Source: Macrostomum lignano
Taxonomy: Eukaryota
Assembly (NCBI GenBank): GCA_002269645.1
Contig: NIVC01002126.1
Span: forward strand, 30,316-94,315
Length of the DNA: 64,000 nucleotides
Direction: 5' to 3'
Below, one piece after another: positions 1 to 64,000 of this stretch. The stretch's first letter is position 1, and every line of letters starts with the position of its first letter. The notes below the pieces were generated by a model. The model saw only the letters and a program-made list of their open reading frames with translations. It searched no databases and was not told the DNA's origin. The position numbers and the translations under genes were made by a program.

Positions 1-419
1 TTTCTTGTGAAAGAAAGAATTAAGGGTATTAGCGCTTGGGGGGAAAAGAAAATCGCTGTTTTGCTAGCAGTTGCAGTTGCAGCGCGGCAACTCGGCTTCT
101 CTCCCGAGAGAAAAACAAAAATACAGCTTGACTTGGGAAAAAAATCTTAAGATAGGAGTTAACTATAGAAAGGCGCATTTTTTTAAACTCTGAGGCTAAT
201 TTCTGTATAGGGAATTCTCAAATTCTACTAAAGGACCTGGCACGTTTCTTTGAGAAGCGACTTAAGGTTTATAAAGTGCTTCTTAAAATATTGGACAAAA
301 AGCAAAAAACTAATTTAGAAATTGATTTCTAAGCTCAAGTGTTGAGATGGAATAGATTGGAGTGGGAATAAGGGAGTTAGGGAGGCAAAGAGCTGTGCAA
401 AGGATATAAAAAGATTGTG

Positions 420-955
420 GGTGAGCTGTGGAGATGGAGAGTGAGATGAGGAGTTGGAGAGTGCAATGGGGAGATGGAGGGTGAGATGGCGAGATGGAGA
501 GTGAGATGGCGAGATGGAGAGTGAGATGGGGAGATGGAGAGTGAGATGAAGAGATAAACGGTGAGATGGCGAGATGGAGAGTGAGATGGCGAGATGGAGA
601 GTGAGACGGCGACATCGAGAGTGAGATGGGGAGATGGAGAGTGAGATAGGGAGATGGAGAAAGAGATGGGGAGTTGGAGAGTGAGATGGGGAGATGGAGA
701 GTGAGATGGCGAGATGGAGAGTGAGATGGCGAGATGGAGAGTGAGATGGCGAGATGGAGAGTGAGATGGTGAGATGGAGAGTGAGATGGCGAGATGGAGA
801 ATGAGACGGCGACATGGAGAGTGAGATGGCGAGATGGAGAGTGAGATGGGGAGATGGAGAGTGAGATGGGGAGATGGAGAAAGAGATTGGGAGCTGGAGA
901 GTGAGATGGGGAGATGGTCGGTGAGATGGGAAGATGGAGAGTGAGATGCGGAGCA
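420..955. repeat. GA-rich minisatellite, ~20-bp unit (GAGATGGAGAGTGAGATGGC)
   Basis: Directly visible tandem units; accounts for the low-complexity ORFs 310-815. Confidence 0.9.
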
Positions 956-1024
956 GATGATGGGGTTTAATAAACTTGTTTTCCGGTTAGGGAGATCTGA
1001 TGATGAGGAACTCCCCACTCTAAC

Positions 1025-1255
1025 CCCCGGATACGAAGCTGAGGCTGGAAGTGAAAAAAGCGCACACAAATCAAAATGCATCTGCGTGACTCTCTGGCAA
1101 TATCTGGATTGGCTGCAGTTCCTCTTGCACAGCTTTTTGCTTTTTTGCTCGTAGATCAATCGTTTTTCCCCAGGAAAGTCTCTCGTCATCGGAACTGTTC
1201 GGGGCAACTCAAAACGAGAGCTTGTATAGCTACTCTTTCTCCATAACTCAGCCAT
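1025..1255 (-). CDS. Possible exon encoding a PAN/apple-like four-cysteine segment
   Basis: Unique part of ORF 377-1255 reads SKKLCKRNCSQSRYCQRVTQMHFDLCALFS (CxxxC-x5-C-x9-C-x-L spacing); the rest of that ORF is repeat-derived; gene structure unresolved. Confidence 0.2.
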
Positions 1256-1699
1256 GACTCAGGTCTTCTTTGAAAAAATTCCGACTGTGAGCACTGTTGA
1301 ATGATACGGTGCATAAGCTGGGAATTATCTGTCCGAAGTCTACACCGAATTCCCAACTAGCATAGAAAATGATCGATGCAATGGGATTATTGCCCAAGGA
1401 TCGGTCATCCTTCTTATCAGCTGGGCACTGGGTTGAGGGAGGAGGCGGCTAGGTAACTCGTATGGGAGCGTCAGGATTGTAAAACCATGTTTTATAGAGT
1501 TGCTACTCAGCACGTGTGCTCAATATAAGCTGATCTGATTAGAACTGAGGGTGGAACTAAGGTTGGCTGCGGCCTGAGCATGGGCGTGAGCGGCCGCTAT
1601 CCTGCCTAACCATCTGGGTTGCATTCTCTGACCCTGACTTGTTCACTTCCTGTCTTACTCTTCTCCTTTACCCTCTCTACTCGAGTCTTCACCCTCTTT

Positions 1700-2520
1700 C
1701 TCTCCTCCTAGTCATCACCCTCTCAGTGATCACCCTCTCTCAGTCATCACCCTCCCAGTCATCACCCTCTCCCAGTCATCTCCCTCCCAGTCATCAACAT
1801 CTCCCAGTCATCACCCTCTCTCAGTCATCACCCTCTCAGTGATCACCCTCTCCCAGTCATCACCATCTCCCAGTCATCACCATCTCCCAGTCATCACCAT
1901 CTCCCAGTCATCACCCTCTCTCAGTCATCACCCTCCCAGTCATCACCCTCTCCCAGTCATCTCCCTCTCCCAGTCATCACCACCTCCCAGTCATCAACAT
2001 CTCCCAGTCATCACCCTCTCTCAGTCATCACCCTCTCAGTGATCACCCTCTCCCAGTCATCACCATCTCCCAGTCATCACCATCTCCCAGTCATCACCAT
2101 CTCCCAGTCATCACCATCTCCCAGTCATCACCCTCTCTCAGTCATCACCCTCCCAGTCATCACCCTCTCCCAGTCATCTCCCTCTCTCAGTCATCACCCT
2201 CTCTCAGTCATCACCCTCTCCCAGTCATCACCCTCTCTCAGTCATCACCATCTCCCAGTCATCACCCTCTGCCAGTCATACCCTATCTCAGTCCTCACCC
2301 TCTCTTAGTTATCACCCTTTCTCAATCATCACCCTCTCTCAATCATCACCCTCTCTCAATCATCACCTTCTCAGTCATCACCCTCTGCCAGTCATACCCT
2401 ATCTCACTCATCACCATCTCCCAGTCATCACCCTCTCTCTGTCATCACCCTCTCTCAGTCATCACCATTTCTCGGTCATCATCCTCTGCCAGTCATACCC
2501 TCTCAGTCATCACCCTTTCT
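1700..2520. repeat. Pyrimidine-rich minisatellite, ~16-18-bp unit (CAGTCATCACCCTCTC)
   Basis: Directly visible degenerate tandem units. Confidence 0.9.
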
Positions 2521-2904
2521 TTAAATTTTTTAGTTTATTGACGCAGACAATCAAAATTTTATTCTGGATGTCAATTCTAAGAAAGACAAAAAGCATTGCG
2601 GTTTAAACGCTCCTATTGACAAGAAGCAGTGCTTTGTTTCTGGGAAAGACAGTCAGTCCACTATCCATCAAGCTAGCTGTTTATGCTGGTAATTAATCAT
2701 CGAAGCCAAACCTGTTAGTCACAAGATTGTTGAAAGATTTAAAGGCAGTTTTTTTAGTGCAAACTCAGTCGTAAACATTAATGCTGACTCTGTTAAATAT
2801 CGCCATTGGCCATTAGAGCCACAATAAGTGACAGATGTTTTGACAGGTAAAAAACATTTTTAAGGTTACCTGGGTTTCTGTCTCAACACGTTAAGATGAA
2901 GATG

Positions 2905-4212
2905 TAGTCAGGGATCTGTTCTAACATGTTGTCAGGGATCTGTTCAAGCATGTTGTCAGGGATCTGTTCAAGCATGTTGTTAGGGATCTGTTCAAGCATG
3001 TTGTCAGGGATCTGTTCAAGCATGTTGTCAGGGATCTGTACCAACATGTTGTCAGGGATCTGTTCAAACATGTTGTTAGGGATCTGTTCAAGCATGTTGT
3101 CAGGGATCTGTACCAACATGTTGTCAGGGATCTGTTCAAGCATGTTGTTAGGGATCTGTTCAAGCATGTTGTTAGGGATCTGTTCAAGCATGTTGTTAGG
3201 GATCTGTTCAAGCATGTTGTCAGGGATCTGTTCCAACATGTTGTCAGGGATCTGTTCCAACATGTTGTTAGGGATCTGTTCAAGCATGTTGTCAGGGATC
3301 TGTTCAAGCATGTTGTCAGGGATCTGTTCAAGCATGTTGTTAGGGATCTGTTCAAGCATGTTGTTAGGGATCTGTTCAAGCATGTTGTTAGGGATCTGTT
3401 CAAGCATGTTGTCAGGGATCTGTACCAACATGTTGTCAGGGATCTGTTCAAGCATGTTGTTAGGGATCTGTTCAAGCATGTTGTCAGGGATCTGTACCAA
3501 CATGTTGTCAGGGATCTGTTCAAGCATGTTGTTAGGGATCTGTTCAAGCATGTTGTTAGGGATCTGTTCAAGCATGTTGTTAGGGATCTGTTCAAGCATG
3601 TTGTCAGGGATCTGTTCCAACATGTTGTCAGGGATCTGTTCCAACATGTTGTTAGGGATCTGTTCAAGCATGTTGTCAGGGATCTGTTCAAGCATGTTGT
3701 CAGGGATCTGTTCAAGCATGTTGTTAGGGATCTGTTCAAGCATGTTGTTAGGGATCTGTTCAAGCATGTTGTTAGGGATCTGTTCAAGCATGTTGTCAGG
3801 GATCTGTTCAAGCATGTTGTTAGGGATCTGTTCCAACATGTTTACAGGGATCTGATCCAGCATGTTGTCAGGGATCTGTTCCAACATGTTGTCAAGAATC
3901 TGTTCCGACATGTTGTCAGGGATCTGTTCCAACATGTCGTCAGGGATCTGTTCCAACATGTCGTCATTAATCTGTTCCAACATGTCGTCGGGGATCTGCT
4001 CCAACATGTTGTCAGGAATCTGTTCCAACATGTCGTCAGGGATCTGTTCCAACATGTTGTCAGGAATCTGTTCCAACATGTCGTCAGGGATCTGTTCCAA
4101 CATGTTGTCAGGAATTTGTTCTAACATGTCGTCAGGGATCTGTTCCAACATGTTGTCAGGAATTTGTTCTAACATGTTGTCAGGGATCTGTTCCAAGATG
4201 TTGTCAGGGAAG
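2905..4212. repeat. 24-bp tandem repeat (~54 units, CATGTTGTCAGGGATCTGTTCAAG) with no frame-breaking indels
   Basis: Visible array; open as (LEQIPDNM)n on the - strand (ORF 2883-4334). Confidence 0.95.
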
Positions 4213-4346
4213 AGAAATGAAGACCAACAGTGGAAATATAAAATAGTCGATGATTTACAAAATGCTAAAGCAGGCAGGAGTTCTGAGCACGCATGGTGCA
4301 ACGCCTTCGTCGACAGCGAGGCAATTCTGCCCATCCGCTGACTCCT

Positions 4347-4630
4347 GGGAGCGGTTGTAGCCTAGTGGTTAGAGGGTCGGACTCACGACTTGAAGGTCGG
4401 GGGTTCGATTCCCGATCTCACTCGGAAAAATTTGTGTCCTTGAGCAAGACACTTGACTTTGCATTGCTTCAGTTCACCCAGCTGTAAAATAGGTGCCAGC
4501 CCAATTAGCTGAGGTAATTGGGGGAGCGTGGCGACCCCTCCCCAGTCCTTGAACTGAGCAGCAATAGCTGCAGCTGAGCTGTCGGTTGCACATCTGGCCC
4601 AACTGGGGTAGGTGTAACTATTTATGTAAC
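4347..4630 (+). mobile_element. tRNA-derived SINE with a CORE/Meta-like central domain
   Basis: A box TAGCCTAGTGG and B box GGTTCGATTCC, followed by GTGTCCTTGAGCAAGACACTT...CAGTTCACCCAGCTGTAAAATAGG, resembling SINE CORE/Meta domains; short GTAACTA repeats near the 3' end; 3' boundary approximate. Confidence 0.8.
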
Positions 4631-5379
4631 TACCCACTGACCAGTTTTTGTGCTCAAAAGTACCCAAAATAATGTGGTCGCGACCGGAACTGAAGCAGGA
4701 TTTGCGGAGCGAGAGCTCACACGTGTTTACCATTGAGCTTTTCTGCCCCTGATGCATTCTGTTTATTAGAATTTGAGTCTAGCATGTCCCGACGCGAGGT
4801 ACCTAAGCTTGGATTGAATAAGTTACGTTGGTAATCAAAGCCTCAGCCAGCAGCATCTCTCATAAGTGATTTTTTATTCCCCTTAGGGATACTGCATAGA
4901 ACGAAGGCAAACAGCAAATACTAGGTAGCTATGGAATAGTTTGCAGAGGCCGAGGGCCAGATGCCAGGTAGATAATATTATAGGAGACCCCGGAAGCTGG
5001 GAACGAAATTTCCAGTTGACGTATTCTCAAATGACGGGCGCATACAAAACAAGCTTAACAACCGGGACACAAGCTGAAATATGATGCTACGACACGGAAC
5101 AGATGGGAGCCGATACAGTTATAATCCATTCCCATGTATTTTTATTTGATACTCAAGTTGTCTAATCAAAGCGATTTCTTGTTTTTGTTTGTACTAAAAT
5201 TGCACATTTAACAGCATTGCGATTTAGAAGCTAAAAGCTCAGATTACTGGTAAAATTTGAAACTTTTTCCAGCTAAAGCTTAGTTAATTTGTAAAATTTG
5301 AATCGAAAATAAAAATAACATTTAAATGAGACTCCGACACAAGCTATAATGACAGTGTCTGTACTGAGGTAAATAGGTG

Positions 5380-5605
5380 TCAATGAACTCAAACTGATGT
5401 GAATCTAGGTGCCAATGGACTTTAAATGAGTTGAATCTCAAGTTCCAGTAAGCTCCAACTGAGGTGAATCTAGATGTAAATGAACTTCAAGTGAAGTGAA
5501 TCTATAGGTATTAATGAACTCCAACTGAGGTGAATCTAGGTATGAATGAACTCCAACTGAGGTGAATCTAGGTGAATGAACTCTTAATGAGATGAATCTC
5601 AAGGT
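5380..5605. repeat. Diverged short array of the 36-bp satellite family found at 8165-13395
   Basis: AACTCCAACTGAGGTGAATCT core in several degenerate copies. Confidence 0.85.
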
Positions 5606-5755
5606 GAGATGAGATGCTTGTACAACAAATTTAACCGACAGCTCAAACTTGCTAAAGCGGAAACATTGCATGGAGATAGGTAATGCCTATGATTTTAGAT
5701 GTCGTCACAATTTTCAATCAATTCAGCTTGATAAAGACGTTTTATCAAGCAAACA

Positions 5756-7647
5756 TCAGTTATTATCATTGGACTGATGAAGCATGGCGGTCAGCTCCAG
5801 ACTCTCAGCAGGTGGTACTTCTTCGTGGCTGGCCTCAGCTTCCATAGTATTGTCTTGTCCTAGGTAGTCTTCCGTAGCCTCTGGCTGTTTGGCTACAGAC
5901 CGGTGCTTCGCCTCTGGAGCAGCCGGTTCCGCGTTTCTGGGCAGCCAGGTGAGAAAAATAGCCGAGAACGTGTCACGAAACTGCTTCGACATTGAGGTGT
6001 ACAGCACAAAATTGACGCTGTTGTTAATCAGCGATAGAAGGTCCAGCAGGTCGCCTAGCGGAGTGTAGACGTTGTCTTCAAACGAATCGGACACGAAGCA
6101 CAGCAACGACATGACACCCTGCGGCAGCTCGGTGATGAGGAACACGATCACAATGGCCAGCAACATTCGGGTGGTTCGAAGCTCTCGCTTGTCCGCTCGC
6201 TGCTCTCTTCGACCGGCCGGGACGCCGTTGTTGGACGGACTGGCGGCTGCTGCGGCTGGGTTCCTGTTCAGCAGCTTACGCCGGCGTCTTGCCGACTTCG
6301 AAAGCTGACCGATAAGCAGCACGGTCATGGCGCTGAGCATGAGGCAGGGCAGGATCTTGTACAATATGGCTATTGTCCAATAGTTGCTCAGCACCAGAGT
6401 GTCGCTAACCCACTGAGCCGCGTCGATGAAGTACAGAGTGGCGTTGGTGACAGGAGATCGGCAGGCCCTAGGCGCGTTGACTAGGTAATTCGGTATGCTA
6501 GTCAGGCAGCAGGCGATGCAGATCGCAGCGATACAGATTGATACGTTTCTGTGGCTGGCAAGCCTCGCTCCGGTAGTTGGAAATGCGATGTACAGGTAGC
6601 GGAACACGGCCAGGGCCACGGTGAGCCAGCAGGCGGCTGTGTGCAGCACCAGCACCAGGCTGATGGTGAACAGAGAGTACAGAATCCAGCCGTACTGCTG
6701 CGTGTGCGGCTCCGCGAGTTCGGCGGGGACACCTCGACGACCGGTCGGATTTTTCAAGGTGAAGTGAGCCACCTGGCGTTGGGGCGTTGAAGGGTAACTA
6801 CAGGTGAGCTAGTTCTTTAATTATTGGTTATGCATTGGTGTAATTACTGAGCTAAGGTACTAGAGTCAGTGGTGTAGCCAGTGGAGGGGCAGCCTCTCAC
6901 CTCTGACGGTATTGCGACTGGGTGACTGACGTCTCTGATGCTGACATCTACTCAAAAAAAATTAACGTCTCTGATGCTGACATCTACTCAAATAAACTGA
7001 CGTCTCTGATGCTGACATCTACTCAAATAAACTGACGTCTCTGATGCTGACATCTACTCAAATAAACTGACGTCTCTGATGCTGACATCTACTCAAATAA
7101 ACTGACGTCTCTTGTGCTGACATCTACTCAAATAAACTGACGTCTCTTGTGCTGACATCTACTCAAATAAACTGACGTCTCTGGTGCTGACATCTACTCA
7201 AATAAACTGACGTCTCTGGTGCTGACATCTACTCAAATAAACTGACGTCTCTGGTGCTGACATCTACTCAAATAAACTGATACTATATATCTTGTGCTGC
7301 AATGATTGAGGTACTTTATTCCTGTCAAGCAGTACTAGGCGCTTGTGAACTCCAATTCAGACGCAGCTCACCTGAAAGAAATAGGTCAGCATGGTGAACA
7401 GGTCAGCAGCTGCGACGGCAATCAAAATCCGATTGACCGAGCTAACGGACAAGCTCTTCCTGGTGAGCACGGCGATGTTCGCCACGTTGGCAACAACCCC
7501 CAGCAGGCAGAGGGTGACGCTTACGTAGCCGTGAACGGTGCCATAAATTTCCTGGAATCGCACCAATCCCAGGTGCACGGAGGGCACCGAAACTGACAAA
7601 TTGCTGCAACATCTCGTCAGGTCATCCAAGCTGATGGTGGCTCCCAT
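5756..7647 (-). CDS. Rhodopsin-family peptide GPCR (FMRFamide/myosuppressin/sex-peptide-receptor-like), 2 coding exons, ~430 aa
   Basis: Exons 7647-7372 and 6772-5756 join in phase 0 (CAG|GTGAG ... CCAG|GTG). Motifs: HGYVSVTLCLLGVVANVANIAVLTRK, ILIAVAAADLFTM, AVFRYLYI (DRY position), TTRMLLAIVIVFLITELPQG, NNSVNFVLYTSMSKQFR; seven hydrophobic segments. Confidence 0.92.
6925..7283. repeat. 35-bp minisatellite (~10 units) in the GPCR intron
   Basis: CTGACGTCTCTGATGCTGACATCTACTCAAATAAA repeated. Confidence 0.95.
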
Positions 7648-8164
7648 GGCCGCAACTTTAGCGTAATTATGCCTCGTAACCTGTGCGGGCGCGTATCGGA
7701 TAACAGCAGTTGCAGGATGATAGCATTAGAACGTGACTCGTATCCAATCTTAAGATAATTACAGGTACCGCTGCAAGTCCTAATGCGGGTAGAGCGCTAA
7801 GAGGAAGTGATGGGCTGCTGGAACAGGAAGATGACTTGATGGGACTTGTTCAGCTTGAGGAGTGATGAACTGGATTGAATCGACAAGCGAAAATCCTACT
7901 TCAGTTCGATGGAAATAGAAAATTTGCTGAAAAACGAGTCATTTAGGTGAGTAGTTCTGCCTAAACCATGGTTAATTATCTATATTGTACCTATTGAGTG
8001 CTCAAAGCTGCTTTCTACTACTACGAGCGTATATATTCCAGTGCGTTTACTGCAGTTCTTTATCAGCAGTTTGGCCTAAATATTGTGCCCATACTGAACT
8101 GGATATGAAACGATGATATTCCATAATAAATCCGCGTGATTTGCGTATGTGACTCAAAAATTCA

Positions 8165-11100
8165 AGCTGAGGTGAATCTCAAAGTGCTAGTGAACTCCAA
8201 CTGAGGTGAATCTCAAGGTGTCAGTATGAACTCCAACTGAGGTGAATCTCAAGGTGTCAATATGAACTCCAACTGAGGTGAATCTCAGGTATCAATAAGA
8301 ACTCCAACTGAGGTGAATTGAGTCTCAAGGTGTCAATATGAACTCCAACTGAGGTGAATCTCAAGGTATCAATAAGAACTCCAACTGAGGTGAATCTCAG
8401 GTATCAATATGAACTCCAACTGAGGTGAATCTCAGGTATCAATATGAACTCCAACTGAGGTGAATCTCAGGTATCAATAAGAACTCCAACTGAGGTGAAT
8501 CTCAGGTATCAATAAGAACTCCAACTGAGGTGAATCTCAGGTATCAATAAGAACTCCAACTGAGGTGAATCTCAGGTATCAATAAGAACTCCAACTGAGG
8601 TGAATCTCAAGGTGTCAATATGAACTCCAACTGAGGTGAATCTCAAGGTGTCAATATGAACTCCAACTGAGGTGAATCTCAGGTATCAATAAGAACTCCA
8701 ACTGAGGTGAATTGAGTCTCAAGGTGTCAATATGAACTCCAACTGAGGTGAATCTCAAGGTGTCAGTATGAACTCCAACTGAGGTGAATCTCAAGTGTCA
8801 ATAAGAACTCCAACTGAGGTGAATCTCAAGGTGTCAATATGAACTCCAACTGAGGTGAATCTCAGGTATCAATAAGAACTCCAACTGAGGTGAATCTCAA
8901 GGTATCAATAAGAACTCCAACTGAGGTGAATCTCAAGGTGTCAATAAGAACTCCAACTGAGGTGAATCTCAAGGTGTCAATAAGAACTCCAACTGAGGTG
9001 AATCTCAAGGTATCAATAAGAACTCCAACTGAGGTGAATCTCAAGGTGTCAGTATGAACTCCAACTGAGGTGGATCTCAAGGTGTCAATATGAACTCCAA
9101 CTGAGGTGAATGTCAAGGTGTCAATATGAACTCCAACTGAGGTGAATCTCAAGGTGTCAGTATGAACTCCAACTGAGGTGAATCTCAAGGTGTCAGTATG
9201 AACTCCAACTGAGGTGAATCTCAAGGTGTCAGTATGAACTCCAACTGAGGTGAATCTCAAGGTGTCAATATGAACTCCAACTGAGGTGAATCTCAGGTAT
9301 CAATAAGAACTCCAACTGAGGTGAATTGAGTCTCAAGGTGTCAATATGAACTCCAACTGAGGTGAATCTCAAGTGTCAATAAGAACTCCAACTGAGGTGA
9401 ATCTCAAGGTGTCAGTATGAACTCCAACTGAGGTGAATCTCAAGGTGTCAATATGAACTCCAACTGAGGTGAATCTCAAGGTGTCAGTATGAACTCCAAC
9501 TGAGGTGAATCTCAAGGTGTCAATATGAACTCCAACTGAGGTGAATCTCAGGTATCAATATGAACTCCAACTGAGGTGAATCTCAAGGTGTCAATAAGAA
9601 TCCCAACTGAGGTGAATCTCAGGTATCAATAAGAACTCCAACTGAGGTGAATCTCAAGGTGTCAGTATGAACTCCAACTGAGGTGAATCTCAAGGTGTCA
9701 ATATGAACTCCAACTGAGGTGAATCTCAAGGTGTCAATATGAACTCCAACTGAGGTGAATCTCAAGGTGTCAATATGAACTCCAACTGAGGTGAATCTCA
9801 GGTATCAATAAGAACTCCAACTGAGGTGAATCTCAAGGTGTCAGTATGAACTCCAACTGAGGTGAATCTCAAGGTGTCAATATGAACTCCAACTGAGGTG
9901 AATCTCAAGGTGTCAGTATGAACTCCAACTGAGGTGAATCTCAAGGTGTCAATATGAACTCCAACTGAGGTGAATCTCAGGTATCAATAAGAACTCCAAC
10001 TGAGGTGAATTCAAGGTGTCAATATGAACTCCAACTGAGGTGAATCTCAAGTGTCAATAAGAACTCCAACTGAGGTGAATCTCAAGGTGTCAGTATGAAC
10101 TCCAACTGAGGTGAATCTCAAGGTGTCAATATGAACTCCAACTGAGGTGAATCTCAAGGTGTCAGTATGAACTCCAACTGAGGTGAATCTCAAGGTGTCA
10201 ATATGAACTCCAACTGAGGTGAATCTCAGGTATCAATATGAACTCCAACTGAGGTGAATCTCAAGGTGTCAATAAGAACTCCAACTGAGGTGAATCTCAG
10301 GTATCAATAAGAACTCCAACTGAGGTGAATCTCAAGGTGTCAGTATGAACTCCAACTGAGGTGAATCTCAAGGTGTCAATATGAACTCCAACTGAGGTGA
10401 ATCTCAAGGTGTCAGTATGAACTCCAACTGAGGTGAATCTCAAGGTGTCAATATGAACTCCAACTGAGGTGAATCTCAGGTATCAATAAGAACTCCAACT
10501 GAGGTGAATTGAGTCTCAAGGTGTCAATATGAACTCCAACTGAGGTGAATCTCAAGTGTCAATAAGAACTCCAACTGAGGTGAATCTCAAGGTGTCAGTA
10601 TGAACTCCAACTGAGGTGAATCTCAAGGTGTCAATATGAACTCCAACTGAGGTGAATCTCAAGGTGTCAGTATGAACTCCAACTGAGGTGAATCTCAAGG
10701 TGTCAATATGAACTCCAACTGAGGTGAATCTCAGGTATCAATAAGAACTCCAACTGAGGTGAATCTCAAGGTATCAATAAGAACTCCAACTGAGGTGAAT
10801 CTCAAGGTATCAATAAGAACTCCAACTGAGGTGAATCTCAAGGTGTCAATAAGAACTCCAACTGAGGTGAATCTCAAGGTATCAATAAGAACTCCAACTG
10901 AGGTGAATCTCAAGGTGTCAGTATGAACTCCAACTGAGGTGGATCTCAAGGTGTCAATATGAACTCCAACTGAGGTGAATCTCAAGGTGTCAATATGAAC
11001 TCCAACTGAGGTGAATCTCAAGGTGTCAGTATGAACTCCAACTGAGGTGAATCTCAAGGTGTCAGTATGAACTCCAACTGAGGTGAATCTCAAGGTGTCA

Positions 11101-13395
11101 ATACGAACTCCAACTGAGGTGAATCTCAAGGTGTCAATAAGAACTCCAACTGAGGTGAATCTCAGGTATCAATATGAACTCCAACTGAGGTGAATCTCAA
11201 GGTGTCAATATGAACTCCAACTGAGGTGAATCTCAAGGTGTCAATAAGAACTCCAACTGAGGTGAATCTCAAGGTATCAATAAGAACTCCAACTGAGGTG
11301 AATCTCAGGTATCAATAAGAACTCCAACTGAGGTGAATCTCAGGTATCAATAAGAACTCCAACTGAGGTGAATCTCAGGTATCAATAAGAACTCCAACTG
11401 AGGTGAATCTCAAGGTGTCAGTATGAACTCCAACTGAGGTGAATCTCAAGGTGTCAATATGAACTCCAACTGAGGTGAATCTCAAGGTGTCAATATGAAC
11501 TCCAACTGAGGTGAATCTCAAGGTGTCAATATGAACTCCAACTGAGGTGAATCTCAGGTATCAATAAGAACTCCAACTGAGGTGAATCTCAAGGTGTCAG
11601 TATGAACTCCAACTGAGGTGAATCTCAAGGTGTCAATATGAACTCCAACTGAGGTGAATCTCAAGGTGTCAGTATGAACTCCAACTGAGGTGAATCTCAA
11701 GGTGTCAATATGAACTCCAACTGAGGTGAATCTCAGGTATCAATAAGAACTCCAACTGAGGTGAATTGAGTCTCAAGGTGTCAATATGAACTCCAACTGA
11801 GGTGAATCTCAAGTGTCAATAAGAACTCCAACTGAGGTGAATCTCAAGGTGTCAGTATGAACTCCAACTGAGGTGAATCTCAAGGTGTCAATATGAACTC
11901 CAACTGAGGTGAATCTCAAGGTGTCAGTATGAACTCCAACTGAGGTGAATCTCAAGGTGTCAATATGAACTCCAACTGAGGTGAATCTCAGGTATCAATA
12001 TGAACTCCAACTGAGGTGAATCTCAAGGTGTCAATAAGAACTCCAACTGAGGTGAATCTCAAGGTGTCAATAAGAACTCCAACTGAGGTGAATCTCAAGT
12101 GTCAATAAGAACTCCAACTGAGGTGAATCTCAAGGTGTCAATAAGAACTCCAACTGAGGTGAATCTCAAGGTGTCAATATGAACTCCAACTGAAGTGAAT
12201 CTCAAGGTGTCAATAAGAACTCCAACTGAGGTGAATCTCAAGGTGTCAATAAGAACTCCAACTGAGGTGAATCTCAGGTATCAATAAGAACTCCAACTGA
12301 GGTGAATCTCAAGGTGTCAGTATGAACTCCAACTGAGGTGAATCTCAAGGTGTCAATATGAACTCCAACTGAGGTGAATCTCAAGGTGTCAGTATGAACT
12401 CCAACTGAGGTGAATCTCAAGGTGTCAATATGAACTCCAACTGAGGTGAATCTCAGGTATCAATAAGAACTCCAACTGAGGTGAATCTCAAGGTATCAAT
12501 AAGAACTCCAACTGAGGTGAATCTCAGGTATCAATAAGAACTCCAACTGAGGTGAATCTCAAGGTGTCAATAAGAACTCCAACTGAGGTGAATCTCAAGG
12601 TATCAATAAGAACTCCAACTGAGGTGAATCTCAAGGTGTCAGTATGAACTCCAACTGAGGTGGATCTCAAGGTGTCAATATGAACTCCAACTGAGGTGAA
12701 TCTCAAGGTGTCAATATGAACTCCAACTGAGGTGAATCTCAAGGTGTCAGTATGAACTCCAACTGAGGTGAATCTCAAGGTGTCAGTATGAACTCCAACT
12801 GAGGTGAATCTCAAGGTGTCAATACGAACTCCAACTGAGGTGAATCTCAAGGTGTCAATAAGAACTCCAACTGAGGTGAATCTCAGGTATCAATATGAAC
12901 TCCAACTGAGGTGAATCTCAAGGTGTCAATATGAACTCCAACTGAGGTGAATCTCAAGGTGTCAATAAGAACTCCAACTGAGGTGAATCTCAAGGTATCA
13001 ATAAGAACTCCAACTGAGGTGAATCTCAGGTATCAATAAGAACTCCAACTGAGGTGAATCTCAGGTATCAATAAGAACTCCAACTGAGGTGAATCTCAGG
13101 TATCAATAAGAACTCCAACTGAGGTGAATCTCAAGGTGTCAGTATGAACTCCAACTGAGGTGAATCTCAAGGTGTCAATATGAACTCCAACTGAGGTGAA
13201 TCTCAAGGTGTCAATAAGAACTCCAACTGAGGTGAATCTCAGGTATCAATAAGAACTCCAACTGAGGTGAATCTCAAGGTGTCAATATGAACTCCAACTG
13301 AGGTGAATCTCAAGGTGTCAATATGAACTCCAACTGAGGTGAATCTCAAGGTGTCAATATGAACTCCAACTGAGGTGAATCTCAAGGTGTCAATG
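8165..13395. repeat. 5.2-kb satellite, 36-bp unit (ACTCCAACTGAGGTGAATCTCAAGGTGTCAATATGA) with 35- and 40-bp variants and higher-order structure
   Basis: Contiguous units without spacers; the rare GTGGATCTC variant recurs near 9071, 10941 and 12661. Confidence 0.97.
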
Positions 13396-14020
13396 AAGCC
13401 GCACTAAATTTCAGTTTGGGCAGGGCATAGCAAAACATCCAGACTCTCGGGTTCCTGTAACTCTTGAAACGCTACTCAATAGTGACTGTCATATGGGTAA
13501 TAACCGAAATGAGCTCGCCAGCCTTCACTTCTCTAGACCGGCCCATGCAGTCAAGTCCCTCCCAAATATCCGGTGAGCGCTGTCTCAGTCAGAAATCACG
13601 AGAAAGCTGATTTTAAACGAAAAACACTACAATTATAACGATTTTAAGGCCGCCTTACCTAGCGCCCTGAACGTGTTGTTGCTATGCTGATAAAAATATA
13701 TGATTTTTTAATTTCCTGCTGCAGTTTCAGGAGCGAATGTTATTCATCTTCAACCGAGTGGACCAAGCATGCCTGAGTGCATTTGTTTAAAATTTGCCGC
13801 ATCGTAAAAATGCTTAATTTCAATTATTAAATAGATTCCAAACCCAACTAGTGTTAGCTTAAATCATCCGCACTCGAGGCAATTCACTTAAGGACGACTG
13901 ATAAACACATGAAGCTCCGCTACCTACGCTGCAGCTACGAGCTACACTAGATCGCTGCCTCTACCTCTCCTTCTCGTCAGTTCAAGCCTCTGAAGTCTAC
14001 CAGCAAGTTTTTTCATCTGT

Positions 14021-14950
14021 AGTCCATGGCCAAACCAACGTCATCTCTTCAGAAAAAGCGCTTAAGTCTACTAACCGGTTATCCATCTTTAGTCTATGGC
14101 CAAACCAACGACATCTCTTCAGAAAAAGCGCTTAAGTCAACTAACCGGTTATTCAGCTTTAGTCTATGGCCAAACCAACGACATCTCTTCAGAAAAAGCG
14201 CTTAAGTCTACTAACCGGTTATTCAGCTTTAGTCTATGGCCAAACCAACGACATCTCTTCAGAAAAAGCGCTTAAGTCTACTAACCGGTTATTCAGCTTC
14301 AGTCTATGGCCAAACCAACGACATCTCTTCAGAAAAAGCGCTTAAGTCTACTAACCGGTTATTCAGCTTTAGTCTATGGCCAAACCAACGACATCTCTTC
14401 AGAAAAAGCGCTTAAGTCTACTAACCGGTTATTCAGCTTTAGTCTATGGCCAAACCAACGACATCTCTTCAGAAAAAGCGCTTAAGTCTACTAACCGGTT
14501 ATTCAGCTTTAGTCTATGGCCAAACCAACGACATCTCTTCAGAAAAAGCGCTTAAGTCTACTAACCGGCTATTCATCTTTAGTCTATGGCCAAACCAACG
14601 ACATCTCTTCAGAAAAAGCGCTTAAGTCTACTAACCGGTTATTCAGCTTCAGTCTATGGCCAAACCAACGACATCTCTTCAGAAAAAGCGCTTAAGTCTA
14701 CTAACCGGTTATTCAGCTTCAGTCTATGGCCAAACCAACGACATCTCTTCAGAAAAAGCGCTTAAGTCTACTAACCGGTTATTCAGCTTTAGTCTATGGC
14801 CAAACCAACGACATCTCTTCAGAAAAAGCGCTTAAGTCTACTAACCGGTTATCCATCTTTAGTCTATGGCCAAACCAACGTCATCTCTTCAGAAAAAGCG
14901 CTTAAGTCTACTAACCGGTTATTCAGCTTTAGTCTATGGCCAAACCAACA
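14021..14950. repeat. 70-bp tandem repeat (~13 units)
   Basis: CAAACCAACG recurs at 14101 and 14171; each unit contains TACTAACCGGTTATTCAGCTTTAG. Confidence 0.95.
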
Positions 14951-15414
14951 CTCAAGGACCACTAGAAGTTACCCCGAAATATACCCTGAAATAATTCCTT
15001 ATAATATGTAGCGTTTATAAATTTGAAGCGTTAAATCCTCTTAGGTTTAGTAAAAAAAATTATCAGGCGGCAGGCTGTGTTGAAGGTACCATTTGCTGCA
15101 TTCCTCACCCATCAGCCCCCCCCCCCTACCAGCCCTCACGTCGCAATGATGAAAGCGCCATATGCGGACGCAGAATCCAAATGCATTTCACACTTAACAG
15201 TGTACTCGTAATATTGACCAGAAATGGGTATTAAGGGTTTAAGGGACACAGATGGTTGGCGATAGGGCGAACTGCAAATGGAAGACGATCCGACAGTTAA
15301 AAGGTTCATTTTAAAAAAAAGTTGTTTCCGCCTGTGGCCTCGGATTTTATGGTGGTTGGGTAAAAACCCTAGAATCTTAACCGAAATATTCCTATGATTG
15401 GGAATCTGTTAACA

Positions 15415-16045
15415 CCGATTTTGGCACCACAAGCGCTTATTTTGGCGCCACAGACATTCATTTTGGCGCCACAGACACTTATTTTGGCGCCACAGACATT
15501 CATTTTGGCGCCACAGACACTCATTTTGGCGCCACAGACACTCATTTTGGCGCCGTAGACACTCGTTTTGGCGCCGCAGGCACTCATTTTGGCGCCACAG
15601 ACACTCATTTTGGCGCCGCAGGCACTCATTTTGGCGCCACAGACACTCATTTTGGCGCGGTAGACACTCATTTTGGCGCCATAGACACTCATTTTGGCGC
15701 CACAGACACTCATTTTGGCGCCACAGACACTCATTTTGGCGCCGCAGGCACTCATTTTGGCGCCACAGACACTCATTTTGGCGCCACAGACACTCATTTT
15801 GGCGCCACAGACACTCATTTTGGCGCCATAGACACTCATTTTGGCGCCGCAGGCACTCATTTTGGCGCCATAGACACTCATTTTGGCGCCACAGACACTC
15901 ATTTTGGCGCCACAGACACTCATTTTGGCGCCGTAGACACTCGTTATGGCGCTGCAGGCACTCATTTTAGCGCCGCAGGCACTTATTTTGGCGCCGCAGG
16001 CACTCATTTTGGCGCCACAGACACTCATTTTGGCGCCGCAGACAC
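15415..16045. repeat. 21-bp minisatellite (TTTTGGCGCCACAGACACTCA)
   Basis: Visible array; reverse complement of the array at 16760-17140. Confidence 0.95.
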
Positions 16046-16759
16046 CAATTTTGCGCTAACGAATTTACGACGTAGAGATTTTGTTCCGGAGATCACTAAG
16101 AAACAGATGACTGCCTAGATATTTAGTTTCTTAGAAAAAATGCTTTTGAATAAATAACTGAAAGAAGATGCTGCAGCACTTCGACAAAAGTTTTATTATT
16201 TTTCAGGGGTATCAATGAAACTATAGTAGCCAAAAATAGGTTGACTTGCATCCCCTAGAGAACTCAGTCGGGTAAAAACCCTACCGTACTATCTGCTGTA
16301 AGCCAGATCAGCTTATGTAAGTATATGCATAAATAGTTTTTTTCGTGGGATTCTGTTCTCCATCTAATTAATGTAGAGAGGAATTGATGGATATTAGCTA
16401 ATACGAAATCATTTGCCGTCAGACAAGTCATTCAAAAGTTCATATGGAACTTTTTTTCTTTTTTAGAAGTAGAAGGTCACTTTCAAAATGCTAATCAAGA
16501 ATTGTAGTTTGACACAGGCGACTTGACACAATGCTTATAGCGACACGGTCCCACAACCTGGGCTGAGGTGATTCTGCCCATTCCGCACACTCCTGAGCCA
16601 TGCAAGCGTGTCAATACTGTACGCAGGCGCGAACTCATGCACACGCTCAGGGGCGTCCCCACCGGTGTGGACAGCGGGGACGTGTGTCCCCCCCAGTAAA
16701 GGCTTTGGGGGGGGACATGCCAATCTGCTTCAGTGTGACAAAAAATAGCGCGTGCAGCA

Positions 16760-17140
16760 CCAAAATGAGTGCCTGCGGCGCTAAAATGAGTGCCTGCGGC
16801 GCTAAAATGAGTGCCTGCGGCGCTAAAATGAGTGCCTGCGGCGCCAAAATGAGTGCCTGCGGCGCCAAAATGAGTGCCTGCGGCGCTAAAATGAGTGCCT
16901 GCGGCGCTAAAATGAGTGCCTGCGGCGCCAAAATGAGTGCCTGCGGCGCCAAAATGAGTGCCTGCGGCGCCAAAATGAGTGCCTGCGGCGCTAAAATGAG
17001 TGCCTGCGGCGCTAAAATGAGTGCCTGCGGCGCTAAAATGAGTGCCTGCGGCGCCAAAATGAGTGCCTACAGCGCTAAAATGGTGCCTGCGGCGCTAAAA
17101 TGGTGCCTGCGGCGCTAAAATGATTGCCTGCGGCGCCAAA
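16760..17140. repeat. 21-bp minisatellite, inverted relative to 15415-16045
   Basis: AAAATGAGTGCCTGCGGCGCY repeated. Confidence 0.95.
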
Positions 17141-17929
17141 GTGCAGATCGATAAGAACACCGATTCGGAAATATTGTACATGCAGGAATTTATTCACACG
17201 GGGTGCATTGGGGTTGGGGTGTACCTGAATTTCTAATCCTCAGGCATGTACACTCTCTGCTAATTGGAGGTTAGACCTCATGGGCAATAAATCGCAGGAC
17301 AACCCCCATATGCAGGGCCAATTTTCGTGCCCCAAAACACATTTGGCCGCCACTCAAGGCTTGGGAAAATCCTTAGGGGAATTCTCCGATCCGCAGTGTA
17401 GGATTTAATCCGTGTGAGAAAAAAACTGAAGTACATTAGTGCCATAATACTCTGTACTAATCAGCTACTGCCTACATGTAGTACGATGTGCTGAACAAAT
17501 ATTTTATAAAAACAGCCTTGCTCTTTGCTTACCTCTTGGATTCAGCTTAGTTCCTCAAATGAGATACTGACACACGCACACTTTTAAGCGAGACTGAAGG
17601 TTTTGGAGGAAAGGGGCTTCCAGCAGTGCTGATGCTGTGCGAACAAGTGGGATGATGTGAAGCATGACAGATGCTTTATTAAATGCTACCAACCAACCAA
17701 CCAAAGCGACCTAGCAACAGACATGTCCCAATCCAGCCAAGCTCTCTGATTGGTTCATTCGCGTATTCACATTTGAGACAGATTTTTGCTATATGTGACA
17801 GCGGGTGAAAATTCAATAGAAAATATGTGAGTTTTAACCCACAACGAGTCGTACAATGTACGTGTTGTACTACAGATTAAAACAAATAACTTTAGTCAGT
17901 TACTAGCTGATTTCAGAAAATCACCCCAG

Positions 17930-18200
17930 GAACGGTTTTCTAGGTACTAATTTAAACAAATCACTCCCGTGCCGTATTTCTAGTCACTGATTTAAACAAA
18001 TCACTCTTGGAACGTGTTTCTAGTCACTGATTTAAACAAATCACTCTTGGAACGTGTTTCTAGTCACTGATTTAAACAAATCAGTCTTGGAACGTATTTC
18101 TAGTCACTGATTTAAACAATCACTTTTGGAACGTGTTTCTAGTCACTGATTTAAACAAATCACTCTTGGAACGTGTTTCTAGTCACTGATTTAAACAAAT
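17930..18200. repeat. 40-bp tandem repeat (~6 units)
   Basis: CTAGTCACTGATTTAAACAAATCACTCTTGGAACGTGTTT repeated. Confidence 0.9.
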
Positions 18201-18644
18201 CTTTCGCCTCTGTACAAAACTGCAGCTCGTATGTGCACTTTTACAAGGTGTACTTTTCTGTAATTTTCTGTACTTTTTACGAGGTATTTCGTAGTCGATA
18301 GGCTACTTTACATTTAGGCCGACTGTACTTTCGTAAAACTAGGTTGGGAATTAATCTCAACTAATTTTATATCAGCACGTTCTAGGCGCGAAAGAAATCC
18401 AATACTAAGACTAATGGTTGTTTTCCTGTTGCTGGGAATTCTCATTAGAAAAGGGGAGATTTTTGGCTGAGCCATTAAGTCTCATAAATTTTTTCTCAGT
18501 TCAGGCCGAGTTTTCGCCGTCGCTCATGCTTCTCTTGATTATACCGAACCCGGAAATTTCCTCAGGTAAAGATGAAAACCGGTGATTTTTGAGACTAGAA
18601 AATCTGAGAGAGACATATCATTTCCCTTTCAGATTGCTCGGATC

Positions 18645-20105
18645 TGCCTCTCAGCTCTCTCTCAGTCATTGAATCTGCCTCTCCGCTCTCCTCCCTTCAG
18701 TCACTGAATCTGCCTCTCCGCTCTCTTTCACTCACTGAATCTGCCTCTCTGCTCTCTTTCACTCACTGAATCTGCCTCTCCACTCGCTTTCACTCACTGA
18801 ATCTACCTCTCTGCTCTCTTTCACTCACTGAATCTGCCTCTCTGCTCTCTTTCACTCACTGAATCTGCCTCTCTGCTCTCTTTCACTCACTGAATCTACC
18901 TCTCTGCTCTCTTTCACTCACTGAATCTACCTCTCTGCTCTCTTTCACTCACTGAATCTGCCTCTCTGCTCTCTTTCACTCACTGAATCTGCCTCTCTGC
19001 TCTCTTTCACTCACTGAATCTGCCTCTCTGCTCTCTTTCACTCACTGAATCTACCTCTCTGCTCTCTTTCACTCACTGAATCTACCTCTCTGCTCTCTTT
19101 CACTCACTGAATCTGCCTCTCTGCTCTCTTTCACTCACTGAATCTGCCTCTCTGCTCTCTTTCACTCACTGAATCTGCCTCTCTGCTCTCTTTCACTCAC
19201 TGAATCTACCTCTCTGCTCTCTTTCACTCACTGAATCTACCTCTCTGCTCTCTTTCACTCACTGAATCTACCTCTCTGCTCTCTTTCACTCACTGAATCT
19301 GCCTCTCTGCTCTCTTTCACTCACTGAATCTGCCTCTCTGCTCTCTTTCACTCACTGAATCTGCCTCTCTGCTCTCTTTCACTCACTGAATCTACCTCTC
19401 TGCTCTCTTTCACTCACTGAATCTGCCTCTCTGCTCTCTTTCACTCACTGAATCTGCCTCTCTGCTCTCTTTCACTCACTGAATCTGCCTCTCTGCTCTC
19501 TTTCACTCACTGAATCTGCCTCTCTGCTCTCTTTCACTCACTGAATCTGCCTCTCTGCTCTCTTTCACTCACTGAATCTGCCTCTCTGCTCTCTTTCACT
19601 CACTGAATCTACCTCTCTGCTCTCTTTCACTCACTGAATCTGCCTCTCTGCTCTCTTTCACTCACTGAATCTGCCTCTCTGCTCTCTTTCACTCACTGAA
19701 TCTGCCTCTCTGCTCTCTTTCACTCACTGAATCTGCCTCTCTGCTCTCTTTCACTCACTGAATCTGCCTCTCCGCTCTCTTTCAGTCATTGAATCTGCCT
19801 CTCCACTCGCTTTCACTCACTGAATCTGCCTCTCTGCTCTCTTTCACTCACTGAATCTGCCTCTCTGCTCTCTTTCACTCACTGAATCTGCCTCTCCGCT
19901 CTCTTTCACTCACTGAATCTGCCTCTCCGCTCTCTTTCACTCACTGAATCTGCCTCTCCGCTCTCTTTCAGTCATTGAATCTGCCTCTCCACTCTCTTTC
20001 AGTCATTGAATCTGCCTCTCCACTCTCTTTCAGTCATTGAATCTGCCTCTCCACTCTCTTTCAGTCATTGAATCTGCCTCTCCACTCTCTTTCAGTCATT
20101 GAATC
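18645..20105. repeat. 31-bp minisatellite (GAATCTGCCTCTCTGCTCTCTTTCACTCACT)
   Basis: Visible array. Confidence 0.95.
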
Positions 20106-21287
20106 TTGTTCTTGAAAGCACATCTGAATTTCTAGCGCAGTTTTTCTAATTTTTCAGAAGCAATTTCTCGAATGTCCTGCCTTCATTATCGGTAGAAATT
20201 TTGAAAAAAATCAGAACCATAAAAGCTTGCATTGACCTTTCCAACACATCCCCAGCGAATTTCTATATCTTCTGTGCTTCCTTCGGCCAAGTCATTCGAT
20301 TTTCTTCAGGCAACAAAGAAGTTTCAGAAAGCCATAAAAGAAGACTATACAGACAATGGTTTTTTTCAGGCAGCAATGAGGCGCATTCCGTGGCTCTGCA
20401 AATCTTGTACCATCGGAGGAGCCAAGGGACGTCGTGCTCTGCAGCAGCTGATGCAGCAGCAGCAGTTTGCGTGCCAGAATTAATTGGGGGAAAAAGCAGA
20501 AAAACAAGAAGCAAGCAACTTCAAGCCTGACAGGTATATAAATACACTTGCGCGAGCGGCTCGAAGCTTCAGGTCCCCCGGGTAGCTGGGCCACTGCTAA
20601 TCAGATAATAACTAGCATGGACTAGCGCTGAATCACGGGTTAGATAGATAATCTCCTAGAGGATAGAGGTCTAACTATAAGGCAATTAGCGCAGGAGGGT
20701 ATACTGCATGAGACACATTGACATCAATTGGAATGAAGGGTTATGAAATTAAGCAAGTCTAAATCAATTTTAAGAGACCCATCAGATGGACTACCCCTAT
20801 AGTTGTAACCTTTTCTCTTCTCGCCCTTAGGGAGCAAATTTAATATTAATTGAAAAATCTGCATTCTAATCAGGCATATAAAACAGGGAATTGGAATCTT
20901 TGTGCCAAGATTAATTAAATTTGCACACGAGATGCCCTTTGGGGCGCTGCGTGATGTGATGAAGATTCTGGTGCACTAATCTCTAAGCTGATTCGAGATA
21001 AGAGCATTTTTTATTAAAAGCAGAAAAGCTAGGTGTTCCACAATCGAGACAGATTTAGAGGGCTGGTTTGAGGCAAATTCAAAGACTGAGGTAGGGAGAA
21101 GACGCTAGCAATGGAGCATTAGATTGTAAATATATTGATGTAGAATCTGTAAGCATAGCGCTTACTGAAAGAAGCATACGATATGACATTCATTTAACCC
21201 ATTGACGCTCATTTCAAAGCAATTCTTTCACCTCTCTGCAAACTGCTCGTGTTATGCACTCATTATGCTACTAACAAGTAGCACGGC

Positions 21288-22061
<774 letters not shown>

Positions 22062-22734
22062 CTGATTAAGAGCATGCTAATTAAAATCAACAAGAATAGC
22101 TTTCAGGTTTATGTCAAACTTCTCAACCTGCTTGTACAACAAGAGGATTAAGCAGCTCTCTCTCAAATCCTCACTGTCGCTTGCACACAAGCCTGTCATT
22201 TTTCTTTCCCCTTTTCAATATCCCCGGAATCTTGATCGCCTAAAATAAGCCCCAACGCACCTGAAGGCCTCACTCGGTCCTCAGCTGCTCCAGAGCACAC
22301 TTCCTAATAATATCACTCTTATCTCCGCTGGGGCCGCGACCAGCCCCTGTTCCCAAATTTAAAATGTTGTATCACTCTAAGCTCACGTCAGCTCTGTCGC
22401 AGCTTATTCGCCTAAATTTTAGCATAAAAATAGAAATAGGCAGTTTCCTAGCCTACCTCAATCCCGAATTCAATCTGGATTTACCAATCCATGGGCGAGC
22501 AGATGTGAAACTTAATCCGCTTTAATACCGGAATATACGATTACGAGTATAAACTGCTCTTGTTTCACAAGTACAGTCAAGTGAAGCGATAAACAAAACT
22601 AGAGTGGATGCTGAGGCGAAGAGAAAAGGGGGATGAGAAGGAGAGGATGGAGAAAATGGGAAAGAGGAGAGGGTGGAGCCTGGGGGAGTGGAGTACAGTG
22701 TGTACCTCTAAGAATTGATTGTGGGGAATAAATA

Positions 22735-23420
22735 AGGGAGAGCGGAGGGGAGATCGGAGGGGAGAGCGGAGGGGAGAGCGGAGGGGAGAGCGGAGGGGAG
22801 AGCGGAGGGGAGAGCGGAGGGGAGAGCGGAGGGGAGAGCGGAGGGGAGAGCGGAGGGGGGAAGTAGAGAGGAGAGAGGGGAGAGGAGAGAGGGGAGAGGA
22901 GAGAGGGGAGAGGAGAGAGGGGAGAGGAGAGAGGGGAGAGGAGAGAGGGGAGAAGAGAGAGGGGAGAGGAGAGAGGGGAGAAGAGAGAGGGGAGAGGAGA
23001 GAGGGGAGAGGAGAGAGGGGAGAAGAGAGAGGGGAGAGGAGAGAGGGGAGAGGAGAGAGGGGAGAGGAGAGAGGGGAGAGGAGAGGGGGGAGAGGAGAGA
23101 GGGGAGAGGAGAGAGGAGAGAGCGGAGAGGAGAGAGGAGAGAGGAGAGAGAGGAGAGGAGAGAAGGAAAATGGGAGAGTAGAGAGGAGAGAGGGGAGAAG
23201 AGAGAAGTGAGAGGGGAGAGGGGAGAGCAGGAGAGAAAGGAAGGAGAGAGCGTAGAGTAGAGGGGAGAGGGGGGAGTGGAGGGGAGAGGGGAGTGTAGAG
23301 AGTGAGGATTGGAGAGTGAAGAACGGGGGGAAGTAAATAATAGAGAGTGGAGAGGAGAGCGGGAGAGGGAAGAGGGGAGAGTGGAGAGCGGAGACGGAAG
23401 GAGTGTGGACTCTGGAGAGA
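22735..23420. repeat. Polypurine tract: (GGGGAGAGCGGA)n followed by GA-rich repeats
   Basis: Visible. Confidence 0.9.
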
Positions 23421-23490
23421 ACGGATCAGCGGAAGTACGTGTAAGCAATAACCGTTGAAGAGACGAGGGAGACAGGTGATAGGTGATGAG

Positions 23491-24521
23491 TAGGGATGTC
23501 GATTCCCCGGGGAATTTTCTTATCGGGGACCCCGGGGAATTTACTGTCATTCCCCGGGGACCACGGGGAAAAGAAAATGTAAGTAAAAAACGGCGGACAA
23601 CTTAGATCCTAGGTGGCATTTTTTTTTAAATTTGATTAAAGCTTTGGACTACATGTCCAAAGGTCTTGTCATTATTTTAAATGTTTTTTTCCAATAAGAC
23701 CAATTTAACAAGAAAAATAGATTAATGCTTCGTTAGAGCAGCATGTGAGGCACAAAATAGTGTGATTACACCTTTCTCTGGCATTGTTAAGAGACCCAAT
23801 CACTGTTTTAGTGTTGAAAATCGTGAAATTTTCTATCTCCGTAGTGTACTTTTCCGGTGAAACCTGCCTTTAAAACTATTTCTGAACAAATATTTCTGAA
23901 TATCGATAGAGCAATAAGAAAGGCTGACATATCAAAAGATGAACACTGGATCTGCCTCCTATCAAAAGCAATAACAATTTTTGTGCTGAAAAAAATTAAA
24001 ACCTCCTGTCTCTGTAGTGTATTTTTCGGCGAAAAGTTGCCTTCAAAACAATTACCATATAGATTTCGAGTGTTGCGTCGAGTGTTGCGTTATTACATGT
24101 GTATGACATTGTATGACGTTGTTATTTTGTTATTGAATGACACACCCAATGCGTCAGTGACTGACGCAGGACGCAGCGCTGCGCCTGCGCCTGCGTCAAA
24201 TGCGTCAAGCCGTCAACGCAGACCAACACAATAGTTAGGTAAGGCTTCTTTTTCCTGACGGGTTTTTATGTGTAATTCGTCTGATTGAGAGACTCCTAGT
24301 GAAAAAACACATTCAAACGTGTGTTGTGTTTGAATTTGTGTTTGACATTGGAATAAGCAATTATGCAGTAAAAGAGCATAAACATAGTTTCAATAATCTT
24401 CTTATTTAAATGGCAAAAATTAAGTTACAAATGCATTTTTTTCATGTTTTTCTCCCCGAGGTCCACGGTCTAATTCCCCGGGGACTATTCCCCGACAAGC
24501 TCCCCGGGGTCGACATCCCTA
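23491..24521. mobile_element. Non-autonomous hAT-type DNA transposon (1031 bp)
   Basis: Ends TAGGGATGTCGA... / ...TCGACATCCCTA, subterminal CCCCGGGG motifs and an 8-bp TSD GTGATGAG (23483-23490 and 24522-24529); contains a fragment (~23810-24050) related to the 47764-48461 element. Confidence 0.88.
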
Positions 24522-24711
24522 GTGATGAGAGATGGAAGAAGAGACAATAAGGATTAGTCTGTGTAAATGCGTATACCTATACGGTTGCTTGGGCCGTGAC
24601 AAAAACACTGTTAATACTGTTAATACGGGTCTCTTGCCGATATAAATGTGAGTATATATTATTTATTAATAATAGATGACGCATATTTCCTATCGTAGCT
24701 TCACTCCAATG

Positions 24712-24987
24712 GGCATACATGCGCAACCCCCCTGATTTACACTGGCCATGCGACTTAATTTTTGACAAAAAATGCGACTTACCTGTGAAAGAAACCCTAA
24801 AGCAACATTAACGCAATTTTTGGTAAACGGCAGGAGTAACTATAAGTGTGTTATAAGGGATAAATACCTCGTCATCTAATTAGTGCTACGTCTGTATTCT
24901 TTGGGTATTTTTGCGACCTACCCCTGGTCCACCACAATTTACAGTGGCCAGATCGGCCAGGTCGGCCAGCAGTTGCGCATGTATGCC
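24712..24987. mobile_element. Small MITE with TIR GGCATACATGCGCAAC (superfamily unassigned)
   Basis: 16-bp TIRs at both ends; flanks read as a 4-bp AATG (or 6-bp CAATGG) duplication; the same right TIR closes the element at 42300-42473. Confidence 0.75.
24823..24885 (+). pseudogene. Degenerate 28S rRNA fragment (helix 69-71 / R2 target region)
   Basis: GGTAAACGGCAGGAGTAACTAT...CCTCGTCATCTAATTAGTG matches recalled eukaryotic LSU GGTAAACGGCGGGAGTAACTATGACTCTCTTAAGGTAGCCAAATGCCTCGTCATCTAATTAGTG in both flanks; the centre is diverged. Confidence 0.8.
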
Positions 24988-25744
24988 AATGGGGAGCTTG
25001 AGTAGTCCGCAATATACTAAAAATATATGTTAGCAATGTGCAAAGCATATTTGGAAACTAAACTTGGAGTGTTTCATTTGGAAATGATGGGGTAGAGAGT
25101 AGAGACGAGATAGAGCAGTGGACCGTGGGCCGTTGCATGAAACTACTTATCTAGCTACTGGCATAAATGAATACAGCAAAGCAATTATTTCCGATCCTCT
25201 TATACTTTGGAAGTAGAACTGCAAAACTTATTCAATGCTGAGCGCACAGAAATATGATTCAGATTTTCTATGGCATGGCATGCCATATCAAAGCTAATAC
25301 GAGCGTAAAGGTTTTATTACGAATGGATGGTGAATAGAATAGTATCAATAAAAAATAAGGTTTTTCAAGCGGTAAGTAGGATAAAAATAATTATGCTTAA
25401 TTAATATCTAGTGTCAATGTCAACCCTCAAAGCCAATTCCAGGTTCCAGATTGTATCCATGCGTAAAGTAATCGGTTTTTCTAATTATAGATCATAGCGT
25501 ATATATTCGTCATTCAATTTTAATTTGCGTAGAGGCGCAAAAACAAGGCAATGCGTGAGTGGATTGGCGGATGGGGTTGAAGCGGTCCACGTGTTTGAAG
25601 TGGAGGGGTGGCTATTGCGTACATACGGTGAAACGCGCATGTACATTTCAGTTCTGTGTACAAAGCTCCCCTCTCCCCCCTTTCGACAGAGTCTAACTGC
25701 CGGTCGTGGAGCTAAACTTTTATCGATCGTCCTCCAAATAGGAA

Positions 25745-25870
25745 AGTAGGGTGGAAGGAGGGAGGGGCTGGGGGAGGCCCTAAACTCAGTTGAATTGGGC
25801 AGAAGGGGCGGGCGGGGCGTGGCGAACGGAGGGAATTCCCTCTCTATAGCAGCCAATGACGTCGGGTTTT
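25745..25870 (+). promoter_or_regulatory. Probable promoter of the Mad/Mnt-like gene
   Basis: GC boxes GGGCGGGCGGGGCG, CCAAT at 25853 overlapping CRE-like TGACGTC at 25857, ~280 bp upstream of the ATG. Confidence 0.5.
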
Positions 25871-26139
25871 AAGGCCCAATTCAAACCAAGCCCACTCACC
25901 CCTTGCTTTTCTTGAATAAAGCGCCTTGTCCTTGTATATGCTGGGTGTATATGCGACACACGAGAAGAAAGGCCCACTGTATTTGTGACGTTTAAGTTTT
26001 TGTGAGTTTTTTGTTATGGTGGTAGTGAAGTCAACAAATTAATTTAAGTTTAGCTTGCCTTACCGACATTTTAATTTTTACAGGTAAACTTTTTTACAGA
26101 TTATTAATATTTTAATCAAGTCAAAGGCAAGCTATTTTG

Positions 26140-28139
26140 ATGAAGCGTAACAACGACGGCCTAGTTCTTCTCTACGATGCGGCTATGCTATTAGAACAGC
26201 ATAGTCTGGGACCAATCGGGCCTATTCCTATTGTCAATGCTAACCAAAGTTTCAGTAGCCATGGTATTGTTAAACGGTCGAGTAAAACCGCGGATACGGT
26301 GGAACGTGCTCATGGTTTAACACGTAAGTAATTGATTACCTTGTCCATTGTCCTTAATTCTTATATTACGTTTGTAAATAGCAAATTTCTTGCTACTACT
26401 GAGGAATACGACTCTTGACTTTAGGTACTGCCAGTCAGCCATTACCGCAATCATTTCGAACAGCTCCAGGCTTTTATAGGCCTAATCATAATATTTCATT
26501 AACTGGCATCACCGCAGCGGCTATGCCCATAGTTTCCATGGCAACAGATCCTACTCTACAACTGCGGCCTAATAACTATTGGTCTTTAGCTTCAACATCA
26601 ACCATAGCAGCAGCAACAGCCAGTTCTGCATCAACATTTTCACCGAGTCCAACTAAACAGCGACTGTCTGCCACCACTATTCGAACAAGTCACAATGAGC
26701 TCGAAAAGATAAGGTAACTTTCTCTGCTGCCTACCCGCCGTGCGACTTAGTTTGCTCCTAGTGTATTAATATTCATTCAGTTTATTAGGAGGCCTACGCC
26801 TAGGCAGATCTGTCAGCTATCAATCAAGTTGGCTAAAGCTATCTCGTCTCCATTCTCGTCCGGTTTTCAACAAAGCCCAATGCCCCAATTGTTGTCACGT
26901 GTCTTCTAGCTTTGCCCTCATCATTTGATTGACAGGACAGGCCGGTCATCTAATGCTCTCCTGCATGAGAGAGAAAGCCTGCTTCTGTCATTCAGTAATT
27001 TTATTTTTATGACTTTAATCAATCTAGTTATAATCAACTATTACTAATCCACTGGCTCTTCAATTCGTTTGAAATTTGAAGCATTGAATAATGATTGGGG
27101 CTAAAAATGTGAGAAAAATGCTGAAAATCCTATGTTTTGATTGAGGATTCCTAGAATTACGTCCGGGGAAATTTGCGGGGATCAGAGTCCCAGAATCCCG
27201 AAATCCATATTCAGGCTATTAAAATTGGACTTTAGGGGATCAGAATCCCAGAATCCATATTCGGGCTGTGAAAATTGGAATTCAGGGGATCAGAATCCCA
27301 GAATCCATGCATATTCGGGCTGTGAAAATTGTAATTCAGGGGATCAGAATCCCAGAATTCATATTCGGGCTGTGTAAATTGGAATTTAGGGGATCAGAAT
27401 CCATATTCGGGCTGTGAAAATTGGACTTTAAGGGATCAGAATCCCAGAATCCATTAACATTCCTCACTAATCCCTCTACTTTAATTTCCCGATATGCCAG
27501 GCGAGCCAAGCTGCGTACCAGTATCGACCAGCTGAAAAGCAGACTGCCGGCACTGCGAGGTCGAGTTACTATGCTCACTGTGCTCAAACGCGCCTGCACT
27601 TTTGTGAAGGTTTGTGAAATTGAGAAATCTTTGAGAAACCAAATTCTGCAAAATATTTAATCCTTCAATTATATATTTATGCTCCGCTCCGGTCAGGATT
27701 TGGAGCAGAAATCCGAGGAGCAGCGCGCCCAGCTTCGCCAGCTCGAACGCCGCCGCATGGAGCTGAAGATGCGGCGCGGCCAGCTGACGCGACTTCTGCG
27801 CCGATTAAAAAAACAGGCAGCGGACGCCGCTGGCGCTTCGTCGACTTCCAACGTTTCAGAGGCTGCCAAATCGTTTGGCGCAAAAAAATTGCGGCCTCTG
27901 ACTTCAGCAATGCCGTCGGTTGAAAGCGGCGACAAGTCCAGTTTTAAAGCCGCAGTCGCTTCTTCGAAACAGCCATCTGCTGCTACCGGACTGTCCTGGC
28001 TGGGCTCTGCGAGTAACGCTGGTCAGTGTCTGCCTGTGTCTGTCTGCCTGCCTGCCTGTCTGTCTGTCTGTGTGTCTGTCTGTGTCTGTCTGTCTGTCTG
28101 TCTGTCTGTCACTCTATATATATATCACTATATCTATCC

Positions 28140-28174
<35 letters not shown>

Positions 28175-30296
28175 ATTCAGATGTGCAATAATTAATAATA
28201 TAAATTCAACTCTGTGCTCAAGTGGCCTATAGTGCATAGCTGTGATTGAATACAAGAGGAAAACGTATTGTTTGGACGGTTCTGACATAAATTCGGAATA
28301 TTAAATTATAGACTTGAATGGATAAGACTGGCTGATGTTGTTTATTATTACACTGGATCACAGATCGTTTATCTCCTCTTTTTCTTTCCCTCTGTCTCAC
28401 TGTGCGCCTGTATCCTGAGTACAAAATCTGCGAATAAGGATCTCAATGCTATCTGTGTTAAATTCTTAACTATGATTATTATTTGCATGTCGGTAATGAT
28501 TAACAATATGGTATTTGCAGTATTAGTAAGACCTGTATAATTAAATGCTGCACATTATGCATCCCTTTCTTCAGCATTTTTCTGAGCAGTTCCCCTTTCA
28601 ACTTAAGGCTGACTTCCCTTTTGCCCTTTTTCCCACCTCCCATTGTCCCATCTTCGCCTGTTTTTCCATCTCCACCTCCTGTATTCCGATCTCCCTATCC
28701 TATTTTCCGATCCCCACCTCCCAGTTTTCCCATCTCCACCTCCTGTATTCCGATCTCCCTATCCTATTTTCCGATCCCCACCTCCCAGTTTTCCCATCTC
28801 CACCTCCTATTGTCCCATCTCCACCTCCCAGTTTTCCCATCCCCACCTCCCATTGTCCCATCCCCACCTCCCATTGTCCCATCCCCACCTCCCACTTTTC
28901 CCATCTTTACCTCCCATTGTCCCATCCCCACCTCCCAGTTTTCCCATCCCCACCTCCCAGTTTTCCCATCCCACCTCCCACTTTTCCCATCCCCACCTCC
29001 CAGTTTTCCCATCCCACCTCCCACTTTTCCCATCCCCACCTCCCAGTTTTCCCATCCCCACCTCCACTTTTCCCATCTTTACCTCCCATTGTCCCATCCC
29101 CACCTCCCACTTTTCCCATCTTTACCTCCCATTGTCCCATCCCCACCTCCCAGTTTTCCCATCCCCACCTCCCACTTTTCCCACCCCCACCTCCCAGTTT
29201 TCCCATCTTCACCTCCCATTGTCCCATCTCAACCTTCCAGTTTTCCCATCTCCACCTCCCATTGTCCCATCCCCACCTCCCAATTTTCCCATCTTTACCT
29301 CCCATTGTCCCATCCCCACCTTCCAGTTTTCCCATTTTTACCTCCCATTGTCCCATCTCCACCTTCCAGTTTTCCCATCTTTACCTCCCATTGTCCCATC
29401 TCCACCTTCCAAATTTTCCCATCTTTACCTCCCATTGTCCCATCTCCACCTTCCAGTTTTCCCATTTTTACCTCCCATTGTCCCATCTTCACCTTCCAGT
29501 TTTCTTATCTTTACCTCCCATTGTCCCATCTCCACCTTCCAGTTTTCCCATCTTTACCTCCCATTGTCCCATCTCCACCTTCCAGTTTTCCCATCTTTAC
29601 CTCCCATTGTCCCATCCCCACCTCCCAGTTTTCCCATTTTTACCTCCCATTGTCCCATCTCCACCTTCCAGTTTTCCCATCTTTACCTCCCATTGTCCCA
29701 TCCCCACCTCCCAGTTTTCCCATTTTTACCTCCCATTGTCCCATCCCCACCTCCCAGTTTTCCCATCTTTACCTCCCATTGTCCCATCCCCACCTCCCAG
29801 TTTTCCCATCTTTACCTCCCATTGTCCCATCCCCACCTCCCAGTTTTCCCATTTTTACCTCCCATTGTCCCATCCCCACCTTCCAGTTTTCCCATCTTTA
29901 CCTCCCATTGTCCCATCCCCACCTCCCAGTTTTCCCATCTTTACCTCCCATTGTCCCATCTCCACCTTCCAGTTTTCCCATCTTTACCTCCTGTTTTCAA
30001 ATCTCTATCTCTAGTCTCCTGTTTTGCCATATCCAACTCCTGTTCTCCCATCCCATTTCCATCTCGAACATCTCTTTTCCCATTTTTTTACCTCCTTTTA
30101 TGCTTTACCTTCGTTAACTTTTGTTTGTTTTCCAGATGACTTCGCAGCCTACAGGAAACTCGTTCGCTGTCCAATTCCTTACAAAAGCCAACAGACAGTG
30201 GCTGCTGCTGCAGCCGCCGCAGGTTCAGTTAATAGTCCAGACTCTGGCTATGTTAGTCCGCAGAATGCGTCCCAGCCAAACGGTGCCAATCGTTGA
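26140..30296 (+). CDS. Mad/Mxi/Mnt-family bHLH-leucine zipper transcriptional repressor, 5 exons
   Basis: Exons 26140-26323, 26425-26713, 27501-27609, 27697-28021 and 30136-30296 join with GT-AG sites in phases 1, 2, 0, 1. N-terminal LVLLYDAAMLLEQ resembles the Sin3-interaction domain; basic region RTSHNELEKIRRAKLR; HLH LKSRLP...LTVLKRACTFVK; zipper LEQKSEEQRAQLRQLERRRMELK. Confidence 0.88.
27150..27460. repeat. Degenerate ~50-bp repeats in intron 2 of the bHLH gene
   Basis: GGGGATCAGAATCCCAGAATCCATATTCGGGCTGTGAAAATTG repeated. Confidence 0.85.
28030..28175. repeat. (TGTC)n plus (ATCT)n microsatellites
   Basis: Visible at the start of intron 4. Confidence 0.9.
28640..30000. repeat. Pyrimidine-rich ~41-bp minisatellite filling intron 4 of the bHLH gene
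   Basis: CCCATTGTCCCATCTCCACCTCCCAGTTTTCCCATCTTTACCT-type units; explains three overlapping Pro-rich ORFs. Confidence 0.92.
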
Positions 30297-32994
30297 GTTT
30301 TATTAATTATATCGTTCGATCGGTTTAAGCATAGTAAGCATAACAATTGACCTGAATGACGGATTGGCTGGTTCTCTATCTTAGCTTATTCATTGTTTTG
30401 TTCTTTGTGTTTTATTAGACTGTTCACCGACTGTACCTGCGAATGCTCTGCAGTGTTGCATGCCTAACTTTGGATGGCCAGGGACTACTCAAACACCGGG
30501 ACGGGAAACTAGGAATTTTTTACGAGGCTGGTCTTTTATCAGCAGTAGAAAATAACCATAGACAACAAAGTAACACAGCATCTCTCTAATGAAAATAATT
30601 TCCAGCCAGCCTCGTAAAAATTTTAGTTTCCCGTCCCGATGTTTGAGTAGTCCCTGGTATGGCATTGCAGTTTTCAACCGTCTGTTACTGGTTTTTTCTT
30701 CTCTCTCCCCCTCCCCCCTCATCTCTTCTCTCTCCTCCTCTCATCTCTTCTCCCTCCCCTCATCTCTTTTCTCCACTCAATTCTTCCTCTCTATCCTCTT
30801 CTCTCTCCCCTCACCTCTTCCTTCCTCTTCTGCTCATCTCCTCTCCATTTATCTCTTCTCTTTCCTGTCCTTATCTCTTCTTTCTCCCCTCATTTCCTCT
30901 CTCCTCTTCTCTCTCTCGCTCATCTCTTTCTTCGTTTTCTGCTCATCTCTCCATTCATTTCTTCTCTCCCACATCTCTTCCTCTCGTATTTATCGTATCG
31001 TATTGCATATTTTTCTACTTTTTGCAAGTCCAATTCTAAACCTCTACCGTATGATATACTACTGACAACTGAATGCAGCCAATAAGTAGGCTTTTTGTAT
31101 TTAATATTTTGCTAATTGTCGTGAAAAACACAGTAAATCTACGATTTGCGTTGTTTTTTAACCTGACTGACAGGCAACTGTTACCTTGATGACGTCATGA
31201 TTATACTCATTCGTATTCAACGATGTTGTTAATTGTATATGCTATCAATAAACTTATAGATAATCTTTAACGTACTTCTTTTAGTCAATCTGCATGTACT
31301 TGTAGTGACAGTGTGTATTATGCTCCGCAGTAATTTAAAACATACAATTTTTAATAGCCCAAGTTTTCAGTGTTATACTCTCAAGAGTTTCAGAAGACGG
31401 CATTTTTACAGGACATGATTGAACACTATTATCAGGGCTATGTACTAAGCTATTATGATACTACTGGAAGTGTGATAAATTCCATTTATTAGTTTACTAA
31501 GTTATTTTATTTATGAACTAAAAACAGCTGTTTGATTCTGGTATTTTTTCTTACTTTGTTATGTAACCCCTAAGAAAATTTTTCTATTGCAATAATTGAT
31601 TTTCTTTTTCAATCACCTGTCTGCAATTGTATTGAATGGATTGACTAATTATTAATATTAATCAGTGACTTCTCTACCGCTTGTTTGTCTGAAAAAAACA
31701 CAATTTTAAATACACAGTAGCAGTCCTTATGCGTGACTTACGCGCAAACAGTATGGAATTAATTATTTTACACAACATATCGGTAAATTGAAAAAAACAC
31801 AAGTCCAAGAACAATGGCAAATTATTAACTGAATAAATATTTGTAGATCTTTTAGCCGTCACACAAAAAGGGTAAATTGCACAATTTATTACCAATAGAA
31901 GTTTTAGTCATTCTAGTCTACAGTGCTACTTACAGTAAGTAGTAGGCCCCAGCAGTGATAATTCAGTAAAATGACATTAGGAACAGGTAGCTCTCTTTAT
32001 TGAAGATGCAGCACATTCACATTAGTGCACAGAACAATATTGCTTCACCAAAAATTCGCATTATTTTTCTACCTACTACTAGACAAAAAATCGGGCAAAT
32101 TAAGTAGTATATAGCGGTTGCGATAGATACGATATCTTTTGGAACCGAAGAAAGCGTCAGTAATAATGAAACTATAACAAAAGACAACTATTGTACCACA
32201 TGTAGACCTTAGTTAATGAAGCGATAAGCATAATGTATCGGAGTAAAAAATTGTAATGTAATGGTAATGTAACAATTTATTGCATTTCTGTTGACTGTTA
32301 AAGAAGAAAAAGCTTCAGAAACAGCATATGGCGACCGGAACTACAATAAATTTTAAAATATCAAATTGCGACGGTTGGAAGCTGTTTCTACAAATAGAGA
32401 ATGTAAATTAACTATATGCATGCACTATTGTATAGGGATAGGCCAATTACCATATTTAGCTGTTGTAAACAAAATTGCTGAAAAATACGCCATTCATTTA
32501 CGTTTTTGCTGGCACTAGATTGCGTAATAGAGTCTTGCAGCTGATAAAAAATAGATCGGAATAGATTACTTTCTACCTATTTTCACCTATTCCTACCTAT
32601 TGCGTACTAGGTAGAACGCAAGCAAGCGTCTAAGACAGTAAAAACTAGAAAGCAGAACTGAGCACAGATATTTAGCTGTCGAGTCTTGGACAGACTAGAT
32701 AACTCATTATTGTATTTATATCAACTTTGTGACCGTTACGAAAGCATTGTAAATTCTTTTCAAGTAAATTCAGTGATAATAAAAATTAATTACCCAGTAT
32801 AGATGTAAACTTGGCGATTTGTATATTAACAACCAAAGCGTTGAATAAAGCATAGTTAGTTAAAAATGTATGAAAAAGTTATTATTGAAAGCTGTTAATC
32901 TACTTTATTGTTTGGCTTATCATTGGTTGCCATTAGTTATATTTAGCAATTGCAGTGAGTTTGGCAAGCGACTGAACAGAGAAGAGTGTAAATT

Positions 32995-33570
32995 AAGTAG
33001 TCTTAGATAGGCTGGCTAGGGTAAGAGGGGTGGCTGATATGGGGTCAGGGAGCGAGTGTACACTGAGTCTTAGATTGGCTGGCAGGGTTAAGAGGGGTGA
33101 CTGATTTGGGGGTCAGGGAGCGAGTGTACACCGAGTCTTTGATTGGCTGGCTAGGTTAAGAGGGGTGGCTGATATGGGGTCAGGGAGCGAGTGTACACTG
33201 AGTCTTTGATTGGCTGGCTAGGGTAAGAGGGGTGGCTGATATGGGGTCAGGAAGCGAGTGTACACTGAGTCTTTGATTGGCTGGCAGGGGTAAGAGGGGT
33301 GGCTGATATGGGGTCAGGAAGCGAGTGTACACTGAGTCTTTGATTGGCTGGCAGGGGTAAGAGGGGTGGCTGATATGGGGTCAGGAAGCGAGTGTACACT
33401 GAGTCTTTGATTGGCTGGCAGGGGTAAGAGGGGTGGCTGATATGGGGTCAGGAAGCGAGTGTACACTGAGTCTTTGATTGGCTGGCAGGGGTAAGAGGGG
33501 TGGCTGATATGGGGTCAGGAAGCGAGTGTACACTGAGTCTTTGATTGGCTGGCAGGGTTAAGAGGGGTAG
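32995..33570. repeat. 67-bp tandem repeat (~9 units)
   Basis: TACACTGAGT recurs at 33261 and 33328. Confidence 0.93.
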
Positions 33571-34184
33571 TTGACTTAGTGGGTCAAGCAAATTTTAGAT
33601 GCAGTTTTCCCCTAAAAAAACCACACAGATGATTAATGTTGCCTTTATTATATGGTATGATACAATGACCGGCACAGCCAAGCACGCGAAAAGAACTAGT
33701 TATCAAGCTGTTCAAGTGAAGAATATTTAATAAAAGACACACTAAGAATGAGAAATATACGAGCCTTAGTTTTGAAAAACTGCAGTAGTTGCAAACTGGC
33801 AATGCAGAAAAAATAGACAAAAAATAATTCCAACCAAATTTTCATCCATGACTTGAATCCAACACCTCACCGTGAATTCGTACCGAAAATGTCAGAATAT
33901 TTACAACTGAAGTTTTACACGTGAAAAGTACACATAAACATAGGAATAATAATTTCAATTAGAATTAACTAATCAATCATAATCAAGACGGTGACAGCAT
34001 GTAAACATTAATCGATGAAGGTCAAGACTGCCATGAGCATTTTTTGTCCCATACCTGATACTTCTGGAGCATATTTAACTGGTCTCAGGTCAGGCTTAAG
34101 ATTGAGACCCCAGATTTCCATCTATAGTATAGAGCTTAATTAAAGATTACACAATACGCAAATGAAAAGCAATCCTGTCTACAG

Positions 34185-34300
34185 TGTCTGTCTTGGTGTC
34201 TTCTGTCTGTCTGTCTGTCTGTCTTGGTGTCTTCTGTCTGTCTGTCTGTCTGTCTTGGTGTCTTCTGTCTGCATGTCTGTCTGTCTGTCTGTCTGTCTGT
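34185..34300. repeat. (TGTC)n-type microsatellite
   Basis: Visible. Confidence 0.85.
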
Positions 34301-34435
34301 CCTTCCTTCGTATTAGCTCACGAAAGCCTTTCACAGCCTACTAAAATGGTCAAAATAATTGCCGATTCATCCAGCGAGATTGTCAAATTCCACTTTCACG
34401 GCGCTCCTCAATAACACACAGTCATGGCTAATATC

Positions 34436-37400
34436 TTAGCGCCGCTTTTTACCATCCGGCCTAGCCTCCGCCACAGCCGCTGGAAAGTACTCTCTGTACC
34501 GTTGCGTAAGATAGGTTGGCAACCAGGCAACCAGGCAGCACGAATAGGGCACGATGTACTTTTGAGCGAAGCACATTAGATCGCTGGCACCGCCCGGCTG
34601 GCTGGGCAGGCACAGCAGCAGCATAGCGCACAGTATGTGCCCGGCAAAGTACATAGCCGACCAAAACCTCAAAGCGTAGCCCATCTCCAATAGGAAAAAC
34701 ACTCCCTGAGCATAGTTCTGAGCTAGATTGGCGCACAATCCAGTCAGACAGTCGTAAGCCAAGCTGGCACTTCGACTAGATTGAAAGTGCGGCCGCACTA
34801 ACCTTCGGACACGTCTGGCCGTGAAGGTGAACACGGCGAAGGTGACAAAGAAGCAATAGTAGCCGGGGTAAAAACCGTGCCACAGGGCGGACAGGGCGAA
34901 GGTCAGCAGGGTGGCGTGACGCCCGGGGCTGCGTTCGTACACGAGCTCGCGGAGCCACCTGCGGGATGAGAGAGTGAAATCTCAGCCTGTTGAGACTCTA
35001 ACTGATGGAAATCTTATCCCATTGAGACTCTAACTGATGGAAATCTCATCCCATTGAGACTCTAACTGATGGAAATCTCAGCCCGTTGAGACTCTAACTG
35101 ATGGAAATCTCATCACTTTGAGACTCTAACTGATGGAAATCTCATCCCTTTGAGACTCTAACTGATGGAAATCTCATCCCATTGAGACTCTAACTGATGG
35201 AAATCTCATCCCATTGAGACTCTAACTGATGGAAATCTCATCCCTTTGAGACTCTAACTGATGGAAATCTCATCCCATTGAGACTCTAACTGATGGAAAT
35301 CTCATCCCATTGAGACTCTAACTGATGGAAATCTTATCCCATTGAGACTCTAACTGATGGAAATCTCATCCCATTGAGACTCTAATTGATGGAAATCTCA
35401 TCCCATTGAGACTCTAACTGATGGAAATCTCATCCCATTGAGACTCTAACTGATGGAAATCTCATCACATTGAGACTCTAACTGATGGAAATCTCATCCC
35501 TTTGAGACTCTAACTGATGGAAATCTCATCCCTTTGAGACTCTAACTGATGGAAATCTCATCCCTTTGAGACTCTAACTGATGGAAATCTCATCCCATTG
35601 AGACTCTAACTGATGGAAATCTCATCCCATTGAGACTCTAACTGATGGAAATCTCATCCCACTGAGACTCTAACTGATGGAAATCTCAATCCCACTGAGA
35701 CTCTAGCTGATGGAAATCTCATCCCATTGAGATACTGACATTTGAATATCTTAACTATAAAGTCTCACTTCAATAGATTAAACAACCCACCCCAACAATG
35801 CCAGTCTCACAATGCGGCACTAACCTGGCAGTTGACACATTCCAACCGGCCACAACAGCTCGAATACTGGTGCCAAATTCGACGTCTTTGAAAAAGAAGC
35901 TTTTAGCCAGATCGTATCGCGGCTTGCCAGTAGACGGATCGGTGCCGCTGAAGCCGAACCCGTGGGCCAGACAGGCCGCCTCCGCCAGGGACCAGGCGAA
36001 GTAGTACTTGCAGCGGACCAGGAAGAATGCACCGCTGACGTATAGAATTCGACGAGGCAGACTGAGCTGGGCGAAAGTGTCCGAGACAACCTGAGAAGGT
36101 GGGTAGGCTGGTTAAATCTTGTCATTTTCTGTAGCGATTTTCCCATAAAGCCATAGGATTTTCCTTTAAAGCTTAGGGATTTTTCATTGAAGCTTAGGGA
36201 TTTTCCTTTGAAGCTTAGGGATTTTTCATTGAAGCTTAGGGATTTTCCTTTGAAGCTTAGGGATTTTTCATTGAAGCTTAGGGATTTTCCTTTGAAGCTT
36301 AGGGATTTTTCATTGAAGCTTAGGGATTTTCCTTTGAAGCTTAGGGATTTTTCATTGAAGCTTAGGGATTTTTCATTGAAGCTTAGGGATTTTCCTTTGA
36401 AGCTTAGGGATTTTTCATTGAAGCTTAGGGATTTTCCTTTGAAGCTTAGGGATTTTTCATTGAAGCTTAGGGATTTTCCTTTGAAGCTTAGGGATTTTTC
36501 ATTGAAGCTTAGGGATTTTCCTTTGAAGCTTAGGGATTTTCCTTTGAAGCTTAGGGATTTTTCATTGAAGCTTAGGGATTTTCCTTTGAAGCTTAGGGAT
36601 TTTCCTTTGAAGCTTAGGGATTTTTCATTGAAGCTTAGGGACTTTTCATTGAAGCTTAGGGATTTTCCTTTGAAGCTTAGGGATTTTTCATTGAAGCTTA
36701 GGGATTTTCCTTTGAAGCTTAGGGATTTTTCATTGAAGCTTAGGGATTTTCCTTTGAAGCTTAGGGATTTTTCATTGAAGCTTAGGGATTTTTCATTGAA
36801 GCTTTGGGATTTTCCTTTGAAGCTTAGGGATTTTTCATTGAAGCTTAGGGATTTTCCTTTGAAGCTTTGGGATTTTTCATTGAAGCTTAGGGATTTTCCT
36901 TTGAAGCTTTGGGATTTTTCATTGAAGCTTTGGGATTTTTCATTGAAGCTTAGGGATTTTCCTTTGAAGCTTAGGGATTTTCCTTTGAAGCTTAGGGATT
37001 TTTCATTGAAGCTTAGGGATTTTCCTTTGAAGCTTTGGGTTTTTTCATTGAAGCTTTGGGATTTTCCTTTGAAGGTTTGGGGATTCTACAATAATGCTAC
37101 GGAATTCCCCAAATTAAAGCTACGGAATTCCCCATATTAAAGCTACGGAATACCCCAAATTAAAGCTACGGAATTCCCCATATTAAAGCTACGGAATACC
37201 CCAAATTAAAGCTACGGAATTTCCCATATTAAAGCTACGGAATACCCCAAATTAAAGCTACGGAATTCCCCATATTAAAGCTACGGAATACCCCAAATTA
37301 AAGCTACGGAATTTCCCATATTAAAGCTACAGAATTTCCGAAATAAAAGCTACGGAATTCCCCATAATCTGGCTACGGAATTTCCCGAACCAAACCAATC

Positions 37401-38681
37401 AAAGCAAATTACACTTACCCAATAGTAAGGCAGCATCGGTCCCAGTCCCAGCACCAGAAAGGAGTACAGACCTGTACAAGCCAACGCTCTGAGCACAGCT
37501 CTATTCAAATACTGCTTATCCTCATTGCTGTCAGTATGAGCTGTGAAATGAGCAATAAAGTCCGAATAGAACACGTGAGGCCCAGCCATCAGCGTTGGCA
37601 AATAGTAGGAATAAGCCAGATAGTCCAATACGGATGGCAATTCGTCCACCCGATGGCACCAGCGAGACTCGCTGCCCCGGAGGCGGCCGCGCTTTGCCAA
37701 ATGCCCGTCGTGCAGGGCCAGAGCCAGGCTGCTAAGTTTCTGAGTCAGAATCATTAAAGGGCCGGTGATGTCCATTGTGTAGCCGCCGTAGTCGTTGTAT
37801 AATCGGTAGACATGATTCGCGCTTAGGTAGGCTAGGCACCAAGCTACCGATAGCCAGGCCGGTAGGCAGCTGTCGCTAACTGGTAGGCAGTACATCAGGC
37901 AGTAGGCTACCGATGCCTGCGAGTGAGGGGGTGACGGGGAACAATTAGGAGTGACAGTTGAGGAGTGACAGTTGAGGAGTGACAGTTGAGAAGTGACAGT
38001 TGAGGAGTGACAGTTGAGTAACAGTTGAGGAGTGACAGTTGAGGAGTGACAGTTGAGAAGTGACAGTTGAGGAGTGACAGTTGAGGAGTGACAGTTGAGG
38101 AGTGACAGTTGAGGAGTGACTGTTGAAGAGTGACAGTTGAGGAGTGACAGTTGAGGAGTGACAGTTGAGGAGTGACAGTTGAGGAGTGACAGTTGAGGAG
38201 TGACAGTTGAGAAGTGACAGTTGAGGAGTGACAGTTGAGGAGTGACAGTTGAGGAGTGACAGTTGAGAAGTGACAGTTAAGGAGTGACAGTTAAGGAGTG
38301 ACAGTTAAGTGACAGTTGAAGAGTGACGGCTGAAGTTGAAGATTGACTGACTGATTCTAGGGTATAATTTGAGAATTGATAGTGTAAGAGTGAAATTCGC
38401 TACTGGAAATGTTAAAGCACCCCAAAGTAACTCACCTGAACCATCATATGAACCGACTGCAGTCCGAAGCAGAACCACAGCAGCCAGGCCCCGGCGCCAA
38501 TGTGGACCCATCGCAGTAAGTTCGATCCGCAACGAACCCTGCGCAGTGCAAAGCCAATCAATAAGGTTGCCAGCTGAGCAGCAATAAAGTTCATCTTGTC
38601 CAGACTGAGACCAGCCGCTGTGGACAGGCCAGCTAGGACGCGACTGCCTTCGTAGCTCTGCGCGTTTGATGCTAGCGGCAT
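34436..38681 (-). CDS. MBOAT-family lysophospholipid acyltransferase (MBOAT1/2, oysgedart-like), 4 exons
   Basis: Exons 38681-38436, 37916-37419, 36090-35825 and 34958-34436 join in phases 0, 0, 2. Motifs: DITGPLMILTQKLSSLA, RCKYYFAWSLAE, GWNVSTARWLRELVYER, catalytic SALWHGFYPGYY; C-terminal KKRR fits a dilysine ER-retrieval signal. Confidence 0.93.
34975..35735. repeat. 32-bp minisatellite in MBOAT intron 3
   Basis: GAAATCTCATCCCATTGAGACTCTAACTGATG repeated ~24 times. Confidence 0.95.
36150..37075. repeat. 21-bp minisatellite in MBOAT intron 2
   Basis: TTGAAGCTTAGGGATTTTCCT / TTTTCA variants; explains ORF 36187-37140. Confidence 0.95.
37095..37385. repeat. 22-bp repeat in alternating pairs, MBOAT intron 2
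   Basis: ATTAAAGCTACGGAATWCCCC units. Confidence 0.9.
37950..38330. repeat. 14-bp minisatellite in MBOAT intron 1
   Basis: GAGTGACAGTTGAG repeated. Confidence 0.93.
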
Positions 38682-38714
38682 GGCTGAGCTGAAGGGGAAG
38701 CGGGATTTGAGTGG

Positions 38715-39095
38715 ATTAACTAGAAAGGCTCATTCACTCCCATTGAGAGAGTGACAAAGAGGCTCATTCACTCCCATTGAGAGAGTGACAAAGAAGCTCA
38801 TTCACTCCCAGTGAGAGAGTGACAAAGAGGCTCATTCACTCTCAGTGAGAGAGTGACAAAGAGGCTCATTCACTCACAATGAGAGTGACAAAGAGGCTCA
38901 TTCACTCCCAATGAGAGAGTGACAAAGAGGCTCATTCACTCCCAGTGAGAGAGTGACAAAGAGGCTCATTCACTCCCAGTGAGAGAGTGACAAAGAGGCT
39001 CATTCACTCCCAATAAGAGAGTGACAAAGAGGCTCATTCACTCCCAATAAGAGAGTGACACAGAGGCTCATTCACTCCCAATGAGAGAGTGACAG
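38715..39095. repeat. 34-bp minisatellite just upstream of the MBOAT start codon
   Basis: GGCTCATTCACTCCCAATGAGAGAGTGACAAAGA repeated ~11 times. Confidence 0.93.
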
Positions 39096-40904
39096 AAGCT
39101 TTTTTACTCTCAATTTTAGGAGCAATTTCATAAAAATAAAACGTAACCTAAAGTTGACCTTTTACAAACAACTATTAGAAAAATGAAAAACACATTTAGT
39201 ACTCTAGTATATTGGATGAGGACGAGGTAACGCACAACGTCCGTGTCTGGCCAATGATATCTTTCTCCACTGAACGAATCAACGGGTTTTCGTTATGAGG
39301 GCAAATTTAATAGCTGACATAAGGCAATTTATAATATATTCTCAAGCACGCAAGCAGGAGGCCGAGTCCTGTATTACTGCGGGATAAGTACTTTTGTTTT
39401 GACACAGAGGTTAAAAAATAAATCTAAAATATCCTCTATACCCTAAATATAAATGCATGCATGGATAATAGGTAAGTATTAAGTCAACTTTTAGCATTAT
39501 TTATTTACTCTGCTACGGAGGTACGTGTGATAAGTTAGCTTAGATAGATAAGCTGTCTGTTTTAACCGTTATATATCTATGGCTAGTATAGATTAGCAAT
39601 CCATTGTAACCATTAATAATCTATGGGATAGTATAGATTAGCAATCCATTCTACTCACTAATTATTAAACTTTATGTTAACACTAATTTGTTAATTCCAG
39701 CTTAAAATTTGAAATGATACTCTTAATAAATCTTTGGAAATCTCATTAGATTTTATTCGAGTAGATTCAAAGAAAACCTCAATCTTCAAGCCTATAAAAA
39801 GTGGACACAAACTTTACACACACAGGAATGATCAGATCACCATACCTCCCATCTTTACCTTATAGAACACTAGGTCCTAAGATAGGGTTTCATGCATAAT
39901 TAATATACCCGATGCACTGCCTAGACTAGAAGTTAAGACGATTTAGAGATCTATAGATACGTGTAGAAAGGTGTGTAATAGTAACTGCAGAAGCTTAGGT
40001 ACGGAATACTCAAAAAGATGCACCAATCTTATGCATCATTAATTAACACACAATGTATACCAAATCACCTTATATACATGCCTTGTTAGTACTTTATATA
40101 CTTTCTTTTACTGTATCCTTTGAAATTTTGGCTTAGCTCTGCTCGTGCAATTAACGCCAACCCTAAAGGCACAGTGAAGTTTACATGCCTAACGATAAAT
40201 AAAGTTAGGGCCGCAGTACACTCCTGTGTGATTGCCTGCTCAGAGGAGTCGGCGGAATGGGCAGTGATCCTCTCGACGGTTGTGTGACAAATATCGCTGC
40301 CAGTGTGATAAAAAACTGTATTTTGCCAATGTTAGAAACTGGCAGTACTTCACTTGTCAAAGAAAGCATCGTTAAACCCTGGGGGAGTTTGGCTAGGAAA
40401 CTCTAGTCTGTGACTGTTTGCCTGTCTATCGAAAATTTGATTACTTCTAGCAGATAATATGCGCGCTGGTCAGTAAGCAAGCAAGCAAGTGTGCCACCCT
40501 CGCCTTTCTCTCTGTAGCCATGCAGTCCTTTTTCGAGTAACTCGAACAGTTCCAGTAAATTGGTAGAATGTTGTTTTTTTCCCGATAGTACAGTTGGGAA
40601 ATATGCTCAACGCAAAACTTTCCATCTCTATGTAATAATACGAGTACACTGCTCTGGTAGATCCCCGAACGAGAACAAAAATTGATAAAACTTTCAGTTC
40701 TACTACTGAGCCAGTACAGACTACAGCTAGTGACAGCATCTAACCCTGAAGGAGAATCGTGCGAAAGTAAGCGAACTTATATTTATTAATTAAGAAATAA
40801 TTTTCAACTTTTATAATTCAGTATTGTCTGACCTAATCACTTGGCTTTTACGGTAGAAGTAATGAAAACTTCGTGAAAAAATGGTCGTTTAAAGAACTAG
40901 CTTG

Positions 40905-41280
40905 ACATTTCACAGATTGCAAATTGACCTTTCACAGATTGCAAATTGACCTTCACAGATTGAAGCTTGACCTTTCACAGATTGCAAATTGACCTTTCAC
41001 AGATTGAAGCTTGACCTTTCACAGATTGCAAATTGACCTTTCACAGATTGAAGCTTGACTTTCACAGATTGAAGCTTGACCTTTCACAGATTGCAAATTG
41101 ACCTTCACAGATTGAAGCTTGACCTTTCACAGATTGCAAATTGACCTTCACAGATTGAAGCTTGACCTTTCACGGAGCAGAGCTTGACCTTCCAGAGCAC
41201 AGCTTGACCTTTCACAGAGCACAGCTTGACCTTCCATAGAGCACAGATTGACCTTTCACAGAGCACAGCTTGACCTTCCA
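40905..41280. repeat. 21-22-bp tandem repeat of a TTGACCTTTCACAG motif
   Basis: Visible; ends at the acceptor of the exon starting at 41292. Confidence 0.9.
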
Positions 41281-41291
41281 ATACCCCTCAG

Positions 41292-42055
41292 AGAAGATCA
41301 TCAGCTGCATCCAGTGTAGCACAGACTCCGGAGATGCGGGATCAACGCTGTGCAACGATCCATTTGACTCTAGAATACAGAAAGAATTTAAACGAATATA
41401 CGACTTAAGTCCGGTTACTAAGAAAACGGTTGCCATGTACAACATTAGCACAGTACTGTGCGATGGATTCTGTGTCAAATGGGTTAAAGCTACAGCAACT
41501 GGTAAGGGAAGTTTTGGTTGTCAATATGTGCTGGAAAAGTTAAAAAAACGGATTAAAAAATGGGACTAGGCCATAGACATAATGCAAATCGGATTATTAA
41601 CTATCAACTTCCATTGACAGAAGCGATAATTACCGTCACGCAACACAAAGAGCTTCACACTTCACAGACGATTTAACGCATGTACACATGAATGTCAAAG
41701 AAACAGACAGCGAGGGGTTTTAAGCTTGGGGTAGAGGCAGAGTTAGAAGATGCCTATTTAAACATGAAAAGCCAACAGAATTCTCTGTCATAACCATTGT
41801 TAAGTGCCATTAAACAAAAACATTTTTCCAGGTCATTTGCTAAGCATATTGCGCACCTGTTCAAACAATCTGGAAATGCGATTTTCGCAAACAGCATCTG
41901 TCTGTATTTTTGAATCGCGAACAGGCAAAGGTCAGATGTGCTTCTGTCGGGAGGCGCTGTGCAACGGAGGCTGGCGACAAGCAAGTAACCGAGGAAACAA
42001 GCTAATGTTTGCGTTAGTAGCAACAGCGGTTACTATGACAACAACAGTGCTTTAA
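41292..42055 (+). CDS. Ly6/uPAR three-finger protein, quiver/sleepless-like, probably GPI-anchored (signal-peptide exon not located)
   Basis: Exons 41292-41501 and 41832-42055 join in phase 1: ISCIQCS...LCNDPF...CDGFCVKW...LRTCS...VC...GQMCFCREALCN, followed by a hydrophobic C-terminal tail. Confidence 0.8.
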
Positions 42056-42299
42056 TGTTGATAAGACCTCGAGTAAAAGTAGAAAGTTACAAGTTACTCA
42101 AAATTTAATATATTCTGACCAAAAATAACTTTTTAAAAGAATGCTAAGGCATCTCATATTTGTTCATCGCTTATTTACTTCCCTACTTTTCCCTTCACAG
42201 AGTACAGCTAGATTGATGCTTCAGCCCGAGAGTAAAGCTTGAACCCTTTCGCCCTTAAAGAGAGTACAGCTTGACCTCTTTACAGAGTAGAGCTTGACC

Positions 42300-42473
42300 C
42301 ATGCTTGGGCGCAACCTTTGGATTCACTCGGCCGTTTCTATTGGCAACACACACACGTAAGTCGCTATTGGATGGAATAGTAGTCACGTGACTGCTCTCA
42401 GCCAATACCGACTTACATGTATGTGTTGCCAATAGAAACGGCCGAGTGATTCCCAAAGTTGCGCATGTATGCC
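42300..42473. mobile_element. Palindromic MITE (~174 bp) of the GGCATACATGCGCAAC TIR family
   Basis: ~60-bp arms (CACTCGGCCGTTTCTATTGGCAACAC / GTGTTGCCAATAGAAACGGCCGAGTG), centre GTCACGTGAC, GACC on both flanks; left TIR degenerate. Confidence 0.75.
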
Positions 42474-45400
42474 GACCCTTGGCGGCTTGATTGAAGGAAT
42501 GTACTTTCTTGTCTCAGAAATGAAATACCTATTAGATAAAAAGTCTACACTTGTAAATCAATAGTCTTAAATTCTTTAAAATCAGAAGCTCAATCCTGAT
42601 TAATAAGAATGAAGATGTTTGAGATAAGCTTTATTAAGATATCTGTGTGTTTCAATTGTGTTTTTAATATAGCATACACATAGCTTCATATTCCCACCTA
42701 GATGATTATTGCATTGGCTGAGACATGGATTATTGCACAACCTAATAAAGAAATTATTGCATTAGCAGAGGAAATATTTGCACTAGCTACTTGCTGTCTG
42801 GTGGATGCTTGCTATTGTATCTGGGGAGTGCTTACTATTGGGGGATGCTTGCTCTTGAGGGGGGATACTTGCTATTTTGGAGAGGGGGTACTAACTACAT
42901 GTATCTATGGAATTCTTTCTATCTAGGGACGCTTGCTATTTAGGCATTCTTGCTATCTGCAGGATGCTTGCTATCTGGGGGGATACTTGCTATCTGGGTG
43001 GATGCTTGCTATCTGAATCATGAATCTCTATCTATATCTTTGTCTAGGACAATTTTACACGAATAAGGTAATTTTTAAAACTGAAGAAAGAATTGGTTCT
43101 TAAGAAAATGTTCTTTCTAAATTGTTTATAAGAATAATTTTTGCTCCTTGCTTATTGGGCACCCCACAGGGGGCACTAGATTGCTAGTATTACTACTTAA
43201 AGTACTATAACAAATGTATAATAAAATATCATAGAATTATAACATGATTATAAAGCAAGTGTTTTATACATTGATATAATATAACTAAATATCTATGCTA
43301 CAACTTTATTAGGGCATTGGGATAATATTTAAAGTTAATAAACATAATAAAAAGCATATCCCTAGCAAAGTAGGACTTTTTCATTAAGCTGATAAAAACT
43401 TTTAACATATTTAACAACTCAGTTAAGTGAAAAAATAGGACATACAATATAAATTTAGATGAACAAGAGACTACAAAGAATCACTTAGTATCTTTAAAAA
43501 AATTCTAGTATATGAAGCAACCCTAAAACTAAAAATTAGCACAATAAAAAAGTATAATTGTTTGATACTAGAAAACTTCAAATAGTAGGAATTATATGGG
43601 ATAAACCCTTAGCATAACTGAGCTAATTTTTCTACCATTTTAATTTCTTTTAATTTTAAAAAATTACCTTTATTGTCAGCTGGTAGTCATTTCATCAATT
43701 AAAGATATATTGTATCTTAATTAGGCAAATAAGTGATTTATAGACACTTAGCCTAAAACCTAGGCCTATCTTAGGTAGGAAATACCATAGAATATCATAT
43801 AAAATGCTCATTTGCACTCTCTACATGAAATTTCAAGACAAAAATATAAATATTATTGATACATCTATACATTCATATTTTATATTCTTTTAAATGTAGT
43901 CAACATTATAGGGAATTCTAGGCCCTCTAGCCAAAATTCTAGGAGCTATGCAATAGACAATTTTTTTTAAGGACATAGCCATTCCTTTCTATATTGAGTA
44001 TAAGAAATACTTGCTTTTTAAGTCTTACTTTGTTGGCATGGCTAACTGAATCTAAACATGTAATTTCCATTTTATATTAGCTCGTATGCTATGTTGCACT
44101 CTAAGCTTCTTTATATGTCAATAGATTTGCACTGACAATGTGCATCTTTTAACTATACCATTGACATGTTATTTTGCAAAAAAATATTGTTAGAATTTGC
44201 CATATAAACAAATATATTAAAATATGTTTATATTTATTAATAACTTTTTTAGTAGCTATGCTTTGTTAGTTGCTTTGTTTTAAACAATGCTTTTGTCATT
44301 GGCATTTTAAAAAGTATTATTTGTTTCTATTCTTCTTTGCTAACTAAAAGTGATAGGGGGCCTATTAAACATCAATACAATTAAAAGTTGGACAAAATCA
44401 CATTTTTGAGACTCAAGATCTATGCATTTGCTTTATTTAGATATTAAAACTAAGATTGAGATTGAAAAAAAATACTAAGATCTTAACTATTGAGATTGAG
44501 ATCTTATCCAACCTATAAATATAATATGCAAAACAATTATTTTATAAGTATTAAATTTCAGGGGCATGCTCAGTATTAGAGTGCATCTACCTAGCATCAG
44601 TATGTCATAGTGGATACATTTATAAATTTGGTTTAGGGCATTCTGACATTGCACTTAGAATCTAGCTAGTATAATCCAAACTATAATTAAAAGCTAAAAA
44701 GTTAAAAGCTAAATTAAAATAAAAAATAATTTTGTAAACAAAACTAAACTGTCATTAATTCCAAAAATTTGTTAAAACAATAGACACCTATTATGATAAG
44801 TAGTGTTGGGCAAAGTGTTGGGCAGACTTGGGTAATGGAAATTACTTGAGTCCAGTCTTCTGGTACTTGAAATGAAGTTTTAGGTGCCAAACAGCCAATT
44901 TAACACTAAATATTTCTAAAAAGTGCAAAAATTTTACCAAAATACTTGTAGTACAATTATAAAAAGGTAAAAAGAGGTGATCCTAGATCACATGGTTTTT
45001 ACTTATTAAGTTAAAGCACGTTTTAAGCATCATAGAATCCTAGAATGAAGTGATTATTGGTAGGATCATTAGCAATACATTAGGATGCTAACATTTATGA
45101 TTTGTGAAAAAAATTTTGAAGGCCAATTTTTTCATTTCAATGTTTGTGCAGGACAACGACATGAGTGATGCATTCTAAGAGTGTTTTGACTTTTCACTTT
45201 TGAGGCTAATTATAATTTTCTAATTGTAACACAGAAGCACTAATCAAGATATTGCATATTTTAAGTCTTTTGCATTGGTTTGTCTATCAAATTCTAGCTA
45301 TTTGTTGTCCTAGCATCTTTTTTCTTAATTGTCAACTGGTATTTCCAAGGCTGCTAGAAGATTATCATTGATTCTAAATGAGTCAGCAGTGTACAAAAGT

Positions 45401-47763
45401 ATACTTACACTACTGTAAAAGTATAGCTGCTATAAAACTATAGCACAATACTGCAATAATTATTTGTAGTAGGGCAACAAAAATGACCCACACAAAATAA
45501 AAGTCTCCTAAAATATTCTACTCATTGTGACATCTATCAAAAAAACTTATCTCCAAACATACTTCTGATGAGTCAGAATCAATATCTGAAATTTGGCCTT
45601 CAAAATTTTCTGCAAATTGTGAGTATAACATCTTGATATACTGCTAATCCTTGTTTTATAAAAGGTTTTTGCTTATTCACTTAAATTTTGGATACGATAA
45701 TGATAAAAAATACAATGTAGCATCTTTATGTATGTCGCACACTTATATGCCTGCTTAGGGGAGTTGGTGGAATGGGCAGTAATGCCTCTCGCTAGTTGTG
45801 TGCCTATGTTGCTTAAAGTGTGCCAAGGTGCACACAACCCCCTGCCTCTAAAAAATAAATCTTTATTTGAGGAAAAAAAGCATGTTTAACTTTAGACCAA
45901 CATATTTTTTTGTTTTTTTTTCACAAAGACATGTTTAAGAACTTTTTAATTGGCAATTCTTTAAAATTAGAAAGACTAATAATGGAAGTACCAAAACTTA
46001 CTTTTTTTAAAAAGTAGGCCTACCACAATATCCGAACAAGTGCTAGAAGTTACTTTTCTTGGAACCAGAAGTTACTTAACCAGAAGTTTCTACACTGATT
46101 ATAAGGGCCTAAATTAGGCCTATCTACCATCCTAATTAGCTTGGCTTAATTTGGCTATAGGCCTACATCTAGAGATATAGGCATAATAACTATTTTTAGC
46201 ATATGCTCTATTCTAATTAAATAGAAATCTAAATCTTTACAATGGAATCAAAGGGACTATTAGTATCATTGATATAGGCCTATGATTGCAATAGCAATTG
46301 ATATTGCTAGGCCTAGGCATATTATGATACATTATATAAGCTTCTAGCAAATGTTAAAATTCAAAAATAAAATTGCTAGTATAGCAATACTTTGGCTTAA
46401 GGCTTATTAGTGGAACAAATCATTAATTAAATGATGAAAAACTTTGAATGAAATAGGCCTAATTTGGCCTAGGCTTACTAAATCAGATTTAAATAAAAAC
46501 AATTGGATGCATTCAAATTTGGCAACAAACAAATTTAACAATAAACAAATTTGGCAATAAACAAATTTGGCAACAAACAAATTTGGCAATAAAAAGTTAA
46601 CATAGACCAATTTGGCAAAAGCAAATAATTAGGCAACAATCTAATCAAATTCTACAATATATATTTTTATAATTAAAGTCAAAACAAGTTAAAGCAAATT
46701 ACATGTAATAAAAGCTTTCTTAAAATGCTTATGAAAGTTTATAATATGAAATAATGGCTGTATAAGCATGTTAAAATAACTGAAAAATGCATAATAGAAT
46801 AGGGGCCACTTGATACTTTTAAATTTTGTCATTTTTTGCATGGCATATTTTTGCAAATCCCTTTTCCCAACATTGTATTGTAACCAATAGAAGGACATTA
46901 TTAGGCATATAAGAAAATCATTTATGTATGTATTCAATAGGCCTATGCATTGAAGAATAACATTGTACTAAAGGAATTATCCAAATTAGTCCTATATACA
47001 ATTGAATTGTTTTTCCTTTATTAATTTTCACCAAATTTGCCTAGATGGTTGCTGAATTTTACCAAATTTCTTGTTGCCAAATTGGTCAGCACTCAGCACC
47101 CAAAGAATCATTGGGCCTAGCCTAGGCCAGGGATGGCCAATGGGTAGGCTCACTTGGCATGCTATGCCATATAGCCAAGCTATGCACTTAATATTTTAAT
47201 AGTGATTATTTAAATTTAACAATATGATGTTTAATTTAATTATATCAACAGTGTAGTTTCAATAATAAATTTCAATATTTTAATAGGCCTAGCAGAGAAT
47301 TTACAATATCAAGACATCAAGTCACAACTTCACAAGCAGTTTGCAGTAGTTGTAGGCCAATACTATTATATGCCCTACACTGATGAACTAATATATAATC
47401 ATACTCGTAATATTGTTTTGATTTCATCATTTTAGACAATAATGGATGATAGACTATTGAGTCATGAAAATGCAGTGAGTGGGTGGGTGTGTGTTACTAA
47501 TACGACTGTACATTTACCATTTCGTGTCAGTTAATTTAAATGTGACAGCCATTCATTCATAGAAACATAGAGAATCATCGTACGATGTTTTTTCCGTTTT
47601 TTATTTTACACTTCTATAAATATACTAAATCTCTAAGGTTTGTATGTCCATAACGCTCTAGAGATTGCAATTCTTGACCAATTTAAATTACTAAATTTAA
47701 TACTACAGTATATACAGCCTATTGAGCTGTACACAGTGGCTATGTATATCCCAATGGAAATAC

Positions 47764-48461
47764 CAAGGACGACTTAAGTAGAAGGACGGGAAACCTCGTT
47801 TCTTAGAAATTTTTTGAAGGCACTTTTTCCCGAAAAAATACACTGCGGAGATAGGAAATTTTCATTTTTTCAGCACAAAAATTGCTATAACTTTTGATAG
47901 GAGGCAGATCCAGTGTTGATCTTTTGATATGTTGTGCCTTTTTTATTGCTCTATCGATATTTATAAAGCTTTCCGTTCAGAAAATTAGGATTCTATGTTA
48001 ATTTTTTATTCTACGTATATTTTCATGTGTCTTGTGCTTGAAATACATTAGAATGCCACGGCTTGGCTCTTTGATTTTATGAGTCTATTTTATCCTTCTT
48101 ACCTGACTGTATAGCAAATAGTCGTAACATAGATGATAAAATAGATTCATAAAACCAAATATTAGAGCTGTGTCATGCATTTTTGTGATTTTTAGATACA
48201 GGAAATATACGTAGAATAAAAAATTAACATAGAATCCTAATTTTCTGAACGGAAAGCTTTATAAATATCGATAGAGCAATAAAAAAGGCACAACATATCA
48301 AAAGATCAACACTGGATCTGCCTCCTATCAAAAGTTATAGCAATTTTTGTGCTGAAAAAATGAAAATTTCCTATCTCCGCAGTGTATTTTTTCGGGAAAA
48401 AGTGCCTTCAAAAATTTTCTAAGAAACGAGGTTTCCCGTCCTTCTACTTAAGTCGTCCTTG
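47764..48461. mobile_element. Foldback-type MITE (698 bp, ~255-bp near-perfect inverted arms), hAT- or P-like
   Basis: Ends CAAGGACGACTTAAGTAG / CTACTTAAGTCGTCCTTG; 8-bp TSD GGAAATAC at 47756-47763 and 48462-48469. Confidence 0.92.
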
Positions 48462-48808
48462 GGAAATACATGTACATGTACTGCAGCTGTACGAGCTACA
48501 TATTTGTATTTTGAACATATTAGCTACGCGAAATAGGTATTAATTAATTATTCTTTGCTATTTCATGAAATAATCATAATCATTTAAATAATCATGAAAT
48601 AAATATTGCGTTTCATGAAGAGGGATGACAATTTAACAAGTTACAAGTGATAAGTGACAATTTGTCAAGCCGTTTTTGCCGTTCTTTTGGCCATAGACAA
48701 CACAGATTTAGTTTGAGCACTATCGAAGGTTCCCACTTGTCAATGACAAGTCTACAAGTGGCCTAAGCTCTTGTCAACAGTCTACTTAGATAGAGAAACA
48801 AAAACATA

Positions 48809-49258
48809 CACTCAGCAACATTGAAAAGTTTCCACCCTAGCGCGCGAAGGGTCAACGTTTTGGTAGGTGGAGATATTCGTGGTTTGAGCCATAGACAAAT
48901 ATATAATCCGGATTCAAACGAAGCAAAGGAACAGCAAAGGAATAAAGTACGCGAGCATGGGTGACAACTTGCCCAGAACAGGGTCAGTAACGCGTATAGC
49001 AGCCACGTGCGTGCAGCAGAGCGCTCACTCTCCGGGGCATCCCCAGAACCAGCAGGCGTCGCAGAAAATCTTGCGGTAGTTGTTGCCATGCAGTAGACAG
49101 TGATTCGCGCTAAACGCGCTCTATGGTATTCATGTCCGGTGATCGGGACCGCCCGCCTGCGACCGCCCAATTTGGCGAGCAACAGCTCGGATGGACATCC
49201 CAGCATCCAGCATGCCAATGGCGCGCGCTCGTTCCAGGTCGGTCACTTGGCGAACCAT
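48809..49258 (-). mobile_element. Internally deleted Tc1-like transposon remnant
   Basis: N-terminal HTH MVRQVTDLERARAIGMLDAGMSIRAVARQIGRS fused to SPDMNTIERV (SPDLNPIE motif) and C-terminal AWQQLPQDFLRRLLVLGMPRRVSALLHARGCYTRY; one TIR TA|CACTCAGCAACATTGAAAAGT at 48809; the other TIR was not found. Confidence 0.85.
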
Positions 49259-50159
49259 TGCGTTCGGTTGCGAACGTGGATTTTAGACTCCTGTAAGCTG
49301 CTGCTGTCTGCTCCATGTGACTGTTTCCTTCGACCTGCCTGGCGTCTATGACCCAGGTTTTTGTCTATGGCCCAAATGAGTGTTGATGAAATTATCAATC
49401 GTCTTGATAGAAACTATTTTGAGCCCCTGAGCGGCAACCGTTTACCCTTTTCTTTACCGTTTCCCTTCCCCTACTGTTTTCTTCCCTTACTGTTCCCGTC
49501 CCCTTCCCCTTCCGTTTCCTTACGGACCCTTTGGAGCTGTAAAAACGATAAGTCCGCTTGGAGCCCCTTCTCCCTTTCCGGTACAACTCCCTTGGCTTTA
49601 ACCTACTGGCGCGTCTCGGATCTGGACTGATCGTCCGTGACTGCAGCAGCCGCCGTCGTATCCGACGACCACCGTGCCAAGCAGAATTGCCCGTCGGCCC
49701 AGGTAAAGTTCTTTCTCTGTATGTTGGGTAGAAGTCATAGCGCTGCCCTTGGGTATAGTCAGCCCGCGGTCTCCCCCCGCCATTCCCCATCATCTCCTAA
49801 TTTTGCAATCTTAACTTATTAATTCCGGTTTTAATAATTAACCGAGCGGTTAAGGCCACAAGTTAAGGGCCAGTAATTCAGGGAATTAGCTATTCAACTC
49901 GTTTGCAATTCTGTCTGTTTACTTATGTACTACGAGACGTGGTACAAAATGTGAGTAGTGGTTAGTAGTGGTGCGCCTGTCGCAGGGCATGCATGGAATA
50001 GAAGCTGAGGATCAGAGTGGAAGATCACCGCGGAGTATTAGCCGAATTTAAGCAAAAATCTATATAGCCTGTAACAATACTTCTAAATAAGTCCCCGTAG
50101 TATGTGCATCACGCGAGAGCTCTGGGTCCTGCAGTTTTTTACTGTATTATCCACCTTGG

Positions 50160-50760
50160 AATCCTGCATGGGGTTTAAAAGGGAATCGTAATCTAAAGTC
50201 GCTCACCAGCTAAAAGATCCCTCTATGTAAAAGTCCTCTCGCGATCGTTTCCAGCACTGACTATAGACTGTCCTTGAATGCCCTGCATAGAGTCCCTTCT
50301 GGCGTGTACCTTCAAACAAACCAGGACCCCGCTGTCTAGATAATGGCATCTTGGCCGCAACGTCAACTACCGCGCACCATCCAGAGGCCTGGTGGCCGTA
50401 CCTTTCAGCGCCATATCCCAGGGGTTTGCACGGGTATTTTTATGCAGCCATGTTTACGTCAATAGCTTAATTACAGCCAACTACATGTATATACAAGTCT
50501 TGAGAATATCGAATCTTTATCGAACCTTACCTCACGCTGATCAGAACGAGCAGGGAGGGTCAGCACTCCAGTCCCGCTGTTTGCCAACGCCCGGTCGCGC
50601 TGCACGCACAGGCTGCCCTAGTGACAGAATGCCTACTCTCCGGACCCCAAAGAACTCATCACACCAAGGACTCGCACACTTACGTGGCCAAACCAAACGT
50701 GCAAACCAAAAGTGCAAACCAAACGCACGCCCCGGCCAGAATGCTACGGCGGAGCCAATC
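50160..50760 (-). ncRNA. Possible spliced non-coding transcript or multi-exon 5' leader
   Basis: Run of short GT-AG intron candidates (50683-50618, 50530-50481, 50401-50336, 50206-50164) downstream of a CCAAT box; no open spliced frame found. Confidence 0.3.
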
Positions 50761-51172
50761 AGCATGCGGGGAGGGGTAGAGAACTGACGCGAGAGAGGCG
50801 CACGAGGGAAGGGGCTTAGAGGCAGACGAGGGTATGGACGAACTGACGAAATGAGCAACAGGCGAAAAAATAAACAAAAAATAGAGAAAATAGTGCAAAT
50901 GATGAATAAAAAAATATGAGTGAGTGCAAGTAAAGTCTTGCAGCCGAAATCACCACAGAAAGACGGTTTATAATGCCACGTACCGAAACCAATCTCACCA
51001 CAGCATACGCTAAAGGGATTGCGATCTTTTCTAGCCAATGAAAAGCATTGCAGTTACAGTGTACAGACTTATAATACAGCTGAGGCTAAAACCGGCTCTA
51101 TACACCGATAAAGTCGTACATTATTTACAATCAGCTGCAAGACTTTTGAACGGATCTTAAATTAACAAGAAA

Positions 51173-52111
51173 ATGTTGTCTGCAGTAAATCTGCTTCCGT
51201 TGTTTATTTGTTTAAATTCTGCTTGGCCTCAGGCCCGAACAGAGTCATGCTTTGAAGTTCAGAAGCTCAACGGTTGCGCTGATTGCTTGAAGAGCTTAGC
51301 AAACAAGACGGCCATACCGAGAAATGCCTGTTGGATAGCAAAGCTGCAAAATGAGTTCGAATCGAAAATGATTTGGCGCGCCAGTCAAGTTCTTCTGAAC
51401 GGCAGCTCAGGCGAGTGCCACCTACTGAGCAGCGAGTGCCCGCTAAAGTGCCTGCCATCGTCGTCCGATGGACTTTTGGAGTCCTGGCTTCCGTGTCGGG
51501 CACCAGATGCCCCGGTAGTGTCGCATCTGATCTTCACCATCAAAGCTGAAGTTGGCCGCAAGGCCTACAACTCTTTCGTCACAGCATCTGGCAATGAGCA
51601 CGTCCTAACGGTTGAGAGCGAGAGCTCAACTGCTGGACTGCCGGATGTGTTCCGCTCGGATCTTCTGGACAATTTGGACGAACTGAAAAACTTTCTAACC
51701 ATGAAAGAGTTTCGCGTAATCGTGTACAAATCAAACGTTCCCGTTATTCGATTGACGTTTGACGTATCCAAGCCGGGACTCACGGCGCAGAGTTGGTTCG
51801 CCCTCGATTGCCTCAAATCGAGCTGGCCTGTAGATGGCCTCGCTAACAGGACTGTCAACTATTTCTCCGTAGCTGGTCACGTGTCTACCGTCATAGGATG
51901 GAGTCACGAGCGCAGGTTTTTCATCAACTACAACTACGGCGGTTGCCCTTCTGACAATGGACTGCTAATGATAATGGATACCGATGATGTCTGCCCATTT
52001 TCTAAGGAAAACTTCACTGCCGCGCCGAGGATTTTGTTCACGAATAGCTCGACTGGTCACTGGAATACGGACGTTCAGAAGGCCGACAGGCTGTCTATCT
52101 TTGCTGTCTAA
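51173..52111 (+). CDS. Intronless secreted protein, 312 aa, unknown function
   Basis: Signal-peptide-like N-terminus, Cys-containing N-terminal half, and C-terminal WF...SSW...FSVAG...RRFFINYNYGGCPSDNG...AD pattern recalled from uncharacterised invertebrate secreted proteins; lies outside the Polinton TSD. Confidence 0.8.
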   Translation: MLSAVNLLPLFICLNSAWPQARTESCFEVQKLNGCADCLKSLANKTAIPRNACWIAKLQNEFESKMIWRASQVLLNGSSGECHLLSSECPLKCLPSSSDGLLESWLPCRAPDAPVVSHLIFTIKAEVGRKAYNSFVTASGNEHVLTVESESSTAGLPDVFRSDLLDNLDELKNFLTMKEFRVIVYKSNVPVIRLTFDVSKPGLTAQSWFALDCLKSSWPVDGLANRTVNYFSVAGHVSTVIGWSHERRFFINYNYGGCPSDNGLLMIMDTDDVCPFSKENFTAAPRILFTNSSTGHWNTDVQKADRLSIFAV

Positions 52112-52175
52112 CTGACTACTCCGCACTGAATGTCTCTGCAGCTTGCTAGACGCTAGTGAACGCTAAGTAGAGAGA

Positions 52176-52470
52176 AGTAGTAGGAAAGTGGTACCCTCTA
52201 CCGCCATCGCACCGGATTGGCCGGGGCACCCGGCCAATGAGGGGAGAGGGCCCCCAAAAGACGCCCACCCCGACCCCACCACCGCCACGCACCCACCCCC
52301 GACCCCACCACCGCCACGCACCCACCCCCGACCCAAACCGGGCCCCCCAAAGACGCCCACCCCCGACCCCAAACCCACGCACCTACCTCCGACCCCAAAC
52401 CGGGCCCCCTCCTATCCATCCCATACCAAGGCCCCTTCCTGTCCAGCACACCATCCCATACCGGAGGCCG
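52176..52470 (+). repeat. Left terminal inverted repeat of the Polinton
   Basis: Reverse complement of ~62835-63310; AGTAGT terminus; inner boundary approximate. Confidence 0.92.
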
Positions 52471-52689
52471 GAGAAGGGGGTCGGGCAAGCCCAGGTTGGG
52501 GTCGGGCAAGCCGGTCGGGCAGGCCAGATGAGGGGTCGGGCAGCCGAGTGTCTGGTTGAGTGTCCAAGGGTGGGTATCGAGATGTGAATGAGTGTCCATT
52601 GGCGAGTGTCCTCCTACCGCGTGTGGTGACACGCAGCACAGAGTTTCAATGTGATCCGATAGAGGGTCTGATTGCTTGGAATTTTCGAG

Positions 52690-52840
52690 TAGAGAGGGGA
52701 TTCTATTGGTCGAGAAAGCATTTGAAGTGATTTCCGAGTAAAATGTGGAGAAGGGATTCTATTGGTCGATAGGTCCCTGGTGAACGATTTGGTTTGGACC
52801 CTGCGTGAGAAGGGCTCCAGTACACTTTATAAATAAAGCA
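52690..52840 (+). promoter_or_regulatory. Candidate polB promoter
   Basis: Duplicated GGGATTCTATTGGTCGA (inverted CCAAT) near 52697 and 52755; TATAAATA at 52828; ATG at 52896. Confidence 0.4.
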
Positions 52841-52895
52841 CCTCGGTCCTATAGATTTTTTATTTATTTTAGATTAAATTAAAAATACAACGAAA

Positions 52896-53656
52896 ATGCA
52901 AATAACTTGCGACTTTTGCGAGTCATCAGTAATCGGGGGCATTGAGAAGCACTATGCGGTATGCCCTGCGATACCAGCACTGTTTGAGTCAGATGACTAC
53001 CCAACGATTCATTTTCAACTGATTAAGGAGGCGTTTAATGGCAGGTCCCGACTTTACCGGGCCAGTGCATGCGGAGACCCGAGGAATGTGTTGGAAAGCA
53101 CTCGTCAAGCTTTCATTGACTTAATCACCCAGCATCAACGTGAGCCAGGAACCGCCATCAAGGTTCAGCTGCGCCTCGGAGTCCTGATGCAGCGCATCAT
53201 TAATGGCCGCTGCGCCGCCGAGAACACCGCCTGGTTTGCTGCCAAGGTCCACTCTCTTATTCGGAGTGAGGAGGAGCAATACTTCTCTGACGATATACAG
53301 ACTATCCTCAACCGGATAGAGAAGTACCTACGCAATGGCAGTGGCTGGGTAATCAGGACCACTCGGTGTGTTGACGTGTCGACCGCTGTTTATTATCTAC
53401 CGCATGGAGCGTCGTGCAAAAGGCCAAGAATGAGTTCAAGAAAGACAACGGGCTGCTAAACAACTCCCTGTAGACCCTAGAGAATGTTCGCAAGAAAGTG
53501 AGCTACCGACTGGTCAATTCAAAGCCTGTGGCCAAGTCAGCGTTCCGCGACCAGAAGATTTTCAACGGGGATTTAGTTCTGGTGCACGTTCTCAAGATGA
53601 CAAGCCAGTGTCGGCCAGTGCGATCTGGACACTAGCAAGCTCTTTTTTTCACAATA
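52896..53656 (+). pseudogene. Protein-primed family B DNA polymerase, internally deleted
   Basis: N-terminal region ending IEKYLRNGSGWVI, then an out-of-frame piece KAKNEFKKDNGLLNNSL*TLENVRKKVSYRLV...KIFNGDLVLVHVLK and VGQCDLDTSKL resembling the polymerase motif-B region; exonuclease and most of the palm are missing. Confidence 0.82.
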
Positions 53657-54641
53657 ACATTCTTTCCACATATATTTAATTTTTAACTATATGCATGTAA
53701 ATTTAATACGAACATAATATAGTCTGAATAATAATAAATACATGCTTTGCCATATTCAATATTTGGTACACTGCAGGAGAGAAAATGTTCTTTCACATTA
53801 ATATTTTTACCATAATGAGTCATTTTTTGTGCACATCTCTGGGTTAAAATTCTCATTGAAATGTATGTGTTTTATGCACAAGTATGCAAGTTTTCGTGCA
53901 CAGTGTTAAAAAGTATGCAAAGTGTCGAGGTTTTTCGTGCACACATTCGGGTAAAAATTCCCATTGAAATACATGTATTTTATGCAAAAATGCATGATTT
54001 TTCGTGCACAACAGAGGCTAGAAACGCTAAATCCGCAGAAACTGGTGGGGGTGGGCAGTTTTTTTTCAAGCCAGGTGTTTGGCATAAGAAAATGATAGGT
54101 ACTAGAAATTCGGTAAAATGAAAACGAAAAAGGCAATTTCCAACCTTCCGCCAGGTATTTAGATCTGCATACTACAAAGTTTATAGAATTTTTTAATAAT
54201 AATGAACACCTTTTTTACTCTATATGTAAGCTGCAGTGGCGAAAAATGCTCTTTTTCTTAAATATTTTGCCATAATGAGTCATTTTTGTGCACAGGTCCG
54301 GGTTAAAATCCCCACTGAAATACATGTGTTTTATGCACAAGTATGCAAGTTTTCGTGCACAGTGATTAAAAGTATGCAATACGGCGTGAATTTTTCGACA
54401 AAATGCGTCTACTTTCATGCACAGGTTCGGGTACAAATTCCCATTGAAATGTATGTATTTTGTGCAAACATGCATGCTTTTTCGCGCACAACAGAGGCTA
54501 GAAACGCTAAATCCGCAGAAATGGGTGGGGGTGGGTAGTTTTTTTTTTCAAGCCGGGTGTTTGGCATAAGAAAATGATAGGTACTAGAAATTTGGTAAAA
54601 TGAAAAAGAAAAAGGCAATTTCAAACCTTCTGCCAGGTATT
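53657..54641. repeat. AT-rich insertion with a diverged ~460-480-bp tandem duplication between polB and the integrase
   Basis: CATAATGAGTCATTTTT...CCAGGTATTTA occurs at ~53810-54161 and ~54270-54643. Confidence 0.8.
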
Positions 54642-55817
54642 TATTTTGACTGCAGGAGGCCGGGCAGCTATGGCGGCTATCAGGCATTAAAACGAGAGTT
54701 GCACAAACATCACGGACCCAAGTTTAGTGTAGGGCAGGTATGTATATACGATATACTTCTAAACCAATGATTTTTTAGAAAATTCCAGCTTAGGTTTTTA
54801 GTTTTATCCACTAGCTAGCAATTTCCAGTTTTTACAATTAAAGGTAAAAACGTGGCTCCAAGACCAAGATGTCTACGCACTGCATAGAGATAAACGCAAA
54901 AACTTTCGTCGAGCACCGATTGTGGTGCGGGGCATGGATGACCAGTGGGAACTGGACCTGGTTGAAATGCTACCGTTTGCTAAGTACAATGGCGGCGTAC
55001 GATATATTTTATGCTGCATTGATGTGCTCAGCAAGTTTGCCTGGGCTCAGCCGGTGCGCCGCAAGACAGCCGAGGAGGTTGCAGCCGGATTCGAAGCGAT
55101 CCTAAATCGAGCTCACCCTCGATGCCCACGAGCAGTTCGGACCGACCGTGGAAAAGAGTTTTGTAACACCCAGTTCCGAGCCCTCTGCGTAAACCACAAA
55201 ATTCATGCATTCACATCAAGTAGTGACCAGAAATGCGCAGTCATTGAGAGATGGAACCGCACACTGAAATCCCGAATGTGGCGGTACTTCCGTCACAAGT
55301 CAACATTAACCTGGACCGATGTGCTTCAACCCTTAGCAAAGGCATACAACCAGAGTATTCATCGGAGTATTCAAAGCCGACCAGTTGATGTCGACAAGTC
55401 AAACGAGATGGAAATTTGGCACCGGCTTTACGATGGGAAGCTTCCTGAGACTCGTGAAAAGGTCTCCAGACCAAAGTTCAAGGCAGGAATGATGGTGCGA
55501 ATCTCTCTTCGCAATCTGGCCAACCCATTCACCAAGGGATACACAAGGGGATGGAGTGAGGAAGTATTTGAAGTCAAGTCCCTCCACCCCAAGCATTATC
55601 CATACATGTACACTCTGATCGATGCCCGAGGTGAAGAGTTGGAAGGCAAGTTTTACGAGCCGGAAATGCAGCAAGTGACAGGAAACAAGAAGCTGTGGAT
55701 CATCGACAAGGTTCTCAACATTAAGAAGCTGAAGAGTGGAAAGATTCGGTATTTGGTTCAGTGGCGCGATTCAGAAAACCCAGTTGGATTGACGAAAAAG
55801 ACTTAAGAAAAATATGA
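54642..55817 (+). CDS. Retroviral-type DDE integrase with C-terminal chromodomain; one intron; start lost; chromodomain frameshifted
   Basis: YFDCRRPGSYGG...GQ (to 54737), intron 54738-54843, then VKTWLQDQDVYALH...QWELDL...RTDRGKEF...IERWNRTLK (D, D, E intact). Chromodomain WIIDKVL...YLVQW continues in another frame as PSWIDEKDLRKI*, with the stop overlapping the next ATG. Confidence 0.93.
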
Positions 55818-56592
55818 AAAGGCAAAGATTTCAGGTAATGTCCGGCCCCGATGATGACCCGGCCAACTTTACTGCTGAGCTGCTGCATCCTGTGCTGCTG
55901 GATTCTGCTTTGGACTATGAGTTGGGTCTGCTTGGAATCAGTTTTATCAACTGCATCTACACGATCCCTCATCCATTGTCGCTATATTATCAGCTTGAGG
56001 GTTCAATGCAATGTGCTGAAATTCCAGCTGGGCGCTACAATGACTTGAATGAGCTGATTGATGCAGTAAATACTACTGATTGTAAAGATTTTGATGAGTC
56101 TGGAATTGGCGAAACACCTATAAATGTGCATCTAATTAAATTTACCCTTGATTCAGTTAGCCATCATGTATACTATCAAATGGCTGGGATCTGTGGGAGA
56201 TTTATGTTTCCAGAAAACAGCCAGATGGGGAAAATCTTTGGTGCTGCGCAGACAACCTATAGCGAGCAGGCAGGTTGCTTTGAACGACCTGGCATGAACC
56301 CGGCCTGGAATACAGATTTGCTGCTTGTTGAGTGCGATCAGATTAGCCCGCGCTGTATTGGAAATCAGTTTACTCCAGCACTGCAGACTTTGAATATTGG
56401 TGGTCTTTTGCAGGTCACCGGTCGGAACTCATCTATAAGAATAAGCTGTTCTTCCCAATAGCAGCAAACCACCGCTTAACACACATGCAAATACGGCTAC
56501 GACCGATCAACTGTATCGAATCTATCCGATTACTCTTTGGACCCACAGTCTTGACTTTTGAGCTGCGTGAGTCATGGACATTCGACAAGTGA
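55814..56592 (+). CDS. Minor capsid protein (penton, single jelly-roll) with one frameshift near 56430
   Basis: NFTAELLHPVLL...YELGLLGI N-terminus; shifted C-terminus KLFFPIAANHRLTHMQIRL...FGPTVLTFELR; typical position after INT. Confidence 0.75.
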
Positions 56593-56837
56593 CCGAGTTT
56601 TATCGAGGCAGTTGCTTCAAACTTCCTCATGGACACGGATATCCCACATCGCTGCTATCTCGACTGCCCCCTGAGACTCATGAAAATGCAGTTCTCCTTT
56701 CCCGCATACCACCTCCATCGCAGAAAAAACATAAGAAAACGCCAAAAATCAAACCAAAGAAGAGCAAGCCAGTGCCCACAAAAAAGCGCAAGATACCGTT
56801 AAAAACAGTCAACCGAGTGCTCGATTCACTCTCATAA
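56574..56837 (+). CDS. Small basic putative core / DNA-condensing protein
   Basis: FYRGS...HGHG N-terminus and a Lys-rich C-terminal half; located between mCP and MCP. Confidence 0.55.
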   Translation: MDIRQVTEFYRGSCFKLPHGHGYPTSLLSRLPPETHENAVLLSRIPPPSQKKHKKTPKIKPKKSKPVPTKKRKIPLKTVNRVLDSLS

Positions 56838-58106
56838 TGTATCGGACAAATCCACGGCTCAACTGTTTGAGCCAATGACGCATGAAATTGGAGTGGATAG
56901 GTCTCACTTCATGGACTTTCATCCCATCGGCAGTCTCACGACTCCTGATGCACCGATTGAATTCGACTGCCATGCCTCCTCTGAGGACTACACCGATCTG
57001 CACGCCACAGTGCTGCAAGTCACTTGCCGGATAACTCGTGTGATAAACAATGCAGAGCTGACTAATGAAGATGATGCCCATGTCGGACTATCGAATCTCC
57101 CGCTTGCCAGCCTGTTTCGTGATGTCACTGTAAAACTCAACCAGCGGGTTGTGAGTGGTGGGGACCAGCTCTACCCATATCGAGCAATGCTTCAAGTGCT
57201 GACCAGCAGCAATGCCAACCAGCTTCAAGAACTGGCGGCCGCAGGTTATTATCCAGACACCGCTGGAGAGAGTGACACCATTGGGGAGCAAAATCATGGA
57301 TTCACAAATCGTGCGAGATTGCATGAGGCTTCTGCTGTTGTGCAATATGCCGGCCCGTTGTTTTCAGACATTTTCTCAATCCGGCAGTATCTGCTAAACC
57401 AAATCAGCCTGCAGGTCAAATTGACCCGGCATTGCAGCGCTTTTTCGTTGATGGTACCCAATAATGGAGTTCAATACCGTGTTGAAGTCGACAATGCTAT
57501 TCTGCTTTTGAGGCGTCTCCGAGTAAACCCAACAGTGGCTCTCGCACATGAACAGGGGCTCTCACAGCGTAATGCTCTCTACCACTTTGATAGAAGAGAG
57601 CTTCAGACATTCACATTTTCTGTTGGGACAAGAAACAAGAGTCTCGATTCAATCACGCATGGTCAGCTGCCAAAATTTGTGCTCCTTGGAATGGTCAGCC
57701 AGACTGCTTTCAATGGATCTCTGCACCACAACCCGTTTTGGTTCCAAGCATTTGGGTTGAATAGTTTAAGCCTGTTTGTCAATGGAGAGCCAATTACTGG
57801 GCAGCCCATAGAACCACAGCAGCAGCCTCATCCGAATTTTTGCAGTTTGCCCGCAGTCTCAGTGGAAAATATTGCATAAGCTTTGATGAATTTCGAAATA
57901 GTGCCTATCTGCTTGCGTTTGACCTTAGTCCAAGTGGCGATGAAGTAGGCAGCTGGTTTGGTCATAGGCAGGGTCAACTACGACTGGATATTCGCTTTTC
58001 CAACGCTCTCGCACAGCCAGTCACACTCATCTGCTTGTGCGTGTATGATTCATGCATGGAAATCACTAAAGAGAGGGATGTGCTGCTGGATTATCGCAGA
58101 GCATGA
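56837..58106 (+). CDS. Major capsid protein (hexon, double jelly-roll); frameshifts at the start and near 57830
   Basis: PIEFDC...DYTDLHATVLQV, NLPLASLFRDVTVKLN, YPYRAMLQVL, GQLPKFVLLGMV; C-terminus in the next frame AYLLAFDLSP...GQLRLDIRF...EITKERDVLLDY (ORFs 56875-57879 and 57840-58106). Confidence 0.9.
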
Positions 58107-58575
58107 ATTCCGAAGAGTTGGAAGCGTTCATTTCTCGCTGCCCCACATCTGTGCGGGATGCCTATTGCGGAAATTTTACAGTTGGAACAGTGACACCATT
58201 TTTCGATTCAACCTGCCGACCCTGCTGCTTCATTTTGTATGAGCCATGGAATGATGAGTGCGGTCACTGGATTGCTGGAGTAGTAACCAGTAAAGTGCAT
58301 TGTGAAATTTTCAACTCTTTGGGAGGCTTGAGTAAAAATATGAAGAGCTGGTTAAAGAAAACTAAACCGACGCGGATGGTGCTACAATGGAATACGGTCC
58401 CTGTTCAGCCCAGTTCGTCAACTCTTGCGGCTGGTATTGCATTTTTTACTTGATCCATCGACTGCATAAGAGAATGTCATATAATGCCTTGTTCATCAAG
58501 GTTTTGCACCCGGCAGCTGTGGCTCAAAACGATGCAATCATACTCAGACTCAAAAATCAGTTGCAAGGTGTTTGA
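58103..58575 (+). CDS. Adenain-like cysteine maturation protease, frameshifted just before the catalytic Cys
   Basis: GHWIA, FNSLG (Asp position reads Asn), VQPSSS then -CGWYCIFYL in the shifted frame, NDAII. Confidence 0.85.
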
Positions 58576-59191
58576 TTCCAGACTGCGGATGGGAGGCTGC
58601 ATGATGGTTTCGGGCCCTTCTCGAGCGGGAAAATCAACATTCTGTTTGCGGTTGCTGTCCCAACGACTGCTTCTGTTCGACCAACCTCCCAAGCGGATGA
58701 TTTGGTATCACGGATGCCCGCAGCCGGAACTCCACGCGACTCTGCGGCGGCTAGGAGTGCAAGTATGTGAAGGATTATCGAATTTGGATCTGCAGCCCCA
58801 TGACCTGATTGTGATTGACGATTTACTGGATGAAGCAGCTGCAAGTCGAGAGCTACGACATCTGTTCACCCGTGAGGCCCACCACAAGCCCTGCTTTGTC
58901 ATTCTCATCACGCAAAATCTATTTTTCAAAGGCAGAGAGTGGCGCACAATTAGCATAAATTGCACCTACATTGTGTTGTTCAACAACCCCAGAGACGCCT
59001 CTGCGGTCCAAGCTTTAAGTCAGCAATGCTTTCCCAAACGGCGCACTCTGCTAGTAGAACTGATGGATCGATTGGTGCGAGATGGAGATCAGCGCTATCT
59101 GCTGCTTGATTTTCACCCCGCTTCGCCCCATGAACTGCGCCTGAGAGCCAATTTTCTCCCCGATGAGGCCCCGCAGCGAGTTTATCTATAA
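58532..59191 (+). CDS. A32/FtsK-like genome-packaging ATPase
   Basis: FDSRL...Walker A GPSRAGKS, Walker B LIVIDDL, HH...VILITQNLF, RTISINCTYIVLFNNPRD; ORF intact; the start could be GTG at 58568. Confidence 0.95.
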   Translation: MQSYSDSKISCKVFDSRLRMGGCMMVSGPSRAGKSTFCLRLLSQRLLLFDQPPKRMIWYHGCPQPELHATLRRLGVQVCEGLSNLDLQPHDLIVIDDLLDEAAASRELRHLFTREAHHKPCFVILITQNLFFKGREWRTISINCTYIVLFNNPRDASAVQALSQQCFPKRRTLLVELMDRLVRDGDQRYLLLDFHPASPHELRLRANFLPDEAPQRVYL

Positions 59192-59221
59192 GAATGGCTC
59201 AGTCTCTGCACTGAGTTAAAC

Positions 59222-59552
59222 ATGGATAAACACATTGCACTAATAACTGTCTTTTGTGAGGGCACTATATCCTTGCGTCGCTGCATACTTACCTATGCAA
59301 ATAAAAGCACCATTTGCTTTTTGGTCGAGTGTATTATCAACTTACTAGCAGGAAAAGTTGTGTGAAGATAGCTTGAAGCGGAGACTCAGGCGATATCGAA
59401 ATACTCTCCGGCTTGTTGCACAAAGCAAAAGTGTGAAAGAGGCTCGGCGCAATCTCTCACACCCGCATATCCTTCGTTGTCTTCCTCTGATTCTCACCTG
59501 TATAAAAAGACATGTACAAGGAAATGATACTGGTACCCCGGTTGCAGTATGA
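59222..59552 (+). CDS. Conserved small Polinton protein (PW-like), frameshift near 59360
   Basis: MDKHIALI...RRCILTYANKSTICFLVECIINLLAGKV, then LKRRLRRYRNTLRLVA...LRCLPLIL in another frame. Confidence 0.65.
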
Positions 59553-60108
59553 GGCACTTGTGAATCAGAGGGGCATGGAGACAGTCTGTGAACCCGAGCT
59601 AGAGGCGGAAAAACAGTTGCGCAAGATTAGGGACGAGCGTTGCGTGCAGCAGCTGCAGGCAAGTGCGACCCAAGAACAGCCTCCAGTAATTCACAAAGAA
59701 CCGCAGTGGAAGGAGGTTTTATATCTGACGGTGAATCAGAAATGGCATCATCGTCTGCAGGCATTGATTAGCTTCATAACCGTAAAGTGCAAGTCGATTA
59801 GCATAGATGATACGTATGAAGTTTCTGTCAATGGTAAACCGTTGTACAACTCAAATATCGTGGACCTGCTGCATTTCATAGTTAAAGATACGTACTCTAA
59901 GTACCTTCAGCCACCGAATGGGATTAATGAGTTTGTTACGTGTCTTCAAGAAAACCACGTGCCTCTGTCTGCAGTTGGTCTGAACACTACAAAATTGCTG
60001 GAAAAGCCTCGGGAAGAAAAGTCCAGTCCTAAAAAACCTCGACTGCAAGGCTATAAGAAGACTCAGTCTCAGAAAGGATACGGCAAGTGGATCAAGTGGC
60101 CAAGATGA
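59512..60108 (+). CDS. Conserved Polinton protein (PZ-like)
   Basis: MYKEMILVP N-terminus; EVSVNGKPLYNSNIVDLL and PNGINEFVTCLQENHVP motifs; ORF intact. Confidence 0.75.
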   Translation: MYKEMILVPRLQYEALVNQRGMETVCEPELEAEKQLRKIRDERCVQQLQASATQEQPPVIHKEPQWKEVLYLTVNQKWHHRLQALISFITVKCKSISIDDTYEVSVNGKPLYNSNIVDLLHFIVKDTYSKYLQPPNGINEFVTCLQENHVPLSAVGLNTTKLLEKPREEKSSPKKPRLQGYKKTQSQKGYGKWIKWPR

Positions 60109-60986
60109 TTGTCATTGATTTTGAAGGATTTCCGCACCTCTACAAAACAGAGGACTTTGTGATTAAGGAAATTGCATGGGTTGAGTTTGCATGCGGTCAA
60201 ACGACGGCTCATTACTATTGCTACCGACCGCCGCACAGCTTTGAGCTCTTTGATCGAGGACAGCGACGAACCTGCTACTGGCTCACCAATAAGCGGCACG
60301 GTCTAGACTGGGACAGGAGTGGGTTCCGACCCTACTCTTGTCTCTGGAGCGATATCTCTCACTTGCAAGGCCCGATATTTAGCAAGGGGGATGTCAAGTG
60401 CCAGTTCCTGTCGCGTCTGCTGCTGCAGCCTGTCTACGACCTCGCACACCTAGCCTTTCCGAGTGCCTCAAAGTACGTGCTACCCTGCGCCCTGGCCAAG
60501 GTGGCGCTGTACGCTGATTGGCTGCGGCCTCGCGGCTACGGGTCTATAAAAGTAGCGATCTGCAGCAGGCACTGGCGTTTCTCTCGATTGTCTAAAGATG
60601 GTCGCAACAATTCGCGTGACAAACATCGTGACAGGAGCCGACCTGGCGACCCGGGTGGGTCTGCCTCAACTAGTGAATTTCCTGACTCTTCATCTGCCTC
60701 AGTATCACACAATCCGCCATCGCCTGGTTCATCCTCGAACACTGGCAGTGGTGATGAAGAGCGGGCAGCATCGAGTAACCGCGCTGGTGTATCCGACCGG
60801 ACAAGTGTCTGTCTGTGGAGCCAAAAGCATGGAGGAAGCTCTCGCAGAGACGGAGAAGATTGTGAAGCTGTGTGCGGACTTCTTGCGATTGACCAGTCTG
60901 CCCCAGATTCGCATCAAGACTATTACCTCTGTGACGGCCTTTCCCGCGGGTCGGCATCCACTCCGGTTGGGGGAAGTCAAGTCTAA
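60105..60986 (+). CDS. DEDD/DnaQ-like 3'-5' exonuclease-fold protein (homologous part ~60105-60600)
   Basis: IVIDFEGF (ExoI), VIKEIA, PP...WLTNKRHGLDW, KG..K..FL, CALAKV; ATGA overlap with the PZ stop; the C-terminal extension overlaps TBP. Confidence 0.7.
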   Translation: MIVIDFEGFPHLYKTEDFVIKEIAWVEFACGQTTAHYYCYRPPHSFELFDRGQRRTCYWLTNKRHGLDWDRSGFRPYSCLWSDISHLQGPIFSKGDVKCQFLSRLLLQPVYDLAHLAFPSASKYVLPCALAKVALYADWLRPRGYGSIKVAICSRHWRFSRLSKDGRNNSRDKHRDRSRPGDPGGSASTSEFPDSSSASVSHNPPSPGSSSNTGSGDEERAASSNRAGVSDRTSVCLWSQKHGGSSRRDGEDCEAVCGLLAIDQSAPDSHQDYYLCDGLSRGSASTPVGGSQV

Positions 60987-61197
60987 ATGGCCGCATCGGG
61001 CCACCTATGAGCCGGAAATGTTTAACGGACTTGTGCTCGAGTTTACTGCCTCTGTAAAGTTGATTTTGTTTCATTCGTATCGTTGTATAATAGCTGGTGC
61101 TCGCAGCGTGGTTGAGGCTCAGACTGCAGCTGATGCCCTCTCCCGCATTTTGCTACCAGATCAAGCATCCGAACCTACTTTGCTGGACTCTGACTGA
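60598..61197 (+). CDS. TATA-binding protein (TBP)-like protein, 199 aa
   Basis: Both TBP repeats align with the recalled yeast core: TNIVT, LAVVMK, TALVYPTGQVSVCGAKS, PLRL, TYEPEMFNGL, LILFHS, IAGAR; no N-terminal extension; no introns. Confidence 0.9.
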   Translation: MVATIRVTNIVTGADLATRVGLPQLVNFLTLHLPQYHTIRHRLVHPRTLAVVMKSGQHRVTALVYPTGQVSVCGAKSMEEALAETEKIVKLCADFLRLTSLPQIRIKTITSVTAFPAGRHPLRLGEVKSKWPHRATYEPEMFNGLVLEFTASVKLILFHSYRCIIAGARSVVEAQTAADALSRILLPDQASEPTLLDSD

Positions 61198-61199
61198 GC

Positions 61200-61610
61200 T
61201 CCTCTACGGCATAACAGTAGTAGTGAGATCTGCCTATGCACCGAGTAATAATAATAATAATAATAATAATATTTTTGCTGTAACTTTACTTCTGTATTTT
61301 TTTGTGTACAAAAGATAAGAAAAAATAAACGCGAATGCGACAATAGTGTTTGTACAACAATGCTTACGAAAATGAAATGTTTTTTTTGTTTATTTTATTG
61401 GCAGGTCCATGGATTGCAAAGCATAAAATTACATGTTAAAAGCTCGTATTAGCACAAAAAAAGTTTATGAAGAATGGAAGGGCAGTATTAAGGCCCGTCG
61501 TGTATTTACAAAACAGTATTATCGCAAGAAATTAAAGCATCATGGGGCAATATTATAGCCAGTGTTGACAAAGCAATATATACAACAGTGCATGATCAGT
61601 ACTATGGTTC
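61200..61610. terminator. AT-rich convergent polyadenylation region
   Basis: AATAAA on + near 61324 and on - (TTTATT) near 61388-61399, between convergent ORFs; (AAT)n tract near 61247-61270. Confidence 0.45.
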
Positions 61611-61614
61611 AAAA

Positions 61615-61962
61615 CTATATTAAAAAAAAGTTATTGACGAAATGACCAGTTGTCGCTTCATGCATTGCGCGTCGCTTCATTGGTGGCTGGTGGAATGAAG
61701 GCTGTTGGTTCTTCTCAGCTGTTGGTGGCTCTTCCAGAGTTTCGAATGTAAATCTCTTTCTAAATTCAGCCTGAACTGCTTGGAAGGCCCCCCAGTGGTC
61801 GTCCCAATCTGCCGACTGCCTGTCAGGTACTTGCATCAGTTGGTCGAGCGTAAGCCTTGCTGCCCATGCTGAACACTTCAGATTCCGTAGGGTGGTATCC
61901 CATGGATCGCCGATCGGTGGCTCGACCGGAGGCTCTCGCTTGTCATTTTGTCTAGGACCCAT
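61615..61962 (-). CDS. Hypothetical protein, ~115 aa
   Basis: ATG at 61962 within ORF 61615-62175; no recognisable motif. Confidence 0.3.
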   Translation of the reverse strand: MGPRQNDKREPPVEPPIGDPWDTTLRNLKCSAWAARLTLDQLMQVPDRQSADWDDHWGAFQAVQAEFRKRFTFETLEEPPTAEKNQQPSFHQPPMKRRAMHEATTGHFVNNFFLI

Positions 61963-62324
61963 TGCTTTTGAGCCCAGACTTCGCGCCAAAGTGTAGTAGG
62001 AAGCGGTAAGGCGTGCCTTAGGTGCACCGGCGGTCCGAGTACAGTTGGAAGGCGCCAGAGTGTGATTACGCCATTTTGCACAACCACTTGCCTGTTGCCA
62101 CCCAGAAGGCATTGCGCATCGATACACTTTCTTGCAAACTCTTCCAGTCGTTCCTTCAGGCTGCCCAAGTGGCAAAACTGGTGGACGGTGAGCTCCATGC
62201 CAGGCAGACCTGGTCGATACTCTTCATCAAATTTGTACCACTTTCTGATGCTGATGCACTTCGAGTGCGACCTGACGCCGATTCGAAATCTGTTCGATAA
62301 TGTCTTGAAGTTCATTTTGTTCAC
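61878..62324 (-). CDS. PC4/Sub1-like ssDNA-binding protein with two tandem PC4-type repeats
   Basis: LSNRFRIGV...ISIRKWY...YRPGLPGMELTVHQFCHL matches the PC4 pattern R.V.V..F.G...IDIRE.Y....KPG.KGISL..EQW..L; weaker second repeat LGGNRQVVV...ITLWR...LPLPTTLWREV; ATG probably at 62315. Confidence 0.72.
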   Translation of the reverse strand: MNKMNFKTLSNRFRIGVRSHSKCISIRKWYKFDEEYRPGLPGMELTVHQFCHLGSLKERLEEFARKCIDAQCLLGGNRQVVVQNGVITLWRLPTVLGPPVHLRHALPLPTTLWREVWAQKQWVLDKMTSESLRSSHRSAIHGIPPYGI

Positions 62325-62834
62325 TGTGAGCTTTCCTTCCGGCTGTGTGCGAGATTATATACGACGAGAGTTGGTAAGTAACACCAGCTCCCGCTCCATA
62401 GCAATAACCAATCCGAACCCCGAATCCAACCCCACACAACAGCCCTCTCGCAGGAACTCTCGGCAAATCAGGAGCCCTTCCGGGGACCACTCAGCCATTT
62501 AGAAACCAGCTCCTGTTCCATAGCAATAACTAATCCGAACCCCAAATCCAACCCCCACACAGCAGCCCTTTCGCAGGAACTCGGGCCTTAACAAAGTCTC
62601 AGCCATCAACGTAACAGGAGGTGGCGGGACCTTCTTGCGGCCCTCTGGCCGCCAAGAAGTAGCGTTCTAGGTCTAACGACCTCACGCTGTACCCGCCACA
62701 GCAAGATACAGTACAACCAAAGCATGGAATGAGGGTTTTGCCTTGGCTAGCTTTAAAGGCGGTAAGTGAGACAGGTAATAAGACTTGGGTTTAGGAATTA
62801 GGAGGGGGAATTGGTTTTGGTTAGGGTACAGGAT

Positions 62835-63310
62835 AGAAGGACCTTGCTACATGGGATGGGCAAGGCGTAGGATAGGAGGGGGCCTTGGTATGGGATGCAT
62901 GGGGTGCAGGACAGGAGGGGGTCTTGGTATGGGATGCACGGGGTGCAGGACAGGAGGGGTGTAGGACAGGCAGGGGGTCTTGGTATGGGATGCATGGGGT
63001 GCAGGACAGGAGGGGTCTTGGTATGGGATGCACGGGGTGCAGGACAGGAGGGGGTCTTGGTATGGGATGCACGGGGTGCAGGACAGGAGGGGTGTAGGAC
63101 AGGAGGGGGCCTGGTTTGGGGTCGGGGTGGGTGCGTGGGTTTGGGGTCGGGATTGGGTGCGTGGCGGTGGTGGGTTTGGGGTCGGGGTGGGTTTGGGGGT
63201 CGGGGTGGGTTTGGCGTCGGGTGGGCGTCTTCGGGCGCCCTCTCCCCTCATTGGCCGGGTGCCCCGGCCAATCCGTGCGATGGCGGTAGAGGGTACCACT
63301 TTCCTACTAT
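62835..63310 (-). repeat. Right terminal inverted repeat of the Polinton, with expanded subterminal repeats
   Basis: Reverse complement of the left TIR; extra GGTATGGGATGCAYGGGGTGCAGGACAGGAGGGG units; terminus CCTACTAT (one base short of CCTACTACT). Confidence 0.92.
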
Positions 63311-63422
63311 GAGAGAGAATTGAGAACTTCTACTACACTTTTATTCCGACTTTTTGCTGTTCTAAATTCTCCTTTTTTTAAAGAACTTACACTTGTAAAT
63401 TAAAAGCTGTGGATTACATGTA

Positions 63423-63622
63423 TACTCAGCAACATTGAAAAGTCGCCACCCTCCATCTTAATATACTAAAAATAAAAATCTTGCTTGCTTTGTTTGTATC
63501 CTAGATACTAAAAATGGTCTGTCGGTATCTAGGTGGGTAGGCCGTATGTAATCCATTTCAGAAATTACTGAGCTAAAATTTACTGCGCAATCTCAAACGT
63601 GACCTTTAAATGTTGTTGAGTA
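63423..63622. mobile_element. Tc1-derived MITE (200 bp)
   Basis: TA|TACTCAGCAACATTGAAAAGTC ... GACCTTTAAATGTTGTTGAGTA|TA (3 mismatches between TIRs); TIR closely related to the Tc1 remnant at 48809. Confidence 0.82.
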
Positions 63623-64000
63623 TATATGTTGTCGATAGATTTATGCATGTATCTTGCAGTTTTCTCTAGATTTTCAGTAAAATATGTCAACATACAAGTA
63701 TAGCAATTTCGCAAGCAAGTAAAAAAAGTTTCGCAATTTCTTTGCGTACAGTGCCTAAATCTATAGGTCACATCATGGTTAGCGATAGTCGCCCAAAAAC
63801 GCGAAGTTTGAACTGTCTGTCAGATCAAAACTGCCATGTTTTTCTTGCATTACAGTAACGCAAAGATTAATCGAGGAATAGTTTGCTTAGCAACGAGTCA
63901 GCGACATGTAGCTTGTACATATTAACGAGCAGCTATTCTACGTTGGCTTTTTCTTAGACAAATATTTAACCAAAACTGATGAAAAATTCATCCTTGGCTG

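Follow-up and report, generated by a model that had tools for sequence, protein, structure and literature searches.

Does a Polinton encode its own TATA-binding protein (TBP), and if it does, to what use would such a protein be put? The question is raised by a stretch of 64,000 nucleotides from Macrostomum lignano (hereafter the window), in which a sequence-only reading had reported a TBP open reading frame (ORF) within a Polinton/adintovirus and had suggested that the protein could redirect host RNA polymerase II (Pol II), or Pol III, to element promoters, or act as a decoy. Here we describe the element, its relatives in the same genome, and a promoter-like box that precedes many of their genes. 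We propose that the element's viral TBP has an altered DNA specificity and guides host Pol II to the late genes, in a manner resembling ORF24 and the TATT box of herpesviruses, a reading built on predicted binding to which we assign a probability of roughly 0.6.

How Polinton capsid genes are switched on, and how far the elements depend on helpers, are questions for which an own TBP and an 8-base box give a direct handle. If the proposed reading is true, no smaller viral take-over of Pol II initiation would be known. It would run parallel to herpesvirus late promoters, one protein standing in the place of six, and would supply a natural series of TBP variants that have changed in specificity.

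Structure and gene content of the element

The Polinton that holds the TBP ORF spans positions 52176-63310 of the window (11.1 kb), and the features discussed below are summarized in Table 1. Its inverted ends are identical at 78 of 81 positions at the tips and at 236 of 304 over approximately 290 bases. As in other Polinton/Maverick elements (adintoviruses), we find terminal inverted repeats with AGTAGT ends, a 6-bp target-site duplication, an rve integrase, a protein-primed PolB (a remnant in the window and a whole 1152-aa gene in the related group B), an adenain-type protease (Peptidase_C5 in group B) and a putative packaging ATPase of the P-loop type. It differs from them by the addition of TBP, a PC4-domain protein, and either a nuclease-like ORF (groups A and B) or a nucleoside kinase (groups C and D). 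The order on the plus strand is PolB remnant, AT-rich repeats, integrase, putative minor capsid, small ORF, putative major capsid, protease, ATPase, small ORF, 198-aa ORF, nuclease-like ORF and TBP; the PC4-domain gene occupies the minus strand of the same element. The two capsid labels are our assumption from gene order and size, and double or single jelly-roll capsid proteins gave no Pfam, PHROGs, NCBIfam or PDB sequence match.

Table 1. Features of the TBP-bearing Polinton, in positions of the window
Feature	Positions	Strand	Remarks
Left target-site duplication	52170..52175	.	GAGAGA, 6 bp
Left terminal inverted repeat	52176..52462	+	starts AGTAGT; other copies begin to match from the same base
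Ordinary TATA box TATAAATA	52828..52835	+	68 bases before PolB remnant
N-terminal remnant of protein-primed PolB, 187 aa	52896..53459	+	remaining gene absent; 52% to L060 PolB N-terminus, E 1e-57
Retroviral-type integrase (rve, chromo)	54934..55806	+	homology from ~54844
Box CTTAAGAA	55802..55809	+	before putative minor capsid gene
Putative minor capsid protein	55814..56461	+	shorter frame than in group B; no library match
Box TATAAGAA	56434..56441	+	
Box CATAAGAA	56730..56737	+	145 bases before putative major capsid ATG
Putative major capsid protein, 334 aa	56875..57879	+	other groups 427-441 aa; no library match
Cysteine protease	58103..58453	+	truncated here; group-B homologue resembles adenovirus endoprotease
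Box CATAAGAG	58465..58472	+	before ATPase
P-loop ATPase, putative packaging ATPase	58484..59191	+	
Box TATAAGAA	59187..59194	+	TAA is the ATPase stop; before small broken ORF at ~59222
Conserved 198-aa ORF	59512..60108	+	28% to group-B ORF230
Box TATAAGAA	60052..60059	+	53 bases before DEDD-like ORF
Nuclease-like (DEDD-like) ORF	60105..60986	+	IDFEG start; weak Maelstrom look-alike, 0.88
Ordinary TATA box TATAAAAG	60545..60552	+	53 bases before TBP ATG
Element-encoded TBP, 199 aa, two repeats	60598..61197	+	open from ATG to TGA
PC4-domain gene (ssDNA-binding / coactivator family)	61878..62315	-	in group B too
Right terminal inverted repeat	63020..63310	-	
Right target-site duplication	63311..63316	.	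GAGAGA, 6 bp

The window copy is damaged outside the TBP gene: PolB comprises only 187 codons, and the capsid, protease and integrase frames are cut short. Decay or misassembly thus affects several genes, with TBP whole. The PolB of the related copy L060, to which the remnant aligns, matches the full PolB of group-B copy L031 (Pfam DNA_pol_B_2). AT-rich internal duplications (53650-54850) occupy the place of most of PolB in the window. This PolB-poor layout is common to many group-A copies, L060 retaining a longer, broken PolB, so that group A looks largely non-autonomous. Within the same region, a 106-base stretch with GT...AG borders (54738-54843) stops exactly where integrase homology starts and is possibly an intron; the piece 5' of it, considered as an upstream integrase exon, gave no BLAST match. 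The PC4-domain gene, together with an ordinary TATA box, is common to groups A and B (150 scored matches; L106 1330-2058), and its product could be the single-strand binding protein of PolB or a coactivator for the element TBP.

Identity and fold of the element TBP

Pfam PF00352 (TBP) matched two stretches of the 199-aa ORF (E 5.6e-19), with a score of 68 bits where the cut-off is 22.9, and all 35 sequences matched in a PDB sequence search were TBP or contained TBP. An AlphaFold2 model (pLDDT 87.8) aligned with solved TBPs from Sulfolobus and human at TM 0.72 (E 1e-12; 183-197 columns), with a predicted saddle fold across the whole length. The HMM, database and structural evidence thus agree with the sequence-only reading in identifying an intact two-repeat TBP inside the inverted repeats and target-site duplication.

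The TBP ORF overlaps the upstream ORF by 389 bases. In groups A and B alike, the nuclease-like frame runs on without a stop over the first 323-389 bases of the TBP gene, with an identical frame offset in both groups (L031 8379-8710), an open overlap longer than in synonymous shuffles (P 0.0002-0.022). In some copies the nuclease-like ORF and TBP read as fusions, and in group D the TBP frame likewise continues into the kinase gene. The nuclease-like ORF itself (60105-60600) has many arthropod look-alikes.

Distribution, selection and ancestry

Searching the same genome with the window TBP gave at least 150 scored matches among 202 candidates, comprising 45 rows at 70-100% identity (group A, to which the window copy belongs; some rows are pieces of one copy), 104 rows at 35-40% (group B), and one further row at 47%. 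An open frame from Met to stop was present in 15 of the 30 group-A loci fetched. Group B displays the same order from integrase to TBP, with the PC4 gene in front and the whole 1152-aa pPolB facing the TBP gene, and exists in many identical copies. Two further groups, C and D, whose capsid protein is 35% identical to that of the window, have a TBP as well, much more divergent and located upstream of PolB, where it adjoins or is fused with the nucleoside kinase; in group C, the fusion with a deoxynucleoside kinase is in frame. Matches to this C/D-type TBP numbered 72 among 86 candidates (31-100% identity). The group-D protein is modelled with pLDDT 91 and TM 0.71 to the TBP fold, and C/D TBP aligns with the A/B profile at a probability of 97.

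No ATG is present at the start of the C/D-type gene (L113 5768-6334, minus strand; L114; L115-L123). In 8 of 8 copies it begins directly after a pyrimidine-rich CAG, a splice-acceptor sequence, and is therefore probably spliced to an upstream exon. Given this start, together with scores near or below the Pfam cut-off, such genes have probably been missed in annotations.

Each of the four Polinton groups read in this genome accordingly has a TBP. Among contigs with a group C/D-level capsid match, 11 of 18 also had a TBP match, and on 9 of those 11 it lay on the strand of the capsid gene, 11-14 kb upstream. Judged by these copies, TBP is a long-standing Polinton gene, and the element-encoded, asymmetric TBP described by the sequence-only reading for one element proves to be more widespread than had been claimed.

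As that reading had suggested, selection was assessed from substitution ratios, with dN/dS far below 1. Across nine group-B representatives, dN/dS was 0.06-0.27 in repeat 1 (36 of 36 pairs) and 0.05-0.34 in repeat 2 (the 21 unsaturated among 36 pairs), while the 12 intact group-A copies gave a pN/pS of 0.40 (P 0.002), a value biased downward since only intact copies were included. These ratios indicate that the element TBP is under purifying selection.

Host TBP and TRF2 are separate genes, and the window TBP is 21% identical to host TBP. Groups A and B form one supported clade (95-97). Topology tests, which took in 51 of 153 rows (the larger tree being a quick version), rejected a sister relationship of A/B TBP to host TBP (p-AU 0.014), did not reject one of A/B to host TRF2 (p-AU 0.10), and neither rejected nor demonstrated a single origin of all element TBPs (p-AU 0.36). 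The phylogenetic comparison proposed earlier thus separates the protein from host TBP; a grouping with TRF2 was neither recovered nor rejected.

A public M. lignano protein is identical to group-B TBP at 189 of 190 positions. Further relatives (P0002, P0003 and P0153 at ~60%; P0005), as well as B-like ones (P0006, P0113, P0154, P0156, P0157), lie on contigs of at most 3 kb. Viral contigs scanned with A/B TBP, C/D TBP, PolB and capsid contained no relative, and a protein search for C/D-type TBP yielded 0 of 2275 candidates. Forty metagenome loci (19-40% identity) were set aside as other TBPs, a Polinton hallmark gene being found in 0 of 40.

Among group-B copies (TBP genes of L031, L035, L037, L040 and L048; L101-L105), those in which TBP repeat 1 is near-identical (dS 0.07-0.09) are saturated in repeat 2 (dS >1), and PolB is only 46-50% identical in three of the four cases read. 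By this pattern, the TBP gene of group B is a recurring recombination junction just past the repeat boundary.

Residues of the DNA-facing surface

Residue numbers are those we take to apply in yeast TBP, transferred via host TBP. In TBP, the 5' half of the TATA box is read by repeat 2, which also binds TFIIB, and the 3' half by repeat 1. The window TBP retains F190, F207, E186, E188 and N69; F116 is replaced by Tyr, N159 by Thr, P191 by Asn and SGK by SYR, several Val are Ser or Thr, and there is a 7-residue insertion after helix 1. Two of the four intercalating Phe and one of the two Asn of canonical TBP are therefore present, and P191 is absent. The acidic C-terminal stirrup for TFIIB (E186, E188) can be recognised in the alignment. 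The sequence-only reading had correctly listed the retained second-repeat Phe residues as well as the changes at 116, 159 and SGK and the insertion; its account of the first-repeat F99 is less secure, as the multiple alignment places Pro (H-P-R-T-L) at this position whereas a pairwise alignment places Thr, and the disagreement leaves the register uncertain.

Across 15 of 15 element TBPs, E188, F190 and F207 are invariant, F116Y, V122S/T, N159T/S and V161T/S are shared, and F99 is absent; E186 and N69 are retained in groups A and B only, P191 in C and D only. As predicted from these alignments, the DNA-facing surface of element TBPs is rebuilt, more polar and asymmetric.

In comparison with cellular TBPs (PF00352; eukaryotic TBP, TRF2 and archaeal TBP), the element protein shares the two-repeat saddle of approximately 190 aa and, in group A, F190, F207, E186/E188 and N69, but it lacks the N-terminal tail. 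The four intercalating positions of host TRF2 are Tyr, Arg, His and Phe, a pattern different from that of the window TBP.

A promoter-like box at gene starts

Reading 5' of gene starts revealed the pattern [CT][AT]TAAGA[AG], summarized as the 8-base box YWTAAGAA. This pattern was chosen by eye after looking; an unbiased 7-mer ranking was run besides. The coding strand holds 6 sites in the window block and 7, 8 and 8 in three group-B blocks, the opposite strand holds none, and shuffles average 0.7-1.2 per A/B block (maximum of 4 in 200). All 29 of 29 A/B sites lie within 160 bases of a gene start, and the box precedes 6 of 9, 7 of 10, 8 of 10 and 8 of 10 genes in the four blocks. In the unbiased ranking, TTAAGAA is the top 7-mer in every B block (corrected P 3e-7 to 4e-9); by itself, the ranking does not reach significance in A (0.084), C (1.9) or D (0.17). 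Between two B blocks that are 70% identical, 7 of 7 box sites are retained, compared with 21% of 6-base windows that are identical. The box as mere stop-codon context was rejected, only 5 of 38 sites being upstream stop codons.

Most boxes lie 39-59 bases 5' of the ATG (range from box to first ATG 7-149), and the shortest distances would be compatible with a TATA role only where translation begins at a later Met. No initiator signal was found at a fixed distance 3' of the box, and no box precedes the putative major capsid gene of L106 or the protease gene in any block read. Two extra sites (54083 and 54565) fall in the AT-rich duplication, outside the tested block.

Groups C and D had been chosen as TBP-less controls and were found to carry TBP further upstream, so that the control of box against TBP-less elements failed. 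They lack the A/B box; instead, TATAAG[CT] occurs at 4 and 5 sites (shuffles 0.4-0.5), with none on the opposite strand and 7 of 9 near starts, which is weaker evidence than in A/B. The full C/D form is TATAAG[CT]A. TAAG is thus the core common to the boxes of all four groups, with group-specific flanks, and the common feature is a G at box position 6, in the half that would be read by the altered repeat 1.

If the first base is allowed to vary, C opens 16 of the 26 near-start sites in A/B; in C/D, T opens 10 of 11 and C opens none. The TBP proline P191 is described as favouring T at box position 1 (PMC12529657, consulted in part). Loss of P191 (A/B) goes with C-starting boxes and its retention (C/D) with T, in what amounts to one two-lineage contrast.

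The commonest A/B box, CTTAAGAA, departs from the TATA consensus at three positions, and several sites are TATAAGAA, one base off consensus. Ordinary TATA boxes showed no enrichment in the blocks tested. Individual examples precede the PolB remnant, the PC4 gene (TATATAAT at 62361) and TBP itself; that before TBP (TATAAAAG) is retained in 26 of the 27 group-A loci holding that stretch, and in group B the TBP gene is itself behind the special box. The sequence-only reading had named TATAAATA at 52828 as a promoter on which to study binding. The motif is present, and, being an ordinary TATA box, is probably an early promoter for host TBP; YWTAAGAA appears the better target.

A proposed early-to-late programme and its alternatives

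In the proposed mechanism, host TBP and Pol II would first read the ordinary TATA boxes before PolB, PC4 and the group-A TBP gene. Element TBP would then bind YWTAAGAA (TATAAG[CT]A in C/D) before the integrase, the capsid genes and the protease-ATPase block, and its retained acidic stirrup would recruit host TFIIB and hence host Pol II. The outcome would be a simple early-to-late programme of the vTBP/TATT kind run by a true two-repeat TBP. A search for the TFIIB family gave 15 matches on 7 contigs and no element TFIIB; one (L129) is a split host gene whose core is interrupted by an intron. Nuclear Pol II transcription is suggested by the splice-acceptor sequence that 8 of 8 C/D-type copies have ahead of the first TBP strand. 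Contigs from four sequencing runs over 52800-62800 cover coding and non-coding parts alike and are uninformative on level, strand and starts. The predicted redirection of Pol II suggested by the sequence-only reading has thus gained indirect support from a matching promoter-like box and retained TFIIB-contact residues; nothing found favours its Pol III alternative.

The boxes might instead be weak TATA elements read by host TBP, with element TBP as a general stand-in or booster that has no specificity of its own, for instance where TBP is scarce in the cell or as an escape from Mot1/NC2/TAF1 control. PDB titles record wild-type TBP crystallised on the single TATA variants G(-26) and T(-30), in which position 6 is G or position 2 is T, so that host TBP may read TATAAGAA, the sequence of several sites and a single base from consensus. 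The commonest A/B box is, however, off at three positions, the blocks are not enriched in ordinary TATA, the minor-groove surface is polar in 15 of 15 sequences, and P191 tracks the first base; we consider this reading unlikely.

The altered repeat-1 Phe residues (F99 lost, F116 Tyr), the loss of N159 and the retained stirrup would also suit a decoy for host TFIIB, TFIIA, TAFs or regulators, with something else reading the box. This possibility, raised by the sequence-only reading, has become less likely because conservation is highest among residues that face DNA: these account for most of the columns without variation (F190, F207, Y at 116, the KT/ST strand), whereas the outer helices vary most. 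A decoy moreover needs no matching box, and we regard it as rather improbable.

Baculovirus and nudivirus late promoters use TAAG, and virophages and some PLVs use helper-virus promoters. The TAAG core could be a late promoter read by the RNA polymerase that a large DNA virus brings in on co-infection, with TBP serving another purpose or that helper's machinery. The core is common to all four groups, the reliance of virophages and some PLVs on helper promoters offers a precedent, and the short box-ATG distances suit initiation inside TAAG. Yet no helper is known for the Polintons studied here, the core flanks are group-specific and follow the TBP residue, and the splice-acceptor sequences speak against a cytoplasmic helper, though not against a nuclear one; dependence on a helper polymerase is, in our estimation, a similarly poor prospect to the decoy.

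A TBP fold turned to origin binding, packaging or integration would accommodate the exchange of group-B repeat 2 together with the downstream PolB type, and the position of the C/D gene beside nucleoside kinase and PolB, but TFIIB-contact residues are retained and the box is tied to gene starts, making a non-transcriptional role very improbable. A processed copy of host TBP or TRF2, for which a single-exon ORF and the A/B-TRF2 p-AU of 0.10 could be cited, is scarcely credible. Sisterhood with host TBP is rejected (p-AU 0.014), identity to it is 21%, the gene has hundreds of matches in a constant place in the gene order, and dN/dS is far below 1; a copy that is recent, as a near-identical one in a single element would be, or functionless is thereby refuted.

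If the preferred reading, element TBP directing host Pol II to its own box, is extended, it would take in a broad and overlooked set of animal Polintons with an own TBP and a co-evolving promoter code, in which changes of TBP residues pair with the 8-base box; such elements would hold a self-contained early-to-late programme on host Pol II within 12-20 kb. Group-specific boxes could bar cross-activation of capsid genes between co-resident Polinton groups, and TBP repeats would be swapped as modules by recombination. We would hold this wider picture about as readily as doubt it.

Relationship to known viral TBPs

The closest functional parallel is found in beta- and gammaherpesviruses, whose vTBP (KSHV ORF24) acts at TATTWAA late promoters. 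According to the parts of PMC12529657 consulted, ORF24 is large and multi-domain, binds Pol II directly, needs five partners, and lacks the acidic residues that contact TFIIB. Common to both systems are a viral TBP-like protein with a more polar DNA surface, an off-consensus TATA-like box before structural genes, and the use of host Pol II, which for Polintons is presumed. In contrast to ORF24, BcRF1 and UL87, the Polinton protein is a bare 199-aa TBP core with the TFIIB acidic residues kept, and no partner complex was found in Polintons. By analogy, then, Polinton TBP may work like herpesvirus vTBP but is no member of that family.

Nucleocytoviricota mostly encode their own RNA polymerase and TFIIB, none of which was seen in the Polintons here. 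Their TBP homologues (BFVD matches) also have a divergent viral TBP fold, at TM 0.5-0.7 and 8-18% identity.

Element TBP is not the first of its kind, as 'TBP' is labelled in the legend of Fig. 5 of Starrett et al. 2021 (PMC8502044; bioRxiv 10.1101/697771), for MELD viruses with an adintovirus-like PolB. Like our element, these are linear DNA viruses of Polinton size with a TBP-like gene; they differ in that, in the parts of that source available, the gene is a legend label belonging to the section on non-animal datasets, which gives no analysis or promoter link, and a term search of the accessible supplement returned 0 TBP matches. Term searches of the accessible text of PMC11071296, PMC11161782, PMC11131425, 10.64898/2026.06.19.733378 and 10.64898/2026.10.13.758929 returned neither TBP nor TATA. 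A literature search of partly accessible sources, with subscription journals and Repbase outside its scope, found no paper in which the TBP or a promoter box of Polintons is analysed. The novelty supposed by the sequence-only reading is thus reduced by the Fig. 5 label; within the papers searched, a viral TBP with its own late box is known from herpesviruses and hardly described for Polintons.

Other features of the window and of related copies

In a group-C copy (L109/L110; C297), a retrotransposon pol-like ORF lies directly 3' of the protease gene, and in group D a dUTPase-like ORF (a by-eye label) precedes the ATPase. Outside the element, a 312-aa ORF (51173-52111) with a signal-peptide-like start and no Pfam match ends 65 bases before the Polinton and is probably a host gene. 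The window further contains inverted tandem-repeat arrays and a 269-base inverted repeat of 98% identity (15400-17082, 47754-48471), unrelated to the element.
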